64,000 nt of DNA from Ekhidna sp. (GCF_965221965.1 NZ_OZ244926.1:2576972-2640971), one strand, 5' to 3'; counted from the stretch's first letter, positions 1 to 64,000 are shown. Program-made: numbers and translations. The notes: generated by a model from the letters alone, not told the origin.

Positions 1-1
1 T

Positions 2-895
2 TTCCCACACAAGCTTTCAAAATTCAAAAATGACCCCTCTCTCTTGAAATATACTCCTTTTACAAACACCATGATCAAAGAAGTGTCACTCAAAGCAGTT
101 GTGGCTGAGGAGCTTGGCATGGATTCAATCCCAGATTTCCTAACCATGAGTTTTTCAGCTACAGATGATATAGGCCATAGATTTGGCCCAAGATCTATGG
201 AAGTGCAGGATACATATCTGAGATTAGATCGAGAAATTAGTGAAGTTTTATCCTTTCTGGATGAAAAGGTTGGAAAGGATTCATACATGGTATTTCTAAC
301 AGCCGATCATGGTGCGACCGATGTGCCATCTTACATGTATAAAAACAAAATGCCAGGAGGATATCATAACAATGGATATATCAAATCGATGCTTGATGAG
401 CGACTCACAAAGATATTTGGTGAAGGAGAATGGATCACCTATCTAATCAATGAACAGGTGTACCTCAATAAGGAGTTAATTGCTGAAAAGCAGCTTGATC
501 TAACCGAGGTTAAAAAAGAAGTTATTCGTGCTCTAATGTCAGAAGATTTTGTTGTTGATGCTTTTGACGCTGATGTGGTGGCTATGCGAATGTTTACAGA
601 TCCTATGTTGGTGCTTTTGCAAAACGGTTATGATAATAAGCGATCCGGTGACGTACTTTATATATTAAAGCCAAGTACCCTGAATGACGCGTGGGGAAGA
701 CAAGGAACCGATCACAGAACCCCATATACTTATGACACACACATCCCGATTATCTTTTACGGGTCAGGGATCAAAAAAGGAAGTAGCGTAAGACAAGTAG
801 CCATAACTGATATTGCACCAACGCTCTCCATGCTATTAAATATTTCACTTCCTAGCTCCGCAACCGGTGAACCTTTAAAGGAATTGTTCGAATAA
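2..895 (+). CDS. Alkaline-phosphatase-superfamily phosphodiesterase/nucleotide pyrophosphatase, C-terminal part (5' end lies outside the window)
   Basis: Frame 2 is open from base 2 with no stop, so the listed TTG at 44 is probably not the true start. Motifs LTADHGATDVP and GTDHRTPYTYDTHIPIIFYG resemble metal-ligand blocks of type I phosphodiesterase/AlkP-like enzymes. Confidence 0.7.
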   Translation, partial: FPHKLSKFKNDPSLLKYTPFTNTMIKEVSLKAVVAEELGMDSIPDFLTMSFSATDDIGHRFGPRSMEVQDTYLRLDREISEVLSFLDEKVGKDSYMVFLTADHGATDVPSYMYKNKMPGGYHNNGYIKSMLDERLTKIFGEGEWITYLINEQVYLNKELIAEKQLDLTEVKKEVIRALMSEDFVVDAFDADVVAMRMFTDPMLVLLQNGYDNKRSGDVLYILKPSTLNDAWGRQGTDHRTPYTYDTHIPIIFYGSGIKKGSSVRQVAITDIAPTLSMLLNISLPSSATGEPLKELFE

Positions 896-929
896 AACCA
901 TTTGAACAAAGAAAGAGTATAATTGACTT

Positions 930-1580
930 ATGAGAAATCTCTGGATTGCTTTTTCTATCATTTCAACCTGTGCCTTTGCACAGCCGGTCAAAATCGCTAA
1001 GCTGAAGTATGATGGCGGTGGTGACTGGTATGCCAACAAAACAGCACTTCCTAATCTCATCGAGTTTTGCAATGATCAGATCAATACCAACCTCGCGTTA
1101 TCAGAAGATGTAGTAGAGGTAGGAAGCCCTGATTTGTTTCTATACCCATATGTCTACATGACCGGTCATGGAAATGTGGTTTTCAATGATGCCCAGGTTG
1201 AAAACCTGAGGAGCTACCTCACCTCAGGGGGATTCCTGCACATCGATGACAACTATGGGCTGGATCAGTTTGTGCAGATTGAAATGCAAAAGGTTTTTCC
1301 GGAACTTGAATTTATTGAAATACCTTTCGAGCACCCGATTTATCATCAAAAATTTGATTTTGATAATGGCTTACCAAAAATCCATCAACATGATGGAGAA
1401 CCGCCAAAAGGATATGGGCTTATATATGAAGGTCGCCTGGTTTGTTTTTACTCCTATGAATCAGATCTGGGAAATGGCTGGGAAGATCAATCAGTATACA
1501 ATGATCCGCAGGAAGTCAGGCTGGAGGCCCTGAAGATGGGGGCGAATATTATCTCCTACGCTTTCACCTCAGCTTTATAG
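930..1580 (+). CDS. DUF4159-like protein
   Basis: Has an N-terminal signal-like segment. KLKYDGGGDWYANKTALPNLIEF matches my memory of the DUF4159 signature (RYxGGGDWY...LPNL). Confidence 0.55.
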   Translation: MRNLWIAFSIISTCAFAQPVKIAKLKYDGGGDWYANKTALPNLIEFCNDQINTNLALSEDVVEVGSPDLFLYPYVYMTGHGNVVFNDAQVENLRSYLTSGGFLHIDDNYGLDQFVQIEMQKVFPELEFIEIPFEHPIYHQKFDFDNGLPKIHQHDGEPPKGYGLIYEGRLVCFYSYESDLGNGWEDQSVYNDPQEVRLEALKMGANIISYAFTSAL

Positions 1581-1587
1581 TAAGAAA

Positions 1588-1615
1588 GCCCCAGTCATCC
1601 GAAGAATTCTGGGGC
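1588..1615. terminator. Hairpin between convergent genes (GCCCCAG / CTGGGGC, 14-nt loop)
   Basis: A 7-bp GC-rich stem lies between the stops at 1580 (+) and 1648 (-). A T-rich tail (TTTCTT) is present only when read on the minus strand. Confidence 0.45.
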
Positions 1616-1647
1616 CATTACCTACCTGAAAACGATCAACCTTAGAC

Positions 1648-2490
1648 TTAATTAAATCTACTTCGTGGACGCAGAGTAATTTCGAAGGGTTCTCCTCCAT
1701 TAATGGTGACAGTTGCCAGATAATCGCATTCTCCATTTCCATAATCAAGTATTGCTACATTCTCTCCCGAGGTAAACTGCTTCACCCCTGACACAGGTAC
1801 AAATACACCTCTGGCCCAGCAAGCTCTTTTGTATACCAATCGCTCAATGATTTCCATCGAATAGGTGATTCCATCTCTTCGAGACCCACTTGCATTGCCT
1901 TCCACCTCGGCTTCATCGTCAAGTGGATTGTTGGCTCTCAACCATGTACGGGTTATTGCTGCTTGTCGCGTTACAGTGGTCTCATCTTCAAAAGTCAGTT
2001 TACCTCCTGTAAGCGTAATACTGAAGGTTGGATCATCATCCAAGCTTTCAGAGATATTCTCTACTCTTCTCGTTCCCTCTACAAGAACACCATCTACACT
2101 AAATCCATCGAAAGTAGCTTCTCGAAAGGCACCCGGCACAAGTCGGTGGTCATTGTATGAAATGATGATTTTACCTGCTCTGATACGCCCACCAGGACCT
2201 TCGCATCCCTCACCAAAGTCAATAGTGATCATCTTGTTTTCATCGTCTTTTGTGATGTCAGCACATTCCAAAAGATCATCCTCTTCAATTCTACCACTGA
2301 TCTCCAGTGTCTCCATACCCGCCTCAACAATCATATCCACGTCTTCATAGCTAGATTCGAGTGCTTCCTCCGAATCAATATCCATTTCTTCAATGATATC
2401 CTGAGAGCCTACCTCATCATTACTACAGGATGAAAGAAGAGTAACCCCTGCAATGGCGGTAATAAATAATAGCTTTTTCATAATTCTCAT
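1648..2490 (-). CDS. Hypothetical lipoprotein
   Basis: Has a signal peptide plus lipobox-like LLSSC, followed by an acidic linker. I recognise no catalytic motif. Confidence 0.6.
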   Translation of the reverse strand: MRIMKKLLFITAIAGVTLLSSCSNDEVGSQDIIEEMDIDSEEALESSYEDVDMIVEAGMETLEISGRIEEDDLLECADITKDDENKMITIDFGEGCEGPGGRIRAGKIIISYNDHRLVPGAFREATFDGFSVDGVLVEGTRRVENISESLDDDPTFSITLTGGKLTFEDETTVTRQAAITRTWLRANNPLDDEAEVEGNASGSRRDGITYSMEIIERLVYKRACWARGVFVPVSGVKQFTSGENVAILDYGNGECDYLATVTINGGEPFEITLRPRSRFN

Positions 2491-2686
2491 ATTTCGTTTT
2501 GTTTGAATCGATTTTGTGCTTTGACAATCTGAAACATCATTGGTTTAATCACCTATTAAAAATCCCTCTAATACGGTCTCAAAACGTGTACAATTGGTAG
2601 ACAACAGGATTAAATGATCGCGTAAATAGGCTGTTAGGATTGTAAATCATTAATATTGTAGATGGCATAAAACCCACCAAAAATCT

Positions 2687-3637
2687 ATGCGATTCCTAAT
2701 CACAATAATTTTACTTTTTGTGGGATTTCAATTCACCTATGCGCAAGGCTGTAGTGATGCTGGCTTTTGTACAATGGGAGCGATGAAGCCCGATCAGAAC
2801 TACAGCAAGCGTATTGCTATCAAATTGAGATCTGTAGAACTGAATTATTACAAAGGGACAAGTCTGTTAACCCCGGTAATTCACGCAATGACGGTGGATT
2901 TTACATTAGGAATCAATGATTACAGCTCATTCCAAATTAAACTCCCTTATCAATGGATCAAAGGAAATCTGGGAGATAATGCAGGACTAGGAGATATTTC
3001 ACTGAGTTATACAAGGTTGTTGAAAGCCACTGATGACTGGAACATCAATGGAACACTTGGTGCCAAAATACCAACTAATGATGCTAATGCAACGGTAAAT
3101 AATGAAAATACCGGTGGCATGGATTCCCCCATTCATATGTATTATCAAACAAGCCTTGGCTCCTATGATGCAATAGCTGGTATCTCGGCGATCAGCAACA
3201 ATTGGTTATTTGCTACAGGAATACAGATAGCCCTGACAGAAAACAATAATCAGTTTGCATGGAGCGGCTTCCCAAACTATCCTGATCAGGAGTATTTAGA
3301 AAAATACAATCGAGGGCCGGAACTGAAGAGAGGCATTGATGTAATGTTGAGGGTAGAACGTAACTGGCGCTTTACAAACTTCAATTTTTCACTAGGTGCA
3401 CTACCAATTTGGCGAATAACAAAAGATGAATCCATTATCCCCGGAACAAATGAACGAGCAAAGCTTGACGGAACAACAGGTATGGCTCTTTCCGTTCTTG
3501 CCAGTTTTGGGTATCATTTTGATGTAAATAACAGTATTAAGATCATCCAGGGAATCAAAATAACCGATCGTGATTTTAATCCGGATGGATTAACCCGAAA
3601 TGATGTATTGAGTATCAGCTACGTATACAAATTCTAG
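2687..3637 (+). CDS. Putative outer-membrane beta-barrel protein
   Basis: Signal peptide ends in YAQG. The sequence has alternating amphipathic strands and a C-terminal aromatic residue (YVYKF), typical of OM barrels. It ends 5 nt before the CHAT gene. Confidence 0.55.
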   Translation: MRFLITIILLFVGFQFTYAQGCSDAGFCTMGAMKPDQNYSKRIAIKLRSVELNYYKGTSLLTPVIHAMTVDFTLGINDYSSFQIKLPYQWIKGNLGDNAGLGDISLSYTRLLKATDDWNINGTLGAKIPTNDANATVNNENTGGMDSPIHMYYQTSLGSYDAIAGISAISNNWLFATGIQIALTENNNQFAWSGFPNYPDQEYLEKYNRGPELKRGIDVMLRVERNWRFTNFNFSLGALPIWRITKDESIIPGTNERAKLDGTTGMALSVLASFGYHFDVNNSIKIIQGIKITDRDFNPDGLTRNDVLSISYVYKF

Positions 3638-3642
3638 ATAGA

Positions 3643-6321
3643 ATGAAGCGAGTGATAATCCTACTATTGTTCTCTCATATTGCTTTTGGACAAGAGGCCG
3701 AGATGAAACAAGCCCAATCGCTTTACCTGGAAGGTGAATACGAAAATGCATACACACAATTTAAGGAAGCCGGTGACCTTTATTTCTCGAATGAAAAGTA
3801 TGCTGAGTATGTGGATTCACATCTCCAAATGATCGATTGTCAGATTCATGCGGGGAATCCATTTCATGCAAAAAGCCTTTCTGAAAACACACTTACTTTT
3901 CTTAGCCTTGAATTACCCGAAGAAAAGACACTAAAAGCAAGGTCACTCACTTTTCTTGGTTTGAGTTATTTAAATCTTGGTAGAAATGATGAGGCGCTGG
4001 AAAGCTTACTTGAAGCAGAGCAACTCTTTTCTAAAGAAGATACCGAAGCAAAAGCCAACTGCCTGGATGCATTAGGATTAGTATACACCAACAATGAAAA
4101 CAAGCAACTGGCTTCACAGTATCATGAACAGGCTTTCGTGATAAGACGAAAGCTATTTGGTCCACAGTCAATTGAAGTTGCCAATTCCTATAACAATCTA
4201 GGTCGTGTGTTTCTCAAAAGCGATCCGCTGCAAGCATTGATCTATTTCAACCGAGCCAAAGGTATCTATGAGGAAAAGCTTGGAAACAGCAGTAGACGTT
4301 CGCTAAGAGCAAACCTGAACATAGCTTTTGCTAACATGGAGCAAAAGAATTATGACGAGGCTCTGGAACGACTGAATGAAGTAAAACTCATCTACGATGC
4401 AAGCTATGAGGACGATCATCCAAATAAAGCATACATCCAATCAATCATTGGACGAGTACATCTTGAAAAGGACGAGTTTGAAAAAGCACTATTAAATCAA
4501 AAGGAAGCGCTTCAGATGTATATCAGCCTTTTTGGCGAAAAGCATCCGGAAGTAGCCAATACGTATTACCTCATCGGCGAGATATACAAGGCAAAGTCTG
4601 AATTTAAAACATCGGTTGAGTTTTATCAACGCGCCATCTATGCCAACCTGCCGGAGCAGGTTTATGAGAATGTTTATGAATTGCCAGAGCTGAGAAACTA
4701 TTTCAATGCCGACATCCTTCTGACAACCCTTCAGGCAAAAGCCATTGCTTTGGGGGCTCTCCATTTTGAGAAATCACTCAATGTAAGAGACATTGTAGGT
4801 GCCATTGATACTTATAAAAAGTGTGATGACCTCATCACCATTGTGAGAAGAAAACGTCTGAATGAACAGGACAAATTAAGATTGGGACAAATAGCTAAGG
4901 AGGTTTATGAAAATGGCATTCAGCTTTCACTTATCCTGAGCGAGCAGAGTTTTAACAGAAAAAAGCACCTTCAAACTGCCTTTGATTTTTGCGAGCGAAG
5001 TAAATCATCCGTACTGCTTGAGGCAATCACAGAATCAAAAGCAAAGAAATTTGCCGGTATCCCGGAAGAGCAAATCCTTCTGGAAGACAGCCTGAAAGAT
5101 GAAATATCCTTCCTGGAGCAGCAGCTTGCTCATCAGGAAAATGCAGATGATCAGGAAATGAAAGACCTGCTGTTCAGTTACCAAAATGCTTACCGTTCTT
5201 TCATATCCAATCTGGAAAGCCAATACCCAGAATACTACAAATTAAAATATGACCAATCCATCGCTACGGTCGCCTCCGTACAAAAGCACCTGAGTGAAAA
5301 CACTGCACTTCTCTCCTATTTTTTAGGGGATGATAATGTCTACATTTTTATAATCACACAAAACAAGATAGAGGCGGTACGCAAAGAGAAGGGAGAGGAT
5401 TTTAATAAGCTCACTTCGGGGTTAAGAAACGGAATCAAATACAACAGCAAAAGCACTTTTTTAAAATCAGCCAAAGGCTTGTATGAACTGCTCATCCCTA
5501 AATTAAAATCAGATATTTCTGAATTAGTCATCCTACCGGATGGGGTGCTGGGCACACTACCATATGAGGCTTTCATCCATCCGGATAGTGAGTCAGATAG
5601 CTTCACCAATGCTGACTTCCTTATAAGAAGTTATCATGTTTCGTACGATTACTCTGCCACACTTTTCAATGAAAGAAAAGCGGATGATAAACAAATAAAC
5701 CCTGAGATTTTGCTCATCGCTCCCGTAAACTTTGATCAAAATGATGTCCAAATGTCGGCCTTACCCGGATCAGAAAAGGAGATTGATGAGATCAGGTATT
5801 TATTCATGGGAGCCAATTGCGAAACCAAAGTGCAAACCAACAGAGATGCAAGCGAGACCAATTTTAAACGCGAGAACCTGGGTAAATATCGCTACCTACA
5901 TTTCGCCACACACGGCCTGGTAAACGAGTCTGAGCCAGCCCTTTCACGAATATTCTTGCGCCCGGATGAAACTGAAGATGGAAGCCTTTACACCGGCGAA
6001 ATATATAATCTAAATATTGATGCTGACCTAGTTACACTGTCTGCATGCGAGACCGGCATGGGTAAGGTAGCCAAAGGCGAGGGTATTGTTGGGTTGAGTC
6101 GAGCATTGCAGTATGCGGGAGCTAATAACATTATCGTTTCACTCTGGCAGGTAGCAGATGCCTCCACAGCACAAATGATGATTGAGTTTTATCGGTACAA
6201 CCTGAACAACGAACATCATGGATATAACACTGCCTTACGTCAGGCAAAACTCTCACTCCTGAATTCTGAAGAATACTCCAGGCCCTATTTCTGGGCTCCC
6301 TTTATTCTGGTAGGGATGTAA
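3643..6321 (+). CDS. TPR-repeat CHAT-domain (caspase-fold) protein with N-terminal signal peptide
   Basis: N-terminus MKRVIILLLFSHIAFGQE is signal-like. Multiple TPR-like A/Y/L repeats follow. The C-terminal CHAT dyad context is YLHFATHG (His, 5899-5916) and LVTLSACETG (Cys codon 6046-6048). Confidence 0.85.
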   Translation: MKRVIILLLFSHIAFGQEAEMKQAQSLYLEGEYENAYTQFKEAGDLYFSNEKYAEYVDSHLQMIDCQIHAGNPFHAKSLSENTLTFLSLELPEEKTLKARSLTFLGLSYLNLGRNDEALESLLEAEQLFSKEDTEAKANCLDALGLVYTNNENKQLASQYHEQAFVIRRKLFGPQSIEVANSYNNLGRVFLKSDPLQALIYFNRAKGIYEEKLGNSSRRSLRANLNIAFANMEQKNYDEALERLNEVKLIYDASYEDDHPNKAYIQSIIGRVHLEKDEFEKALLNQKEALQMYISLFGEKHPEVANTYYLIGEIYKAKSEFKTSVEFYQRAIYANLPEQVYENVYELPELRNYFNADILLTTLQAKAIALGALHFEKSLNVRDIVGAIDTYKKCDDLITIVRRKRLNEQDKLRLGQIAKEVYENGIQLSLILSEQSFNRKKHLQTAFDFCERSKSSVLLEAITESKAKKFAGIPEEQILLEDSLKDEISFLEQQLAHQENADDQEMKDLLFSYQNAYRSFISNLESQYPEYYKLKYDQSIATVASVQKHLSENTALLSYFLGDDNVYIFIITQNKIEAVRKEKGEDFNKLTSGLRNGIKYNSKSTFLKSAKGLYELLIPKLKSDISELVILPDGVLGTLPYEAFIHPDSESDSFTNADFLIRSYHVSYDYSATLFNERKADDKQINPEILLIAPVNFDQNDVQMSALPGSEKEIDEIRYLFMGANCETKVQTNRDASETNFKRENLGKYRYLHFATHGLVNESEPALSRIFLRPDETEDGSLYTGEIYNLNIDADLVTLSACETGMGKVAKGEGIVGLSRALQYAGANNIIVSLWQVADASTAQMMIEFYRYNLNNEHHGYNTALRQAKLSLLNSEEYSRPYFWAPFILVGM

Positions 6322-6352
6322 GTGTCTGAACTGGTGTAGTTGTTATCCTCAC

Positions 6353-6922
6353 ATGAAAACAATCACCTATCTCCTATTTTCTCTCTTCACTATTCATGCG
6401 CTTGCTCAATATGATTACGAGCCATCTTCAAAAAACCCATTCGGAAGTCCAAATCCCAATGGGCCAGAAGAATTGAATGACTGGAAGCTATTAATTGGAC
6501 AATGTACCTGCAAATCTGTGTCACGAATTGACCAAAACACCTGGGCAGATACTGTGATGATGACCTGGACTTTCAAGTACATCATGAATGGAATGGCCGT
6601 TCAGGATGAAACCCTAAAAAAAGATGGGGCTCATTCTGGCAGTATTCGTCAATTCAACTCAGACAGCAGCAAATGGTACGTTCACTACTACTCATCCTCG
6701 AGTGCAGTAACAAAGCTGCCCAGCTGGGAAGGAAGCAAAAAAGAGAATGGTCATATTATACTCTACCGTGAACAGCCTGCACCAAACGGAAATCCCGGTT
6801 ATTACCGTTTAACATTCTCAAACATCTCAGAGGAAGGTTACGATTGGGTGGGAGAATGGGTAAATGAAGCTGAAACATTTGCATACCCGACCTGGAAGAT
6901 ATTTTGTAAGAAGAATGAGTAA
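6353..6922 (+). CDS. Hypothetical secreted protein
   Basis: Signal peptide ends in HALAQ. Starts 31 nt downstream of the CHAT gene on the same strand. No motif recognised. Confidence 0.55.
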   Translation: MKTITYLLFSLFTIHALAQYDYEPSSKNPFGSPNPNGPEELNDWKLLIGQCTCKSVSRIDQNTWADTVMMTWTFKYIMNGMAVQDETLKKDGAHSGSIRQFNSDSSKWYVHYYSSSSAVTKLPSWEGSKKENGHIILYREQPAPNGNPGYYRLTFSNISEEGYDWVGEWVNEAETFAYPTWKIFCKKNE

Positions 6923-7019
6923 GAAAACATAATTCTTAACAAGTTCGCAGCTAAACTTCAGGATTCTATCAGAATTATTTCACACCTTACTGGTCCTAAT
7001 ATCCTGTAATCGATTGAGT

Positions 7020-7202
7020 ATGAAGAGAGTAAAAATCGGTGACATGGTGGAAAGTGACTATGGTAAGGGACGTGTGTTGGCAGAAACGAGCCAGTGGATC
7101 ATCCATGACAATTCAGCCAATAACAGTGATGCAGAATTTGCCATATTGAAGTCTGATGATTATTACCAGGTGGTAAAAGAATTTGAACTTCAAACTTCCT
7201 GA
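7020..7202 (+). CDS. Small hypothetical protein (about 60 aa)
   Basis: Supported only as an ORF, with an ATG 6 nt inside the listed TTG start. No motif recognised. Confidence 0.3.
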   Translation: MKRVKIGDMVESDYGKGRVLAETSQWIIHDNSANNSDAEFAILKSDDYYQVVKEFELQTS

Positions 7203-7219
7203 ATGTCCAAGACATGAAG

Positions 7220-8422
7220 CTATTCAGCTAATAACGATTCAATAATTTCATTAAATCGTTGATCAAATGCCTGATAATATTCACCTGTTGCCGGGCCATT
7301 GAAATAGCTATGCACATACCTTACGTATCCGGATTTATCCAGAATAACCAAAGTAGGGAATGCCTCAATGCGTTCCATGAATGGAAAAGGCATTGCAGCT
7401 CCTGTTTTGCTCAGTCGTCCTCCAAGCACCATGTCGTAAGGGATATTATTCATTTCCCTGTATTCTTTCAGGCGTTCAAGCCCATATTCCTGTGAATAAT
7501 TAGCCTCAAATGATGCAGCTAGTATTGCCACCTTCCTGTCCTGATTCTGTTGATACCATTTCACTAAATACTTCGTCTGATCCAGGCTATTCGGACACCA
7601 CGTTCCAAACAATTGAATAATCAGCACTTTTCCTTCATATCTCGAAGGATCAATAGCCCCTTTTCCTTCCCCGGCAGCCAACAAATCGTAATAAGGAGTT
7701 TCCACTCCCGGATCAACCTGAACCATCTCAAATGGATCTTCCAATTCCACTTCCTCGCTATAAACTGCAGTCCACGGCTCACTATACCCATCGTCATAAA
7801 TCATCTCTCCTACCCATCCCTCCGGTGTTCTTTTTCCTATAAATGCAAACGCATGGGCTCCATCAAAACAAGAGAGCTTGAGGGAGTCGCCATCCAAAAT
7901 GCCTTCAAAAAATCGATAATCACTCACCTGCGTCATGATCGTTCCGGTGATGATATGTCCTCTCTGTGTAAAGAGTCCAACTCCCTTAGACATGCCCGGT
8001 GATTCCGGTGAAAATGTGATATCCCACTTTTTTTCAACCGGCGCAGAAGACCTTACACTGGTTTTCGCCAGACGCGGCTTTCCAAATTCAGCTGTAAATG
8101 GAAGCGTCAGGTCACGGTAATATTTTTTGTAGACCCCACTCAACCCCATAGCGGTATATCGAGCACGGATCTCTACGTCGAAAGGATCAAGAGGAATGAT
8201 GATGCTATCGCCTTCGATCCTCGCGTTTGTCACAGTATTGCGTTCACTTCCATTGATAAAAGTGATTTCAGGAATTTCCCCACTCGGGTACCCAATTTCG
8301 AATGTCAACGGCACCTTCACATTAGTATAGTGAATATCTCCCCTCCATTGGCCGGGTTTAATAAGCTGTGAGATTGCATGGATTGAACAGGATAAGAGTA
8401 TTAAGGCGAGTATTGGCTTCAT
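7220..8422 (-). CDS. TlpA/redoxin-like thioredoxin-fold protein with an N-terminal domain of unknown function
   Basis: Has a signal peptide. The C-terminal roughly 150 aa have a thioredoxin-like layout with LFGTWCPNS (codons 7587-7601), which is C-x-x-S rather than C-x-x-C. Confidence 0.7.
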   Translation of the reverse strand: MKPILALILLSCSIHAISQLIKPGQWRGDIHYTNVKVPLTFEIGYPSGEIPEITFINGSERNTVTNARIEGDSIIIPLDPFDVEIRARYTAMGLSGVYKKYYRDLTLPFTAEFGKPRLAKTSVRSSAPVEKKWDITFSPESPGMSKGVGLFTQRGHIITGTIMTQVSDYRFFEGILDGDSLKLSCFDGAHAFAFIGKRTPEGWVGEMIYDDGYSEPWTAVYSEEVELEDPFEMVQVDPGVETPYYDLLAAGEGKGAIDPSRYEGKVLIIQLFGTWCPNSLDQTKYLVKWYQQNQDRKVAILAASFEANYSQEYGLERLKEYREMNNIPYDMVLGGRLSKTGAAMPFPFMERIEAFPTLVILDKSGYVRYVHSYFNGPATGEYYQAFDQRFNEIIESLLAE

Positions 8423-8495
8423 AAATCGGAAGATATAAACTTCTAAGCTTGGAATGAAATAAGTATATTTAACAATTAACCAACCTAAATTAATT

Positions 8496-8930
8496 ATGAC
8501 AAACGAATCTGTAAAACCACCTGTATGGTTTTGGGTAGTAGCGGCGATTGCCCTCCTTTGGAACCTGGCGGGCGTGGGTGCCTACCTGGGGCAGGCTTTT
8601 ATGACTGATGAAATGCGTGAAGCCATTCCGGCTGACCAACTACAAATGATTGATGGCAGACCTGCATGGGCCACTGCAGCTTTTGCAATAGCAACATGGG
8701 GTGGACTTTTGGGTAGTATCTTACTTCTTGCAAGAAGAGGTCTTGCCTACATGATCTTCATTATTTCACTGGCTGGGGTAATCATACAAATGATCTATGA
8801 AGTGTTCATGATCGAAAATCCGGTAAGCTACGGTCCGGGAGAAGTAGTGATGTCTTTGCTCATCCCGATTTTTGGAATCGTATTGATTCTTATTGCCAAA
8901 AAGGGGAAATCTGCTGGCTGGCTGAAATAG
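8496..8930 (+). CDS. Hypothetical 4-TM membrane protein
   Basis: Four hydrophobic segments are visible in the translation, and a clear terminator follows. Confidence 0.5.
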   Translation: MTNESVKPPVWFWVVAAIALLWNLAGVGAYLGQAFMTDEMREAIPADQLQMIDGRPAWATAAFAIATWGGLLGSILLLARRGLAYMIFIISLAGVIIQMIYEVFMIENPVSYGPGEVVMSLLIPIFGIVLILIAKKGKSAGWLK

Positions 8931-8954
8931 TATTCAATAAAAATCTAATTCGTA

Positions 8955-8990
8955 AAAAGCGTTACCTTATCCGGTGACGCTTTTTGTTTT
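8955..8990 (+). terminator. Rho-independent terminator
   Basis: AAAGCGTTACC-ttatcc-GGTGACGCTTT hairpin (one G-T wobble) followed by TTTTTGTTTT. Confidence 0.75.
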
Positions 8991-9026
8991 ATCAAAATTG
9001 CTTTGATTGATGCATCTTTGCCGCAC

Positions 9027-10157
9027 ATGACATTTAATGATTTTAACCTAGACGATCAGCTTACAGAAGCGATCGATCACATGGGCTTCTCGGAGGCCAC
9101 ACCCATTCAAGAGGAGGCCATCCCGGCTATTTTAGAAGGAAGAGACCTGATTGCCTGCGCACAAACCGGAACAGGTAAAACAGCAGCCTTTGTTATCCCC
9201 ACACTTAACTATTTGGCACAAAACCCAAGTGACGATGTAAAAGTATTGGTAGTGGTACCAACCCGAGAATTAGCAATTCAAATAGATCAGCAAATAGAAG
9301 GGTTCTCCTATTACCTGTCTGTTCATTCCATCGCCATATATGGTGGTGGAGATGGTTCAGATTTCGCGCAGCAAAAAAAGGCACTGACGCAAGGCAGCAA
9401 TATTGTAGTGGCAACTCCCGGCAAACTTATCTCACACTTAAACCTGGGATATGTAAAGTTTGATCAAGTGACACATTTGATTCTGGACGAAGCAGACAGG
9501 ATGCTGGACATGAATTTTTATGATGACATCAAGAAGATCATTACTTACCTGCCAAACCTGAAGCAAACATCCATGTTTAGTGCTACCATGGCACCTAAAA
9601 TAGAGAAGCTGGCGAGAGAGATTTTAAAAGATCCAAAAAAGATCGAACTGGCACTGGCCAAACCTGCGGAAAACATCAGCCAGGAAGTATACCGGGTAGA
9701 AGAAGGCTACAAAACCGAACTCATCAGCAAACTCATCGGACGATATGATGCTTTTGAAAGCATTTTGATCTTTAGCTCTACCAAAAAGAAAGTCTCCGAG
9801 ATTGTGCAGAGCCTGAAAAAAGCCGGGCTGGAAGCTAAAGGCATCTCTTCCATGCTGGAGCAGGACGAACGAGAGCGCATTCTACTGAAATTCCGAGCGA
9901 AAAAGCTACGTATTCTGGTTGCGACAGATGTACTATCCCGTGGCATTGATATTAAGGACATCAATCTGGTGGTCAACTATGACGTGCCCAATGATGCTGC
10001 GGACTATGTCCACCGCATCGGTCGTACAGCGCGGGCTAAAACCAGTGGAGTAGCAATTACGCTCGTAAGTAAGGCCGACGATTACAAAATGAAGCGCATT
10101 GAAAAACTCATCGAGCGTAAGCTGGAGAAAGTGGATTACCCGATGCGGAGGCGTTAA
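9027..10157 (+). CDS. DEAD-box ATP-dependent RNA helicase
   Basis: Carries the Q motif (GFSEATPIQ), AQTGTGKTAAF, PTRELA, DEAD, SAT and HRIGRTAR. The ATG at 9027 is preferred over the TTG at 9003. Confidence 0.9.
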   Translation: MTFNDFNLDDQLTEAIDHMGFSEATPIQEEAIPAILEGRDLIACAQTGTGKTAAFVIPTLNYLAQNPSDDVKVLVVVPTRELAIQIDQQIEGFSYYLSVHSIAIYGGGDGSDFAQQKKALTQGSNIVVATPGKLISHLNLGYVKFDQVTHLILDEADRMLDMNFYDDIKKIITYLPNLKQTSMFSATMAPKIEKLAREILKDPKKIELALAKPAENISQEVYRVEEGYKTELISKLIGRYDAFESILIFSSTKKKVSEIVQSLKKAGLEAKGISSMLEQDERERILLKFRAKKLRILVATDVLSRGIDIKDINLVVNYDVPNDAADYVHRIGRTARAKTSGVAITLVSKADDYKMKRIEKLIERKLEKVDYPMRRR

Positions 10158-10253
10158 GACTTATCAAGCAGCTAGTTTGTGGATTAAGAAGTGCTTTCGC
10201 GTTATTTGTAAGTGAATGACGTTTTGCGTAAAAAAAATATTGGCATTAATTAA

Positions 10254-10832
10254 ATGACAATGCTACAAGAATATATTGATTCTGTTTTCAGTTTTGAGAA
10301 AAACCAATCTACAGCAGGGTTTGAAGAAAGAGTCGGTCCGCCTGATGAGCTATCTGCGGTAATTGGACGCATCACTATGAATTTTCAGTACCTAGAAAAT
10401 GAATTGAAAGAAAGAATTATCCAAATGCTCGAATTGGATCAAGTAAAGGGACACATAATAGTTTCAGAATTGACTTTCAAAAATTTAGTTAATCTTTTCA
10501 GTTCTCTCTACCATAATTTAAAAGCTAACTACCATTTTAATGGATTACCAAATTTTGAAGACGAATATTTTAAGGAGCTTCTTAAAGCGTTGAATAAATG
10601 TGAAGAAATGAGAAATCAGATCATTCATTCTACAATAATTGAAAACTGGCAGACTAAAGAAATAACGAGGAAAAAAATGACATCCAAAGCTAAAGTTGGA
10701 TTAAAAATAACTAAAGAGAATATTGATATTCCTTATCTATTCGATGTAGCGGACTACATAATCGCAATGAGTATAGAAGTGGAAGAATTTTTCATCGATT
10801 TTAAAAGAAAAACGAATACCCATAATGGCTAA
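10254..10832 (+). CDS. Hypothetical protein with an HEPN-type R-N-x-x-x-H motif (possible Abi-like RNase)
   Basis: The sequence looks all-alpha and carries CEEMRNQIIHS (R120..H125, nt 10611-10628), which matches the Rx4-6H HEPN signature. It lies in a visibly AT-rich stretch. Confidence 0.4.
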   Translation: MTMLQEYIDSVFSFEKNQSTAGFEERVGPPDELSAVIGRITMNFQYLENELKERIIQMLELDQVKGHIIVSELTFKNLVNLFSSLYHNLKANYHFNGLPNFEDEYFKELLKALNKCEEMRNQIIHSTIIENWQTKEITRKKMTSKAKVGLKITKENIDIPYLFDVADYIIAMSIEVEEFFIDFKRKTNTHNG

Positions 10833-10933
10833 AAATCATATCTGCTCCGTAGGATAGCAGCACTTTTTAGCCGGAACGCACCACACTACTAAACGTAAAA
10901 ACACTTAACTTGTACTGAGTAAATCTTTAAAAT

Positions 10934-11209
10934 ATGCCTGCTGGTTACGGAATAGTTAAACATGCTAAGGATCTTGCAAGACTTAACAGAAAAAATGCTA
11001 AAAACCGAGGAAACTTTCAAAGGACTTACAAGAACAAATTCCCGGATTACGATTTTAATTTCAATGAACTTAGCCCTGAAGAACTGGAAGAATTTCGAAT
11101 TCAATACTTAAAAAAAAGTAAAAGGGAAAACATCCGCACTGTACTACTCACAATAGCAATTACCCTAATTCTCGGAGCAACTATTTGGTGGATAATTAGC
11201 AGTGTGTAG
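10934..11209 (+). CDS. Small tail-anchored membrane protein
   Basis: Lys/Arg-rich N-terminal two-thirds and a single C-terminal TM segment (VLLTIAITLILGATIWWII). Confidence 0.45.
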   Translation: MPAGYGIVKHAKDLARLNRKNAKNRGNFQRTYKNKFPDYDFNFNELSPEELEEFRIQYLKKSKRENIRTVLLTIAITLILGATIWWIISSV

Positions 11210-11226
11210 CAAACTCTTCCTCAGCC

Positions 11227-11250
11227 TCGGTTCGTGTCCCCACGAACCGA
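11227..11250. repeat. Perfect stem-loop (10-bp stem, 4-nt loop) without a U-tract
   Basis: TCGGTTCGTG-tccc-CACGAACCGA, immediately after the stop at 11209. Confidence 0.6.
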
Positions 11251-11347
11251 CAAACAAACTGGTTTGTGAGGACACAAGCTTTGGCGATAGTAAAGGTGGA
11301 TTGTCCAATACGAAGGAGATAACTCTAAACCAAAAATATGCGTATAT

Positions 11348-11357
11348 TTATGCATAA
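11348..11357. promoter_or_regulatory. Palindrome TTATGCATAA within TATGC(G/A) repeats upstream of vapB (candidate operator)
   Basis: The 10-bp perfect palindrome lies 15 nt upstream of the vapB ATG. The related words ATATGCGTA (upstream) and TTATGCGAA (spanning the start codon) flank it. Confidence 0.35.
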
Positions 11358-11371
11358 TAACATCATTTATT

Positions 11372-11563
11372 ATGCGAACTACATTAGATATTCCGGAAGA
11401 ATTGATCAAAGAAGCAATGAAAATTACTGGTTCTAAAACCAAAAGTGCACTCATTAAAGAAGCACTCGAAGCTCAGATCAAGCGAATCAAACGAAAGCGT
11501 TTGCTCTCTTTTAAGGGCAAAATTGATCTTGATCTTGACTTAGATAGCCTCAGAAACCGGTAA
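11372..11563 (+). CDS. vapB: Type II antitoxin, VapB/DUF2191-like
   Basis: MRTTLDIPEELIKEAMKITGSKTKSALIKEALE is the typical DUF2191 N-terminus. The stop overlaps the next ATG (TAATG). Confidence 0.75.
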   Translation: MRTTLDIPEELIKEAMKITGSKTKSALIKEALEAQIKRIKRKRLLSFKGKIDLDLDLDSLRNR

Positions 11564-11937
11564 TGTCCGTACTTGTAGATAGTTCTGTATGGATTGATTA
11601 TTTCCGAAATGGAACTGACCTCTTAGATCAGTTGATAGAGGAAGATTTAGTTGTTGCCAATGATATTATTCTTTCTGAGTTAATCCCTGCGCTAAAGCTT
11701 CAAAAGCAAGAAGATGTCATTGAAAGCTTATTGAGCCTTGAGTTAGTTGAGCTGAACATTGACTGGAAGCTGATTAGAGAGTATCAAATCATTAACCTGC
11801 AAAATGGAATAAACAAAGTAGGAATACCTGACTTAATCATACTACAACAAACTATTGAGCAGAACCTTTATCTATTCTCATTAGACAAGCATTTCAAACT
11901 GATGCAAAAACATTTTGATTTTAAAATGTTTGAATAG
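11563..11937 (+). CDS. vapC: PIN-domain toxin VapC
   Basis: N-terminal VLVDSSVWIDYF (first PIN acidic residue), a size of 124 aa, and overlap coupling to vapB. Confidence 0.8.
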   Translation: MSVLVDSSVWIDYFRNGTDLLDQLIEEDLVVANDIILSELIPALKLQKQEDVIESLLSLELVELNIDWKLIREYQIINLQNGINKVGIPDLIILQQTIEQNLYLFSLDKHFKLMQKHFDFKMFE

Positions 11938-11961
11938 ATTCCGGCTCAAGGCCGGAATGAC
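11937..11961 (-). repeat. REP-like element GTCA-hairpin-ATC (minus orientation), also a likely bidirectional terminator hairpin
   Basis: The minus strand reads GTCATTCCGGCCTTGAGCCGGAATC, with an 8-bp stem ATTCCGGC/GCCGGAAT and a 5-nt loop. It lies between the convergent stops at 11937 and 11979. Confidence 0.6.
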
Positions 11962-11978
11962 GTTCTTATATGATTTGG

Positions 11979-14534
11979 TTACCCCTCCCTCCTCAACACC
12001 TCCATCGGAGACTCTCGAACTACGCTTCTGCTGTTGAGTAAACCGATCAGGATGCTCATACCGGTTACCAGCACAAAGACAATCCCGATTTGAGAAGCAT
12101 TTGGTATGAACGTAAACTCGAACACAAACTGCCCCAGCAATGTGGTAAATAGCCCTGCTAAGAGTATTCCGCTAAGCGCGCCTAGCGCTCCCAAAAAGAA
12201 ATACTCAGCAATGGTAATCGTCCAGAGTTGTTTTTTGGATGCTCCCAGCGTTCGGAGCAGAACATTCTCCTGCACCCGCTGAAACTTGCTGAGTATGATC
12301 GAACTGATCATCACAATGATCCCTGTTCCAATACTGAAAAAGGCCATGAACTGGATCACAAAAGCTACCTTCCCCAACACATCTTCTAACGTCTTTAAGA
12401 TCAGCTCCAGATCAATGATAGATACATTTGGAAACTTGCTTACTACCTCTTGCTGATATTTGACTGATTTCATCATATCATCCACTCTTGTGACGAGCAC
12501 ATGAAACTGAGGCGCACGTTCCAGTGCACCCTTTGGAAACAGCACCAGGAAGTTCGTTTGCACCCTGCGCCAGTCGATCTCCCGGAAGCTACCTACGTAC
12601 GTTTTCAGAATCGCTCCCTGTACGTTAAAGGTGAGTTCATCCCCAAGTTCAATGTCAAGGTTGTCTTTAAATCCTTCTGAGATACTGATATACACACTGT
12701 CGTTTCGAACCTCTCCGATCCATTCGCCCTCTACAATTTTTTCCGAATCAATTAATGAATCCCGATAGGTGACCCGATACTCCCGACTGTACGCCCAGTC
12801 AGAGATCGAAACCGTAGTATCATTAAAGGCTTCATCTTTGGTGTATCCTTTCACTTCCAGCAGCCGCATAGTCACTACCGGAACATCTTGTGTGATCGGT
12901 AAATCATACTCACGCGTCAATTTCTTTATATCCTCATGTTGTTCGGATTGGATGTCAAACAGCACGGTATTAGGTCGATCATTCGCCGCTGACAAAGAAA
13001 CCCGCTGCACTAACAAATCCTGCATGAAATAAAGGGTAGCTAAAAAGGCTGTTCCCAAACCAAGCGCTGTTATCAGGATGACGGTTTGGTTGTTTGGACG
13101 ATAGAGATTTGAAAATCCCTGTCGCCAGACATATTTCATCGATTGAGGCACCAGTTTTCGGGTAAGCCAGCTTACTCCTTTTCCAATTCCCCCAAGTAAT
13201 GCTATCGCACCTATTAAAATTCCGGAAAAAGCCAGTGACTCGTCCAGCTCCTGTATCTGCCAGAAAACAGAGAGAAAGATGAAAAGAATGATTCCTCCTG
13301 CGATTGGGATCAAGGCCTTATCGAGTTTGAACTTACTCTCTCCAAAACCCAGCCGAATGGCTGAGAGCGGACTGATCTTTCGCAGACCTATCAAAGACAA
13401 TAGCCCAAACAAAAGGGATATAACGATTCCGATCAGCACACCCACAAACAGTGCCGGCCAGTAGGGTTCCGGCACCAGATCGATGGGAAGAAAATCCTGG
13501 ACCACCACCGGTAAATACATGTGAATAGCTAACCCCAGCAAACTACCTATGACCGATCCAATGAATCCAAACAAGGTGACCTGAATCAGGTAGACCCTCA
13601 CAGCCTGTTTGGCTTTCATGCCTAAACATCTGAGTACCGCCACTGCCTGTACTTTGCTTTTCGCATAGACATATATAGCACTGGCTACTCCCAGGCACCC
13701 CAGCAGCAATGCTGTAAAGGCCACCAATTCCAAGAAATTAGCCAGATTTTCAAAGTCTTCACCTGTCTCTCTTTTCTCTTCCTCTACCGTTTCTACGTCA
13801 TATCCTTTTTGTTCTGCCAGTTTCGCCATCTTGCCCCACCTTCCTGTGGTATCTACCTCCTCTGAAAACTGGAAATAATGCACATAGTTGATGCGGCTCC
13901 CCTTCTGGATCAGGCCCGTCTCCTCTAAATACTGGTAAGGGATATAGACCACCGGCGACACGGAAGATGAAACATCTGTTTGTCCCGGAATCTGCGTGAT
14001 TGCACCGATGATCTCAAACGTAAGTGCACCAACATTCAGGCTGTCTCCCACCTGCGCATCATACTGGATCATCATCTTTTCATCCACCAAAGCATACCTG
14101 TCCTCTCTGAATCGCTGGGATGCTTCTTGCGGATTGGTTTCAATCGCTCCGTAATAGGGGTAGTCTCCTTCCAATGCTCGAACCTGAACAAGTCGGGTAC
14201 CTTTGGACTCGGTGAACATCACCATCGAAGCGAAATAATTCTCCTTCGAATGCTTTACTGTAGCTGATTTGAATTGCTGCAACAGACTATCCGGTAAGTC
14301 CCTCCTGCCCCGCACCCTGAAATCCGACCCGACCAAGCCTTTCGCCTGCTTATCGATCTCCTGCAATAGGTTTTCTCTGAATGAGGTTATTCCCACCATT
14401 GCGGCAATCCCTAAGGAAATAGATGCGATGAACAACAGGAGTTTTCCTCTGCTCTTTCTGCTATCCCTCCATGCCATTTTCCATGGCCAGGATTTGCTGT
14501 ATTTAGTGGGTTCTATGGTTACTTTTCGATCCAT
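11979..14534 (-). CDS. ybbP: ABC transporter permease with two FtsX-type modules (YbbP-like)
   Basis: 851 aa with two blocks of 4-TM FtsX-like helices separated by large extracytoplasmic domains. It lies downstream of a MacB/LolD-type ATPase. Confidence 0.8.
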   Translation of the reverse strand: MDRKVTIEPTKYSKSWPWKMAWRDSRKSRGKLLLFIASISLGIAAMVGITSFRENLLQEIDKQAKGLVGSDFRVRGRRDLPDSLLQQFKSATVKHSKENYFASMVMFTESKGTRLVQVRALEGDYPYYGAIETNPQEASQRFREDRYALVDEKMMIQYDAQVGDSLNVGALTFEIIGAITQIPGQTDVSSSVSPVVYIPYQYLEETGLIQKGSRINYVHYFQFSEEVDTTGRWGKMAKLAEQKGYDVETVEEEKRETGEDFENLANFLELVAFTALLLGCLGVASAIYVYAKSKVQAVAVLRCLGMKAKQAVRVYLIQVTLFGFIGSVIGSLLGLAIHMYLPVVVQDFLPIDLVPEPYWPALFVGVLIGIVISLLFGLLSLIGLRKISPLSAIRLGFGESKFKLDKALIPIAGGIILFIFLSVFWQIQELDESLAFSGILIGAIALLGGIGKGVSWLTRKLVPQSMKYVWRQGFSNLYRPNNQTVILITALGLGTAFLATLYFMQDLLVQRVSLSAANDRPNTVLFDIQSEQHEDIKKLTREYDLPITQDVPVVTMRLLEVKGYTKDEAFNDTTVSISDWAYSREYRVTYRDSLIDSEKIVEGEWIGEVRNDSVYISISEGFKDNLDIELGDELTFNVQGAILKTYVGSFREIDWRRVQTNFLVLFPKGALERAPQFHVLVTRVDDMMKSVKYQQEVVSKFPNVSIIDLELILKTLEDVLGKVAFVIQFMAFFSIGTGIIVMISSIILSKFQRVQENVLLRTLGASKKQLWTITIAEYFFLGALGALSGILLAGLFTTLLGQFVFEFTFIPNASQIGIVFVLVTGMSILIGLLNSRSVVRESPMEVLRREG

Positions 14535-14546
14535 TTAGCTTTTATA

Positions 14547-14585
14547 GTCATGCTGAGACTGGCCGTCCGCACTCGTTTCAGCATC
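14547..14585 (+). repeat. REP-like element GTCA-hairpin-ATC (plus orientation)
   Basis: GTCATGCTGAGAC...GTTTCAGCATC with stem ATGCTGA/TCAGCAT, in the intercistronic gap of the ABC operon. Confidence 0.55.
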
Positions 14586-14602
14586 TATATCATTATATTG
14601 AA

Positions 14603-14627
14603 GACTCTGAAACAAGTTCAGAGTGAC
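14603..14627 (-). repeat. REP-like element GTCA-hairpin-GTC (minus orientation)
   Basis: The minus strand reads GTCACTCTGAACTTGTTTCAGAGTC, with an 8-bp stem ACTCTGAA/TTCAGAGT and a 5-nt loop. Confidence 0.6.
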
Positions 14628-14635
14628 CCTATTAT

Positions 14636-15355
14636 TCACGAAACAGCTTTATTCAGTATGATATTCTTGCCCTTCCTTTGATCAATGATTCGTCCACCCT
14701 TGAGTTGAATGATCTTTTCTGTTTTTTCAGCAAGTTCCAGATCATGCGTTACCAGAATAAGTGTGGTGCCTTTTTCCCGATTGATCTCGAATAGCAAGTC
14801 CTCCACAGACTGACCGGTTTCTTCGTCAAGGTTTCCGGTAGGCTCATCGGCGAAGAGGATTTTTGGTTCATTGGAGAAAGCCCGTGCTATCGCCACACGT
14901 TGCTGCTCCCCTCCTGACAGCTGCGATGGATAATGATGCATACGCTCCGCCAGTCCTACTCGTTCCAGTAAATCTGAAGATCGATTTCTGGCATCTTTAA
15001 CACCTCTAAGCTCCAGTGGAATCATGACGTTTTCCAATGCGGTAAGTGTTTGGATCAATTGGAAGTTTTGAAATACAAACCCTACATATTGGTTGCGAAC
15101 TTGCGCCATTTCATCTTCAGTCAATCGATCCAGAATAATATGATTAAGCGTGATTGAGCCTTCTGTTGGACGATCCAAACCTGCACATAATCCCAGCAAA
15201 GTTGTCTTTCCGCTACCCGAGGGTCCTACCACAGCAACAGACGCACCTTCACCCACTGAGAAACTAATATCTTCTAATACATGTACTTCTCTTGATCCGG
15301 ACTTAAATGTTTTTGAGAGGGACGAAACCTCTAAAATGGATGATTCGTTGGGCAT
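14636..15355 (-). CDS. ybbA: ABC transporter ATP-binding protein (YbbA/LolD/MacB-type)
   Basis: Walker [11 protein letters not shown]-loop, signature LSGGEQQRV, Walker B ILFADEPT, and H-loop THD. Confidence 0.9.
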
Positions 15356-15454
15356 GGAGAAAATTTAAAAGGTAAACGAAAAGTGGATTTGCATGTTAAT
15401 TTAGCCTGATGTCTTCGATAGAAGATCATTTCACTCACGATAATACAACTAACA

Positions 15455-16135
15455 ATGTTTCTTAGAGTTCAAATTATATTCCTGACGTTGCTATTTATTG
15501 GTTGCGGTCAATCCAAAGAATCGAAGCAAAAAACAGGTAATGATCGCAAAGAAGAGGCGGCTGAATCTGTCAAAAGTAAGGGAGATAAAAAGGTTATTCT
15601 CTTTTACGGAAACAGCATCACGGCTGGTTACCAACTGGATATGGACCAGGCTTTTCCTGCACTTATTCAAAAAAGAATAGACTCTTTGGGACTTAACTAC
15701 CAAACCATCAATGCCGGTCTCAGCGGTGAAACATCAGCAGGTGGCAAAAGCCGAATTGATTGGGTGCTACGGACGGTTCCGGATATTTTCTTTCTTGAGC
15801 TTGGAGCCAATGATGGTTTGCGAGGACTGCCACTAGAAGAAACTTATAAAAACCTACAGGATATTATTGATGCGGTAGAAAAGGAAAACCCGGAGGTGAA
15901 AATCATCATAGCAGGAATGATGGTGCCACCTAATCTTGGAGAAGATTACACCTCAGAATTTAAAAACCTCTTTCCCTCACTGGCTAAAGAAAATGATGCA
16001 ATCTATATTCCATTCCTTCTGGAAGGTGTCGCAGGTAATCCTGAATTGAACCTTGGAGACGGCATCCATCCTACACCGGAAGGCCATAAAATTGTAGCAG
16101 AAACGGTATGGAAGTATCTAAAGCCTTTGTTATAG
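15455..16135 (+). CDS. tesA: SGNH/GDSL-family arylesterase/lysophospholipase (TesA-like)
   Basis: Has a lipoprotein-like signal (FIGCG). SGNH blocks are FYGNSITAGY (block I, Asn in place of the usual Asp), GANDG (block III) and DGIHP (block V). It is divergent from the ybbA-like gene. Confidence 0.8.
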   Translation: MFLRVQIIFLTLLFIGCGQSKESKQKTGNDRKEEAAESVKSKGDKKVILFYGNSITAGYQLDMDQAFPALIQKRIDSLGLNYQTINAGLSGETSAGGKSRIDWVLRTVPDIFFLELGANDGLRGLPLEETYKNLQDIIDAVEKENPEVKIIIAGMMVPPNLGEDYTSEFKNLFPSLAKENDAIYIPFLLEGVAGNPELNLGDGIHPTPEGHKIVAETVWKYLKPLL

Positions 16136-16142
16136 ATGGCAC

Positions 16143-17936
16143 CTATTTATTAATACCTTCCTCACTCAATATCTGGCTTACTTTTCGAATAACCTGATCT
16201 AATTCTTCCGCAGAATCCAGTAAGCTATTATTTAATTCCTTTCGTTGTGTGTCCGGAATGCCCCTATTGGACTTGAGCTGGTCCGTGATACCTAAAATAC
16301 GGGCGAGAGGTGCTCGCACATGGTGTGCGTTTGAAAACGCATACTCTCTTAGCTTTTCATTCTGAGCCTGAATGTGTGCTGTTCTCATCCTTACTTTTTC
16401 TTCCAACGATTCATTCATCTGCTTGATTTCCTCATTCACATTGATCAACTCTTCAGCCTGCTCTGCCAGCACTTTCGATTGCCTGGTAATCTCTTGGTTC
16501 TTTCTTTCCAAAAGTTCAATGTGCCTTTTTCTGGACTTATAGAAGCGATAGCCTATATACAGAACACTTAGAGATAAAATAAACACAAAAGAGCCCCCGT
16601 ATATGATGAGGTTTTGCCGCTGAATCTGAAGCTTATTTCTTTCAATAGTGGCTTCATTCAATCTGTTTTGATTAGCTAGCATTTCGTTTTCATTAGAGAT
16701 TTTTTCCAGCTGATAACGACTTTCGAAAATGGCAATCTCTCTACTCTGTCTTTCTGAATTCAGGCTGTCATAATAGGCCTTATGCATAAGCGAATATTCA
16801 AAGGCCAGTACATAATTCCTCTTTGAGGAATAGGTTTCATAAAGCAATTTACTCGCATCGCTCATGCCTTTTCTGTATTCCAAAATCCGACTGACCTCCA
16901 ACGCCTCCTTAGCATGTTCAATTGCTTCATCAAATAGATTAAAGTGATCGTAATATTTCGCAACAGACAGGAGATTCTCAATTACCCCTACATGATACCC
17001 GATCTTACTAAAAATTTCATAGGCCTCGCGGTAGGACGCTAAAGCTTCATCATACTTCCCCTCATTGAAATGCACATTGCCGATATCATTTTTAAGGTTA
17101 GCTTCTAAGATTTTATTTCCTACCGAATTCGATATGTCAAGTGATTTGGTGAAATATTCCAACGCCTTTTGTTCGTCACCTATCAAAAGGTGGATGGTTC
17201 CTATATTCCTTAAGGAGGTGCCCACACCAAGCATCTCGTTGTACTTCGCATGCAAGTCATGTGCCCGAGTATGATACTCCATTGCCAACTCATACTCCCC
17301 ACTTTCTTTGTAGATATCTCCAATATTTGAGAATGTACTGGAAAAGGCGTCCTCTTTACCTATTTCCTCCTTTATCTCAATGGACTTAAAATAGCATTCC
17401 AGTGCTTTGGAATAGTCGCCTAAATCCTGATAAACCATGCCCATATTATTGTAGGTCCCTCCTTTTCCTTCCATGTCTCCAATCTGATCTTTCACGTCAA
17501 GGGATCGCTCATATGAACGAAGAGCCTCGGTAAAGTTTCCTTTGATTCGCATGATAATTCCAATATTATTTAATGCCCGATTAACCCCTCTCAGATCTCC
17601 AATTCGTTCAGAGACTTTCAGGAATTTCTCATAATATTCCAGTGCTGCATCCAGATTAGATTTTGCATATTCGAGTGTTCCCAGGTTGTTATAGGCATTT
17701 GCAACCCCCTTTTCGAATCCTACTTTCAGAGCCATTTCCCTTCCCAGATCAGTATACTTTATCAAAGAATCTGATGAAATCTGGTAATGCAAAAAACCAA
17801 TCTTCAATAAGATTAATGCCTTGGTGGTGTCATGTTTCGCTGTTTTGAGCTCAAGACGCAAGCTGTCTATTTCCTTTGTCTGTCCGAGGGAGGATAGGCA
17901 GAAGCACACAGCGGCAATATGTATTAATCGCTTCAT
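16143..17936 (-). CDS. TPR-repeat transmembrane protein with a C-terminal HisKA-like (DHp) region and no ATPase domain
   Basis: Order is signal peptide, about 9 TPR units, one TM (IIYGGSFVFILSLSVLYIGY), a coiled coil, then the H-box-like FSNAHHVRAPLARILG (nt about 16303-16332). The protein ends about 60 aa later with no N/G1/G2 boxes. Confidence 0.7.
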   Translation of the reverse strand: MKRLIHIAAVCFCLSSLGQTKEIDSLRLELKTAKHDTTKALILLKIGFLHYQISSDSLIKYTDLGREMALKVGFEKGVANAYNNLGTLEYAKSNLDAALEYYEKFLKVSERIGDLRGVNRALNNIGIIMRIKGNFTEALRSYERSLDVKDQIGDMEGKGGTYNNMGMVYQDLGDYSKALECYFKSIEIKEEIGKEDAFSSTFSNIGDIYKESGEYELAMEYHTRAHDLHAKYNEMLGVGTSLRNIGTIHLLIGDEQKALEYFTKSLDISNSVGNKILEANLKNDIGNVHFNEGKYDEALASYREAYEIFSKIGYHVGVIENLLSVAKYYDHFNLFDEAIEHAKEALEVSRILEYRKGMSDASKLLYETYSSKRNYVLAFEYSLMHKAYYDSLNSERQSREIAIFESRYQLEKISNENEMLANQNRLNEATIERNKLQIQRQNLIIYGGSFVFILSLSVLYIGYRFYKSRKRHIELLERKNQEITRQSKVLAEQAEELINVNEEIKQMNESLEEKVRMRTAHIQAQNEKLREYAFSNAHHVRAPLARILGITDQLKSNRGIPDTQRKELNNSLLDSAEELDQVIRKVSQILSEEGINK

Positions 17937-18035
17937 TGAGTAAATAGGGCGGATGGTGTCATTAATTTACTAAATCCCTAATAATCATTTATATAACTAC
18001 TAAAATGTTTATTAATCTTAAATTTGCGATCCGCT

Positions 18036-19346
18036 ATGAAAAAGGTCGCATTTTATACGCTTGGATGTAAGCTGAACTACTCCGAGACGTCTTCTATTTC
18101 GAGGATGTTTGAAGATCGTGGATACATAAAAGTAGATTTTACTGATCAACCGGATATTTTTATCATCAACACATGCTCAGTTACTGAAAATGCGGATAAG
18201 AAATGTAAAAAAATTGTAAAAGAGGCTAAGAAAATATCTCCGAGCAGCTTTGTTACAATCATAGGATGCTATGCCCAGTTAAAGCCCAAAGAAATCTCTG
18301 AAATAAACGGTGTTGATGCAGTGCTGGGTGCTGCTGAAAAATTCCGTTTATTTGATTACCTGGATGATTTCACAAAAGGAGGTGTTTATGCATCTGAGAT
18401 TAAAGAAGCAAAAACTTACAATGCCTCCTACTCCATTGCAGATCGTACGCGGACGTTCCTAAAAGTTCAGGACGGTTGCAATTATGGATGTGCCTTTTGT
18501 ACTATTCCTCTAGCTCGTGGCAAAAGTCGTAGCGATAGTATAGAAAACATCGTTGCTCAGGCCAAAGAAATTGCTCGGACAGATGTAAAAGAAGTTGTGC
18601 TCACCGGAGTAAACATTGGGGATTTTGGTATTCAGGATGGAAGAAGAAAAGAGAAATTCATTGACCTTATCAGAGAACTGGATCAAATAGAAGGCATTGA
18701 TCGGTTCAGGATTTCCTCCATTGAGCCTAATCTACTTTCCAATGAAGTGATTGAATTCGTAGCTCAAAGCAAGCGATTTGTACCTCACTTTCATATTCCA
18801 CTACAATCTGGTAGCGACACGATTTTGAAGAGAATGAACCGTCGCTACCTGAGTGACCTCTATCAAAGCAGAGTAGAAAAAATAAAAACAATCATGCCGG
18901 GTTGCTGCATCGGTGTGGATGTGATTGTCGGGTTTCCCGGTGAAACGGAGGATGAGTTTCTTAAAACCTACAACTTTCTGAATGAGCTGGACATTTCATA
19001 TCTGCATGTTTTCACCTATTCTGAGCGCCCGAATACCAAAGCTGTTGACATGGAAGGTGTGGTAGATCAGGGTGAACGAAATGAGCGGTCAAAAATGCTT
19101 CGGGGACTTTCTGAAAAGAAAAGACGTTATTTCTACGAGCATCAACTCGGCAATACGTTTGAGGTTCTTTTTGAAGAAGATGTGCAGGAGGGTATCATGC
19201 ATGGGTTTACTGAAAATTATGTTCGCGTCGCAGCTAAGTATGACCCTATACTTATTAATGAAATTAAAAGTGTGACATTAAAGTCCATCAACGCTGATGG
19301 CCATGTGGAAGTAGAAGAACCAGAAGAAGCACTGATTCACCATTAA
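18036..19346 (+). CDS. mtaB: tRNA t6A37 methylthiotransferase MtaB (radical SAM)
   Basis: N-terminal VAFYTLGCKLNYSE, radical-SAM cluster motif CNYGCAFC, and a size of about 436 aa. Confidence 0.85.
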   Translation: MKKVAFYTLGCKLNYSETSSISRMFEDRGYIKVDFTDQPDIFIINTCSVTENADKKCKKIVKEAKKISPSSFVTIIGCYAQLKPKEISEINGVDAVLGAAEKFRLFDYLDDFTKGGVYASEIKEAKTYNASYSIADRTRTFLKVQDGCNYGCAFCTIPLARGKSRSDSIENIVAQAKEIARTDVKEVVLTGVNIGDFGIQDGRRKEKFIDLIRELDQIEGIDRFRISSIEPNLLSNEVIEFVAQSKRFVPHFHIPLQSGSDTILKRMNRRYLSDLYQSRVEKIKTIMPGCCIGVDVIVGFPGETEDEFLKTYNFLNELDISYLHVFTYSERPNTKAVDMEGVVDQGERNERSKMLRGLSEKKRRYFYEHQLGNTFEVLFEEDVQEGIMHGFTENYVRVAAKYDPILINEIKSVTLKSINADGHVEVEEPEEALIHH

Positions 19347-19391
19347 TCAAATCTGCTTTCTTTCCCTGTGTTTGCTCATTATTTTTGATGC

Positions 19392-20000
19392 ATGAAGATT
19401 ATCTGCATTGGAAGAAATTATGCCGAACACATCGAAGAACTTGGGAATGAGCGACCGGAACATCCGATTATTTTCATGAAGCCGGATACGGCACTGATTA
19501 AGAATAATGACCCTTTTTATTATCCGGACTTTTCCAAGGACATTCATCACGAAGTTGAAATTTTGGTTAAGATCAAGAAAGAGGGAAAGTCAGTGGAGAA
19601 AGAGTATGCACATCAATATTATGATGAAATAGGTCTAGGTATTGATTTCACTGCCAGGGACTGGCAAACCAAGGTAAAAGAAAAAGGACATCCCTGGGAG
19701 ATTGCCAAAGCCTTTAATGGCTCAGCACCCATCTCGAAATTCATCCCTAAAGGAGACAGAGATATGACCGATGTAAACTTCCGATTAGAAAAAAATGGAG
19801 AAGAGGTGCAAAATGGAAATACCAGTCTCATGCTCTGGCCGATTGATGAAATCATTTCGTACGTCTCTCAGTTCATTTTACTCAAAACCGGAGACATTAT
19901 CTTCACAGGTACTCCGAAAGGTGTAGGACCTGTTCAAATCGGAGACCGATTGGTAGGATTTTTGGAAGACAAACAGATGTTTGATTTTGAGGTTAAGTAG
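19392..20000 (+). CDS. Fumarylacetoacetate hydrolase (FAH) family protein
   Basis: MKIICIGRNYAEHIEELG...PIIFMKP and C-terminal GDIIFTGTPKGVG are typical of small FAH-family isomerase/hydrolases. Confidence 0.8.
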   Translation: MKIICIGRNYAEHIEELGNERPEHPIIFMKPDTALIKNNDPFYYPDFSKDIHHEVEILVKIKKEGKSVEKEYAHQYYDEIGLGIDFTARDWQTKVKEKGHPWEIAKAFNGSAPISKFIPKGDRDMTDVNFRLEKNGEEVQNGNTSLMLWPIDEIISYVSQFILLKTGDIIFTGTPKGVGPVQIGDRLVGFLEDKQMFDFEVK

Positions 20001-20003
20001 TTG

Positions 20004-21836
20004 ATGAAACTTATTGGTACATACATTTTAATATTTTCATTATTTAAAGGATTTGCGCAGGATTTTGAAGCGATCGACTATCAGTTTCCTATCAATCCCG
20101 GTCAGCAGAATTATCTGGCAGGCACAGTAGGTGAAATTCGCAGCTCACATTTTCATACTGGTATTGATGTAAAAACCGGTGGTCGAACCGGTCTTCCCAT
20201 ATATGCCGTGGCTGATGGGCATATTTCCAGAATCAAAGTTTCGGCTTCCGGCTATGGATACGCGCTGTATATGAAGCATCCCAATGGAACGTTTTCGGTG
20301 TATGCTCACCTGGAGGCATTTGATCCAAAGATTGCTGCATGGGCTTTGAAAGAGCAATACAGGAAGGAATCATTTGAGGTTGACCTGTTTCCTGAGGCGG
20401 GTCAGTTTCCTTTTAAGCGAGGAGATATCATTGGTTATTCTGGTAATACGGGCTCATCCAGTGGCCCTCACCTCCACTTTGAAATCAGGGATGCCAATCA
20501 CCAACCAATTGATGTGCTCAGTCTTGGTTTTGATGAGATCAGAGATAACATCCCTCCTGTTGTACAAGAGGTTGCTTTCGTCACCCTCGAAGAAGACGCA
20601 CGAGTAAATGGTTTATTTGGGAGATATGAATTTGACCTAATTAAAACCAAGAATGGCTATGAGACTATAGAACCCATCAGCTTAAAAGGAAAAATAGGAG
20701 TTGAAATCTATTCATACGATCCAATGGACGGCATTCCCAATCGAAATGGAATCGTGAAAACTACCTTTCAGCTTGATGGTGATACCTTATTCTCAGAGTA
20801 CAAAGAAGCATTCAATTTCAGCAAGCAACGGAATGTTTTAGTACACTACAACTACCCTGCATACAAAAATGGAAGCAGGCGTTTCAACAAACTTTACCTG
20901 GCAGATGGAAACGAGCACAACATTTATAATGTGGTGAATCGGGGAGTACACTTTTCTGATCAAAGCGAAATTTTAATTGAAACTGCAGACAGCTATAACA
21001 ACGTATCCGCAACCAGAATAACTCTTAGCAAAGAGTATGGGGCGAATGCTCCTAAAATTCATGCACCAGAACAAATAGGAAATTATCTCCATTTCAAATC
21101 CAACCAGCAAGCATCGGTAATGCTGGAAGATTGGGTGCCGTTAAAACCTTATACCCAAAATGGTGAGGATCAATATTATATCTGGGATTTAAGAAAGGGA
21201 ACTCCCAAAAATCTTTTTATAGACGGTGAGACAACCAAAACCGGTTTAGTGGGACTACTGCCATCGAATCAGGAAATAAGCTATTTACAAAAAGAATTTA
21301 CTTTAAACTTAAGCAGGCGCTCACTTTTTGATACACTTTACCTGGCATTCGAAAAAGAATATGATTCTACCAGAAATCTTGAGCTTTTTCACTTTCAAAA
21401 CCCTACACATCCCTTTCGCTCAAATATTGAAATTGCACTAAACCCGGAAAAAAATTATAATCAGGAAAAGGCAATGGTCTATTCCGTTTTCGGGAATCGA
21501 TTCAATTTTATGGGTGGCGAGTGGGAAAATGGACACATCAGCTTCTCAACAAGGGATTTGGTTACATATACGATTTTGGAGGATAGTATTCCTCCATCCA
21601 TTGAATTAAAGATGGCTAACGCTGATTACCTGAAATTTAGAATTGATGATGAACTCTCTGGCATTAAGAGCTTCGAGGCAACTATCAACGGCGAGTTTGT
21701 GTTGATGCACTACGAACCGAAAAGAAAACTTATTTGGTCACAAAAATTGAATGAAAACATTCCTTTTAAAGGAAGGTTTGTACTAGAAGTAATAGATAAT
21801 TCAAACAACGGAACCATTTATACTAAAACACTATGA
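20004..21836 (+). CDS. M23-family metallopeptidase with a long C-terminal extension
   Basis: HFHTGIDV and GSSSGPHLHFEIR (LytM/M23 zinc ligands), plus a signal peptide. Confidence 0.8.
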   Translation: MKLIGTYILIFSLFKGFAQDFEAIDYQFPINPGQQNYLAGTVGEIRSSHFHTGIDVKTGGRTGLPIYAVADGHISRIKVSASGYGYALYMKHPNGTFSVYAHLEAFDPKIAAWALKEQYRKESFEVDLFPEAGQFPFKRGDIIGYSGNTGSSSGPHLHFEIRDANHQPIDVLSLGFDEIRDNIPPVVQEVAFVTLEEDARVNGLFGRYEFDLIKTKNGYETIEPISLKGKIGVEIYSYDPMDGIPNRNGIVKTTFQLDGDTLFSEYKEAFNFSKQRNVLVHYNYPAYKNGSRRFNKLYLADGNEHNIYNVVNRGVHFSDQSEILIETADSYNNVSATRITLSKEYGANAPKIHAPEQIGNYLHFKSNQQASVMLEDWVPLKPYTQNGEDQYYIWDLRKGTPKNLFIDGETTKTGLVGLLPSNQEISYLQKEFTLNLSRRSLFDTLYLAFEKEYDSTRNLELFHFQNPTHPFRSNIEIALNPEKNYNQEKAMVYSVFGNRFNFMGGEWENGHISFSTRDLVTYTILEDSIPPSIELKMANADYLKFRIDDELSGIKSFEATINGEFVLMHYEPKRKLIWSQKLNENIPFKGRFVLEVIDNSNNGTIYTKTL

Positions 21837-22285
21837 TCACATTAAAGCCAGGCGACAAAGCACCAGATTTCGAAAGTAAGGATCAGGATGGGAATCCAAT
21901 AAAACTATCCGATTATAAAGGAAAAAAGGTAGTATTCTACTTCTACCCAAAAGACAACACCCCTGGGTGTACCGCTGAGTCATGTAATCTCAGAGACAAT
22001 TACGAAGAACTTCAAAAACAAGGATATGAGGTGCTGGGAGTAAGTAGTGATGGAGAAAAATCACATCAGAAATTCATAGCCAAACATGAACTCCCTTTTA
22101 AGCTGATTGCGGATGAAGACAAGTCTGTTCATGAAGCTTATGGCACTTGGGACTTAAAGAAGTTTATGGGTAAAGAATACATGGGCACACTGAGAACTAC
22201 GTTTATTATTGACGAAGAAGGAAAGATTGAGGAAGTGATAGAAAAAGTAAAAACAAAGGATCATACTGCTCAGATTTTGAAATAG
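21833..22285 (+). CDS. bcp: Thiol peroxidase Bcp / peroxiredoxin Q
   Basis: FYFYPKDNTPGCTAESC peroxidatic/resolving Cys motif. ATGA overlap with the upstream gene. Confidence 0.9.
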   Translation: MITLKPGDKAPDFESKDQDGNPIKLSDYKGKKVVFYFYPKDNTPGCTAESCNLRDNYEELQKQGYEVLGVSSDGEKSHQKFIAKHELPFKLIADEDKSVHEAYGTWDLKKFMGKEYMGTLRTTFIIDEEGKIEEVIEKVKTKDHTAQILK

Positions 22286-22290
22286 AATTA

Positions 22291-22323
22291 AGTCGTCCTA
22301 CCACTAAAAGTGGTAGGACGACT
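22291..22323. terminator. Strong bidirectional terminator hairpin
   Basis: Perfect 14-bp stem AGTCGTCCTACCAC/GTGGTAGGACGACT with loop TAAAA, followed by TTTTT on the plus strand. It lies between convergent bcp and the M28 peptidase gene. Confidence 0.85.
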
Positions 22324-22329
22324 AAGTTT

Positions 22330-23661
22330 TTATCTCTTCACTTCTGCTGGAAATACTACCAAACTTTCGTTTCCATCTTTTCCAACGGCAGATACTCCGA
22401 AAAAGTAGTTATCGATCACAATGCCTTTTAAGGTAAACTCCGTTTTATCCTTATCTACATTGTAAAACATATCCCATGTTGGGGAGGTTGTCTCTCTAAA
22501 ATACACCTTATAACCAGCCAGGTTTGCATGATCCACTGCATCCCAATAAAGTGTTGTTGAAGGCTCTACAGCTCCACTAATAGCAACATTTTCAGGTTCA
22601 GGAGGTGCAGATGCTAATGCAGCTAGTGTGATTGCATTCACCGCAGTAAGTTTTGCTGCATATTCAAAGTTGACATGTTCGATCACATCTCCATATTTAA
22701 TTCCATTTTCTACTCGAATGTCTTGGTGCTGTTGGGTATAATTTTCATGCGCCTCCATGATCCTCACCCCGGCAAATCCTGCATCACAAAATGGACGGTG
22801 GTGTCCACCTCTTCCAAAACGATCTAAACGGTAAATCATCATGGGATTCATTTCAGGCATGTAAGTCTTCGTCATTGTATAGACATAGCGAGCAAGCTGT
22901 CGTGATATGCCGTCTACTTCACCACCATAATACCTTCTCATACGCTGTTGAAAGTCAGAATCTGTTGGGTTAGTCGGTTCAGAAAAAATACGAAAAGTAC
23001 GATTATCGATCACGCCATCAACACCCTTGATGTTACCAATCATATCGTTGTTAAGCACACCAACTATCTCCCACCCTTCTTCTATAGCCTTAGCCGCCAG
23101 GTGCTTACCACCATAAAGTCCCTGCTCTTCACCAGAAAGACCTACTAATAAGATTGAGCTTTCAAAATCATACTTAGATAGTATCCGAGCTGCTTCAATC
23201 ACCCCGGCCATTCCGGATGCATTATCGTTTGCGCCGGGGGAGTCATCTGTGTAATTGAGTGGGTCTGAAACGCGGCTATCAATGTCTCCTGCCATGATAA
23301 TGTACCTATTGGGATAAGTAGTACCTCGCTTGACGGCCAGTACATTTACAATCTCTGTGTCCTTGGTTATTCGAGTCTTTGCATTGCCTTTCTCCAGTGT
23401 ACGCTGCATCGAAACTTCGTAGCATCCTCCACACTCTTTGGATATTTTTTCAAACTCTGATTTGATCCATCTTCTTGCAGCACCAATTCCACGAGTTTCA
23501 GATTCTGTTTCAGACATGGTATGTCTGGTTCCGAACGAAACTAGTTTCTGAATATCAGCTTCAATTCGATCAGGGTTGACCTCCTCTATTATTTCATAAG
23601 GAGTTTGAGAGGAAGCGTATGAAACAATAACTATAAATAAAAAGGTTAATTTATCTTTCAT
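22330..23661 (-). CDS. M28-family aminopeptidase with a C-terminal FN3-like domain
   Basis: GANDNASGMAGVIEAARIL and GLSGEEQGLYG (M28 zinc-ligand blocks), plus a signal peptide. Confidence 0.8.
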   Translation of the reverse strand: MKDKLTFLFIVIVSYASSQTPYEIIEEVNPDRIEADIQKLVSFGTRHTMSETESETRGIGAARRWIKSEFEKISKECGGCYEVSMQRTLEKGNAKTRITKDTEIVNVLAVKRGTTYPNRYIIMAGDIDSRVSDPLNYTDDSPGANDNASGMAGVIEAARILSKYDFESSILLVGLSGEEQGLYGGKHLAAKAIEEGWEIVGVLNNDMIGNIKGVDGVIDNRTFRIFSEPTNPTDSDFQQRMRRYYGGEVDGISRQLARYVYTMTKTYMPEMNPMMIYRLDRFGRGGHHRPFCDAGFAGVRIMEAHENYTQQHQDIRVENGIKYGDVIEHVNFEYAAKLTAVNAITLAALASAPPEPENVAISGAVEPSTTLYWDAVDHANLAGYKVYFRETTSPTWDMFYNVDKDKTEFTLKGIVIDNYFFGVSAVGKDGNESLVVFPAEVKR

Positions 23662-23725
23662 AGTTTAGATTTTAAAATAAAAAAAGCGCTCCATAGAGAA
23701 CGCTTTTTAAAATAACTTATTGAGA

Positions 23726-25057
23726 TTAACTTGTATATCCCGGGTTTTGATCCACAGGATTGGTATTTGTTTCTCTCTGAGGAATTGGCATCAGCATTTC
23801 ATCATCATCCCATGCAAATCCATCTGATGATCCTTCCAACCTTTTCACATCATGATAGAAAACACCCTCCATACCTAACTCCAGTTTACGCTCATTTAGA
23901 ATGTCATTTAGTGTAACAGCTCCGAATGTATTTGCATTCGCTCTGTTTCTCAATGCATTGATGTCATTCAAAGGAGTATCACCTACGGTTGTTCCTAGGC
24001 GTTGGTTGCATTCTGCTCTTATTAAGTACATCTCTGCTGCTCTTATCAAAGGAACATTTGCAAATTGGTTAGTGTACTTGGCAGTTAGTCCTCCAACTGT
24101 AAAGTTGGCCCGATCATCCGTTGGATCATCGAACAGGGCAAAATAGGCAGCAGTTGGTGTAATATCACCCCCTCTACCTCCGTTTGCCTGTGATGCGTAA
24201 AAAGTAATCAATTCATTTTCACCCGTCTGGCTAGTTACCTGAAAAGCAAAAATATCCTCATTACTATCTGCATCATTGTTAAAAGCAGCAGCATAAGATC
24301 CTACTATATCATGCCCGCTATTTTGCAATACATCATTAGCAGCATCTCTAGCATTCGTATAATCACCTTGCTGAAGATAAACACGTGCTCTTAATGCCTG
24401 AGCCGCATAACGATCGGCAAAGAAGCCATTTGACTCTGGCAATAATGTATACGCATCATTAAGGTCGTTTAATATTTGTGTATACACTGCCTCAACACTT
24501 GCTCTATCAGCGGTTAAATCCTGACCAAAATCTGTAATTCCGGTTATTCTTAACGGGACACCTAGCTGAGTATTTCCCCCTCCCGGATTATATTTCTGAC
24601 CAAAGAATCGTATTAGATCGAAATAACCCAGCGCTCGCAAAAACTTAGCTTCACCTTCAGCAGTTTCTGCTACCGCTTGATCTTCAATTATACTAACATT
24701 ATCTATGACAAGATTTACTAAATTGATATACTGATAGGTATTAACCCACCCACGATCCACATCGTTATTGTCAACCAATACTTGTTTATTTCTAATTTGA
24801 CGATATCCAAGGAAGGTACCTCCCCAGTTTAATGACCCATCACTTCCAAGAAGATCAGCCATAATTTGAAAGTTTCCTCCGTATGAAGCACCATCTCCTG
24901 CTTCTTGGTATGCTCCAACAAGTGTCGCTAGCAAGTTTTGTTCAGATGAAACCGCGGACTCAAGTGATATGCTCTGTTCGGGTTCAATCTCAAGTCTATC
25001 TTCACAACTAAATGTAAAGACAGCTATACCTATTAATATTATTTTAAATTTTTTCAT
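23726..25057 (-). CDS. SusD/RagB-family nutrient-binding lipoprotein
   Basis: Lipobox FTFSC and TPR-like helices (YLLRAxxY-type: ALRARVYLQQGDYTNA; AEMYLIRAEC). It lies immediately downstream of the SusC-like gene. Confidence 0.85.
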   Translation of the reverse strand: MKKFKIILIGIAVFTFSCEDRLEIEPEQSISLESAVSSEQNLLATLVGAYQEAGDGASYGGNFQIMADLLGSDGSLNWGGTFLGYRQIRNKQVLVDNNDVDRGWVNTYQYINLVNLVIDNVSIIEDQAVAETAEGEAKFLRALGYFDLIRFFGQKYNPGGGNTQLGVPLRITGITDFGQDLTADRASVEAVYTQILNDLNDAYTLLPESNGFFADRYAAQALRARVYLQQGDYTNARDAANDVLQNSGHDIVGSYAAAFNNDADSNEDIFAFQVTSQTGENELITFYASQANGGRGGDITPTAAYFALFDDPTDDRANFTVGGLTAKYTNQFANVPLIRAAEMYLIRAECNQRLGTTVGDTPLNDINALRNRANANTFGAVTLNDILNERKLELGMEGVFYHDVKRLEGSSDGFAWDDDEMLMPIPQRETNTNPVDQNPGYTS

Positions 25058-25068
25058 TTCTTCTGCTA

Positions 25069-28000
25069 TTAAAAGTTAACATTCACACCTAAAGAAATAG
25101 TTCTCGCAGGAGGTGCTGAATAAAATTCATTACCCGGATTAGAACCTCCAACATCTGATGTTGACTCAGGGTCAAATCCTTTTCCTCGGTCAGTGTAGCT
25201 GGTAAAAGTCAGCAAGTTTATACCAGAAATATAAAAACGAACTCTCTCCAACTTGGCGAGTTCAGCAATGTTTGATGGCAAAGTGTAACCAATACTCGCA
25301 TTTCTCAAACGTATGAAATCCGCTTCTCTCAAATATCTCGTAGAGTTAGCAGTTCCATTTCCTCCAAGAAAACGTGCCTGGGGAACATCTGTGATATCAC
25401 CAGGCTGCTGCCATCTTCTCAACTGATCTCTTGTCTGGTTATCCAGAAAGTCTGCATTTGTTGAAGCAAATCGGCCACCACCATTATAAATACTTGCACC
25501 CCACTCGCCCTGAAAGGTGAATGAGAAATCAAAGTTTTTATAGTTAATAGTGTTTGTAAGACCTGCAATTAGCTCTGGGAACGGATTTCCTACTACCGTT
25601 CTTTCGGCTGCATTTGGATCATTTGTTGTCGAACGATCTATCGTTCCATCTGGGTTTTCGGTATTTAGATAGTACAGAGCATCACCATTATCTGGGTCAA
25701 CCCCTGCATACTCTAACAAATAGAATGCACTCACCACTTCTCCCTCTCTGATTATATTTTGTCCTGTTATAACATCAGCTCCGTCATTTGGTAAAGAAAG
25801 CACTTCACTTTTGTTATTCGCTATATTGAAGTTTGTACTCCATGTAAAATCATCTCTTTCAATATTTGTTGTGTTCAAAACAATCTCAATTCCTTTATTC
25901 TCGATCTCTCCAATGTTAGAATTGATATCAATCAGTCCGGAACTAGGAACCAAAGGAACAGCGAATATCAAACCATCGGTTCGCTTGTTATAATAATCAA
26001 ACTCAATAGAAACACGATTATCAAGCACTCCAACTTCAAAACCAACATCCAACTGTGAAGTTTCTTCCCATGTAAGACTATTGTTTGGCGCCTGAGTAAG
26101 CAAAATACCTGAACGCTGATTATATGAGGCTGACCCAAATAATCCCCTTGAAGCAAAATTGCCTATTTCAGCATTTCCTGTGACCCCATAACTTCCTCTT
26201 AGTTTCAAGAAAGAAACGACTGTATTGTTATTTAAGAAACTCTCTTCAGATACTATCCATCCTACAGATACCGCAGGAAAAACTCCATATCGTTCATTCG
26301 CTCCAAATCGAGAAGAACCATCCCTTCGAATAGACGCTTTAAAAATGTATTTACCCATGAAGTCATATTGTGCACGGGCAAAAATTGATGCGAATGAATA
26401 ACGAGTTATAGATCCAGTGCCTCCAGTCACCTCTGCTCCGCTAGAAGGAGTTTGGAAATCATCCGTAGGAAATTCAATAGCTGTTACCGTTTGATCTCTA
26501 CGTGTCGACTCGTTAAGTTCAGTACCTACTACAACGTTTACATTGTGATCATTTGCAAACGTTTTTTCGAACGTTAAATAATTACTTAAAATGTAATTCT
26601 CTGTTCGGGTATTATCCCAAAAAGCTTCACCATTTGTTGATTGAAAAGGAACGCGACTTCCATCCCAAGAATTTTCCTCCTGACTAAAAATATCATATGC
26701 AAAATCAGAATTGATTCTTAAGAAATCAAGAATTTGGTACTCTAAAAAAGCTTTACCAGTAACACGTCTTACGGTAGTCTCATAGCTTCCATATTTATCC
26801 TGTCGTAAGAAATTGGCATAAGTAGTTTCCGTATTTGGCTCGCCATTCGCATCTACTGCTCTTACCAATGGTGATTGAGCAATCGATTGAACTGGAGTTA
26901 CAAAAGCATTATCATTTGCAACTCGATCAATAAATGTACGAGAATACCCAAGATTGATGCCCGCTCTAAACTTTTCAGAAAAGTTATGGGAGACATTAGA
27001 CCTCAGATTAAAACGTTCCAAAGAGTTGCCACGTAGAATACCATCTGTTTTGTTATACGCTCCAGATAGGAAAAATTGCGTTTTAAGGTCTCCGCCAGAA
27101 GCAGAAAAACTAAAATCCTCAACTGAACCATCCTGAAACATTACATCCTGCCAATCAGTATCGACATTTAAACCATTTCCACCATAGAATCCAAAAAAGT
27201 CTTCCTCTCCTGAAAGAATATCAATCATATCAGATTGACCATTTGGAGCATAAAACACACCATCTGCATCTTCACCAAATTCATTATTCCAAGCCTCTGT
27301 AAATAACTCAATATACTCCGGGCCATTGAGCATTTCAATTCTATTTGTCGGCTCACTGACCCCATAGGAATAGTTTACGCTGAAGTTTGTCTTTCCGGCT
27401 GATCCTCTTTTGGTAGTAATCACAACAACACCATTCGAACCTCTTGCTCCATAAATTGCCGCTGCGGAAGCATCTTTCAATATATCAATTGACTCGATCT
27501 CATTTGGAGAGAGTGTTAATAAAGGATTTGATGTTCCACCATTACTTGACTCATCATTATTAATTAAAGGAATACCATCTAGAACATATAGAGGCTGTGT
27601 GCCAGCACTTATGCTTGCCTGGCCTCTAATACGTATATTGATACCTCCATCAACTTTACCATTATCCTGAGTTATATCAACTCCTGCGGCCTTAGCAACT
27701 AATGTGTTTTGGAAGCTGGAATTAGGAATTTCCTTTAACTCTTCCCCTCCGATAGTTGCTACATTACCTGTAAGCAATCGCTTGGATTGAGTACCATATC
27801 CAACCACTACAACTTCTTGCAACTCAGTTGCTCCTCCCAATGTTATATCAACTGTTGTTCGTGAACCTACATTCACCTCTTGGGTCTCAAAACCCACATA
27901 AGAGAAAACCAGGATCGCACCCTCATCTACAGAGAGTCTGTAATTACCCTCCAAATCAGTTGTTGTGCCCGTTGTTGTGCCCTTAATCACAACATTCACT

Positions 28001-28113
28001 CCAGGTAATGACTCGCCAGAATCATCGGTGACCTTACCTGAAACTGTTCTCTGTGCCATCGAAAACGAGATAGCAACAGAGAACAAAGTAATTAGTAGTA
28101 AAATCCTCTTCAT
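25069..28113 (-). CDS. SusC/RagA-family TonB-dependent outer-membrane transporter
   Basis: N-terminal carboxypeptidase-regulatory-like domain (VSGKVTDDSGESLPGVNVVIKGTTTGTTTDLEGNY), plug region, about 1000 aa, and a C-terminal NVNF. Confidence 0.9.
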   Translation of the reverse strand: MKRILLLITLFSVAISFSMAQRTVSGKVTDDSGESLPGVNVVIKGTTTGTTTDLEGNYRLSVDEGAILVFSYVGFETQEVNVGSRTTVDITLGGATELQEVVVVGYGTQSKRLLTGNVATIGGEELKEIPNSSFQNTLVAKAAGVDITQDNGKVDGGINIRIRGQASISAGTQPLYVLDGIPLINNDESSNGGTSNPLLTLSPNEIESIDILKDASAAAIYGARGSNGVVVITTKRGSAGKTNFSVNYSYGVSEPTNRIEMLNGPEYIELFTEAWNNEFGEDADGVFYAPNGQSDMIDILSGEEDFFGFYGGNGLNVDTDWQDVMFQDGSVEDFSFSASGGDLKTQFFLSGAYNKTDGILRGNSLERFNLRSNVSHNFSEKFRAGINLGYSRTFIDRVANDNAFVTPVQSIAQSPLVRAVDANGEPNTETTYANFLRQDKYGSYETTVRRVTGKAFLEYQILDFLRINSDFAYDIFSQEENSWDGSRVPFQSTNGEAFWDNTRTENYILSNYLTFEKTFANDHNVNVVVGTELNESTRRDQTVTAIEFPTDDFQTPSSGAEVTGGTGSITRYSFASIFARAQYDFMGKYIFKASIRRDGSSRFGANERYGVFPAVSVGWIVSEESFLNNNTVVSFLKLRGSYGVTGNAEIGNFASRGLFGSASYNQRSGILLTQAPNNSLTWEETSQLDVGFEVGVLDNRVSIEFDYYNKRTDGLIFAVPLVPSSGLIDINSNIGEIENKGIEIVLNTTNIERDDFTWSTNFNIANNKSEVLSLPNDGADVITGQNIIREGEVVSAFYLLEYAGVDPDNGDALYYLNTENPDGTIDRSTTNDPNAAERTVVGNPFPELIAGLTNTINYKNFDFSFTFQGEWGASIYNGGGRFASTNADFLDNQTRDQLRRWQQPGDITDVPQARFLGGNGTANSTRYLREADFIRLRNASIGYTLPSNIAELAKLERVRFYISGINLLTFTSYTDRGKGFDPESTSDVGGSNPGNEFYSAPPARTISLGVNVNF

Positions 28114-28323
28114 ACTTTACTTTGTTTAGTTTAAAAATTGAATACTAAAAAATGTCTACATGTAATTTACATCATAAATAAATGACCACTTATCTGGTGT
28201 TTTGGTTGTTTCATCCAATTAAAACAAACCCAAAGACAATATGTTAAGAAGCACTCTTTATTTAATAAGGCCCTCTCAATCAATCAGGATTATTACATTT
28301 GCCACCTTGAAAATATAAGCCCA

Positions 28324-29175
28324 ATGTCAAACCCTCCTAACCTGGAAAACCTTAAAAAAATTTGTTCGCAAGTTCGACGAGATATCGTACGAATGGTGCA
28401 TGCCGTAAACTCCGGACACCCGGGCGGATCGCTAGGATGTACTGAGTATTTTGTCGCACTGTACAATCATATTATGAAATATGATCCTTCTTTTAATATG
28501 GAGGGTAGAAATGAAGATGTTTTCTTCCTTTCTAATGGTCATATTTCCCCAGTGTTTTACAGCACACTTGCCAGAGCTGGTTTTTTTGATATTTCAGAGC
28601 TTTCCACATTTAGAAAACTCGACTCGAGACTTCAAGGGCATCCTGCTACAGAAGAAGGGCTTCCGGGTGTAAGAATCGCTTCAGGATCACTTGGTCAGGG
28701 GCTTTCAGCTGCCATTGGAGTGGCCTTAGCTAAAAAAATAGATGGAGATGATCGAAATGTGTTTGTATTGATGGGAGATGGCGAACAACAGGAAGGACAG
28801 ATTTGGGAAGCTGCAATGTTCGCTGCTCATAATAAGGTTGATAACCTCATTGCTACCATCGATTACAATGGTCAGCAAATTGATGGTCCATTGGAAGAAG
28901 TTAATAGTCTTGGTGACCTGAAAGCTAAATATGAGGCCTTTGGGTGGGAGGTGCTGGAATGCAATGGCAATGAATTGGGACAATTAATTGAAACATTGGA
29001 AAAAGCTCGATCTAAGTCGGGAAATGGCAAACCGATCATGATCCTCATGACCACCGAAATGGGCAAAGGTGTTGACTTTATGGAGGGAACACACAAATGG
29101 CACGGGGTTGCACCAAATGATGAACAACTCGCAGATGCCCTTAGCCAATTAGAAGAAACGTTAGGAGATTACTAA
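28324..29175 (+). CDS. Transketolase, N-terminal (TPP-binding) subunit
   Basis: GHPGGSLG, GSLGQGLS and GDGEQQEG blocks. A separate ORF encodes the C-terminal half 15 nt downstream. Confidence 0.9.
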   Translation: MSNPPNLENLKKICSQVRRDIVRMVHAVNSGHPGGSLGCTEYFVALYNHIMKYDPSFNMEGRNEDVFFLSNGHISPVFYSTLARAGFFDISELSTFRKLDSRLQGHPATEEGLPGVRIASGSLGQGLSAAIGVALAKKIDGDDRNVFVLMGDGEQQEGQIWEAAMFAAHNKVDNLIATIDYNGQQIDGPLEEVNSLGDLKAKYEAFGWEVLECNGNELGQLIETLEKARSKSGNGKPIMILMTTEMGKGVDFMEGTHKWHGVAPNDEQLADALSQLEETLGDY

Positions 29176-29190
29176 AACCACCAAATACGA

Positions 29191-30147
29191 ATGAAGACAA
29201 AGCTTACTTACACTGATAAAAAAGACACACGTTCCGGGTTTGGTGATGGCCTCTTGGAAGCTGCAAAAAGTAACCCTAACATCGTAGGACTTTGTGCGGA
29301 TCTTACAGGCTCATTGAAAATGAATGCTTTTCAAAAGGAGTTTCCTGAGCGGTTTTTTCAAGTGGGAATTGCAGAAGCAAATATGATGGGGATTGCAGCT
29401 GGACTCGCTACTGCAGGAAAAATTCCTTTCACAGGTACTTTCGCTAATTTTTCAACAAGTAGAGTTTACGATCAACTCAGACAATCAATCGCTTATTCAG
29501 AAAAGAATGTGAAAGTCTGTGCTTCGCATGCCGGATTGACTTTGGGAGAGGATGGAGCCACCCATCAGGTGCTTGAAGATATTGGCATGACTAAAATGCT
29601 TCCAAATTTCACAGTCATTAATCCGTGTGATTACCACCAAACAAAGGCGGCTACTATAGCAATATCCAAATATGAAGGTCCGGTGTATTTACGTTTTGGC
29701 AGACCTGGCTGGCCCATGTTTATGGAGAATCAGCCATTTGAAATCGGTAAAGCAATTACCTTGATTGAAGGAAGCGATGTTTCTATTTTCGCTACAGGTC
29801 ATATGGTGTGGAGAGCAATTGAGGCAGAAGCTGAGCTTGCTGAACAAGGTATATCTGCAGAAGTTATCAATATACATACGATCAAACCGCTAGATAAAGA
29901 AGCTATTCTTCAGTCTATTTCAAAAACTCGTTGTGCCGTTTCTGCTGAGGAACACCAAATAGCAGGAGGTCTTGGGGAAAGTATAGCTCAAACAATCGTA
30001 AGAAATGATCTCGTTCCTCAGGAATTCGTTGCTGTCAACGATCATTTTGGAGAGAGTGGAAAGCCAGCAGACTTACTCGACAAATATGGTCTTGGAGTGA
30101 AAGACATTGTGGAAAAAGCAAAGAAGGCTATCCAACGAAAAGGCTAA
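29191..30147 (+). CDS. Transketolase, C-terminal (pyrimidine-binding) subunit
   Basis: FQVGIAEANMMGIAAGLA and EDGATHQ blocks. Confidence 0.9.
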   Translation: MKTKLTYTDKKDTRSGFGDGLLEAAKSNPNIVGLCADLTGSLKMNAFQKEFPERFFQVGIAEANMMGIAAGLATAGKIPFTGTFANFSTSRVYDQLRQSIAYSEKNVKVCASHAGLTLGEDGATHQVLEDIGMTKMLPNFTVINPCDYHQTKAATIAISKYEGPVYLRFGRPGWPMFMENQPFEIGKAITLIEGSDVSIFATGHMVWRAIEAEAELAEQGISAEVINIHTIKPLDKEAILQSISKTRCAVSAEEHQIAGGLGESIAQTIVRNDLVPQEFVAVNDHFGESGKPADLLDKYGLGVKDIVEKAKKAIQRKG

Positions 30148-33100
30148 CTACTTTCCGACCCGGAAGATATTTTGCTTAGCGAAGAAATGCCACTTAGTCT
30201 TGGCACCAAACTCGCGATTGCAATTAGTACACTCACCATTGCGTTGAAGTCCTGAAAGAAATCCGGGTTGCCAAGGAACAGGAATGCCAGAATACCTAAG
30301 AGTGAAAGACCTAACACAGCACTTACGGTGCTCCACGTTCCTTTTTCACGAACTTCTTTTTCCATTTTCAAGGCCTCTCCCTTTTTAATAATAGAAAGAA
30401 CGAAATTGGTGAAGCTTTCATTCATGATTCGTAGCTCATCCTCATAAATAAGTAACCCCTTTTCAAGCAAACTCCTAATACCATTCTTGTTATTTATATT
30501 AACGAAACGGTCCTTTGCCAGATCATAAATAATATATTTTTCTTCTTTGGATAAAGTGTTCCAAAGACCTAAATAATAGCTTTCTGCAAGTAGCTGAATG
30601 CGTAAAATCAGATCCTCTTTATCTATTTTACTTTCATCATTTCCAACATTTTCTTTCAGCTTCACAAAATAGTCCTTAACCCCGGGCAAAAGGTTGGGTA
30701 AAAAACTACCTTTATTTAACTCCATTCGGAAAAGCTGTTTGAACATATCACTTTTAATCCATGATGGATCTAGATAACTGTTGATTTTACTGTTTTCTTT
30801 GATTGGGTTGTGGACGATTATAAATCCACCCAAAACATGCCTCCATGTTTCCAGTGCGCAATTAAGCTCTTCTCTGGTTTCATCATCACCATCAAAATTC
30901 GAAATCTTATTCTCATAAAAATTGGTAATAAAGCTTGGGTGTACATTGGATGAAATGACGAGCTGCTGACCATGATGACTTGCGAGTTTCTCCAAAAGCT
31001 TTAGTCTTAACTTATTGATCTTATGAGAGCTTACTCCGTATTCGAAATTTTCAATAATCACTCCATCAAAAAGCTTAAAGTTTACTGCTGATAGTTTATT
31101 CCATTCTTCCTCGTTATTTGCAAGCATCATATCCGCTTCATAAAAATTCCCCTCCAGCGTCTTAATTAGGTTGCTCTTATTAGACTTAGGTAGTCCCAAT
31201 AAAAAAATCTGTCGTTGCTTGTGGTGAGTTATACTATCATCACCTATAGAAATTCGCTTGAAGTTCTCAACGGTGAGAGGCAGAGTGTTCTTGAAGTTAT
31301 TGTACTCTCTTCCATATATCTTATTTACGCAATAATCTATTAGAACATAAACACCAACCAGAATAAGTAAAACAGTAAAGAAGAAAAATGAACTGTATTG
31401 CCTTACTCCTTTTTCAATTGATTCCTGTCGCTGACCAAAAGACAGTAAACTGGGCCGGCTCACGATGGTTATCCGCTCATGATCCTGTCTGGTTTTTGGC
31501 CCAAAATTATCCATGTAAACAAGCTGCATTCGGGATTTATCCAAATCATTCGGAAAACACCATTTTCTGTTTTTCTCTTGTGATAGATCGTACGCAAGCC
31601 CCTTGCTTTCAATAATTAAATCACTGTAATGTGGTCTTAATTTAGAAAGTAGATGATCAGAGTTACTAATGTTGTCATTGCAGAATTGATAGGCAGAACC
31701 TGAACTTACATTTAGTTCTGAGTTTAAAAAATACATGCCGCTATCCAGCTTGGAGTTGAAAAATGACTCCCGAACATCCTTAATATTTACCAAAGCATCC
31801 AATCGGTCATCAACGACTCGTACTTTCTGTTTGTAATGTTCAGCAATCTTCAATTGGTTATACTTATGCCAAATAACCTCCTCCTCATTGTGGGCAACCA
31901 TAAAGATGAAGAAGATCGGCAGCACACTACTAATAAGCAGCCAACTGAAGAGGAAAATATTATAGGAATGATGCTGAAGTATACTTTGGATAAACTTGAA
32001 ATTTGGTAATCCTATTTTTCCGTTACTCACAGCCTCCTCAATGAATTTATTAGAAAGTAAAAAAACAATCAATAGTGACTGATAAACGATCCACCACCAG
32101 GACATGCTAAAAAACGAAATGTAACTCCAGTCTGCTGCCACAATAAACAGCAGAAAAGCGATATTAAAATTTCTTCGTTCGGTCGTTTTATCCGTGTAAC
32201 GAGTGATTTTATTTGGTGACAACCAAATAAAGCTAATCAAAAACAGGTAAGCGTTAGTTATTACAAAATTGAAAAGAATATCTGCTTCATGAACACTCGG
32301 AATAGCTATCATGATCAATAGTAACGCTCCAATAAAAAGAAACAACAAAAACAAGAATTGGTACTCCTTTGATTTCCCCTCCTCTGGCTTCATCCAGTGA
32401 AGTAAGAATGTATCAATCCTAAGCTTAGACCTTCGCTTTTGAATTAGGTTTAGAATAATCATCATCAGGCAAACCGCAGCAAAAGAGCCAAAAAGAAGTA
32501 TGATAGAGATACTAACAACTCCCTGTATTTCTGCATTTCGATATTCATTGTCATAAAAAGTCACCAGGTACAACGGCATTGAATTAATCGGCTGGATATA
32601 TGAACGATGATTGACATTTCTGTATTTAATATCTGCCCAGGATGCCACCCTGGTATACATGGCTGCCCGGATATCTCCATCATTGTTTGTCTCTTCTAAA
32701 AAATTCTCCTGTAAAACCCGATCCTTAAGATTATGAAATTTCACCAACCCCTCAGTATCAATGATTGCAAAACCATAGCCAATAGGAAGGATGGCATCCA
32801 TCACTGACCCTAACTGACTCGTCATAGCCAAAACAGGCATATCCTCTCCCATTTCAGAAGGAATGGACACTGCTGCTTCTCGAGTAAAGTCACTCCAGGA
32901 AACAATGGATTGTAAGTAGAAATTGAAGCTGGTATCCTTTTCGAGATTATACTTTTGAACGGCAGTCAGGCTATCAAAACGAAGCTTCCACATCTTGTCT
33001 TCCACAATATTCTTGAAGTACTCCCGCTCACTTACATCAACTGTTGATGCTTTCATATTTAAAAGTGTTCTCTGAAAATCATAAGATGTGTTTCCATCTT

Positions 33101-34493
33101 TTTCAATCCAAAAAATATGATTGAATTCATTGTAATTAGAAACATCAAAATTCTTAAGGACAGTGGTATCTGGTAAATCAGTATTCTTTGAAACGGCTAA
33201 ATCCAGTTCATTTAGCAGATTTACTATGGTATATATTTCCCTTACAAAACTGCCTTCTATCTTTTCTGATAAGTCCTCAAGGTTATGGTCTATTTCTTGG
33301 TTTCCCTTGATCACAAATTCATACAAATTGAAAACAATAAGCAGGACCATGGGTATGCCCAGCACCAAAGAACCACCGACCATCAAAACATTTCGGATAT
33401 GAAGCCGCTCAATGGGACTCATCAACACTAGCTTGAGCATTGGCATGGAAATAACCAAGAGCAACACAAGTAGTATCGCCAGAACCAATAAAAACACCTC
33501 TACCTTTTGAGATTCTTTTTTGAAAACAGATGACTTGACAAAACCGCCGAGAAAATAGGTCTCATCATTGATTTTCATTCGATGAAACATCAGTTTATAA
33601 CCTTCATTAAAGAGTTCTACATGTACAGGCTTAATCATTCTTGGGCCCATGGAGATATTCAGAGAATCCGCATTGCCATTTTTGGTGCCTTTCGTCTGGA
33701 GCGTCGGACTGATGGAAACCAGATCGATAGGATTATTAAAAGTTTGGTAAATGATTGAATAACTAAAGGGATCACCCAACTCCTTTACTCCGGAATAATC
33801 CTCCTTTAGAAGCACATATTCATCAAAAAAACCATTCACCAAAACATCTTTGATAAACGTGTTTGCACCTTCACTAAAGGATATGGTCTCCCCTTCATCT
33901 CCCTTTATATTCCATGCAAAATCATTCTGACGATAAAGCAACTCGTCCTTGGAGTAATAATTATCGCTTTTATCATAGTAATAGTTAAACGTTACGTTTC
34001 TGGGAGCCGAAGATTGAAGAATTTCAATAATCCTGTTATTGGCTCTTTCACTAAAGCTTGATTGTAGTTTATTGATTTGCTCCTGATAGAGGTCAATTCT
34101 TTTATTAATTGCTCTTACCAACCTATCAGTTTCAGCCGGATTGCGGAAATAGCTGAGTTTGCTTTGTAAAATCCTGGAAGAATCATTAAGAGCGATGACC
34201 TGATCCTGGTACCAATTAATTGTGGATTGTTGCTTTTGCCCCGCATCCAGAATGGACTGTATATCTCCCTTTACCGTTTTGTAGATATACGCGAGATAAT
34301 TCTGATATCCGGAATATTTGTTCTTAATATTCTCACTCTTTCTGTCTAATACACGGTATGCACGATCAATGAATCTCGATTCACTGGTTTTTACATAAAC
34401 GAGAAAATAGTAAGCAAAAGCAGCAAGTATCAGCAACAGAGTCGTAAAAAGAATACCATTCCTACGGCCCACTTTAGGTAGTGAAAAGGTCAT
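30144..34493 (-). CDS. Orphan 1449-aa polytopic membrane protein: two Cache-like extracytoplasmic regions, multi-TM core, degenerate P-loop NTPase-like plus winged-helix-like module, C-terminal TM hairpin
   Basis: About 12 hydrophobic helices are visible by eye. A Cache-like hallmark is present (VDVSEREYFKNI ... PVLAMTSQLGSVMDAILPIGYGFAIIDTEGLVKFH). Residues 1100-1107 read GLPKSNKS (nt 31173-31196), against the GxPGxGKS consensus. A Walker-B-like segment FDGVIIENFE lies at nt 31041-31070. Confidence 0.7.
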   Translation of the reverse strand: MTFSLPKVGRRNGILFTTLLLILAAFAYYFLVYVKTSESRFIDRAYRVLDRKSENIKNKYSGYQNYLAYIYKTVKGDIQSILDAGQKQQSTINWYQDQVIALNDSSRILQSKLSYFRNPAETDRLVRAINKRIDLYQEQINKLQSSFSERANNRIIEILQSSAPRNVTFNYYYDKSDNYYSKDELLYRQNDFAWNIKGDEGETISFSEGANTFIKDVLVNGFFDEYVLLKEDYSGVKELGDPFSYSIIYQTFNNPIDLVSISPTLQTKGTKNGNADSLNISMGPRMIKPVHVELFNEGYKLMFHRMKINDETYFLGGFVKSSVFKKESQKVEVFLLVLAILLVLLLVISMPMLKLVLMSPIERLHIRNVLMVGGSLVLGIPMVLLIVFNLYEFVIKGNQEIDHNLEDLSEKIEGSFVREIYTIVNLLNELDLAVSKNTDLPDTTVLKNFDVSNYNEFNHIFWIEKDGNTSYDFQRTLLNMKASTVDVSEREYFKNIVEDKMWKLRFDSLTAVQKYNLEKDTSFNFYLQSIVSWSDFTREAAVSIPSEMGEDMPVLAMTSQLGSVMDAILPIGYGFAIIDTEGLVKFHNLKDRVLQENFLEETNNDGDIRAAMYTRVASWADIKYRNVNHRSYIQPINSMPLYLVTFYDNEYRNAEIQGVVSISIILLFGSFAAVCLMMIILNLIQKRRSKLRIDTFLLHWMKPEEGKSKEYQFLFLLFLFIGALLLIMIAIPSVHEADILFNFVITNAYLFLISFIWLSPNKITRYTDKTTERRNFNIAFLLFIVAADWSYISFFSMSWWWIVYQSLLIVFLLSNKFIEEAVSNGKIGLPNFKFIQSILQHHSYNIFLFSWLLISSVLPIFFIFMVAHNEEEVIWHKYNQLKIAEHYKQKVRVVDDRLDALVNIKDVRESFFNSKLDSGMYFLNSELNVSSGSAYQFCNDNISNSDHLLSKLRPHYSDLIIESKGLAYDLSQEKNRKWCFPNDLDKSRMQLVYMDNFGPKTRQDHERITIVSRPSLLSFGQRQESIEKGVRQYSSFFFFTVLLILVGVYVLIDYCVNKIYGREYNNFKNTLPLTVENFKRISIGDDSITHHKQRQIFLLGLPKSNKSNLIKTLEGNFYEADMMLANNEEEWNKLSAVNFKLFDGVIIENFEYGVSSHKINKLRLKLLEKLASHHGQQLVISSNVHPSFITNFYENKISNFDGDDETREELNCALETWRHVLGGFIIVHNPIKENSKINSYLDPSWIKSDMFKQLFRMELNKGSFLPNLLPGVKDYFVKLKENVGNDESKIDKEDLILRIQLLAESYYLGLWNTLSKEEKYIIYDLAKDRFVNINNKNGIRSLLEKGLLIYEDELRIMNESFTNFVLSIIKKGEALKMEKEVREKGTWSTVSAVLGLSLLGILAFLFLGNPDFFQDFNAMVSVLIAIASLVPRLSGISSLSKISSGSESS

Positions 34494-34631
34494 TTTCGAT
34501 TAGGTAATAGTGAGTATAGATAGTAATATAAAGATTATCAAACCTAACTAAAAGACACACTCTCAATTTCTTCTTAAAATGAAATCAGATGAGCAAATAG
34601 TGAAATAACATGCATTGTGCATCTTTGCGAT

Positions 34632-35822
34632 ATGCTTTCAAACAGACAGCTTTTTCTCAACCACCTGGCTCAAACATCCGACGCACCTCTCATGCTGGAA
34701 ATGGTATCTGCTGAGGGTGTCTACATGACTGATATTGATGGAAAAAAATACCTTGATTTAATATCAGGGATTGGGGTCTCCAACGTAGGCCATCGCCACC
34801 CTAACGTTGTAAAGGCAATCAAAGAGCAGGTAGACAAGCACCTTCATGTGATGGTTTATGGAGAATTTGTGCAAAGTCCTCAAGTAAGGCTTGCTGAAGC
34901 GCTTATAAAAACGCTACCAAACACTTTAGATTCGGTCTACCTTGTAAATTCAGGGAGTGAAGCCATTGAAGGGGCTATGAAACTCGCCAAAAGGTATACT
35001 GGACGGTCCAATCTCATCGCGTGTAAGGATGCCTATCACGGATCGTCTCATGGGGCGCTTTCACTGACCGGCAGTGAAGACTTCAAACAAAACTACCGTC
35101 CACTTTTACCCGGTATTTCTCATATCCATTTTGGTGATGCTGAATCATTAAGTCTTATCGATGACGAAACCGCTGCAATCGTAATAGAAACCGTGCAGGG
35201 AGAGGCTGGTGTAAGACATGCGGATAGTTCCTACTGGAAAGCTTTACGAGAGAAGTGTGATGAAACCGGGGCATTGTTGATTCTGGATGAAATACAATGT
35301 GGCTTTGGCAGAACAGGGAAATTATGGGCATTTGAACATTACGACATTAAACCAGACGTTTTAGTAAGTGCCAAAGGAATGGGAGGTGGCATGCCCATTG
35401 GATGCTTTATTTCGTCCAAAGAAATCATGGGTGTATTTACCAATAACCCGGTACTGGGCCACATATCTACATTCGGTGGACATCCCGTATCAAGTGCGGC
35501 CTCACTGGCAACACTAAAGACCATTCAAAAAGAGAATCTACTTCAAGATGTTGCAAACAAAGAAAAAATCTTTCACGACCATCTGAAGCATCCTAGAATC
35601 AAAGCAGTGAGGAGTAAAGGGCTTATGATGGCAGTGGAATTTGAGTCCTATGATGTACTGAAACCAATCATAGACCGAGCGATTGAATTGGGCGTGGTGA
35701 CGGATTGGTTCTTATTTAACGACAGGTCTATGCGAATAGCTCCGCCACTTATCATTACAGAAGAAGAAATAAAAAAAGCCTGCGAGATAATTCTGCAGGC
35801 CATTCATGATGTGGTGGAATAG
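34632..35822 (+). CDS. Class-III PLP aminotransferase (acetylornithine/ornithine aminotransferase-like)
   Basis: SGSEAIEGAMKLA, DEIQCGFGRTG, and SAKGMGGG (PLP lysine). Confidence 0.85.
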   Translation: MLSNRQLFLNHLAQTSDAPLMLEMVSAEGVYMTDIDGKKYLDLISGIGVSNVGHRHPNVVKAIKEQVDKHLHVMVYGEFVQSPQVRLAEALIKTLPNTLDSVYLVNSGSEAIEGAMKLAKRYTGRSNLIACKDAYHGSSHGALSLTGSEDFKQNYRPLLPGISHIHFGDAESLSLIDDETAAIVIETVQGEAGVRHADSSYWKALREKCDETGALLILDEIQCGFGRTGKLWAFEHYDIKPDVLVSAKGMGGGMPIGCFISSKEIMGVFTNNPVLGHISTFGGHPVSSAASLATLKTIQKENLLQDVANKEKIFHDHLKHPRIKAVRSKGLMMAVEFESYDVLKPIIDRAIELGVVTDWFLFNDRSMRIAPPLIITEEEIKKACEIILQAIHDVVE

Positions 35823-35826
35823 CTGA

Positions 35827-37005
35827 TCAAATCAGTTGATTCAAATCGAGCGTAAAGGTCTTCTCCTCTCCCATTTGCAATACGGTCAATTTCACTTGTT
35901 CATTTGCTTTTTCCAAAAGCTCACGGAGTTGAGGAAGTGTATAATCGTCAACACTTTTATCATTCACCCTTAAGATTTCAGCCTCCGGCGAAATACCAGC
36001 CTTTTTCGCTGGACTATCCTCATAAACCCTATGAACAAGCACCTTACTCATATCTTTATTCAATTGAAGATACATACCGCTGGCATTTACAGTCATCTTT
36101 TCATCAAAGGCTTTGTTCTTCGAGAAATAAATTTTTTTCTGTGAATAATCGAAAGTGATGTTAAACTTCTTCAACAACTTATTGCCCATAATTCCCGCTA
36201 CCTTTTTATTGTGTTGGATCCCATGGCGAGCAGTACTGATACCAATTGGCATTTCTAAAAAATCAAATCCACCAAAACCAAAATTCCGAACTCGACCTTC
36301 ATAATGCATAGTCTCATCCTCACTAAGTCCTGCAACCGGGTATGAGAAATGATCCCCTGTTCTTTTGATGATATCATTCTTCTCAGCAAATCTGGTGTTG
36401 AAATCCATTGTTGTTCCTGCACCTGTATTTATGAAAAATTCACCAGTTAGGGTTTCCCCATCATTCAAAGTCACCCTAGCTTCAATGTGGGGAATGTAAT
36501 TATCCAACTTAAATTCAAATTCCTTTCCGCTCCCATCATGCTTATATGTGCCCTGATCGTATAGCTCAAACATTCCCTTATCATAATCCAACTTCACTAC
36601 ATAGTGGTGCAGTAAATCATATCCTATTATTCCATCAATGTTCTTTCCGATACTCATCTCCAGATGCCTCAGACTTGTTGCATAAAGCTGGATATCCTTT
36701 TCTAACTCTATCCCGTTCAACTCAATTGTATTATGATCAATGAGAGCTCCTTTCACAGCACCCTGTGCGCTAGTTTTAGAGGCTTGATGGTTCAGGTCCA
36801 GCCCTAGCTCATTTGCTACATCCAGATCAATAACCGGCAATCCATCTCCAGTATCAAAAATGAAATCTAAAGGCTCTGAGCCATCCACACTCAGCTGAAT
36901 AAACAAGTGATCCCCAAACAGCTGCATCTTCGTAGATGTAATCGGTGTTTGCGCCTGAATTGATATTGAAACAAGGAAAAGCGAGGCAGTAAGAAATTTT
37001 TTCAT
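35827..37005 (-). CDS. Secreted two-lobe retropepsin-like aspartyl protease homolog with a C-terminal PDZ domain
   Basis: Has a signal peptide. Lobe 1 carries FIFDTGDG (D51) plus GIIGYDLL. Lobe 2 carries FINTGAG (N193 in place of Asp) plus GIMGNKLL. The C-terminus is PDZ-like (SPAKKAGISPEAEILRVND). Confidence 0.7.
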   Translation of the reverse strand: MKKFLTASLFLVSISIQAQTPITSTKMQLFGDHLFIQLSVDGSEPLDFIFDTGDGLPVIDLDVANELGLDLNHQASKTSAQGAVKGALIDHNTIELNGIELEKDIQLYATSLRHLEMSIGKNIDGIIGYDLLHHYVVKLDYDKGMFELYDQGTYKHDGSGKEFEFKLDNYIPHIEARVTLNDGETLTGEFFINTGAGTTMDFNTRFAEKNDIIKRTGDHFSYPVAGLSEDETMHYEGRVRNFGFGGFDFLEMPIGISTARHGIQHNKKVAGIMGNKLLKKFNITFDYSQKKIYFSKNKAFDEKMTVNASGMYLQLNKDMSKVLVHRVYEDSPAKKAGISPEAEILRVNDKSVDDYTLPQLRELLEKANEQVKLTVLQMGEEKTFTLDLNQLI

Positions 37006-37081
37006 TGTGATTGAAGTCTAATTAATTTCAGGTCAATTTAGAGATTATTCAAAATAGAACCATAAAAAATAGATATACGAT

Positions 37082-37900
37082 ATGCAAATGATAGAAAAAG
37101 TAAGTGCTGCCGTCAAGTTCCTTCAGGAAAAGGGATGTGAAAATCCAGAGGTAGGAATTATCCTCGGTACGGGTCTTGGGGCACTTACTGATGAGATTGA
37201 AATAGAAAAGGAGTTTGTATATGCCAACATCCCTCACTTTCCAATAGCGACTGTTGAGTTTCATAAAGGAAAGTTGATTTATGGAAAACTGGAAGGGAAA
37301 ACTGTCGTTGCGATGCAAGGACGATTTCACTACTATGAAGGACACAGTATGGATCAAGTGGTCTTTCCTGTACGGGTCATGCAAAAGATGGGTATAAAAA
37401 AATTGATTATTTCCAATGCAGGTGGTTGTATGAATTTAGATTGGAAAAAAGGGGAGTTGATGCTCATAGAAGATCACATTAATCTCCAACCTGACAACCC
37501 CTTGAGAGGGCATGAAGCTGCTGCTTTTGGGCAGATTTTTACAGACATGAGTCAACCTTATGACGCAGAGGTTAATGAAATGCTCTTAAAAATAGCCGCT
37601 GAGCAGGGTGTTAAGCTAAATAAAGGAGTTTATGTATCTGTTGTTGGTCCAAGCCTGGAAACAAGGGCCGAATATCGTTTCTTGAGAATGATCGGAGCTG
37701 ATGTAGTGGGAATGAGTACTGTACCGGAGGTCATTGCGGCAAATCAAATGGGTTTGCCCGTTTCTGCCATCTCAGTTTTAACAGACGATTGTGATCCAGA
37801 TAACTTAGAACCTATCGATATTGAAGATATTATTGCTACTGCAAAGAGCGCCGAGAAAGATCTGGTGGTTTTACTAAAAGAATTAATGCAAAGACTTTAG
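37082..37900 (+). CDS. punA: Purine nucleoside phosphorylase (PunA-type)
   Basis: GRFHYYEG, ISNAGG and GMSTVPEV blocks; 272 aa. Confidence 0.9.
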   Translation: MQMIEKVSAAVKFLQEKGCENPEVGIILGTGLGALTDEIEIEKEFVYANIPHFPIATVEFHKGKLIYGKLEGKTVVAMQGRFHYYEGHSMDQVVFPVRVMQKMGIKKLIISNAGGCMNLDWKKGELMLIEDHINLQPDNPLRGHEAAAFGQIFTDMSQPYDAEVNEMLLKIAAEQGVKLNKGVYVSVVGPSLETRAEYRFLRMIGADVVGMSTVPEVIAANQMGLPVSAISVLTDDCDPDNLEPIDIEDIIATAKSAEKDLVVLLKELMQRL

Positions 37901-37903
37901 TAA

Positions 37904-38134
37904 TCAACCCTTTATATCAGCAGCTTTCTCTTGCACGATCAACTCTACAAGAGTCGGATCAGTTTTGTCCAGTGTTTCTGTAAAAGGCCAGGGCTCCTCC
38001 ATATCAATTTCATTATACTGAGTCGTCTTAACACTTTTTAATTGCTGCATCTCTCTTTTAGCAGACCTACCCTCTGTTTTGATTCGCGCGCTGCAAAAAA
38101 CAAATAGAGCCATGACAAGTAATACGATCCTCAT
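37904..38134 (-). CDS. Small hypothetical secreted protein
   Basis: ORF with a signal-like N-terminus (MRIVLLVMALFVFCSA). No motif recognised. Confidence 0.4.
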   Translation of the reverse strand: MRIVLLVMALFVFCSARIKTEGRSAKREMQQLKSVKTTQYNEIDMEEPWPFTETLDKTDPTLVELIVQEKAADIKG

Positions 38135-38399
38135 ACGCTGATATTAAAACTGGATTTATCTATAGCTAAAGTATGACAGATCATTACCAAAGTAAATACC
38201 TAAAAAATGGTATTTATTGATTCTGGTTTTTACTGATAATAAGCCAAGAAGTTCGAATGGTATTTGTTAAAAACTTTATCAAATGATAATAAATCACCAA
38301 TAACGCTACCCTTTTTTGGGTATTTTTCAAAAAATCTTTTCGATTCATGATTCAGAAATGAATCAAAGTGATTAATCTCGAATCCTAATTGGTTAAAAT

Positions 38400-38504
38400 A
38401 TGATGACAAGAGGTTCTACTCACCTCTCGTTTCAAAGAGCTATCTAAGGATAGTTGGTTGGGTCCGACGCTAAACTCTAATAAGGTACAGGTCGGACCTT
38501 TTTT
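38400..38504 (+). promoter_or_regulatory. Structured 5' leader: 15-codon uORF, two hairpins and an intrinsic terminator (candidate attenuator or riboswitch)
   Basis: uORF at 38400-38447 (MMTRGSTHLSFQRAI). Hairpins AGAGGT/ACCTCT (38409-38427) and AGCTATC/GATAGTT (38438-38455). Terminator GGTCCGAC (38461-38468) / GTCGGACC (38491-38498) plus TTTTTT (38499-38504), ending 18 nt before the ATG at 38523. Confidence 0.5.
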
Positions 38505-38522
38505 GAAACCATCAATATAAAT

Positions 38523-38990
38523 ATGCGTTATTTTCGCATGCTCAACCTGTCACTCAACACCTACGCACACCTCCTTTTCATCATCACTATTTTTTGCGCT
38601 TTAATAGCAGAAGTGATACTCATTGATAAGGCTGTCCAACGAAAAACGATAAAAAAACTAAGCCTCATTGATGGTGTTTATGGCTTAGCTGCTCTGCTTG
38701 TACTAGGCACAGGTTTACTCAACTGGATGGTATTCGGAAAAGGAACTACTTATTACAATAGCAACACGCTTTTCTTAATCAAAATCTCACTTTTCATTAT
38801 CGTAGGACTGCTCTCCATCTATCCGACAGTCATGATAGCTCGGGCAAAAAAGCTACTTAAAAAGCACTCTGCCGAAGAGGTGTCTTTGCCTAATGCTATG
38901 AAAATGAGAAAGTTCATTATTGCAGAGTTAATTATTATGTCCTGCATTCCACTGCTTGCAGAGTTAATGGCCAATGGAATTGATTTTTAA
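38523..38990 (+). CDS. Hypothetical 4-TM membrane protein
   Basis: Four hydrophobic helices; first gene after the structured leader. Confidence 0.55.
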   Translation: MRYFRMLNLSLNTYAHLLFIITIFCALIAEVILIDKAVQRKTIKKLSLIDGVYGLAALLVLGTGLLNWMVFGKGTTYYNSNTLFLIKISLFIIVGLLSIYPTVMIARAKKLLKKHSAEEVSLPNAMKMRKFIIAELIIMSCIPLLAELMANGIDF

Positions 38991-39014
38991 ATCAGCATAT
39001 TGGTATCTTTCAGT

Positions 39015-39548
39015 ATGAATCTGCGAAAAATGAAGCTCTTACCGATTGCTATCATGGCACTGATGATCTGTTCATGTATGAAGCCTGACCCAAACATGAA
39101 TGAGGAAACCGGTACAGATGAGCTGACCTCCCTTGAACTGGAGGATCCAATAAACAAGCTGGAAATGACCTATGAGGACATTATTTATGTACCTATTTAT
39201 TCAGATATTTACTTGGATGCCAACAACCAAAAGACCTTACTCGCTGCTACTTTGAGCATCCGAAATACCAGCTACAGCGATTCCATCTTTATATCGAAAA
39301 TTGACTACTTCAGTACCGACGGCAATCTGGTAAGGAAGTATTTAAAAAATCAAATCAGCCTTCCTCCCATGGCCACCATCAATTATGTGATTGAGCGAGA
39401 AGATGATACCGGAGGATCTGGTGCTAATTTTATTGTGAAGCTAAGTGCGAAAAATGAAGATGTGAAGCCACTCATCCAAGCGGTTATGATTGGCCAGTAT
39501 GGCAATAAAGGCTTTGCTTTTTCAACTGACGGATACTCGATAAAATAA
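39015..39548 (+). CDS. Lipoprotein, possibly DUF3124-like
   Basis: Lipobox MICSC. IYVPIYSDIY resembles the DUF3124 signature as I remember it. The ATG at 39015 is preferred over the TTG at 39000. Confidence 0.45.
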   Translation: MNLRKMKLLPIAIMALMICSCMKPDPNMNEETGTDELTSLELEDPINKLEMTYEDIIYVPIYSDIYLDANNQKTLLAATLSIRNTSYSDSIFISKIDYFSTDGNLVRKYLKNQISLPPMATINYVIEREDDTGGSGANFIVKLSAKNEDVKPLIQAVMIGQYGNKGFAFSTDGYSIK

Positions 39549-39573
39549 AAAAAGCCACCCAAAAAGGGTAGCT
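39544..39573 (-). terminator. Terminator hairpin for the acyl-CoA dehydrogenase gene
   Basis: AGCCACCC-aaaaa-GGGTAGCT (one mismatch), followed by a T-run when read on the minus strand. Confidence 0.5.
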
Positions 39574-39599
39574 TCATGTCATACTATAATACTCTCTTC

Positions 39600-40796
39600 C
39601 TATTTAAAAGCAGGAATACCTGTGATTTCCGCACCAAGTATCAGCAAATGGATATCATGAGTACCTTCATAAGTCACTACCGACTCAAGGTTCATCATGT
39701 GTCGCATCATTGGATATTCCCCAGTTATGCCCATACCTCCATGAATTTGTCTTGCTTCTCTTGCAATATTTAATGCCACTTCCACGCTATTTCTTTTTGC
39801 CATTGAAATTTGAGATGTGGTGGCCTTTCCTTCGTCCATCATCTTACCAAGCTTCCAGTTTAGCAACTGAGCCTTAGTAATTTCAGTTAGCATCTCAGCC
39901 AGCTTCTTTTGAACCAACTGAAAAGCTCCAATCGGCTTTCCAAATTGTTCGCGTTCCAATGAGTATCTCTTAGCTGAATCATAGCAATCCATTGCTGCAC
40001 CAATCGCACCCCAGGCAATACCATATCTCGCTTTATCCAAACATCCCATCGGAGCTCCTAATCCATTTTTACCAGGCAATAAATTTTCTTTAGGAACTTT
40101 TACATCACTAAACACCAACTCACCGGTGCATGATGCTCTCAATGACCATTTTCCATGAGTCTCCGGTGTACTGAATCCTTCCATGCCTCGTTCCACAATC
40201 AAGCCATGGATTCGTCCTTCCTCGTTTTTGGCCCATACCACCGCAATATCTGCCTTTGGGGAATTGGAAATCCACATTTTAGCACCATTTAGCAAGTAGT
40301 AATCACCCATATCCTTAAAGTTGGTCTCCATCCCACTGGGATTCGAACCATGATTGGGCTCTGTGAGTCCAAAGCACCCAAGCATTTCACCGGACGCTAG
40401 TTTTGGTAGGTATTTTTTCTTTTGATTTTCCGATCCATACGCATAAATCGGATACATAACCAATGACCCCTGAACAGAAGCTGTAGACCGCATACCCGAG
40501 TCTCCACGCTCTATTTCCTGCATAATCAGACCATAGGAGATGTAATCAAGGCCTCCTCCCCCGTATTCAGCAGGAACAGTAGGTCCAAATGCTCCAACCT
40601 CTCCAAATTTCTTTACTATCTCCTCAGGAAAGTGATTTTTTTCTGCCCATCCTTCGATGAATGGAGTGATTTCCTTTTTTACAAAATCACGAACGGACGA
40701 TCGTATCAACTTATGTTCTTCGGTAAGTAGGTCGTCAAGGGCGTAAAAATCCGGTGATTCAAATTCATCTACAAAGTTTCGCTTTTCTGCACTCAT
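39600..40796 (-). CDS. gcdH: Glutaryl-CoA dehydrogenase-type acyl-CoA dehydrogenase
   Basis: GCFGLTEPNHGSNPSGMET and a C-terminal YEGTHDIH. The internal Met25 start (40796) gives about 398 aa and leaves a 77-nt divergent promoter region. The long ORF start at 40868 would leave only 5 nt. Confidence 0.8.
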   Translation of the reverse strand: MSAEKRNFVDEFESPDFYALDDLLTEEHKLIRSSVRDFVKKEITPFIEGWAEKNHFPEEIVKKFGEVGAFGPTVPAEYGGGGLDYISYGLIMQEIERGDSGMRSTASVQGSLVMYPIYAYGSENQKKKYLPKLASGEMLGCFGLTEPNHGSNPSGMETNFKDMGDYYLLNGAKMWISNSPKADIAVVWAKNEEGRIHGLIVERGMEGFSTPETHGKWSLRASCTGELVFSDVKVPKENLLPGKNGLGAPMGCLDKARYGIAWGAIGAAMDCYDSAKRYSLEREQFGKPIGAFQLVQKKLAEMLTEITKAQLLNWKLGKMMDEGKATTSQISMAKRNSVEVALNIAREARQIHGGMGITGEYPMMRHMMNLESVVTYEGTHDIHLLILGAEITGIPAFK

Positions 40797-40873
40797 CAGG
40801 GGATGGGTTTTATGTCTGTTGTTAAAATTTTCCGCCAAATTTACAACCATAAAACGCAACGAAGACAACTACT

Positions 40874-41833
40874 ATGGCGGAAAAGAAGATAGATGAAAAT
40901 ATTCTACAGCAACTCACCAAACTCGAAGAAAAATATGAGGCGATGGGGCAGGATTTATCCAGCTACCTGGATGGCTTGCTTTACTCGGACTACCTTACTT
41001 ACTGGGATTATATCCACCTAGACACTCTTCTAAGTCTACAAAATCCGCGAACAGCTATTCCTGACGAGAAAATATTTATTCTTTATCACCAGGTTACAGA
41101 GCTCTACTTTCGAATGATCCTGAATGAGATGGAGCAAGCCACTTACTCCGATCCTGTAGGTGAAAAAACATTCCTCAAAAGACTCAGGAGAATTAACCGG
41201 TACCTCGATCACCTCATTGATTCGTTTGATGTGATGACAGAGGGAATGGATCAGGATCAGTTTTTGGCCTTTCGTATGGCACTTCTTCCTGCCAGTGGTT
41301 TCCAGTCCGCCCAATATCGTAAGATTGAAATCCACTCAACAGACTATATACACCTAATCAACCTGGACAAAAGAGAGGAATTAGAAAACGAGAAAGATAT
41401 TTCAAAGCTCTATGAGTTCTTATACTGGAAAGCAGGCGCCACTGAACTGGCTACAGGCAAGAAAACCCTGACACTCCGGCAGTTTGAAGCTAAATATGGA
41501 AAAGAGTTTATTGAAATGGGAGAAAACCTGATGAACTGCAATTTACTTAGGAAGTACCATAATCATTATGAAGGAAATGAGGAGGTAATTGCTGAACTGA
41601 AAAAGCTTGATCAAAAAGCCAATGTTGATTGGCCACTGCAGCACTTGAAATCAGCTACAAGGTATTTACAACGTGACCCTGATGTAATCAAAGCATCGGG
41701 TGGAACTAACTGGCAGAAATATCTCCCTCCTCGTAGGCAAAGAATTATCTTCTATCCGGAGCTATGGACCGAGGAAGAAACCAGGGAATGGGGACAGAAA
41801 TTCAAAAAAGCGCTAACCAGTACACATGCTTAG
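40874..41833 (+). CDS. kynA: Tryptophan 2,3-dioxygenase
   Basis: YWDYIHLDTLLSLQ, FILYHQVTELYF and GFQSAQYR blocks are typical of bacterial TDO. Confidence 0.8.
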   Translation: MAEKKIDENILQQLTKLEEKYEAMGQDLSSYLDGLLYSDYLTYWDYIHLDTLLSLQNPRTAIPDEKIFILYHQVTELYFRMILNEMEQATYSDPVGEKTFLKRLRRINRYLDHLIDSFDVMTEGMDQDQFLAFRMALLPASGFQSAQYRKIEIHSTDYIHLINLDKREELENEKDISKLYEFLYWKAGATELATGKKTLTLRQFEAKYGKEFIEMGENLMNCNLLRKYHNHYEGNEEVIAELKKLDQKANVDWPLQHLKSATRYLQRDPDVIKASGGTNWQKYLPPRRQRIIFYPELWTEEETREWGQKFKKALTSTHA

Positions 41834-43676
41834 AGTTAGTGGCTATATCACTATCATATTTTCAATTGCCTTTGCTCAAGCACAGATTAAGCAAGGAAAA
41901 AACTATTATGATTCTGATAGTACCAATATCAGTGAAGTATATCATTATTCGATTCAGGACTCTATGCTCAATGGAGAATATGAGTCCTTTTACCTTAATG
42001 GGTCTCTAAAAACCTATGGATGGTATAAGAATAATCAACCTGACAGTATTTGGAAGTACTTCTATGAAAATGGTAGAAAAAAGGCTGAGGGTAGATTTAA
42101 AAATGGAATACCTTCCGGCTATTGGAGGTATTATTTTGAAAATGGTAACCTTAAATCAGAAGGTATTCTGAGAGGAAATTCAAAAGAGGGGCATTGGAAA
42201 TTCTATTACGAAAACGACGGAGAAAAGAGCAACGGTGAATATGCAAATAACTCCAAAACCGGAATCTGGAATTATTTCTATGAAGATGGATCTTTAAAGG
42301 CACAATCAATCATAGAAAATGGTTTAGGTCAGTATACAGAATTCTATCCCTCAGGAGCAAGAAGAATGGAGGGCACAAACAGAAATGATAAAAGCGAAGG
42401 AGAATGGATTTACTATTACGAATCAGGTGAACTTGAGGCTATCGGAGAGTTTAGCAATGGGTTGAAAACCGGGGTATGGACCTATTATCACAAGAATGGA
42501 GAAAAGGCCGCAATCGGAAATTTTTATAAGGGTCAGAGAAATGGAGAGTGGGAATATTATCACCAAAATGGAAAGCTTAGCCAGTCAGGGAAAATAGCAG
42601 AAGATGAAAAAGACGGGTACTGGAAACTTTTCTACCCTACCGGTGAAATGTTGGGTGAAGTCACTTTCGACGAAGGGGACGGAATGTTTAATGAATACTA
42701 CCCGAGTGGAAATCAAAAATCAAAAGGCCAAATCATTGACGGAGAGAAAACAGGTAAATGGTACTACTATAGTGAAAAAGGGCAGCTCGAAGGGGAAGCA
42801 GACCTGAAAAAAGGTGCAGGAGAATACATCGGCTACTACCCTGATGGCAGCATAAAAATGAAAGGGCAGGTGAAGGATGACAAGCGTGTCGGAGAATGGA
42901 CCTTGTACAATCCTGATGGAAGTACCGCAGGAACCTACCGGCCTATCTATGAAAATACCCAGCCAATTTTCAAGACCAGAATTACACAAGATGCGGAAAA
43001 CAAAGAATCCCTGGATAAACCAAACTATCATCCTGAAAAGCGAGGGTTGAGGTACTTTTTACCCAGAGTAAATGAATATAAGGGATTCATTATTGCATCA
43101 AATCCTGTATGGCTCCTCGATGAGCAGCTACCAATAGCCATTGAATATTACATTCAGGAACGTTTGGGTTATGAATTACAATTTGACATCATTCGATCTC
43201 CTTTCTTCACGCCTGATGAGAAGATAGGAGATTATCAGGTTTACAGCCGTGGAGTTAAAATTCATTTCAGACAAAAATTTTACCACGCTGATTCAAAGCT
43301 GGGCATGTTTTACTTTGGACATGAAGTCAATTTCAAATACCTGAGCAACAAAGTAAATCACCTTGACACCCTCCGAAATCCCCCTCCCCAATTGAAGGGA
43401 AACCTCATTGAAACCAGCTACGGCTATGGCTTGTTCATAGGGAACAGATGGATGAAAGATGTAGGATCGTCCGGATTAACAATTGATGCCTTTTTAGGAG
43501 TTGGTGTAGCTAGTAGATCCTATAAGGAAGATTACGCACCAAGTCAATTAAGCCTGCTCGATGAACGTCTGGATCCCTATTTCAGTGATGACATCAAATC
43601 ATCCGTTCACTTTCCAATCATCATTGGACTGAATATCGGATTTGCAGTAACGAAAAGTAAGAGCAAGACCCAATGA
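41826..43676 (+). CDS. Secreted MORN-variant/YwqK-type repeat protein with a C-terminal beta-barrel-like domain
   Basis: Has a signal peptide and more than 12 tandem 23-aa repeats of type G.W.YYYENG.LK.EG.F.NG. The last roughly 230 aa have alternating beta-strand character. Its start overlaps the kynA stop by 8 nt. Confidence 0.7.
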   Translation: MLRVSGYITIIFSIAFAQAQIKQGKNYYDSDSTNISEVYHYSIQDSMLNGEYESFYLNGSLKTYGWYKNNQPDSIWKYFYENGRKKAEGRFKNGIPSGYWRYYFENGNLKSEGILRGNSKEGHWKFYYENDGEKSNGEYANNSKTGIWNYFYEDGSLKAQSIIENGLGQYTEFYPSGARRMEGTNRNDKSEGEWIYYYESGELEAIGEFSNGLKTGVWTYYHKNGEKAAIGNFYKGQRNGEWEYYHQNGKLSQSGKIAEDEKDGYWKLFYPTGEMLGEVTFDEGDGMFNEYYPSGNQKSKGQIIDGEKTGKWYYYSEKGQLEGEADLKKGAGEYIGYYPDGSIKMKGQVKDDKRVGEWTLYNPDGSTAGTYRPIYENTQPIFKTRITQDAENKESLDKPNYHPEKRGLRYFLPRVNEYKGFIIASNPVWLLDEQLPIAIEYYIQERLGYELQFDIIRSPFFTPDEKIGDYQVYSRGVKIHFRQKFYHADSKLGMFYFGHEVNFKYLSNKVNHLDTLRNPPPQLKGNLIETSYGYGLFIGNRWMKDVGSSGLTIDAFLGVGVASRSYKEDYAPSQLSLLDERLDPYFSDDIKSSVHFPIIIGLNIGFAVTKSKSKTQ

Positions 43677-44041
43677 GTAAAAAAACAGCCATTCTTGGTG
43701 CCACGACTAATCCGGCACGATATGCCTACCTGGCAGCAGAGAGACTCTCTGCTCACAATCATGAAATTATTCCCATTGGAATTAAGAAAGGAACTGTATT
43801 TGGTCAGGAGATTTTAGACCTGAGACAAAAGCCGGACATCACAGGTATTGATACCGTGACCATGTATATTGGCCCACAAAATCAGAGGGAATGGGAAGAC
43901 TACATCATATCACTGAATCCGAAAAGGATCATCTTCAATCCCGGAGCAGAAAATCCATCACTGGCCCACAAGGCATCTGAAAACAACATTGAAACAATTA
44001 ATGCCTGCACCCTCGTCATGCTTGGAAATGGCCTTTATTGA
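43673..44041 (+). CDS. CoA-binding domain protein (YccU-like)
   Basis: KTAILGATTNPARYAY, a size of 122 aa, and ATGA overlap with the upstream gene. Confidence 0.75.
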   Translation: MSKKTAILGATTNPARYAYLAAERLSAHNHEIIPIGIKKGTVFGQEILDLRQKPDITGIDTVTMYIGPQNQREWEDYIISLNPKRIIFNPGAENPSLAHKASENNIETINACTLVMLGNGLY

Positions 44042-44060
44042 GAATTGAGATAAAAAATGA

Positions 44061-45440
44061 TCAATCCGCAGATGACTCATGAATAGCTATTGATGGCACA
44101 ACATTGACACCTTGTTCCATGAGTTTCTTTAGCGCCTCACGTGTTTCAAATTGTTCCGGATCATTCAAGTCAATATCAAGATTTCTCCAGAAAAAAGTCT
44201 TCAGGTTCAATTCATTAATCTGTCCGGGGATTTGGGAGATATCGGTATCTGAAATATCTAAATCTTCCAAACTCCTCATTCCTAAAACCTGCGCCGGAAA
44301 GGTTGGAATGTAATTATTCTGAAAATGAAAAACTCTAAGGCTATCTAGTTCCTCCAGTTGTTGCGGCACCTCACTTATCCTATTGTGATGAATATATAAT
44401 TCTTCCAGACCGCTCAAATCACCGATCTCATCCGGAATATCATAAAGAGAATTAAATGAAAGGTAGAGAATCTTTAGGCTTCTCAGTTTGGCTATGTCGG
44501 ACGGAATTTTCTCCAGTTCATTATAGTACAAGTCAATAACCTCCAACTGCTCCAAACCAAAAAGGTCAGCAGGAAGGTTCTGCAAATTATTTTTATAAAA
44601 AGAAATCTTCGAGAGGTTTTGGAGCGCTGAAATACCCTTGGAAATTTCAGAAAGTTCATTTACCTGAATCAACAACTCCTTTAATCCCGCCATTTTATAA
44701 AGTGAGGGATGGAGATATTCAATCTCGCATTTGTTTAGATGCAGAATCTCAAGATCCTTCAATAACCAATACCATCTTCTATTTATGACAACTGGATTCC
44801 TGGACAGATCCAATTCTCTAAGTGATTTTAATCTTCTACCCTTCCAGGTTGGGATTTTAGTGAAGGCATTATTTTCCAGTACCAATTCCTCCATGTCTTT
44901 CAGCCTATGGACCTTAGGTAGCTTTTTTAATCCATTTCCTGTCAGATCTAATTTTTCAATCCCTTCCTGCCGCTTAATTTTTGGCCTGTTCGTTCCCAAT
45001 TCATTATACCTCCAATAGATTCTTTTCAATTCAGAAAGATTATTGAGTGATTTTGGAAGCTCATGTATCTGATTATAATCCAGTATTAATATCTCAAGGC
45101 GCTCTGCATCATATACCCAATCAGGAATTTGACTCAGCCTTGCACCAGTAAGATCCAGCTCCTTTACTGATGAAAGATCAGATGCCTTATATTGATTGAT
45201 TCTGTCTACTGCCTCCTGGTATCTTTCCTCTTCTTTGATCTTCCTGATTGAATCCATGTATCTCTCAGGATCCTTCTCCCTCCTTCTTCTTATTTCCTCA
45301 ATACGCTTGAGCGTCTCTTCATACTGTTTGCGTCGTTCTATTGCAGTGCTGTCTTCTGTGCTCAGGTTAGTTTCTTGTGAAAAAACGGGTAGAATGAAGA
45401 TCAGAATAAATAGATATAGAAAGAGGTTTTTTGGCTGCAT
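44061..45440 (-). CDS. Secreted leucine-rich-repeat protein
   Basis: Has a signal peptide, a highly charged coiled-coil segment (RRKQYEETLKRIEEIRRRREKD), then about 13 LRRs of 22-23 aa (LxxLxLxxNxLxxLP). Confidence 0.8.
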   Translation of the reverse strand: MQPKNLFLYLFILIFILPVFSQETNLSTEDSTAIERRKQYEETLKRIEEIRRRREKDPERYMDSIRKIKEEERYQEAVDRINQYKASDLSSVKELDLTGARLSQIPDWVYDAERLEILILDYNQIHELPKSLNNLSELKRIYWRYNELGTNRPKIKRQEGIEKLDLTGNGLKKLPKVHRLKDMEELVLENNAFTKIPTWKGRRLKSLRELDLSRNPVVINRRWYWLLKDLEILHLNKCEIEYLHPSLYKMAGLKELLIQVNELSEISKGISALQNLSKISFYKNNLQNLPADLFGLEQLEVIDLYYNELEKIPSDIAKLRSLKILYLSFNSLYDIPDEIGDLSGLEELYIHHNRISEVPQQLEELDSLRVFHFQNNYIPTFPAQVLGMRSLEDLDISDTDISQIPGQINELNLKTFFWRNLDIDLNDPEQFETREALKKLMEQGVNVVPSIAIHESSAD

Positions 45441-45615
45441 TACAGGTTAGGTTTAAGAATGATTTTAAAGGTCGATTTTAACCATCAAAAACCTCGCCAA
45501 ATCGAGATAATTTTAGTACTTTTGAACCTTGAAAAAGACTACATTTTAAACATTTAAGAGCACTTTGAAAAGATTTGAAAATCATTCAATCTAAAGCTCT
45601 AATTCTTGTTTTTAA

Positions 45616-47583
<1,968 letters not shown>

Positions 47584-47584
47584 C

Positions 47585-47707
47585 TTACTTAGATAAAATA
47601 ATCTGATACATTGCCTGGATAAACTTCCAAATTACAGCGAACGTAAAAAGGATTGCAGACCCAAAAGCGAAAATGATCAGAAGAACAAAGTCTAAAATTT
47701 TTTCCAT
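47585..47707 (-). CDS. Possible 40-aa hydrophobic mini-protein (below the ORF-track cutoff)
   Basis: My own translation of the minus strand gives MEKILDFVLLIIFAFGSAILFTFAVIWKFIQAMYQIILSK followed by a stop. It has one clear TM helix and lies in an otherwise empty 183-nt gap. Confidence 0.25.
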   Translation of the reverse strand: MEKILDFVLLIIFAFGSAILFTFAVIWKFIQAMYQIILSK

Positions 47708-47787
47708 ACTCTTCAGGTTAATTGAGTTATTGAATATACGATTTAATTAACCAAGAAGATGATGAAATGTTAAACTATTTTTCCACT

Positions 47788-49620
47788 ATGAAATATAATT
47801 TTATTAAGAAAGTAATTTTCACTCTTTTATTTGGTTGTTACGCGTACTTCGGTCAAGCTCAAAACTACTGGCAACAACGAGTAGAATACACGATGGATAT
47901 CGATTTCAATGTCGAAAATCATCAATTTACGGGTGCTCAAACATTGAAATATTTCAACAATAGCCCGGATACGTTGGACAAAGTGTTTTATCATTTGTAT
48001 TTCAATGCTTTTCAGCCGGGAAGTATGATGGACACCAGAAGCAGAACCATTGAAGATCCTGATGGTCGTGTCAGAGATCGTATTTCAAAATTGGATGATT
48101 CGGAGATTGGCTTTCACAAAGTTCAATCGTTAACACAAAATGGTAAAGACCTGAAATTTCAAGTGGAAGGAACTGTGTTGGAAGTAGTTTTAGCAGACCC
48201 AATTCTTCCGGGTACCTCTACAGTTTTTGATATGACCTTTGAGAGCCAGGTCCCTGTACAAATCAGAAGAAGCGGGAGAAACAATGCTGAAGGAATAGAC
48301 TACAGCATGGCTCAATGGTATCCGAAGATGGCTGAATATGATGGAAGAGGTTGGCATACCCACCCGTATGTAGGAAGAGAGTTTTATGCCCCATGGGGAG
48401 ACTTTGAAGTAAACCTCACTATTAATAAGGATTATGTTGTAGCTGCAACTGGTACGCTGCAAAATCCTAATGAGATCGGGTATGGATATGAAGATGAAGG
48501 AACTAAAGTCAATCGGAAAGCAAAAACACTCACCTGGAAATTCAAAGCTGAAAATGTACATGATTTTGTTTGGGCCGCAGACCCGGATTATACACATACA
48601 AAAACCATGGTAGAAGGTGGTCCTGAAATTCACTTTTTCTACCAAAAGGGGGGCAAGACTGAAGCATGGGAAAAACTACCTGAAGCCACAGCAAAAGCCT
48701 TTGCATTCATTGAAGAAAACTATGGCGAGTACCCATATACACATTATTCCGTCATTCAAGGGGGAGACGGTGGTATGGAATACCCAATGGCAACCCTTGT
48801 TACCGGAGAGAGAAATTTTGGAAGCTTGTTGGGTGTGACTGTGCACGAAGCATTGCATTCTTGGTACCAGGGAGTTCTTGCTTTCAATGAAAGCTATTAT
48901 TCCTGGATGGATGAAGGATTTACATCCTATGTGCAGGACGAAACACTGGCTTATTTACGTGGTGACCAGGAAAATGCGCAAAAAGGTAATTATGCCAGCT
49001 ATGTCCGACTCACTCAAACTGGCAAAGAGGAGCCGATGAGTACACATTCAGACTTTTTCACTACCAATTATGCCTATGGTCGATCAGCCTATACCAAAGG
49101 AGCTATTACGCTGGCACAGATGAATTACCTGGTTGGAAAAGAGACTGCTCTAAGAGCTCAAAAGAAGTTTTATAACCAGTGGAAATTTAAACACCCGGAT
49201 GCTAATGATTGGATAAGAGTATTTGAAAAAGAATCGGGCCTTGAGTTAGATTGGTACCTGGATTTTTGGACAAATCATACACACACCATTGATTATGCAA
49301 TAGAATCCGTATCAGCGTCAGATAATAAAACCACCGTAAACCTTGAAAAGAAGGGTTATATGCCTATGCCTGTGGATGTTTATGTGACATTCAATGATGG
49401 ATCCAAGAAAATCTACTATGCCCCTCTTGTGATAATGAGAGGTGAAAAAGAAAATGAAACAGATCTGGAAAGAGTGGTACTGCCGGACTGGCCCTGGACA
49501 CACTCCACCTATCAGTTTACCATTGATAAGCCAATGAGTGAAATCTCTTCAATTGTGATTGATGAGACTGGTTATATGGCAGATGTGAACCGCGAAAACA
49601 ATATGTGGGAGAAGGATTAA
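47788..49620 (+). CDS. M1-family zinc metallopeptidase
   Basis: HEALH followed exactly 18 residues later by E (WMDEGF), which is the HExxH-x18-E pattern. Has a signal peptide. Confidence 0.85.
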   Translation: MKYNFIKKVIFTLLFGCYAYFGQAQNYWQQRVEYTMDIDFNVENHQFTGAQTLKYFNNSPDTLDKVFYHLYFNAFQPGSMMDTRSRTIEDPDGRVRDRISKLDDSEIGFHKVQSLTQNGKDLKFQVEGTVLEVVLADPILPGTSTVFDMTFESQVPVQIRRSGRNNAEGIDYSMAQWYPKMAEYDGRGWHTHPYVGREFYAPWGDFEVNLTINKDYVVAATGTLQNPNEIGYGYEDEGTKVNRKAKTLTWKFKAENVHDFVWAADPDYTHTKTMVEGGPEIHFFYQKGGKTEAWEKLPEATAKAFAFIEENYGEYPYTHYSVIQGGDGGMEYPMATLVTGERNFGSLLGVTVHEALHSWYQGVLAFNESYYSWMDEGFTSYVQDETLAYLRGDQENAQKGNYASYVRLTQTGKEEPMSTHSDFFTTNYAYGRSAYTKGAITLAQMNYLVGKETALRAQKKFYNQWKFKHPDANDWIRVFEKESGLELDWYLDFWTNHTHTIDYAIESVSASDNKTTVNLEKKGYMPMPVDVYVTFNDGSKKIYYAPLVIMRGEKENETDLERVVLPDWPWTHSTYQFTIDKPMSEISSIVIDETGYMADVNRENNMWEKD

Positions 49621-49627
49621 CCTTCTC

Positions 49628-50710
49628 CTACTCTTCGCCTTTTTCAACCTTCCCTTTAATGGTAATTATCTGTGTGGGAGCGACAGGGTCGTTGGAATAG
49701 ACAGTTATAGACTTATATTGATTACCACGCATTTCTGAGGTATCAAAAGAGACTTTAAGCGTCTGGCTTTTCCCTTTTTTGATACCTTTCTTTTTTAAGT
49801 CATAGGTAATGCACCCACAGTTTGACTTAACTGCACGCAGTTCCAATTTTTCCTTACCTGTGTTTGATAGCTCAAATTCCATTTCCAAAATAGAGCCCGC
49901 CGTGACTCGCCCAAAATCGTAAGACCGATCAGAAATCTCCAGTTTAGCAGCATTATCCAACTCCTCGGCCGTCATTTCGGGGAAATACTCCTCAATGACC
50001 GCAATCACTGACAGGTTTTCCTCAGAATCTTCACTCAATTGAATATTATCGCTCACAAAACCATAGTCAGCCTTTTTGATGGGATCGTAGGTAATTTTCA
50101 GCTGACCCACTTCTCTTGGATTCAAAAAATCCGGCACTAATTCTACCTGAATATGATCGGGAAGAATCATTTCATCAGCATTAAGAACTGCTATTGTATC
50201 AGAGTAATTAAACACATCAAACGTCTTCTCTACAGGTTTTTCAGTAGTGATCTTTCCAATATTCATTCCCCGATATTTGAGTCGTAAATCACCAACTAAA
50301 ACCGGAAATTCCTCTTCCGGGGTTTTTGGTTTCGGTTTCACAAAACCGGATATGTATAAGGTATGATTTGAGGACGGATCGCTGGTTGTTAATCGAAGCG
50401 ATTTTCTAAATCGTCCGGGCCTGTTTCTTGGGTTGTATTTTGCTTTTACATAGCCGGAATCTCCAGGCATCACTTCTTCCCTTGTCCAGCCAGGTGTTGT
50501 GCATCCGCAGGAAGCCTTCACTCGAGTGATTGTAATAGGCTCATCTCCTTTATTCACAAATCTGAAGGTAAACTCAGCAGGTCCTGCTTCTTCCATTATG
50601 TCACCAAAGTCATGATCCGTTTTCTCGAATTCCAATTTTGACTGGCTGTAAACAGTAGCAAAAAACAAAAGGGCTAAAATGGAAAAAATCGCTCTCATCT
50701 CTAATTTCAT
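49628..50710 (-). CDS. DUF1573-repeat protein
   Basis: Two copies of the DUF1573-like core (KASCGCTTP and KSNCGCITY), plus a signal peptide. Confidence 0.7.
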   Translation of the reverse strand: MKLEMRAIFSILALLFFATVYSQSKLEFEKTDHDFGDIMEEAGPAEFTFRFVNKGDEPITITRVKASCGCTTPGWTREEVMPGDSGYVKAKYNPRNRPGRFRKSLRLTTSDPSSNHTLYISGFVKPKPKTPEEEFPVLVGDLRLKYRGMNIGKITTEKPVEKTFDVFNYSDTIAVLNADEMILPDHIQVELVPDFLNPREVGQLKITYDPIKKADYGFVSDNIQLSEDSEENLSVIAVIEEYFPEMTAEELDNAAKLEISDRSYDFGRVTAGSILEMEFELSNTGKEKLELRAVKSNCGCITYDLKKKGIKKGKSQTLKVSFDTSEMRGNQYKSITVYSNDPVAPTQIITIKGKVEKGEE

Positions 50711-50776
50711 TTTTCAGTTCAACAGGCTCAATATTCAAAGCCTCAAATTATATAGGTTTGCACAAATTTTTAACCA

Positions 50777-51748
50777 ATGGCACGAATACTCACAGGTATC
50801 CAAAGTTCCGGGAAGCCTCACTTAGGCAACCTTCTGGGTGCAATTATACCTGCTATCGAATTATCGAAGAACAAGAATAATGAATCCTTCTTTTTCATCG
50901 CGGATTTGCACTCTCTTACTACCATCAAAGATCCGCAAGTTCGCACAGAAAATGTAAACGCAGTAGCAGCTGCATGGTTGGCCTGTGGTTTCGACACCTC
51001 TGCCAATACTTTTTATCGTCAATCCCGGGTCCCAGCCTGCTGCGAGCTCACATGGTATCTGAATTGTTTCACACCATTCCCAATGCTGGCAAACGCACAT
51101 TCATTCAAAGACAAATCTGATCGTTTAGCGGATGTAAATGCCGGGCTTTTTGATTACCCGGTATTGATGGCTTCAGATATTTTGCTTTATGATGCCGACT
51201 ATGTGCCAGTAGGCAAAGACCAGAAACAGCACCTGGAAATGACCAGAGATATCGCTTCTACTTTCAATCATCAATTTGGAGAGATATTCGTTTTGCCTGA
51301 AGCATTGATTGATGACAATGTAATGACCATACCGGGAATTGATGGTCAAAAAATGAGCAAAAGCTACGGTAACATTATTGATGTTTTTCTTCCGGAGAAA
51401 AAGCTTCGAAAGAACGTAATGCAAATTGTTACTGATAGCACCCCGATGGAGGAACCGAAAGACCCGGACACCTGCAATGTTTTTTCTATCTATAAACTTT
51501 TGGCTTCAGAAGATCAAGTCAAACAAATGCGCGGCAACTATGAGGGCGGCAATTATGGCTATGGCCATGCTAAACAAGAGCTTTTTGAACTACTGGTAGA
51601 TCGGTTTAAAGAGGAGAGAGAAAAATTTGATTATTACATGTCTAACCTTGATGAGTTAGAAGGAGAACTACAGAAAGGTGAGGTGAAAGCTGCAGAGGTG
51701 GCAAATGAAGTTTTAATGCGAGTGAAGAAAAAACTGGGCTATGCCTAA
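50777..51748 (+). CDS. trpS: Tryptophan--tRNA ligase
   Basis: GIQSSGKPHLGNLLG (HIGH-type) and KMSKS. Confidence 0.95.
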   Translation: MARILTGIQSSGKPHLGNLLGAIIPAIELSKNKNNESFFFIADLHSLTTIKDPQVRTENVNAVAAAWLACGFDTSANTFYRQSRVPACCELTWYLNCFTPFPMLANAHSFKDKSDRLADVNAGLFDYPVLMASDILLYDADYVPVGKDQKQHLEMTRDIASTFNHQFGEIFVLPEALIDDNVMTIPGIDGQKMSKSYGNIIDVFLPEKKLRKNVMQIVTDSTPMEEPKDPDTCNVFSIYKLLASEDQVKQMRGNYEGGNYGYGHAKQELFELLVDRFKEEREKFDYYMSNLDELEGELQKGEVKAAEVANEVLMRVKKKLGYA

Positions 51749-53462
51749 TTCGGAAATGGAAGCAAAAAGTAAAGCAACTAATTGGCTTAAAGCAGCCAAT
51801 ATGGACGCTTCTTCAAAGCAAGAAATAGAAGCACTCTTACTAAATCAGGAAGAACTTGACGAGGCATTTTTAAACGACCTGGAGTTTGGAACCGGAGGGT
51901 TGAGAGGAATCATGGGGATCGGCACCAATCGGATGAATAAGTATACGGTTGGCATGGCTACCCAGGGGTTTGCCAATTACCTAAAAAGTCAATTTTCCAA
52001 TGAAATTAAAGTGGCTATCGCTTTTGACAGCCGGAATAACAGTCAGCTTTTTGCAGAAACCACTGCCCATGTTTTCTCAGCAAATGGAATCCAGGTATTT
52101 CTCTTTGAGGATTTGCGTCCCACCCCTGAATTATCATTTGCCATCCGCAACCTGGGTTGTCAGGGTGGTGTGGTAATTACAGCCTCCCATAACCCAAAGG
52201 AATATAATGGTTACAAAGCCTATTGGAATGATGGAGGACAGCTTGTTCCTCCGCATGACAAAAATGTAATTGAAGAAGTGAAAAAGATTAACTCAATCGA
52301 TGAGATCAATTTTGAGTCGAATCCCTCTTTAATACAGAGAATCGGTGAAGACATGGATCGGGCCTATCTCGATATGATCAAGAATCTATCACTCTCACCA
52401 GACGCCATTTCATCTCATCGTGATATGAATATTGTTTTTTCTTCCATTCATGGAACAGGCATCACCATAGTACCCAGAGCTCTTGAGGAATTAGGATTTA
52501 AGAATATCCATGTTGTTGAGGAGCAGAAAACGCCCGACGGTAATTTCCCAACCGTGGTTTACCCAAATCCGGAAGAGGAAGAAGCTATGACTCTGGCACT
52601 CAAAAAAGCAAAGGAGATTGACGCTGATATTGTAATGGCTACAGACCCGGATGCTGACCGTGTAGGGATAGCGGTGAAAAATTCTGAAGAGAACTTTCAG
52701 CTGCTCAATGGAAATCAGACCGGAGCATTGCTGGTTTTTTACCTGATGAAAAAATGGACAGAGAAAGGATTGAAGGGAAATGAGTACATCGGCAAAACCA
52801 TAGTCACAACAGAGTTGATTAGAGACATTGCCAATAGTTTCAATACAAAATGCTATGATACTCTGACAGGCTTTAAGTGGATTGCCGATATGATCCGTCG
52901 CAAAGAGGGAGACGAAGTATTTATAGGTGGAGGTGAAGAAAGCTACGGATATATGATTGGCGAAGAAGTGAGAGACAAAGATGCAGTGGCGAGCAGTGTT
53001 ATAATTGCAGAGATGGCCGCCTGGGCAAAAACACAGGGACTGACAGTATTTGAACTACTCCTGCAGATTTATAAAACCTATGGTGTTTATTATGAAGAGC
53101 TTAAATCGATCACAAAAAAAGGTCTTCAGGGAGCGGAGGAAATAAAGCGAATGATGGAAAACTTTAGAAATGCTCCACCTGAAACGCTGGCAGGATCACA
53201 GGTAACCACCCTAATTGATTATTTGGAAGGAGTAAAAATTGATTCATCCGGGAAAAAAGAAGCTGTCAATTTTCCTAAATCAAATGTGCTTCAATATCTT
53301 ACCGAAGATGGTACGAAAGTAAGTGTTAGACCATCAGGCACCGAGCCGAAAATTAAATTTTATTTTTCGGTTAAGAGTGAATTTAACAATGGGAGCTATG
53401 TAGAAATAGAAGAAAAATTGAAGGACAAAATCCATAACTTACTGAATGACTTGAATTTGTGA
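51741..53462 (+). CDS. pgcA: Phosphoglucomutase/phosphomannomutase-family phosphosugar mutase
   Basis: TASHNPKEYNGYK (phosphoserine loop), DPDADR (metal loop), and GGEESYG. Confidence 0.9.
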   Translation: MPNSEMEAKSKATNWLKAANMDASSKQEIEALLLNQEELDEAFLNDLEFGTGGLRGIMGIGTNRMNKYTVGMATQGFANYLKSQFSNEIKVAIAFDSRNNSQLFAETTAHVFSANGIQVFLFEDLRPTPELSFAIRNLGCQGGVVITASHNPKEYNGYKAYWNDGGQLVPPHDKNVIEEVKKINSIDEINFESNPSLIQRIGEDMDRAYLDMIKNLSLSPDAISSHRDMNIVFSSIHGTGITIVPRALEELGFKNIHVVEEQKTPDGNFPTVVYPNPEEEEAMTLALKKAKEIDADIVMATDPDADRVGIAVKNSEENFQLLNGNQTGALLVFYLMKKWTEKGLKGNEYIGKTIVTTELIRDIANSFNTKCYDTLTGFKWIADMIRRKEGDEVFIGGGEESYGYMIGEEVRDKDAVASSVIIAEMAAWAKTQGLTVFELLLQIYKTYGVYYEELKSITKKGLQGAEEIKRMMENFRNAPPETLAGSQVTTLIDYLEGVKIDSSGKKEAVNFPKSNVLQYLTEDGTKVSVRPSGTEPKIKFYFSVKSEFNNGSYVEIEEKLKDKIHNLLNDLNL

Positions 53463-53575
53463 ACGAATCATTAGAAATTGGATTAAATACTTCAAAAGTG
53501 TTAATTTGCGAAGATTAGAGAGATTATACGAACTAATCATCTAAATAGTGAGTCACCAATCTAACCGATACTGAA

Positions 53576-54583
53576 TTGAGTACTATAGCATTAAATTTTT
53601 TGCTGGTAATTGTGGGGTTTGTGCTACTTATCAAAGGAGCAGATTATCTGGTGAATGGAGCTTCATCTTTAGCCAAACGTTTCAATGTATCAGACATAGC
53701 AATTGGCCTTACTGTGGTGGCAATGGGAACTTCCGCCCCGGAGTTGGTGGTGAATATTATTTCAGGTTCGGTTCAAGACGGTAACTCAGGCGCCAATGAA
53801 GTGGTTTTTGGTAACATCATTGGTTCAAATATTTTCAATATATTTCTTATTTTGGGTGTCTCCGCAGTTATCTATCCACTTACTGTGGAAAGAAATGCCC
53901 TTTGGAAAGAAGTGCCCTATTCACTTCTTGCCACAATAATTTTCTTCATCCTGGTCAATGATGTTCTCTTCTTCGATGCTGAAAAAAATGGACTGGAAGT
54001 GCAGGACGGAATTATTCTACTTGTCATGTTTGTCCTGTTTCTCGTCTACATCTTTATGAATTTGAGCAGAAACCCGGAAGCAGAAGTAGAGGACATAGAA
54101 ATCCACGGAAGTTTGAAAACCACCGTAATGATCGTTCTGGGTATTGTTGGATTAGTTTTTGGTGGTAACCTGATTGTTGAAAATGCAGTGACCATTGCCA
54201 AATTTTTCCACGTCAGTGACAAAATGATTGGTCTGACCATCCTGGCTGCTGGCACCTCTCTACCTGAACTGGCTACCTCTGCTGTAGCAGCCTTCAACAA
54301 AAAATCAGATATAGCAGTTGGAAATATCGTGGGATCGAACATTTTTAACCTTCTGCTTGTATTAGGTGCAACCTCAATCATTCATGCTCCTTTGGTTTAC
54401 ACCGCATCACTCAATACTGACCTATTCATAGTCATGCTGGGAACACTCATGCTTTTCTTATTCATGTTTACACTAAATAAGTATAAGCTGGACCGTGCCG
54501 AAGGAATGGTGTACCTCATTGGCTTTATTGCCTATTCTTATTACCTTTTTGTCAGGGAAGATATCCTTCCGGGTTTATTCTAA
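53576..54583 (+). CDS. Ca2+/Na+ antiporter (CaCA, YrbG-type)
   Basis: Two alpha-repeats, GTSAPELV...GNIIGSNIFN and GTSLPELA...GNIVGSNIFN. Apparent TTG start. Confidence 0.85.
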   Translation: MSTIALNFLLVIVGFVLLIKGADYLVNGASSLAKRFNVSDIAIGLTVVAMGTSAPELVVNIISGSVQDGNSGANEVVFGNIIGSNIFNIFLILGVSAVIYPLTVERNALWKEVPYSLLATIIFFILVNDVLFFDAEKNGLEVQDGIILLVMFVLFLVYIFMNLSRNPEAEVEDIEIHGSLKTTVMIVLGIVGLVFGGNLIVENAVTIAKFFHVSDKMIGLTILAAGTSLPELATSAVAAFNKKSDIAVGNIVGSNIFNLLLVLGATSIIHAPLVYTASLNTDLFIVMLGTLMLFLFMFTLNKYKLDRAEGMVYLIGFIAYSYYLFVREDILPGLF

Positions 54584-54595
54584 AAACCATACATC

Positions 54596-56182
54596 ATGCT
54601 ACCAAAGATTGACCCAACGACAACCAAGTCATGGGCAAAACTTCGTGAATACGCTAACAAAAAAAGCAGCATAAGAGATCTTCTACTTGATCCTTCTCGC
54701 CTGGATAAGTTTACTTTCAACTTCAATGACTTTCATTTCGACTTTTCCAAAAATGAAGTCTCTGATGAAGTAATGGATGAACTCGTTTCCCTGGCAAATG
54801 AATGTGGGCTTTCAGCTGCCATTCATTCAATGTTTGCAGGGGAAAAAATCAATGAAACGGAGAAACGAGCCGTACAGCATGTTGCTTTGAGAAGCTCTGA
54901 AAAAGAAGAAGTAAAAAAGGAATTATCTAAGGTCAAATCATTCTCAAATAAGTTGCTAGATGGCGACTGGAAAGGGTTCACCGATAAGTCCATTACTGAT
55001 ATCGTAAATATCGGTATTGGGGGCTCTGACCTGGGACCAAAAATGGTCACCTATGCATTAAAGCCCTATTGGAAAAACATCACCCCACATTTCATTTCCA
55101 ATGTGGATGCTGCTCAGCTGGTAGAGTTTCTGGAGAATCTCAATCCTGAAACAACCTTATTCATTATTGCCTCAAAGACCTTTACTACGCAGGAAACCAT
55201 CACTAATGCTACATCAGCTAAAGAATGGTTTTTATCACAGGGAGGAAGCCAGGAATATATCAGTCAGCATTTTGTAGCTGTGAGTACCAACGAAGAAGCT
55301 GTTAATGAATTCGGGATTTCAAGTGAAAACATGTTTGAGTTTTGGGACTGGGTTGGTGGAAGATACTCGCTTTGGTCAGTCATTGGCCTTTCAATCGCCT
55401 GCACGGTAGGATATGATCACTTTGAATCCTTACTTGAGGGTGCACATGAAATGGACCAGCATTTTAAAAATACTGATCTTGATGCCAATCTTCCCGTGAT
55501 TTCCGCCCTCATCGGCATTTGGTATAATAACTTCCGAAACTACGACTCTATGGCTATCCTGCCTTACGATCATCGGTTAAGGTACCTCCCTTCCTACCTG
55601 CAGCAAGTAGATATGGAAAGCAATGGAAAGTATATCGACCGTTCCGGAAAAAAGATCAACTACCAATCTGGTCCCATCATCTGGGGAGAGCCCGGAACCA
55701 ACGGACAACATGCATTTTACCAATTGATTCATCAAGGAACTAAGATCATACCGTGCGAATTTATTGGTATCGCTAAGCCAGCTCACAAACATGCTGATCA
55801 TCATGAAAAACTTCTGGCTAATTTCTTCGCGCAATCTGAAGCCCTGCTCACAGGGAAGACGAAAGAGCAAGTCATTGAAGAAGTAGGTGGTGCAGATGAA
55901 ATATTGATTAACTCTAAAATTTTTGAGGGAAATAGGCCTTCTACCAGCATTTTAATCAAGGAGCTTTCTCCGAAGAACCTCGGTTCGCTAATCGCCTACT
56001 ATGAGCACCGTGTTTTTGTGCAAGGCGTGATATGGAACATTTTTAGTTTTGATCAATGGGGGGTGGAACTTGGAAAGCAGCTTTCTAAACCCATTTTGAA
56101 TGAAATCAAAAAGGGTGAAACGGACCAACATGATCCCTCAACAAGCTCGCTTATGAATCACTTTTTTGCCATGCGCAAATGA
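54596..56182 (+). CDS. pgi: Glucose-6-phosphate isomerase
   Basis: IGIGGSDLGP, SKTFTTQET, GGRYSLWS and ESNGK blocks. Confidence 0.95.
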   Translation: MLPKIDPTTTKSWAKLREYANKKSSIRDLLLDPSRLDKFTFNFNDFHFDFSKNEVSDEVMDELVSLANECGLSAAIHSMFAGEKINETEKRAVQHVALRSSEKEEVKKELSKVKSFSNKLLDGDWKGFTDKSITDIVNIGIGGSDLGPKMVTYALKPYWKNITPHFISNVDAAQLVEFLENLNPETTLFIIASKTFTTQETITNATSAKEWFLSQGGSQEYISQHFVAVSTNEEAVNEFGISSENMFEFWDWVGGRYSLWSVIGLSIACTVGYDHFESLLEGAHEMDQHFKNTDLDANLPVISALIGIWYNNFRNYDSMAILPYDHRLRYLPSYLQQVDMESNGKYIDRSGKKINYQSGPIIWGEPGTNGQHAFYQLIHQGTKIIPCEFIGIAKPAHKHADHHEKLLANFFAQSEALLTGKTKEQVIEEVGGADEILINSKIFEGNRPSTSILIKELSPKNLGSLIAYYEHRVFVQGVIWNIFSFDQWGVELGKQLSKPILNEIKKGETDQHDPSTSSLMNHFFAMRK

Positions 56183-56895
56183 CCGGCAATTATTCCCGTG
56201 GCTATGCCTACATTCAATGACTCTGCATGGCCATATCGCGGAATAGTGATGCGTTCTTTTATGTTCTTTTTAGTTATCTCACCCACCCCATGAGATTCAC
56301 TTCCCATAACCAGCACTGACGGGCTTTTACTATTTAAATGGCTAAGGTGGATACCTTCCATATCGGCTGCATAAACCGGAAGCCTATTTTGTTGATAGAA
56401 TTCTTCCAGATCACATGAAACTACTTTTACTCGAGTAAAAGAACCCATCGTACTATTAATTACTTTGGGGTGATAAAACTCAGCACAATCTGATGAACAA
56501 ACCAGCTGATCAAACCCAAACCAATCCAGCGTACGAATAATGGTCCCCATGTTTCCCGGATCCCCCACTCCATCGAGAACAAATAAATGATCATCAAATG
56601 ATAGAGTCTTGAGGTTAAAATCCTGCATTCTTGCCACCGCCAACACATCTTCATTGGTCTTAAAAGTACCTAGCTGACTTAGAAGGTCCGGCATCACAAT
56701 TTCATTTCGATGATTTCCACTTTTTAAATTTTGAGAGAAAAACTGCTCTGTTCCTATCACCATTTCTACCTCAAAATCAGAATTGAGTAACTCCTGCACA
56801 TTTTTTGTACCTTCAATCAAAAAGCATTTCTCACGCATGCGGTACTTCTTAACTTTGAGCGATTTTATAAATTTCTGTTCCTTCCTAGAGAGCAT
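56158..56895 (-). CDS. TrmH/SpoU-family RNA 2'-O-methyltransferase
   Basis: N-terminal KFIKSLKVKKYR...FLIEG and C-terminal SpoU knot motifs (LVMGSESHGV, ESLNVGIATGI). Its 3' end overlaps the pgi 3' end by 25 nt. Confidence 0.85.
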   Translation of the reverse strand: MLSRKEQKFIKSLKVKKYRMREKCFLIEGTKNVQELLNSDFEVEMVIGTEQFFSQNLKSGNHRNEIVMPDLLSQLGTFKTNEDVLAVARMQDFNLKTLSFDDHLFVLDGVGDPGNMGTIIRTLDWFGFDQLVCSSDCAEFYHPKVINSTMGSFTRVKVVSCDLEEFYQQNRLPVYAADMEGIHLSHLNSKSPSVLVMGSESHGVGEITKKNIKERITIPRYGHAESLNVGIATGIIAGHLRMAKK

Positions 56896-56900
56896 TTGAT

Positions 56901-59429
56901 TTGAAGCGACTTTTTAGACTAAGCCAAATATCACTATTCGCAGGCATTTTTCTTACATCATGCCTGGGCTCAAAGTTTTTAAAAGACGATCAGCACCTCC
57001 TGGCTAAGCAAAAAATCAATGGTTTATCCGGCGCACTGGCAGACGATGCAAAGGGACTTTATGAACAGGAAGCCAACAGCCGTATTCTTTTCGGCTACTA
57101 CCCGTTTACTCACCTGGCTCATTTATATAAACTTGGAGAAAATGGCTGGATCTTTCCCGGATACGATAAACAAAAAGCCATTGCAAAAAGAGATTCACTT
57201 GAAGCTAAATTTGATCGAAAAATAGCAGACGCCACCTCTGATAAACGAAGACAGAAGCTCCGAAACAAAAAAGCCAAAAAGTACGATAAGAAGAACAGAA
57301 AGGTCAAGCAGGGAAACCAGCTTATGAGGTGGGGAGAAACCCTCGCTATTTATAATCATGCCAGCACAAGACTGACCAGAGAAAAAATTGACCTATACCT
57401 AAACTCAAAAGGATATTTTGATGCTACCATTCGGATAGATACAACAACTTATGATAGTCTCGGGCCCATTGGCAAAGCCGGCAGAGACATCAGAAATTGG
57501 GTAAGTGGCTGGTTTGGCAAAAAAGATCGATATATAAACCTGGAATATGATATTGCGCTGAAAGACCGCTATGTAATCGATTCTATCCAGTATGATATTA
57601 AAGACACGGTACTGCATGCCCTGGTTATGGAAAACATTAAAGAATCACCGCTCCAAAAAGGCTACTATGATCAGGACATATTAAGTCAGGAACGTGACTT
57701 CATTTACGATCTGGCTGTAAATAATGGCTACTATGAATTCTCCAAGCAGTTTATTGGATTTGAATTAGATTCCATTCAGATGGGTGGTGATACCCTCATC
57801 GTTCGAGAGGTCATTAAAAATCCTCCAGGAAAAGAACAGCACAAGATATTTTACCTGGACTCCATTGTTTTTATTACCGACGCAAGTGTCAGCGAAACAT
57901 TTGACCGAACGGAAGAGAAATACAGAGACATCACTTTCAGCTTTGCCAGAAACAGGTATTCTAAAAAGGTACTGGAATGGAGAGTCCCCCTTGAGCAGGA
58001 TGACCCTTATAGTAGAGACCTTACCATTGAAACACAGCGTCAACTCTCCTATCTGGACAACTTCAAGTTCATCAACATCAATTACGACACAACTGGTAAC
58101 TATTTTGTCGCAAACATATTCACGTCCCCATTCGACAAGTACCAAACATCCAGTGAGTTTGGTTTATCAAGAACACAAGGAAGACCGGGTCCTTTCGTGA
58201 ACATAAACCTGAAAAACAGGAATACATTCAGGACATTGGAAATACTCAGTTTTGATGCGAATGCCAAACTGGAAGACCTAAGGTCTGTGCGGGAAGAATC
58301 TGAGTTTGATGGTAATTACACCTCCCGTCAGTTTGGAGCTGAAGCTGCAATCACTTTCCCTCAGTTTTTGTTTCCACTCGGCTCCTATTACAAAAACAAG
58401 ATTGGTCGATTCAACCCAAAAACACGGCTTTCCCTGGGTTTTTCATTTGAAGATCGGGTGACAGAATATCGTCGAGCCACTTACAGAGGAACCTGGACGT
58501 ATAGCTGGCAGGTAAGAGACCAGGTGAGGTATCGGCTAACACCTCTTGAGTTGAGCCTGACAAATACCACCATTACAGGTCAGGAATTTGAAGATTTTCT
58601 GAAGGAATTAAGAGACCAGAATAATCCATACGCGCTGGCTTTTGAATCTGCTGTGGTTACAAGCACAGCGTTTCAGCTGGATCTGAGCCTCGGCAACTAT
58701 GCCCTTAATCAGGATGGAGGATTTGTACGGCTCAACGCCGAGTTGGGGGGAAACCTTGTTGATATTGTAGGTAAATCCTTCTTTGGCGACAGCCTGACAA
58801 CCTATCAGTATGCTAAAACCCAGATCGACTTGAGGAAAATTGAACGGTTGACCAGAAAAACCAATCTTGCAGCCAGATTAAATGTGGGGCTTGCATATCC
58901 CTATGGAGCCAATGAATCCATGCCGTATGAAAAGTACTTTTTTGCCGGTGGTAGTAGTAGCATTCGAGCCTGGAAACCACGAAGGTTAGGTCCGGGAGCA
59001 TTTGGCGTATTTGAAACCGATGGAGATGGAAACCCCACTGATGCTGTAGACTATAGAAATGAGCAGCGAGGAGAACTCATCATTGAATCAAGTATTGAAT
59101 TGCGACAGGATCTGGTGGGCTTTCTGGAAGGGGCTGTATTTATTGATGCGGGAAATATTTGGCAGGTACGAAATTCCTTAGTGGATGCAGAATCAGATGC
59201 TGAGGGTGATGATGGCGTATTTCACTTCAATGAATTCATGGATGAAATGGCGGTAGGCACAGGTGTGGGTTTAAGATTTGACCTCCAATTCCTGGTTTTC
59301 AGGGTTGATCTGGGACTGAAGCTTATAGACCCTGCACAAAAACGAGGTGAACGATTTGTAGGAGATGAAATCTTCTCCAACTTCAATCGGAATTCAGAAA
59401 TAAATATTGGTATTGGATACCCATTCTAA
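56901..59429 (+). CDS. Omp85-superfamily (BamA/TamA-like) outer-membrane protein
   Basis: Lipoprotein-like signal (FLTSC), 842 aa, a C-terminal barrel with FFAGGSSSIRAW, and a terminal GIGYPF. Apparent TTG start. Confidence 0.75.
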   Translation: MKRLFRLSQISLFAGIFLTSCLGSKFLKDDQHLLAKQKINGLSGALADDAKGLYEQEANSRILFGYYPFTHLAHLYKLGENGWIFPGYDKQKAIAKRDSLEAKFDRKIADATSDKRRQKLRNKKAKKYDKKNRKVKQGNQLMRWGETLAIYNHASTRLTREKIDLYLNSKGYFDATIRIDTTTYDSLGPIGKAGRDIRNWVSGWFGKKDRYINLEYDIALKDRYVIDSIQYDIKDTVLHALVMENIKESPLQKGYYDQDILSQERDFIYDLAVNNGYYEFSKQFIGFELDSIQMGGDTLIVREVIKNPPGKEQHKIFYLDSIVFITDASVSETFDRTEEKYRDITFSFARNRYSKKVLEWRVPLEQDDPYSRDLTIETQRQLSYLDNFKFININYDTTGNYFVANIFTSPFDKYQTSSEFGLSRTQGRPGPFVNINLKNRNTFRTLEILSFDANAKLEDLRSVREESEFDGNYTSRQFGAEAAITFPQFLFPLGSYYKNKIGRFNPKTRLSLGFSFEDRVTEYRRATYRGTWTYSWQVRDQVRYRLTPLELSLTNTTITGQEFEDFLKELRDQNNPYALAFESAVVTSTAFQLDLSLGNYALNQDGGFVRLNAELGGNLVDIVGKSFFGDSLTTYQYAKTQIDLRKIERLTRKTNLAARLNVGLAYPYGANESMPYEKYFFAGGSSSIRAWKPRRLGPGAFGVFETDGDGNPTDAVDYRNEQRGELIIESSIELRQDLVGFLEGAVFIDAGNIWQVRNSLVDAESDAEGDDGVFHFNEFMDEMAVGTGVGLRFDLQFLVFRVDLGLKLIDPAQKRGERFVGDEIFSNFNRNSEINIGIGYPF

Positions 59430-60329
59430 ATGGCAGAAATAACAAAAGAAGAAATAACAAAGTGGTTTCAGGGATTGCAAGACTCGATTTGCAACTCGCT
59501 TGAAAAACTTGATGGTAAATCAACATTCAAAGAAGACCAATGGGACCGGCCCGAAGGCGGTGGCGGAAGGTCACGAGTAATTAAAGGTGGTGATCTAATC
59601 GAAAAAGGAGGTGTGAATTTTTCTGCTGTCTCCGGACCCACACCTGAGAAAATACTGAACGCATTGAACCTCCCCGAGGCAAACTTCTTCGCAACCGGTG
59701 TTTCAATCGTTTTACACCCACAAAATCCATGGGTGCCAATCATTCATATGAATGTTCGCTACTTTGAAATGAGTAACGGGATTTGGTGGTTTGGTGGAGG
59801 AATCGATCTTACGCCTCATTATGTGATAAAAGAAAAAGCACAAAACTTTCACCAGTATTTGAAAGACACCTGTGATAAACACGACTCTGAGTTCTATCCG
59901 CGATTTAAGGAATGGGCCGACGATTATTTTTTTGTCAAACACCGAAATGAAACACGTGGAATCGGCGGTATTTTCTTTGACCGATTGACCGTCAAAGACG
60001 GTAAATCAAAAGCGGATCATTGGCAGTTTGTAAAAGATGTAGGAGAAACATTCATTCCGGCATATACGGATGCAATTGAGGGTCTGCGGGATAAGAATTG
60101 GTCGGATGCCGATAAAAACTGGCAGAAAATCAGACGTGGACGATATGTTGAGTTTAACCTGGTGCACGACAAGGGAACCAAATTCGGGCTTGATACTAAT
60201 GGACGAACAGAATCCATTCTGATGAGTATGCCTCCGGAAGCCAATTGGGAGTACGATTATCAGCCTAAAAGCAATCTGGAATTAGAGACACAGGAGCAAT
60301 TAAAAAAAGGCATAAACTGGATCGCCTAA
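59430..60329 (+). CDS. hemF: Oxygen-dependent coproporphyrinogen III oxidase
   Basis: RGIGGIFFD, RRGRYVEFNL and GRTESILMSMP blocks. Confidence 0.95.
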   Translation: MAEITKEEITKWFQGLQDSICNSLEKLDGKSTFKEDQWDRPEGGGGRSRVIKGGDLIEKGGVNFSAVSGPTPEKILNALNLPEANFFATGVSIVLHPQNPWVPIIHMNVRYFEMSNGIWWFGGGIDLTPHYVIKEKAQNFHQYLKDTCDKHDSEFYPRFKEWADDYFFVKHRNETRGIGGIFFDRLTVKDGKSKADHWQFVKDVGETFIPAYTDAIEGLRDKNWSDADKNWQKIRRGRYVEFNLVHDKGTKFGLDTNGRTESILMSMPPEANWEYDYQPKSNLELETQEQLKKGINWIA

Positions 60330-60370
60330 GCAATCCGGTCAATGCCTTTAGGTTAGGTTGGTTGTATTTA

Positions 60371-61075
60371 TTAGAGCAAATTGAATCGATCCATCAAGGA
60401 CTCTTTATAAGAAGCACCAATGGAAAAGGTCTTCTCCCCGATATGCACCTGCAAGTCCTCGATCTTATCGATCTTATTCCGGTTGATGATGTAGCTTCTA
60501 TGCACTCGGCTGAAAATACTTTCAGGTAATCTTTTCTCGATTCCCTTCATCGTATGATGCACAATGTGCTTTTTACCTGCGGCTGTATTAAAAATCACAT
60601 AATCTGCCAGTGCCTCCACAAAAAGGATGTTGTCATAGCTTAATCGGTAAAGCTTGCCATCGCTTTTCACATAGATATGATCTTCCTGTTCGGCAATCGC
60701 TTTCTCTTTCTCCAGATTCTCCTTCACTTTGTTGACCGCCTTCATGAAGCGCTCGTATTCTACCGGCTTCACCAGGTAATCCGCTACAGAATCCTCAAAC
60801 GCCTCAATCGCATACTCCTTTTTGGAAGTTACCAAAATCACATTGTAGGCATGCTGAAGATCCTTCACAAGATCCAACCCACTCATTCCGGGCATCTCGA
60901 TATCCAGAAATACAATATCTACGTCGTTGGCACTTTCGCCTAAAAGAATATCATGCGCCTCCTGAGTGTTGTCCAGGTCGTGCGTCATGACCAGGGTATC
61001 AGTCTTATCTATAAATTTCTTGATTACGAGACGCGACATTTTGTCGTCATCTACTACCATGCAATTGAGAGCCAT
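60371..61075 (-). CDS. LytTR-family response regulator
   Basis: REC domain (VVDDD..., phospho-acceptor context VFLDIEMPG) plus a C-terminal LytTR domain (HRSYIIN). Confidence 0.9.
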   Translation of the reverse strand: MALNCMVVDDDKMSRLVIKKFIDKTDTLVMTHDLDNTQEAHDILLGESANDVDIVFLDIEMPGMSGLDLVKDLQHAYNVILVTSKKEYAIEAFEDSVADYLVKPVEYERFMKAVNKVKENLEKEKAIAEQEDHIYVKSDGKLYRLSYDNILFVEALADYVIFNTAAGKKHIVHHTMKGIEKRLPESIFSRVHRSYIINRNKIDKIEDLQVHIGEKTFSIGASYKESLMDRFNLL

Positions 61076-61656
61076 TATTTTCGATTTAGGATTTGGTGAA
61101 TATACTTACCGATAATATCAAATTCAATATTAACAATGCTACCAACTGCTAGCTGATTGAAGTTGGTATGTTCAAATGTATATGGAATTATCGCCACAGA
61201 AAAGATTTTTTTTTCCACGTTAAAGCAAGTTAGGCTGGTTCCGTTAATACAGATGCTCCCTTTCTCGACCACCAGACCCTCCTCTTTCAGCTCAAAAGTG
61301 AACACCCAGCTACCATTTTCATCCTTGATGTCACTCACTCTGGCCGTGGTATCCACATGACCTTGCACGATGTGCCCATCAAAACGTCCATCCGCCTTCA
61401 TGCATCGCTCCAGGTTTACCTGAGCCCCGACTTCAATCGAACCAAGGCTCGATTTTTTCATCGTCTCATCAATGGCCGTTACCCAGTGCCTCCCGTCCTC
61501 AACCTTGGTTACCGTCAGGCACACTCCATTATGAGACACACTCTGGTCAATTTTCAACTCGTCTGATATAGACGAAGAGATAATAAAATCCACGTTCGTC
61601 CCTTTCCCGGAGATTTCTTCTACTTTCCCTACTGTTTCAACTATTCCTGTAAACAC
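61075..61656 (-). CDS. ribE: Riboflavin synthase
   Basis: MFTGIVE start, GVCLTV and NGTSLT repeats. Its stop overlaps the response-regulator ATG (TAATG). Confidence 0.95.
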   Translation of the reverse strand: MFTGIVETVGKVEEISGKGTNVDFIISSSISDELKIDQSVSHNGVCLTVTKVEDGRHWVTAIDETMKKSSLGSIEVGAQVNLERCMKADGRFDGHIVQGHVDTTARVSDIKDENGSWVFTFELKEEGLVVEKGSICINGTSLTCFNVEKKIFSVAIIPYTFEHTNFNQLAVGSIVNIEFDIIGKYIHQILNRK

Positions 61657-61688
61657 GCTGATTAAATTTAAGGCTCAAAATAAGTCAA

Positions 61689-62345
61689 TTGAAAGATACC
61701 TACAAGCATAAGGGCTTACGCAAGCAGTTGGTTCTGGGGATCGCAAAAAAAGGCATCCGCGATAAGGAGGTGTTGAATGCCATCAACAAAATCCCCCGTC
61801 ATTTTTTCTTTGACAAGATTTTCGATTCGCATGCCTATGAAGATAAGGCCTTCCCTATCGATGCGGGACAAACCATCAGCCAGCCTTATACGGTGGCTTT
61901 CCAAACACAGCTACTACAGGTAAAGCCGGGAGATAAAATTCTTGAAATAGGGACCGGTTCCGGCTACCAGGCCTGTGTACTGGATGAAATGGGTGCAGAT
62001 GTCTATACGATTGAGTATCAAAAGAAGCTGTATCAGAAAGCCATTCGATTCCTGCCAAAGCTGGGCTACCAGCCGCACATGTACCAGGGCGATGGATCGA
62101 AAGGGCTCCCCCGATTTGCACCATATGATGGAATCATTGTGACAGCAGGTGCTCCAACCGTACCTGAAGAACTTGTCCAACAACTCAAGGTAGGCGGACG
62201 ATTAGTGATCCCGGTAGGGAACGATGACATACAATCTATGGTTTTGATCCAGAAAGTGGATGAAAACAAAATAAAAAAGAAGCAATTCGACCATTTTAGC
62301 TTCGTACCTTTGCGTGGAGAACGCGGTTGGGGCGACAAAAAGTAA
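61689..62345 (+). CDS. pcm: Protein-L-isoaspartate O-methyltransferase
   Basis: TISQPYTVA, LEIGTGSGYQACVL and GGRLVIPVG. Apparent TTG start. Confidence 0.9.
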   Translation: MKDTYKHKGLRKQLVLGIAKKGIRDKEVLNAINKIPRHFFFDKIFDSHAYEDKAFPIDAGQTISQPYTVAFQTQLLQVKPGDKILEIGTGSGYQACVLDEMGADVYTIEYQKKLYQKAIRFLPKLGYQPHMYQGDGSKGLPRFAPYDGIIVTAGAPTVPEELVQQLKVGGRLVIPVGNDDIQSMVLIQKVDENKIKKKQFDHFSFVPLRGERGWGDKK

Positions 62346-62435
62346 ATCAAGAATCTAAATATTCAACTCCTTGGAGCGGTTCGACGTTTCGAGGTTAGGG
62401 GTGGGTTAGCTCATCTACTTTTTAAAAAACTGCAT

Positions 62436-62957
62436 ATGAAAAAAGTAAAAAACTGTAAGGACTCTTACGTGACCATGACCGAACTGGTCCTGCCAAACGA
62501 CACCAACGGACTGAACAACCTCATGGGAGGCCGTCTCATGCACTGGATGGATATCGCCGCAGCGATAGCTGCACAGAAGCATTCCAACCGCATTGTGGTA
62601 ACCGCTTCCGTAGATAACATTTCCTTCTCAGAGCCCATCCGGATTGGGAATGCCGTAACCATCTCTGCTTTCGTTACACGAGCATTCAGCTCCTCAATGG
62701 AGGTATACTTAGAAGTGGTGGCCGAGGATATTCCAGCAGATAAGAAGGTGCACACTAACCGGGCGTTTTTCACGTTCGTGGCAGTGGATCAGTCAGGTAA
62801 GCCGATTGACATCCCGCAACTGGAGCCTGAGACAGAGTTTGAAAAAGAATTGTATGACGGAGCGCTCAGAAGAAGACAATTACGACTGGTGCTTGGAAAA
62901 CGCATGAAACCGAGTGAAGCAAAAGAACTAAAGTCTATCTTTGATATGGAAGATTAA
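62436..62957 (+). CDS. Hotdog-fold acyl-CoA thioesterase (YciA-like)
   Basis: LPNDTNGLNNLMGGRLMHWMD and TASVDNISF blocks. Confidence 0.85.
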   Translation: MKKVKNCKDSYVTMTELVLPNDTNGLNNLMGGRLMHWMDIAAAIAAQKHSNRIVVTASVDNISFSEPIRIGNAVTISAFVTRAFSSSMEVYLEVVAEDIPADKKVHTNRAFFTFVAVDQSGKPIDIPQLEPETEFEKELYDGALRRRQLRLVLGKRMKPSEAKELKSIFDMED

Positions 62958-62973
62958 GTCTTCCATTTTTTTT
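62946..62973 (+). terminator. Rho-independent terminator of the thioesterase gene
   Basis: ATGGAAGA-ttaag-TCTTCCAT followed by TTTTTTTT. The TAA stop sits in the loop. Confidence 0.8.
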
Positions 62974-62977
62974 GAGT

Positions 62978-63003
62978 GTCATTCCGAACGCATGTGAGGA
63001 ATC
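62978..63003 (+). repeat. REP-like element GTCA-hairpin-ATC (plus orientation)
   Basis: GTCATTCCGAACGCATGTGAGGAATC: 5-bp stem ATTCC/GGAAT, a tandem G-A/A-G mismatch, then 2 more pairs. Confidence 0.6.
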
Positions 63004-63037
63004 TTTAAATTTAAGATTCGCTGACTATTGACGATGA

Positions 63038-63062
63038 GATTTCTCGCTTCACTCGAAATGAC
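63038..63062 (-). repeat. REP-like element GTCA-hairpin-ATC (minus orientation)
   Basis: The minus strand reads GTCATTTCGAGTGAAGCGAGAAATC. It has the same architecture as 62978-63003 (5-bp stem ATTTC/GAAAT, tandem G-A/A-G mismatch, apical pair). Confidence 0.6.
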
Positions 63063-63082
63063 ACTAAAAATTTGACTCCTGC

Positions 63083-63640
63083 ATGGAAAAAGAACACCTG
63101 CACTTACTCATACACGAAGAGATTTACTTGCTATCGCAAGACGAAATCATAAACGAAGAGTCTGCAGAAAAGCAAGAAGAAGCACAGGAACCTACTTCTG
63201 TGGCTGAACCGGAACCTGAGCCTGTAGCTAAGGAGGAGGAATCTGTTGCAAAACAACCAGCTCCTGAGACGAAAGAAGCACCGGAAGAGGAACATCATCA
63301 GGATTCTCCACATATTCCTCATCACGACCTACCGGACTCCAGGCCTTTGCCATTTGCGGTGTTCCATACCAGCCATGATCCGGCTGAAAATGAGCTCCTG
63401 CATAAAATCATAGATGCCTGCAAAATACCGAAGAGCGAGTATAAGATTTTCAGCAATGGTTTTGACCAGGCGGTGAAATTCAAAAAAGCACTGGTATTCG
63501 TGCCGGAAGCCAAAGCCTTCTACACCCCTATTCCTTACAAAGGCAGTGAGTTCCTCTGCTCCAAACCACTATCCATACTAGCCGCAGACGTAAACGAGAA
63601 AGCCAGGCTCTGGGGAGCGCTTCAAAAGTTTGTACTGTAA
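63083..63640 (+). CDS. Hypothetical protein with an acidic Pro/Glu-rich linker
   Basis: Short N-terminal segment, about 70 aa of E/P/A low complexity, and a C-terminal roughly 95-aa globular part ending KARLWGALQKFVL. Confidence 0.5.
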   Translation: MEKEHLHLLIHEEIYLLSQDEIINEESAEKQEEAQEPTSVAEPEPEPVAKEEESVAKQPAPETKEAPEEEHHQDSPHIPHHDLPDSRPLPFAVFHTSHDPAENELLHKIIDACKIPKSEYKIFSNGFDQAVKFKKALVFVPEAKAFYTPIPYKGSEFLCSKPLSILAADVNEKARLWGALQKFVL

Positions 63641-63667
63641 AACGGTATCTTTGGAAGATATAAGCGG

Positions 63668-63693
63668 ATATAGTGCATAAAAGTGCACTATAT
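63668..63693. promoter_or_regulatory. Perfect 10-bp inverted repeat ATATAGTGCA-n6-TGCACTATAT
   Basis: Seen directly in the sequence. It extends to about 13 pairs if a G-T pair is allowed. It lies between the stop at 63640 and the next ATG at 63713, with no U-tract. Confidence 0.5.
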
Positions 63694-63712
63694 TCGGATG
63701 TTATGGGCAATC

Positions 63713-64000
63713 ATGCAGCACAGAATTAAGAAATACAGCAACAAGTTGAGCTTTAACAGTCACGATGACTTTGACACGCATCCTGTCGCTGAGGTCAACT
63801 GCCCTAACTGCGGAACAACTACGAATATCAACTTTTCCAACTTACGAAAACATCAGGACAGTCAATTCTCAAACTTGTCGGACGAACACAACGAACTTCT
63901 AACTCGCATAACTTCAGACTCTGCACCTGAACTCACGAACTCCTTCCTAGATTACTATTGTCCTAACTGCAAAACTGGAATCAGAATTCTATATGAAAGT
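63713..64000 (+). CDS. Hypothetical zinc-ribbon-like protein, 3' end outside the window
   Basis: My own translation from the ATG at 63713 gives 96 codons with no stop up to the window end, so it is absent from the ORF track. It carries two CPNC motifs (NCPNCGTT ... YCPNCKTG). Confidence 0.45.
   Translation, partial: MQHRIKKYSNKLSFNSHDDFDTHPVAEVNCPNCGTTTNINFSNLRKHQDSQFSNLSDEHNELLTRITSDSAPELTNSFLDYYCPNCKTGIRILYES

What the first reader, a model, noticed from the sequence alone, without database searches (positions are those of the whole stretch)
30144..34493. Orphan 1449-aa membrane protein joining two Cache-like sensor regions to a degenerate P-loop/winged-helix module
The gene stands alone between transketolase and an aminotransferase. 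Its stop overlaps the transketolase stop on the opposite strand (CTAA). Read by eye, the layout is as follows.
- TM1, then a coiled-coil plus globular extracytoplasmic region.
- A TM hairpin, then a second extracytoplasmic region with classic Cache hallmarks (VDVSEREYFKNI; PVLAMTSQ...GFAIIDTEGLVKFH; ...PLYLVTFYD just before the next TM).
- A cluster of about 5-6 TM helices, a roughly 160-aa loop, and another TM.
- A soluble module whose Walker A reads GLPKSNKS (residues 1100-1107, nt 31173-31196). This is the GxPGxGKS pattern with both inner glycines replaced. About 40 residues later comes a Walker-B-like FDGVIIENFE.
- A helical region ending in an LSKEEKYIIYDLAKD...IRSLLEKGLL segment that looks like a winged-helix/LuxR-like element, then a final TM pair.
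No kinase, cyclase, MCP or other canonical output domain is visible. A dual Cache sensor wired to a membrane-tethered, possibly catalytically dead STAND/AAA-like NTPase is not an architecture I can assign to a described family.
Basis: partly seen in the sequence, partly recalled or inferred. Interest (0 to 1): 0.7.

Follow-up and report, generated by a model that had tools for sequence, protein, structure and literature searches.

The report
Cache-sensor membrane protein with decayed ATPase-like module
This 1449-residue gene encodes a membrane receptor with a proven double-Cache sensor outside the cell and, inside, an AAA+/STAND-like switch module with eroded ATP-binding motifs; it is not an orphan, because the same unstudied design recurs in several orders of Bacteroidota.

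Summary
ORF 30144..34493 (-) encodes 1449 aa, and the quoted motifs, coordinates and CTAA stop overlap are correct.

- **Database status.** Pfam, NCBIfam, PADLOC and PDB sequence searches find nothing for the protein itself.
- **Second outside region (388-661).** It is a genuine dCache_1 domain. Relatives give near-threshold Pfam hits. The AlphaFold model (pLDDT 81) matches PctA/PctB/Mlp24 sensor domains at TM 0.67-0.74.
- **First outside region.** It is a long helical hairpin plus a beta-rich lobe. It is only weakly PDC-like.
- **Cytoplasmic module (1053-1389).** It folds as an AAA+/STAND-like nucleotide-binding domain, a helical lid and a winged helix. Foldseek matches DnaA, Hda, IstB, ORC and ClpX with probability 1.0. 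Relatives give sub-threshold nSTAND3, nSTAND1 and Bac_DnaA hits.
- **Family size.** "Orphan" is wrong. The module is found in 3298 protein clusters, nearly all about 1350 aa with the same layout. They span Cytophagales, Sphingobacteriales, Chitinophagales and some Flavobacteriales.
- **Partners.** No conserved neighbour gene exists.
- **Motif erosion.** Only 28 of 207 members keep GxxxxGK[ST]. The winged helix is the most conserved part.

Most likely this is a self-contained ligand-gated receptor whose NTPase-derived module acts as a non-hydrolysing conformational switch. The output is unknown.

The parts
30144..34493 (-). Whole ORF, 1449 aa plus stop.
   Evidence: Full-length homologues at E = 0.
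34398..34454 (-). TM1 (residues 14-32). The N-terminus is cytoplasmic (KVGRRNG).
   Evidence: Hydropathy and positive-inside rule. In the AF2 model the helix continues into the periplasm.
33999..34397 (-). Periplasmic helical hairpin (residues 33-165).
   Evidence: AF2 helices 10-113 and 119-162, pLDDT about 85.
33504..33998 (-). Periplasmic beta-rich lobe of region 1 (residues 166-330), possibly PDC-like.
   Evidence: AF2 strand order. hhalign against the proximal PDC lobe gives E 0.0048, probability 7%. No PDB sequence hit.
33333..33503 (-). TM2, a conserved cytoplasmic loop (P351, K354, R363), and TM3 (residues 331-387).
   Evidence: Invariant columns. 76% identity within the clade.
32511..33332 (-). 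Periplasmic dCache_1 domain (residues 388-661): stalk helix, distal lobe about 457-559 (R490, Y492), proximal lobe about 573-648 (H587, E596, N597, E601).
   Evidence: dCache_1 hits in relatives: P0020 at E 2.5e-11 over profile positions 3-239 of 240; P0017, P0019 and P0015 weaker. AF2 pLDDT about 85-94. Foldseek matches to PctA/PctB/CtaA/Mlp24/Tlp3 at E about 1e-6 and TMt 0.67-0.74.
31902..32510 (-). Cluster of six TMs, TM4-TM9 (residues 662-864), with a conserved cytoplasmic F..W..P...Y segment after TM4 (W700, P703, Y711).
   Evidence: Few conserved residues across the family (mean column identity 20% for this cluster together with the loop and TM10).
31395..31901 (-). Variable loop (residues 865-1033), predicted periplasmic. 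It carries a Cys pair in most Ekhidna-clade sequences.
   Evidence: The loop profile matches only 32 of 97 long relatives.
31338..31394 (-). TM10 (residues 1034-1052).
30804..31337 (-). Cytoplasmic AAA+/STAND-like nucleotide-binding domain (residues 1053-1230).
   Evidence: AF2 shows a beta-alpha-beta core at pLDDT about 80. Foldseek matches DnaA/Hda/IstB/DnaC/ORC/RFC/ClpX at E about 1e-4, probability 1.0. Weak DnaA and P-loop kinase profile hits. Sub-threshold nSTAND3, nSTAND1 and Bac_DnaA hits in relatives.
31173..31196 (-). Walker-A-derived loop GLPKSNKS (residues 1100-1107).
   Evidence: Family consensus is G[LS]PGSGK[LST]. Invariant in 14 of 15 Ekhidna-clade sequences.
31038..31064 (-). 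Walker-B-derived strand GVIIENFEY (residues 1144-1152).
   Evidence: Family pattern hhhh[NDE][HN]FEY.
30585..30803 (-). Helical lid region (residues 1231-1303).
   Evidence: AF2 helices. 79% identity within the clade.
30384..30584 (-). Winged-helix domain (residues 1304-1370), the most conserved part of the family.
   Evidence: AF2 shows three helices plus a beta-hairpin wing. Invariant residues: Y1307, W1311, E1318, D1324, A1326, N1332, L1342, K1345, N1358, F1361, N1363, F1364. 93% identity in the clade and 42% in distant relatives.
30186..30383 (-). Basic amphipathic helix with invariant W1387, then the TM11-TM12 hairpin (residues 1371-1436).
   Evidence: The C-terminal TM profile is found in 149 of 149 representatives. 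Two TMs follow the module in 64 of 68 members.

Best explanation
The gene encodes one member of a large, uncharacterised family of polytopic (about 12-TM) inner-membrane receptors. The family is documented so far in Bacteroidota.

**Shown**
- The periplasmic face carries a helical hairpin with a beta-rich lobe, and a bona fide double-Cache (dCache_1) ligand-binding domain.
- The cytoplasmic face carries conserved short loops and an NBD-lid-winged-helix module of AAA+/STAND type. This module is clamped to the membrane at both ends, by TM10 before it and by a TM hairpin after it.
- The nucleotide-binding motifs of the module are eroded in different ways in different lineages. The winged helix is nearly invariant.

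**Inferred**
- A small molecule binds the Cache domain.
- The stalk and TM helices transmit the change to the conserved cytoplasmic loops.
- The NTPase-derived module flips between closed and open (or oligomerised) states, as STAND and initiator AAA+ proteins do. It does so without needing ATP hydrolysis.
- The output is a change in the winged helix and C-terminal TM hairpin, read either by the membrane domain itself or by an unlinked partner.
- In the Ekhidna lineage the loop GLPKSNKS plus the acidic ENFEY is under purifying selection and may still hold a nucleotide or phosphate ligand as a cofactor.
For: **Architecture**
- ORF and hydropathy support the layout.
- 34 of 35 relatives have a TM7/TM8 hairpin. 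That gives seven TMs between the Cache domain and the module, an odd number.
- The flanks of the module are richer in K+R than the flanks of the Cache domain (5.96 against 3.68). The TM11-12 loop is acidic.

**Cache domain**
- Pfam dCache_1 hits in P0020, P0017, P0019 and P0015 map to residues 388-661.
- The AF2 model has pLDDT 81 and pTM 0.72.
- Foldseek top 50 are essentially all dCache-type sensor domains of chemoreceptors and histidine kinases, TMt up to 0.74.
- RefSeq names relatives 'cache/PDC sensor domain-containing protein'.

**Cytoplasmic module**
- AF2 shows a five-strand beta-alpha core, a lid and a winged helix.
- Foldseek matches DnaA, Hda, IstB, ORC, RFC and ClpX with probability 1.0.
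- A profile hit to DnaA aligns the Walker B to sensor I stretch. Profile hits to P-loop kinases align at Walker A.
- nSTAND3 is hit by 5 relatives, nSTAND1 by 3 and Bac_DnaA by 2, out of 54.

**Family**
- 3298 clusters at E<=1e-3 and 969 at E<=1e-30.
- All 97 long representatives keep the dCache domain, the module and the C-terminal TM pair.
- 80 genomic loci, with organism titles from several Bacteroidota orders.

**Self-contained gene**
- The best non-self neighbour cluster occurs in only 8 of 80 loci.
- Distant homologues have unrelated neighbours.

**Non-catalytic switch**
- Only 28 of 207 members have GxxxxGK[ST].
- The commonest form is GxPGSGKL paired with NHFEY. By my reading, both usual Mg2+ ligands are replaced in that form.
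- Some clades have lost the Lys altogether.
- No invariant Arg is present in the module.
- The winged helix is the conservation peak.
Against: - No experiment exists, and the output is unknown.
- The C-terminal model is only moderately confident (pLDDT 66, pTM 0.46). Foldseek global TM scores are low (0.2-0.3 on the query) because several domains are involved.
- All sequence hits to NTPase families are below curated thresholds.
- Topology rests on hydropathy alone. A simple count gives 6 or 7 TMs between Cache and module.
- GLPKSNKS/ENFEY is strictly conserved in this clade and keeps Lys, Ser and an acidic residue. Nucleotide binding, or even slow hydrolysis, cannot be excluded here.
- No oligomerisation evidence is available.
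Confidence: 0.45

Rival explanations
1. The module is an active NTPase. ATP binding and hydrolysis drive the signalling cycle or some membrane work, as in a genuine STAND or AAA+ protein. GLPKSNKS is then an unusual but working P-loop.
For: - K1106, S1107 and acidic E1148 are kept.
- The loop is invariant in 14 of 15 clade members at 48-78% overall identity.
- By my own recall, Asn is the non-Gly residue that best tolerates the left-handed backbone conformation expected at the replaced Gly.
- 28 of 207 relatives have a fully canonical Walker A, 15 of them with a DH Walker B.
- The nearest outgroup has GLPKSGKS.
Against: - Most of the family has Leu in place of Ser/Thr and Asn in place of the Walker-B Asp. 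Several clades lack the Lys altogether. Yet the architecture and the winged helix stay conserved.
- There is no invariant Arg finger or sensor II.
- The position after the Walker-B acid is H or N, not D or E.
Confidence: 0.2
2. The protein is a membrane-tethered one-component transcription factor. The winged helix binds DNA, in the manner of ToxR or CadC, and the Cache domain controls it.
For: - The winged helix is the most conserved element.
- No partner gene and no other output domain are present.
- ORC/Cdc6 and DnaA-type proteins, the best structural matches, use their C-terminal domains for DNA binding (own knowledge).
Against: - The net charge of the winged helix averages -0.6 across 54 members. 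The putative recognition helix plus wing averages +0.7.
- The helix-wing motif resembles the intramolecular winged helix of STAND proteins.
- The domain is pinned to the membrane on both sides.
- No GerE or other HTH Pfam hit is found.
Confidence: 0.12
3. The protein is a conflict or defence type NLR-like sensor. After activation the STAND-like module oligomerises and damages the membrane through its own TM segments or through a lipase partner.
For: - Sub-threshold nSTAND3 and nSTAND1 hits occur in relatives.
- A patatin-like phospholipase gene lies immediately upstream on the same strand in 7 Pedobacter and Mucilaginibacter loci, plus Hufsiella (weak match). Another lies about 3.4 kb downstream in at least L001, L016 and L025 (a partial one also in L030).
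- Tandem paralogues occur in L060.
Against: - No PADLOC hit.
- No copy on plasmids or phages.
- Synteny with housekeeping genes is stable across Ekhidna.
- The sensor is a periplasmic small-molecule type domain.
- The two patatin types are unrelated to each other, and 72 of 84 loci lack one.
- No patatin gene is present in this window.
Confidence: 0.1
4. The protein is a Cache-regulated channel or transporter. The 12 TM helices carry a substrate and the cytoplasmic module gates them.
For: - There are twelve TM helices.
- The module is clamped between TM10 and TM11-12, so its movements must displace TM segments.
Against: - The stretch from TM4 to TM10, including the long loop, is the least conserved part (mean column identity 20%). 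Essentially only W700, P703, Y711 and P859 are conserved, and no conserved charged intramembrane residues are seen.
- No transporter family hit is found.
Confidence: 0.08
5. Alternative topology: there are only 11 TMs, so the NTPase-like module sits in the periplasm. ATP is absent there, and that would explain the motif erosion.
For: A simple non-overlapping hydropathy count gives 6 TMs between Cache and module in the query and in 30 of 68 relatives.
Against: - 34 of 35 aligned relatives show two separate hydrophobic blocks in a 44-residue TM7/TM8 region.
- The flanks of the module are strongly basic.
- The TM11-12 loop is acidic and lacks K/R.
- The Cys pair lies in the loop that the 12-TM model places in the periplasm.
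Confidence: 0.05

Closest known systems
dCache_1 ligand-binding domains of chemoreceptors and sensor kinases (PctA/PctB/PctC, CtaA, Mlp24/Mlp37, Tlp3, DctB; Pfam PF02743)
   Same: Residues 388-661 have a long stalk helix plus two PDC lobes between two TM helices. Foldseek TMt is 0.67-0.74. An R-x-[YW]-[YF] motif (R490, Y492) sits in the distal lobe. Relatives hit PF02743.
   Different: The query itself scores below detection with PF02743. The strongest conservation is in the membrane-proximal lobe (G582, H587, E596, N597, E601). The domain is not coupled to an MCP, kinase, cyclase or phosphatase output.
STAND NTPases (NB-ARC/NACHT/MalT-type; Pfam nSTAND1 and nSTAND3, Avs-type)
   Same: The order NBD-helical lid-winged helix is shared. 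The helix-wing motif L..L..KGLL...L.hMN.SF.NF resembles the WHD motif of Apaf-1 and NB-ARC (own knowledge). Sub-threshold nSTAND3 and nSTAND1 hits occur in 5 and 3 of 54 relatives. A sensor domain sits on the same polypeptide.
   Different: Walker A and B are degenerate. Asn replaces the WHD His. There is no C-terminal repeat sensor. The sensor is N-terminal and periplasmic. The module is flanked by TM helices. There is no N-terminal effector domain. All HMM hits are below threshold.
Initiator-clade AAA+ proteins (DnaA, Hda, DnaC/IstB, ORC/Cdc6) and clamp-loader subunits
   Same: They are the best structural matches (E about 1e-4, probability 1.0). The DnaA profile alignment pairs hhhhENFEY...hhISSNVHP with the DnaA Walker B...IVICSDREP stretch. 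Bac_DnaA is hit in 2 of 54 relatives.
   Different: There is no invariant Arg finger or sensor II, and no DNA-binding HTH signature. The protein is membrane-embedded. Global TM scores are low (0.2-0.3 on the query).
KAP-family P-loop NTPases (own knowledge: Aravind et al. 2004) and ExeA/GspA membrane-anchored AAA+ proteins
   Same: They are membrane-associated P-loop proteins that combine a cytoplasmic NTPase with TM segments. ExeA also has a periplasmic binding domain.
   Different: KAP proteins have their TM helices inserted inside the NTPase domain. Here the TM helices flank the whole NBD-lid-WH unit. No KAP_NTPase hit is listed among the shown families, and AAA_22 is only a single weak hit. 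ExeA has one TM and a peptidoglycan-binding domain.

Membership tests
dCache_1 (PF02743) | Match to the Pfam model at or above the gathering score (45 bits). | tested here: not met
   The query gives no hit even at E<=10. The best relative, P0020, scores 44.0 bits at E 2.5e-11 over profile positions 3-239 of 240. P0017 scores 21.7 bits.
dCache_1 (PF02743) | Fold: N-terminal stalk helix followed by two tandem PDC (alpha/beta) lobes. | tested here: met
   The AF2 model has pLDDT 81. Foldseek matches to PctA/PctB/CtaA/Mlp24 have TMt 0.67-0.74 and rmsd about 4-5 A over about 265 columns.
dCache_1 (PF02743) | Extracytoplasmic location between two TM helices. | tested here: met
   TM3 is 369-387 and TM4 is 662-680. 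A basic cytoplasmic segment follows TM4. Three TMs precede the domain in 64 of 68 relatives.
STAND NTPases | Tripartite NOD: ASCE P-loop NBD, helical domain, winged helix. | tested here: met
   Secondary structure of the AF2 model and Foldseek matches to AAA+ NBD-lid-WH proteins. Model confidence is moderate (pLDDT 66).
STAND NTPases | Canonical Walker A GxxxxGK[ST]. | tested here: not met
   The query has GLPKSNKS, with Asn at the second Gly. Only 28 of 207 family members are canonical.
STAND NTPases | Walker B hhhhD[DE]. | tested here: not met
   The query has VIIEN. The family has hhhh[NDE][HN].
STAND NTPases | Significant match to a STAND family model (NACHT, NB-ARC, nSTAND1-6, AAA_16). 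| tested here: inconclusive
   The query has none. Among relatives, nSTAND3 is hit by 5 of 54 (best E 1.9e-4) and nSTAND1 by 3 of 54 (best E 1.5e-3). Their E-values are weak and, in my judgement, far below what the curated cut-offs require.
STAND NTPases | Conserved His (MHD/LHD) in the winged helix that contacts ADP. | tested here: not met
   By motif comparison from my own recall, the equivalent position is the invariant Asn N1358 in 'MNESF'.
AAA+ (initiator clade: DnaA/ORC) | AAA+ core fold with lid. | tested here: met
   Foldseek top hits are DnaA, Hda, IstB, DnaC-like, ORC, RFC and ClpX with probability 1.0.
AAA+ (initiator clade: DnaA/ORC) | Arg finger (box VII) and sensor II Arg. | tested here: not met
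   No Arg column reaches 85% conservation within the NBD or lid.
AAA+ (initiator clade: DnaA/ORC) | Significant match to Bac_DnaA or AAA models. | tested here: inconclusive
   Bac_DnaA is hit by 2 of 54 relatives (best E 4.8e-4) and AAA by 2 of 54. The PDB DnaA profile hit has E 0.14.
KAP NTPases | TM helices inserted within the P-loop domain. | tested here: not met
   No hydrophobic segment lies between residues 1053 and 1389. The TMs flank the module.
LuxR/GerE HTH | Match to GerE, or a four-helix HTH. | tested here: not met
   No Pfam hit for the query, and GerE is not among the families listed for relatives. AF2 shows a winged helix with a beta-hairpin.
Canonical bacterial signalling outputs (HisKA/HATPase_c, MCPsignal, GGDEF, EAL, HD-GYP, PP2C, cyclase, STYK) | Presence of any such domain. 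| tested here: not met
   Zero Pfam, NCBIfam or PADLOC hits for the full protein at E<=10.

The most novel reading that the evidence does not exclude
This family is a new class of bacterial transmembrane receptor. A periplasmic Cache sensor directly drives a cytoplasmic, membrane-clamped NLR/STAND-like oligomerisation switch that has largely given up ATP hydrolysis. That would make it a 'membrane NLR-like one-component system', widespread in environmental Bacteroidota, with an output mode (winged helix plus TM hairpin) unlike any described signalling output.
Probability: 0.3. Interest if true: 0.75.

Novelty: new variant of a known kind. Interest (0 to 1): 0.6.

Why it matters
- Cache domains are the commonest extracellular sensors in prokaryotes. 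By my own recall, they are known to feed kinases, chemoreceptors, cyclases and phosphatases.
- Here the same sensor is fused, in thousands of proteins, to an NTPase-derived switch with no recognisable output. This points to a signalling route that current censuses label only as 'cache domain-containing protein'.
- The family also offers a natural series of P-loop erosion on an unchanged scaffold: canonical GxxxxGKS/T, then GxPGSGKL/NHFEY, then GLPKSNKS, then loss of the Lys. That series is useful for asking how STAND/AAA+ switches become nucleotide-independent.
- Cultured hosts (Pedobacter, Mucilaginibacter, Echinicola, Dyadobacter) make the family testable.

Tried and rejected
- **Single-sequence searches.** Pfam, NCBIfam, PADLOC and PDB gave no hits.
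- **Word-indexed homologue search.** It returned the same 20 proteins three times, even with 19- and 51-sequence profiles. It therefore badly understated the family. The exhaustive representative search was needed.
- **PDB profile searches.** The Cache region and region 1 gave only spurious hits (syncytin, PylS, MdbA).
- **Locus scan.** The search for related loci with the 51-sequence alignment failed for lack of a conserved stretch.
- **Structure prediction.** A 23-sequence subset worked.
- **Literature.** Searches for STAND+Cache, transmembrane STAND, nSTAND and 'cache domain-containing protein' in Bacteroidota found nothing describing this family.
- **Rejected: conserved operon partner**.
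- **Rejected: mobile-element or plasmid association**.
- **Rejected: LuxR-type HTH.**
- **Rejected: KAP-type inserted TMs.**
- **Rejected: conserved third periplasmic domain.** The loop profile matches only 32 of 97 long relatives and the loop is highly variable.

Full report
**1. Observation**

The window holds an ATG-initiated ORF at 30144..34493 on the minus strand. It encodes 1449 aa. It lies between a split transketolase and a class-III aminotransferase. The transketolase is two ORFs, 28324-29175 (N-terminal subunit) and 29191-30147 (C-terminal subunit). The aminotransferase is at 34617-35822. The minus-strand TAG and the plus-strand TAA overlap in 'ctaa' at 30144-30147.

A Kyte-Doolittle scan gives the following layout:
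- TM1 at 14-32.
- A 298-aa loop.
- A TM hairpin at 331-387.
- A 274-aa loop.
- A cluster of six TMs, TM4-TM9, at 662-864.
- A 169-aa loop.
- TM10 at 1034-1052.
- A 337-aa soluble module.
- A final TM pair at 1390-1436.

**2. Direct database status**

The protein has no hit in Pfam, NCBIfam or PADLOC even at E<=10. It has no PDB sequence relative. The word-indexed homologue search found only 20 proteins. Sixteen are full-length relatives at 48-98% identity; the named ones are from Ekhidna sp. MAGs. Four are distant at 24-27% identity, and two of those carry PF02743 dCache_1.

**3. The family is large, so 'orphan' is wrong**

An exhaustive HMM search used the C-terminal module (residues 1053-1449; alignment A2) against 1.84 billion cluster representatives. 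It found 3298 clusters at E<=1e-3, 2697 at E<=1e-10 and 969 at E<=1e-30. Most are 1300-1450 aa with the module at the C-terminus.

Segment HMMs show the architecture is shared. All 97 long representatives among the best 149 have the Cache region, the module and the C-terminal TM pair. Of those 97, 81 also match region 1, 95 match the TM2-3 hairpin, and 91 match the TM cluster. The long loop is recognisable in only 32.

A scan of one genome per GTDB species confirmed 109 loci. The 80 loci retrieved come from these groups:
- Cytophagales: Ekhidna, Reichenbachiella, Roseivirga, Echinicola, Dyadobacter, Catalinimonas.
- Sphingobacteriales: Pedobacter, Mucilaginibacter, Hufsiella.
- Chitinophagales: Ferruginibacter, Taibaiella, Segetibacter.
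- A few Flavobacteriales.

The scan used a single peptide pattern, so this range is a lower bound. RefSeq calls these proteins 'cache domain-containing', 'PDC sensor domain-containing' or 'hypothetical'. Only the Cache part has therefore been recognised.

**4. Periplasmic sensor**

Sub-threshold but full-length dCache_1 hits occur in relatives. P0020 scores E 2.5e-11 and 44.0 bits against a cut-off of 45, over profile positions 3-239 of 240. P0017, P0019 and P0015 also hit. These hits map onto query residues 388-661.

An AlphaFold2 model of residues 1-690 was built from 23 family sequences. It has pLDDT 81 and pTM 0.72. It shows:
- A 70-residue stalk helix running from TM3.
- A distal alpha/beta lobe at about 457-559.
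- A proximal lobe at about 573-648.
- TM4.

Foldseek against the PDB returns essentially only dCache-type sensor domains of chemoreceptors and histidine kinases (PctA/B/C, CtaA, Mlp24/37, Tlp3, DctB). E-values are about 1e-6 and target-normalised TM scores reach 0.74. The second region is therefore one bona fide double-Cache domain.

Family-invariant residues are R490 and Y492 in the distal lobe. By my own recall these sit at the usual R-x-W-Y position. There is also an unusually conserved cluster in the proximal lobe: G582, V584, H587, L594, E596, N597 and E601.

Region 1 is a long helical hairpin (helices 10-113 and 119-162) followed by a beta-rich lobe (168-328). Its second half has a strand order compatible with a PDC lobe. 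It aligns to the proximal PDC lobe by hhalign at E 0.0048 but only 7% probability. No PDB sequence relative was found. 'Cache-like' for region 1 is thus possible but unproven.

**5. Cytoplasmic module**

An AlphaFold2 model of residues 1053-1449 was built from 14 sequences. Overall pLDDT is 66, and about 80 in the core. Its elements, in module numbering, are:

| Element | Module residues | Sequence or feature |
|---|---|---|
| Strand, then the P-loop | 43-47 | IFLLG |
| Helix-strand-helix | following | |
| Strand | 92-96 | GVIIE, Walker B position |
| Helix, then strand | 125-130 | QLVISS, sensor I position |
| Helices, fifth strand, helical lid | following | |
| Three helices plus beta-hairpin wing | 252-304 | winged helix |
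| Long helix | running into TM11 | |

Evidence on the fold class:
- Foldseek's best matches are DnaA, Hda, IstB, DnaC-like initiators, ORC, clamp-loader subunits, ClpX and Vps4. E-values are about 1e-4 to 1e-3 with probability 1.0. Target-normalised TM scores reach 0.49 for isolated AAA+ domains.
- The A2 profile weakly hits DnaA (E 0.14). That alignment pairs hhhhENFEY...ISSNVHP with the DnaA Walker B...IVICSDREP stretch.
- A broader 54-sequence profile weakly hits P-loop kinases and GTPases exactly at Walker A.
- Scanning 54 family modules individually against Pfam gave nSTAND3 (5 members, best E 1.9e-4), nSTAND1 (3), Bac_DnaA (2, best E 4.8e-4), AAA_18, AAA, AAA_22, TniB and Rad17. All these matches are weak (best E-values 1e-4 to 1e-2) and far from curated significance.

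The helix-wing motif 'IRSLLEKGLLIYEDELRIMNESFTNFVL' resembles, by my own recall, the WHD motif of Apaf-1, NB-ARC and MalT. In that comparison the invariant Asn N1358 stands where STAND proteins have the ADP-contacting His. I conclude that the fold is AAA+/STAND grade (NBD-lid-WH). The module cannot be filed as a member of any defined family.

**6. Nucleotide-site erosion**

The figures below cover 207 members with aligned motifs:

| Feature | Count |
|---|---|
| Canonical GxxxxGK[ST] | 28 |
| GxxxxGKx | 106 |
| Lys retained | 151 |

The commonest form in Sphingobacteriales and Chitinophagales is G[SL]PGSGKL with hhhhNHFEY. By my reading, both usual Mg2+ ligands (Walker A Ser/Thr and Walker B Asp) are replaced in that form. 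Roseivirgaceae and Flammeovirgaceae types read SMPFAGAE/EHFSY. No Arg column is conserved in the NBD or lid.

In the Ekhidna clade the loop is GLPKSNKS with ENFEY. It is invariant in 14 of 15 sequences whose overall identity to the query is only 48-78%. The nearest outgroup (L023/P0022, 46% identity in the module) has GLPKSGKS. The site here is therefore altered but under purifying selection. Across the family as a whole, hydrolysis cannot be the conserved function.

Conservation peaks elsewhere:

| Region | Identity within the clade | Identity in the four distant relatives |
|---|---|---|
| Winged helix | 93% | 42% |
| Lid | 79% | 18% |
| TM2-loop-TM3 | 76% | 25% |
| NBD | 71% | 20% |
| Region 1 globular lobe | 49% | 15% |
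| Long loop | 49% | 11% |

**7. Topology**

A simple count gives 6 or 7 TMs between Cache and module. In 34 of 35 aligned relatives the 44-residue TM7/TM8 stretch contains two separate hydrophobic blocks. That gives 7 TMs between them and 12 in total.

The 12-TM model puts the Cache domain, region 1 and the long loop outside. It puts the module, the TM2-3 loop (P351, K354, R363) and the post-TM4 segment (W700, P703, Y711) inside. Three further points agree with it:
- The module flanks are more basic than the Cache flanks (5.96 against 3.68 K+R per 30 residues).
- The TM11-12 loop is acidic.
- A Cys pair lies in the outside loop in most of the Ekhidna clade.

This remains a prediction.

**8. 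Context**

Synteny (aminotransferase on one side, transketolase on the other) holds only within Ekhidna. Distant homologues have unrelated neighbours. In an all-against-all comparison of flanking ORFs from 80 loci, no non-self cluster occurs in more than 8 loci. The module has no relative on plasmids or phages. Input and output must therefore be contained in the protein, or the partner is unlinked.

One partial association was seen. A patatin-like phospholipase gene lies immediately upstream on the same strand in 7 Pedobacter and Mucilaginibacter loci, and weakly in Hufsiella. An unrelated patatin gene lies about 3.4 kb downstream in L001, L016 and L025, and a partial one is present in L030. 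No patatin gene is in this window.

**9. Mechanism**

Shown:
- A dCache sensor.
- A 12-TM scaffold with few conserved intramembrane residues.
- Conserved cytoplasmic loops.
- An NBD-lid-WH module clamped between TM10 and a TM hairpin.
- Eroded nucleotide motifs.
- A neutral winged helix, with mean net charge -0.6.

Inferred:
- Ligand binding to the Cache domain is relayed through the stalk and TM helices to the cytoplasmic loops.
- This toggles the NTPase-derived module between closed and open or oligomeric states without obligatory hydrolysis.
- The winged helix and C-terminal hairpin are the output surface.

Rivals considered are an active NTPase, a membrane-tethered DNA-binding regulator, a defence-type NLR with a membrane or lipase effector, a gated transporter, and a periplasmic module. 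They are weighed in the rival list.

**10. Comparison and novelty**

The parts are known kinds: dCache_1, an AAA+/STAND-like NOD, and a winged helix. The combination is not in Pfam or NCBIfam. It was not found in the searchable literature.

I rate it a new variant of a known kind, namely Cache-sensor receptors with a new NTPase-derived output. It is carried by a large uncharacterised family.

Interest is 0.6. This is a solid, testable lead for bacterial signal transduction and for pseudo-NTPase evolution. It rests on prediction only, and the output is unknown.

Noticed in passing
window 30144-30147: Convergent genes share overlapping stop codons ('ctaa': TAG on the minus strand, TAA on the plus strand). 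No intergenic space is left for a terminator between the receptor gene and the transketolase C-subunit gene.
   Followed up: partly
window 28324-30147: Transketolase is encoded as two adjacent ORFs. The N-terminal TPP-binding subunit is 283 aa. The pyrimidine-binding/C-terminal subunit is 318 aa. The same split is seen in the syntenic Ekhidna locus L004.
   Followed up: partly
L041:1646-2956, L064:1785-3095 and five other Pedobacter/Mucilaginibacter loci; L080:1579-2769; L001:15667-17112, L016:10516-12027, L025:10287-11801: Patatin-like phospholipase genes lie next to family members in two unrelated configurations. In Sphingobacteriaceae the gene is immediately upstream on the same strand. In the Catalinimonas-like clade it is about 3.4 kb downstream. 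The two patatin types are not specifically related (BLASTP E 0.31). This could be a lineage-specific partner or chance.
   Followed up: partly
L060:3109-7137 and L060:8977-13077: Two full-length family paralogues lie about 1.8 kb apart on the same strand in one Mucilaginibacter MAG. This suggests sensor diversification by duplication.
   Followed up: no
window 32733-32777 (residues 573-587) and 32691-32708 (residues 596-601): The strongest conservation in the Cache domain is in the membrane-proximal lobe (G582, V584, H587, L594, E596, N597, E601). The usual ligand-binding lobe is the distal one. This may mark a proximal-pocket ligand or metal site.
   Followed up: partly
P0020 (JGI metagenome, 4.8-kb contig): This is a distant full-architecture homologue. 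Its composition is rich in Ala and Arg, which suggests a high-GC organism, and its P-loop is completely lost (CHPCDDAAA). It suggests the family extends beyond Bacteroidota.
   Followed up: no
window 30144-34493 versus the whole window: The gene's GC content is 37.2% against 40.8% for the window. The difference is modest and was not pursued.
   Followed up: no
window 35827-37005 and 38523-39548: A predicted aspartyl-protease plus PDZ protein lies at 35827-37005. An adjacent DUF2214/DUF3124 gene pair lies downstream at 38523-39548. Neither appears related to the finding.
   Followed up: no
tool behaviour (versus 32): The word-indexed homologue search returned the same 20 proteins for single-sequence and profile queries. 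The exhaustive search found 3298 clusters. Apparent 'orphan' status from the indexed search is unreliable for long, TM-rich queries.
   Followed up: yes
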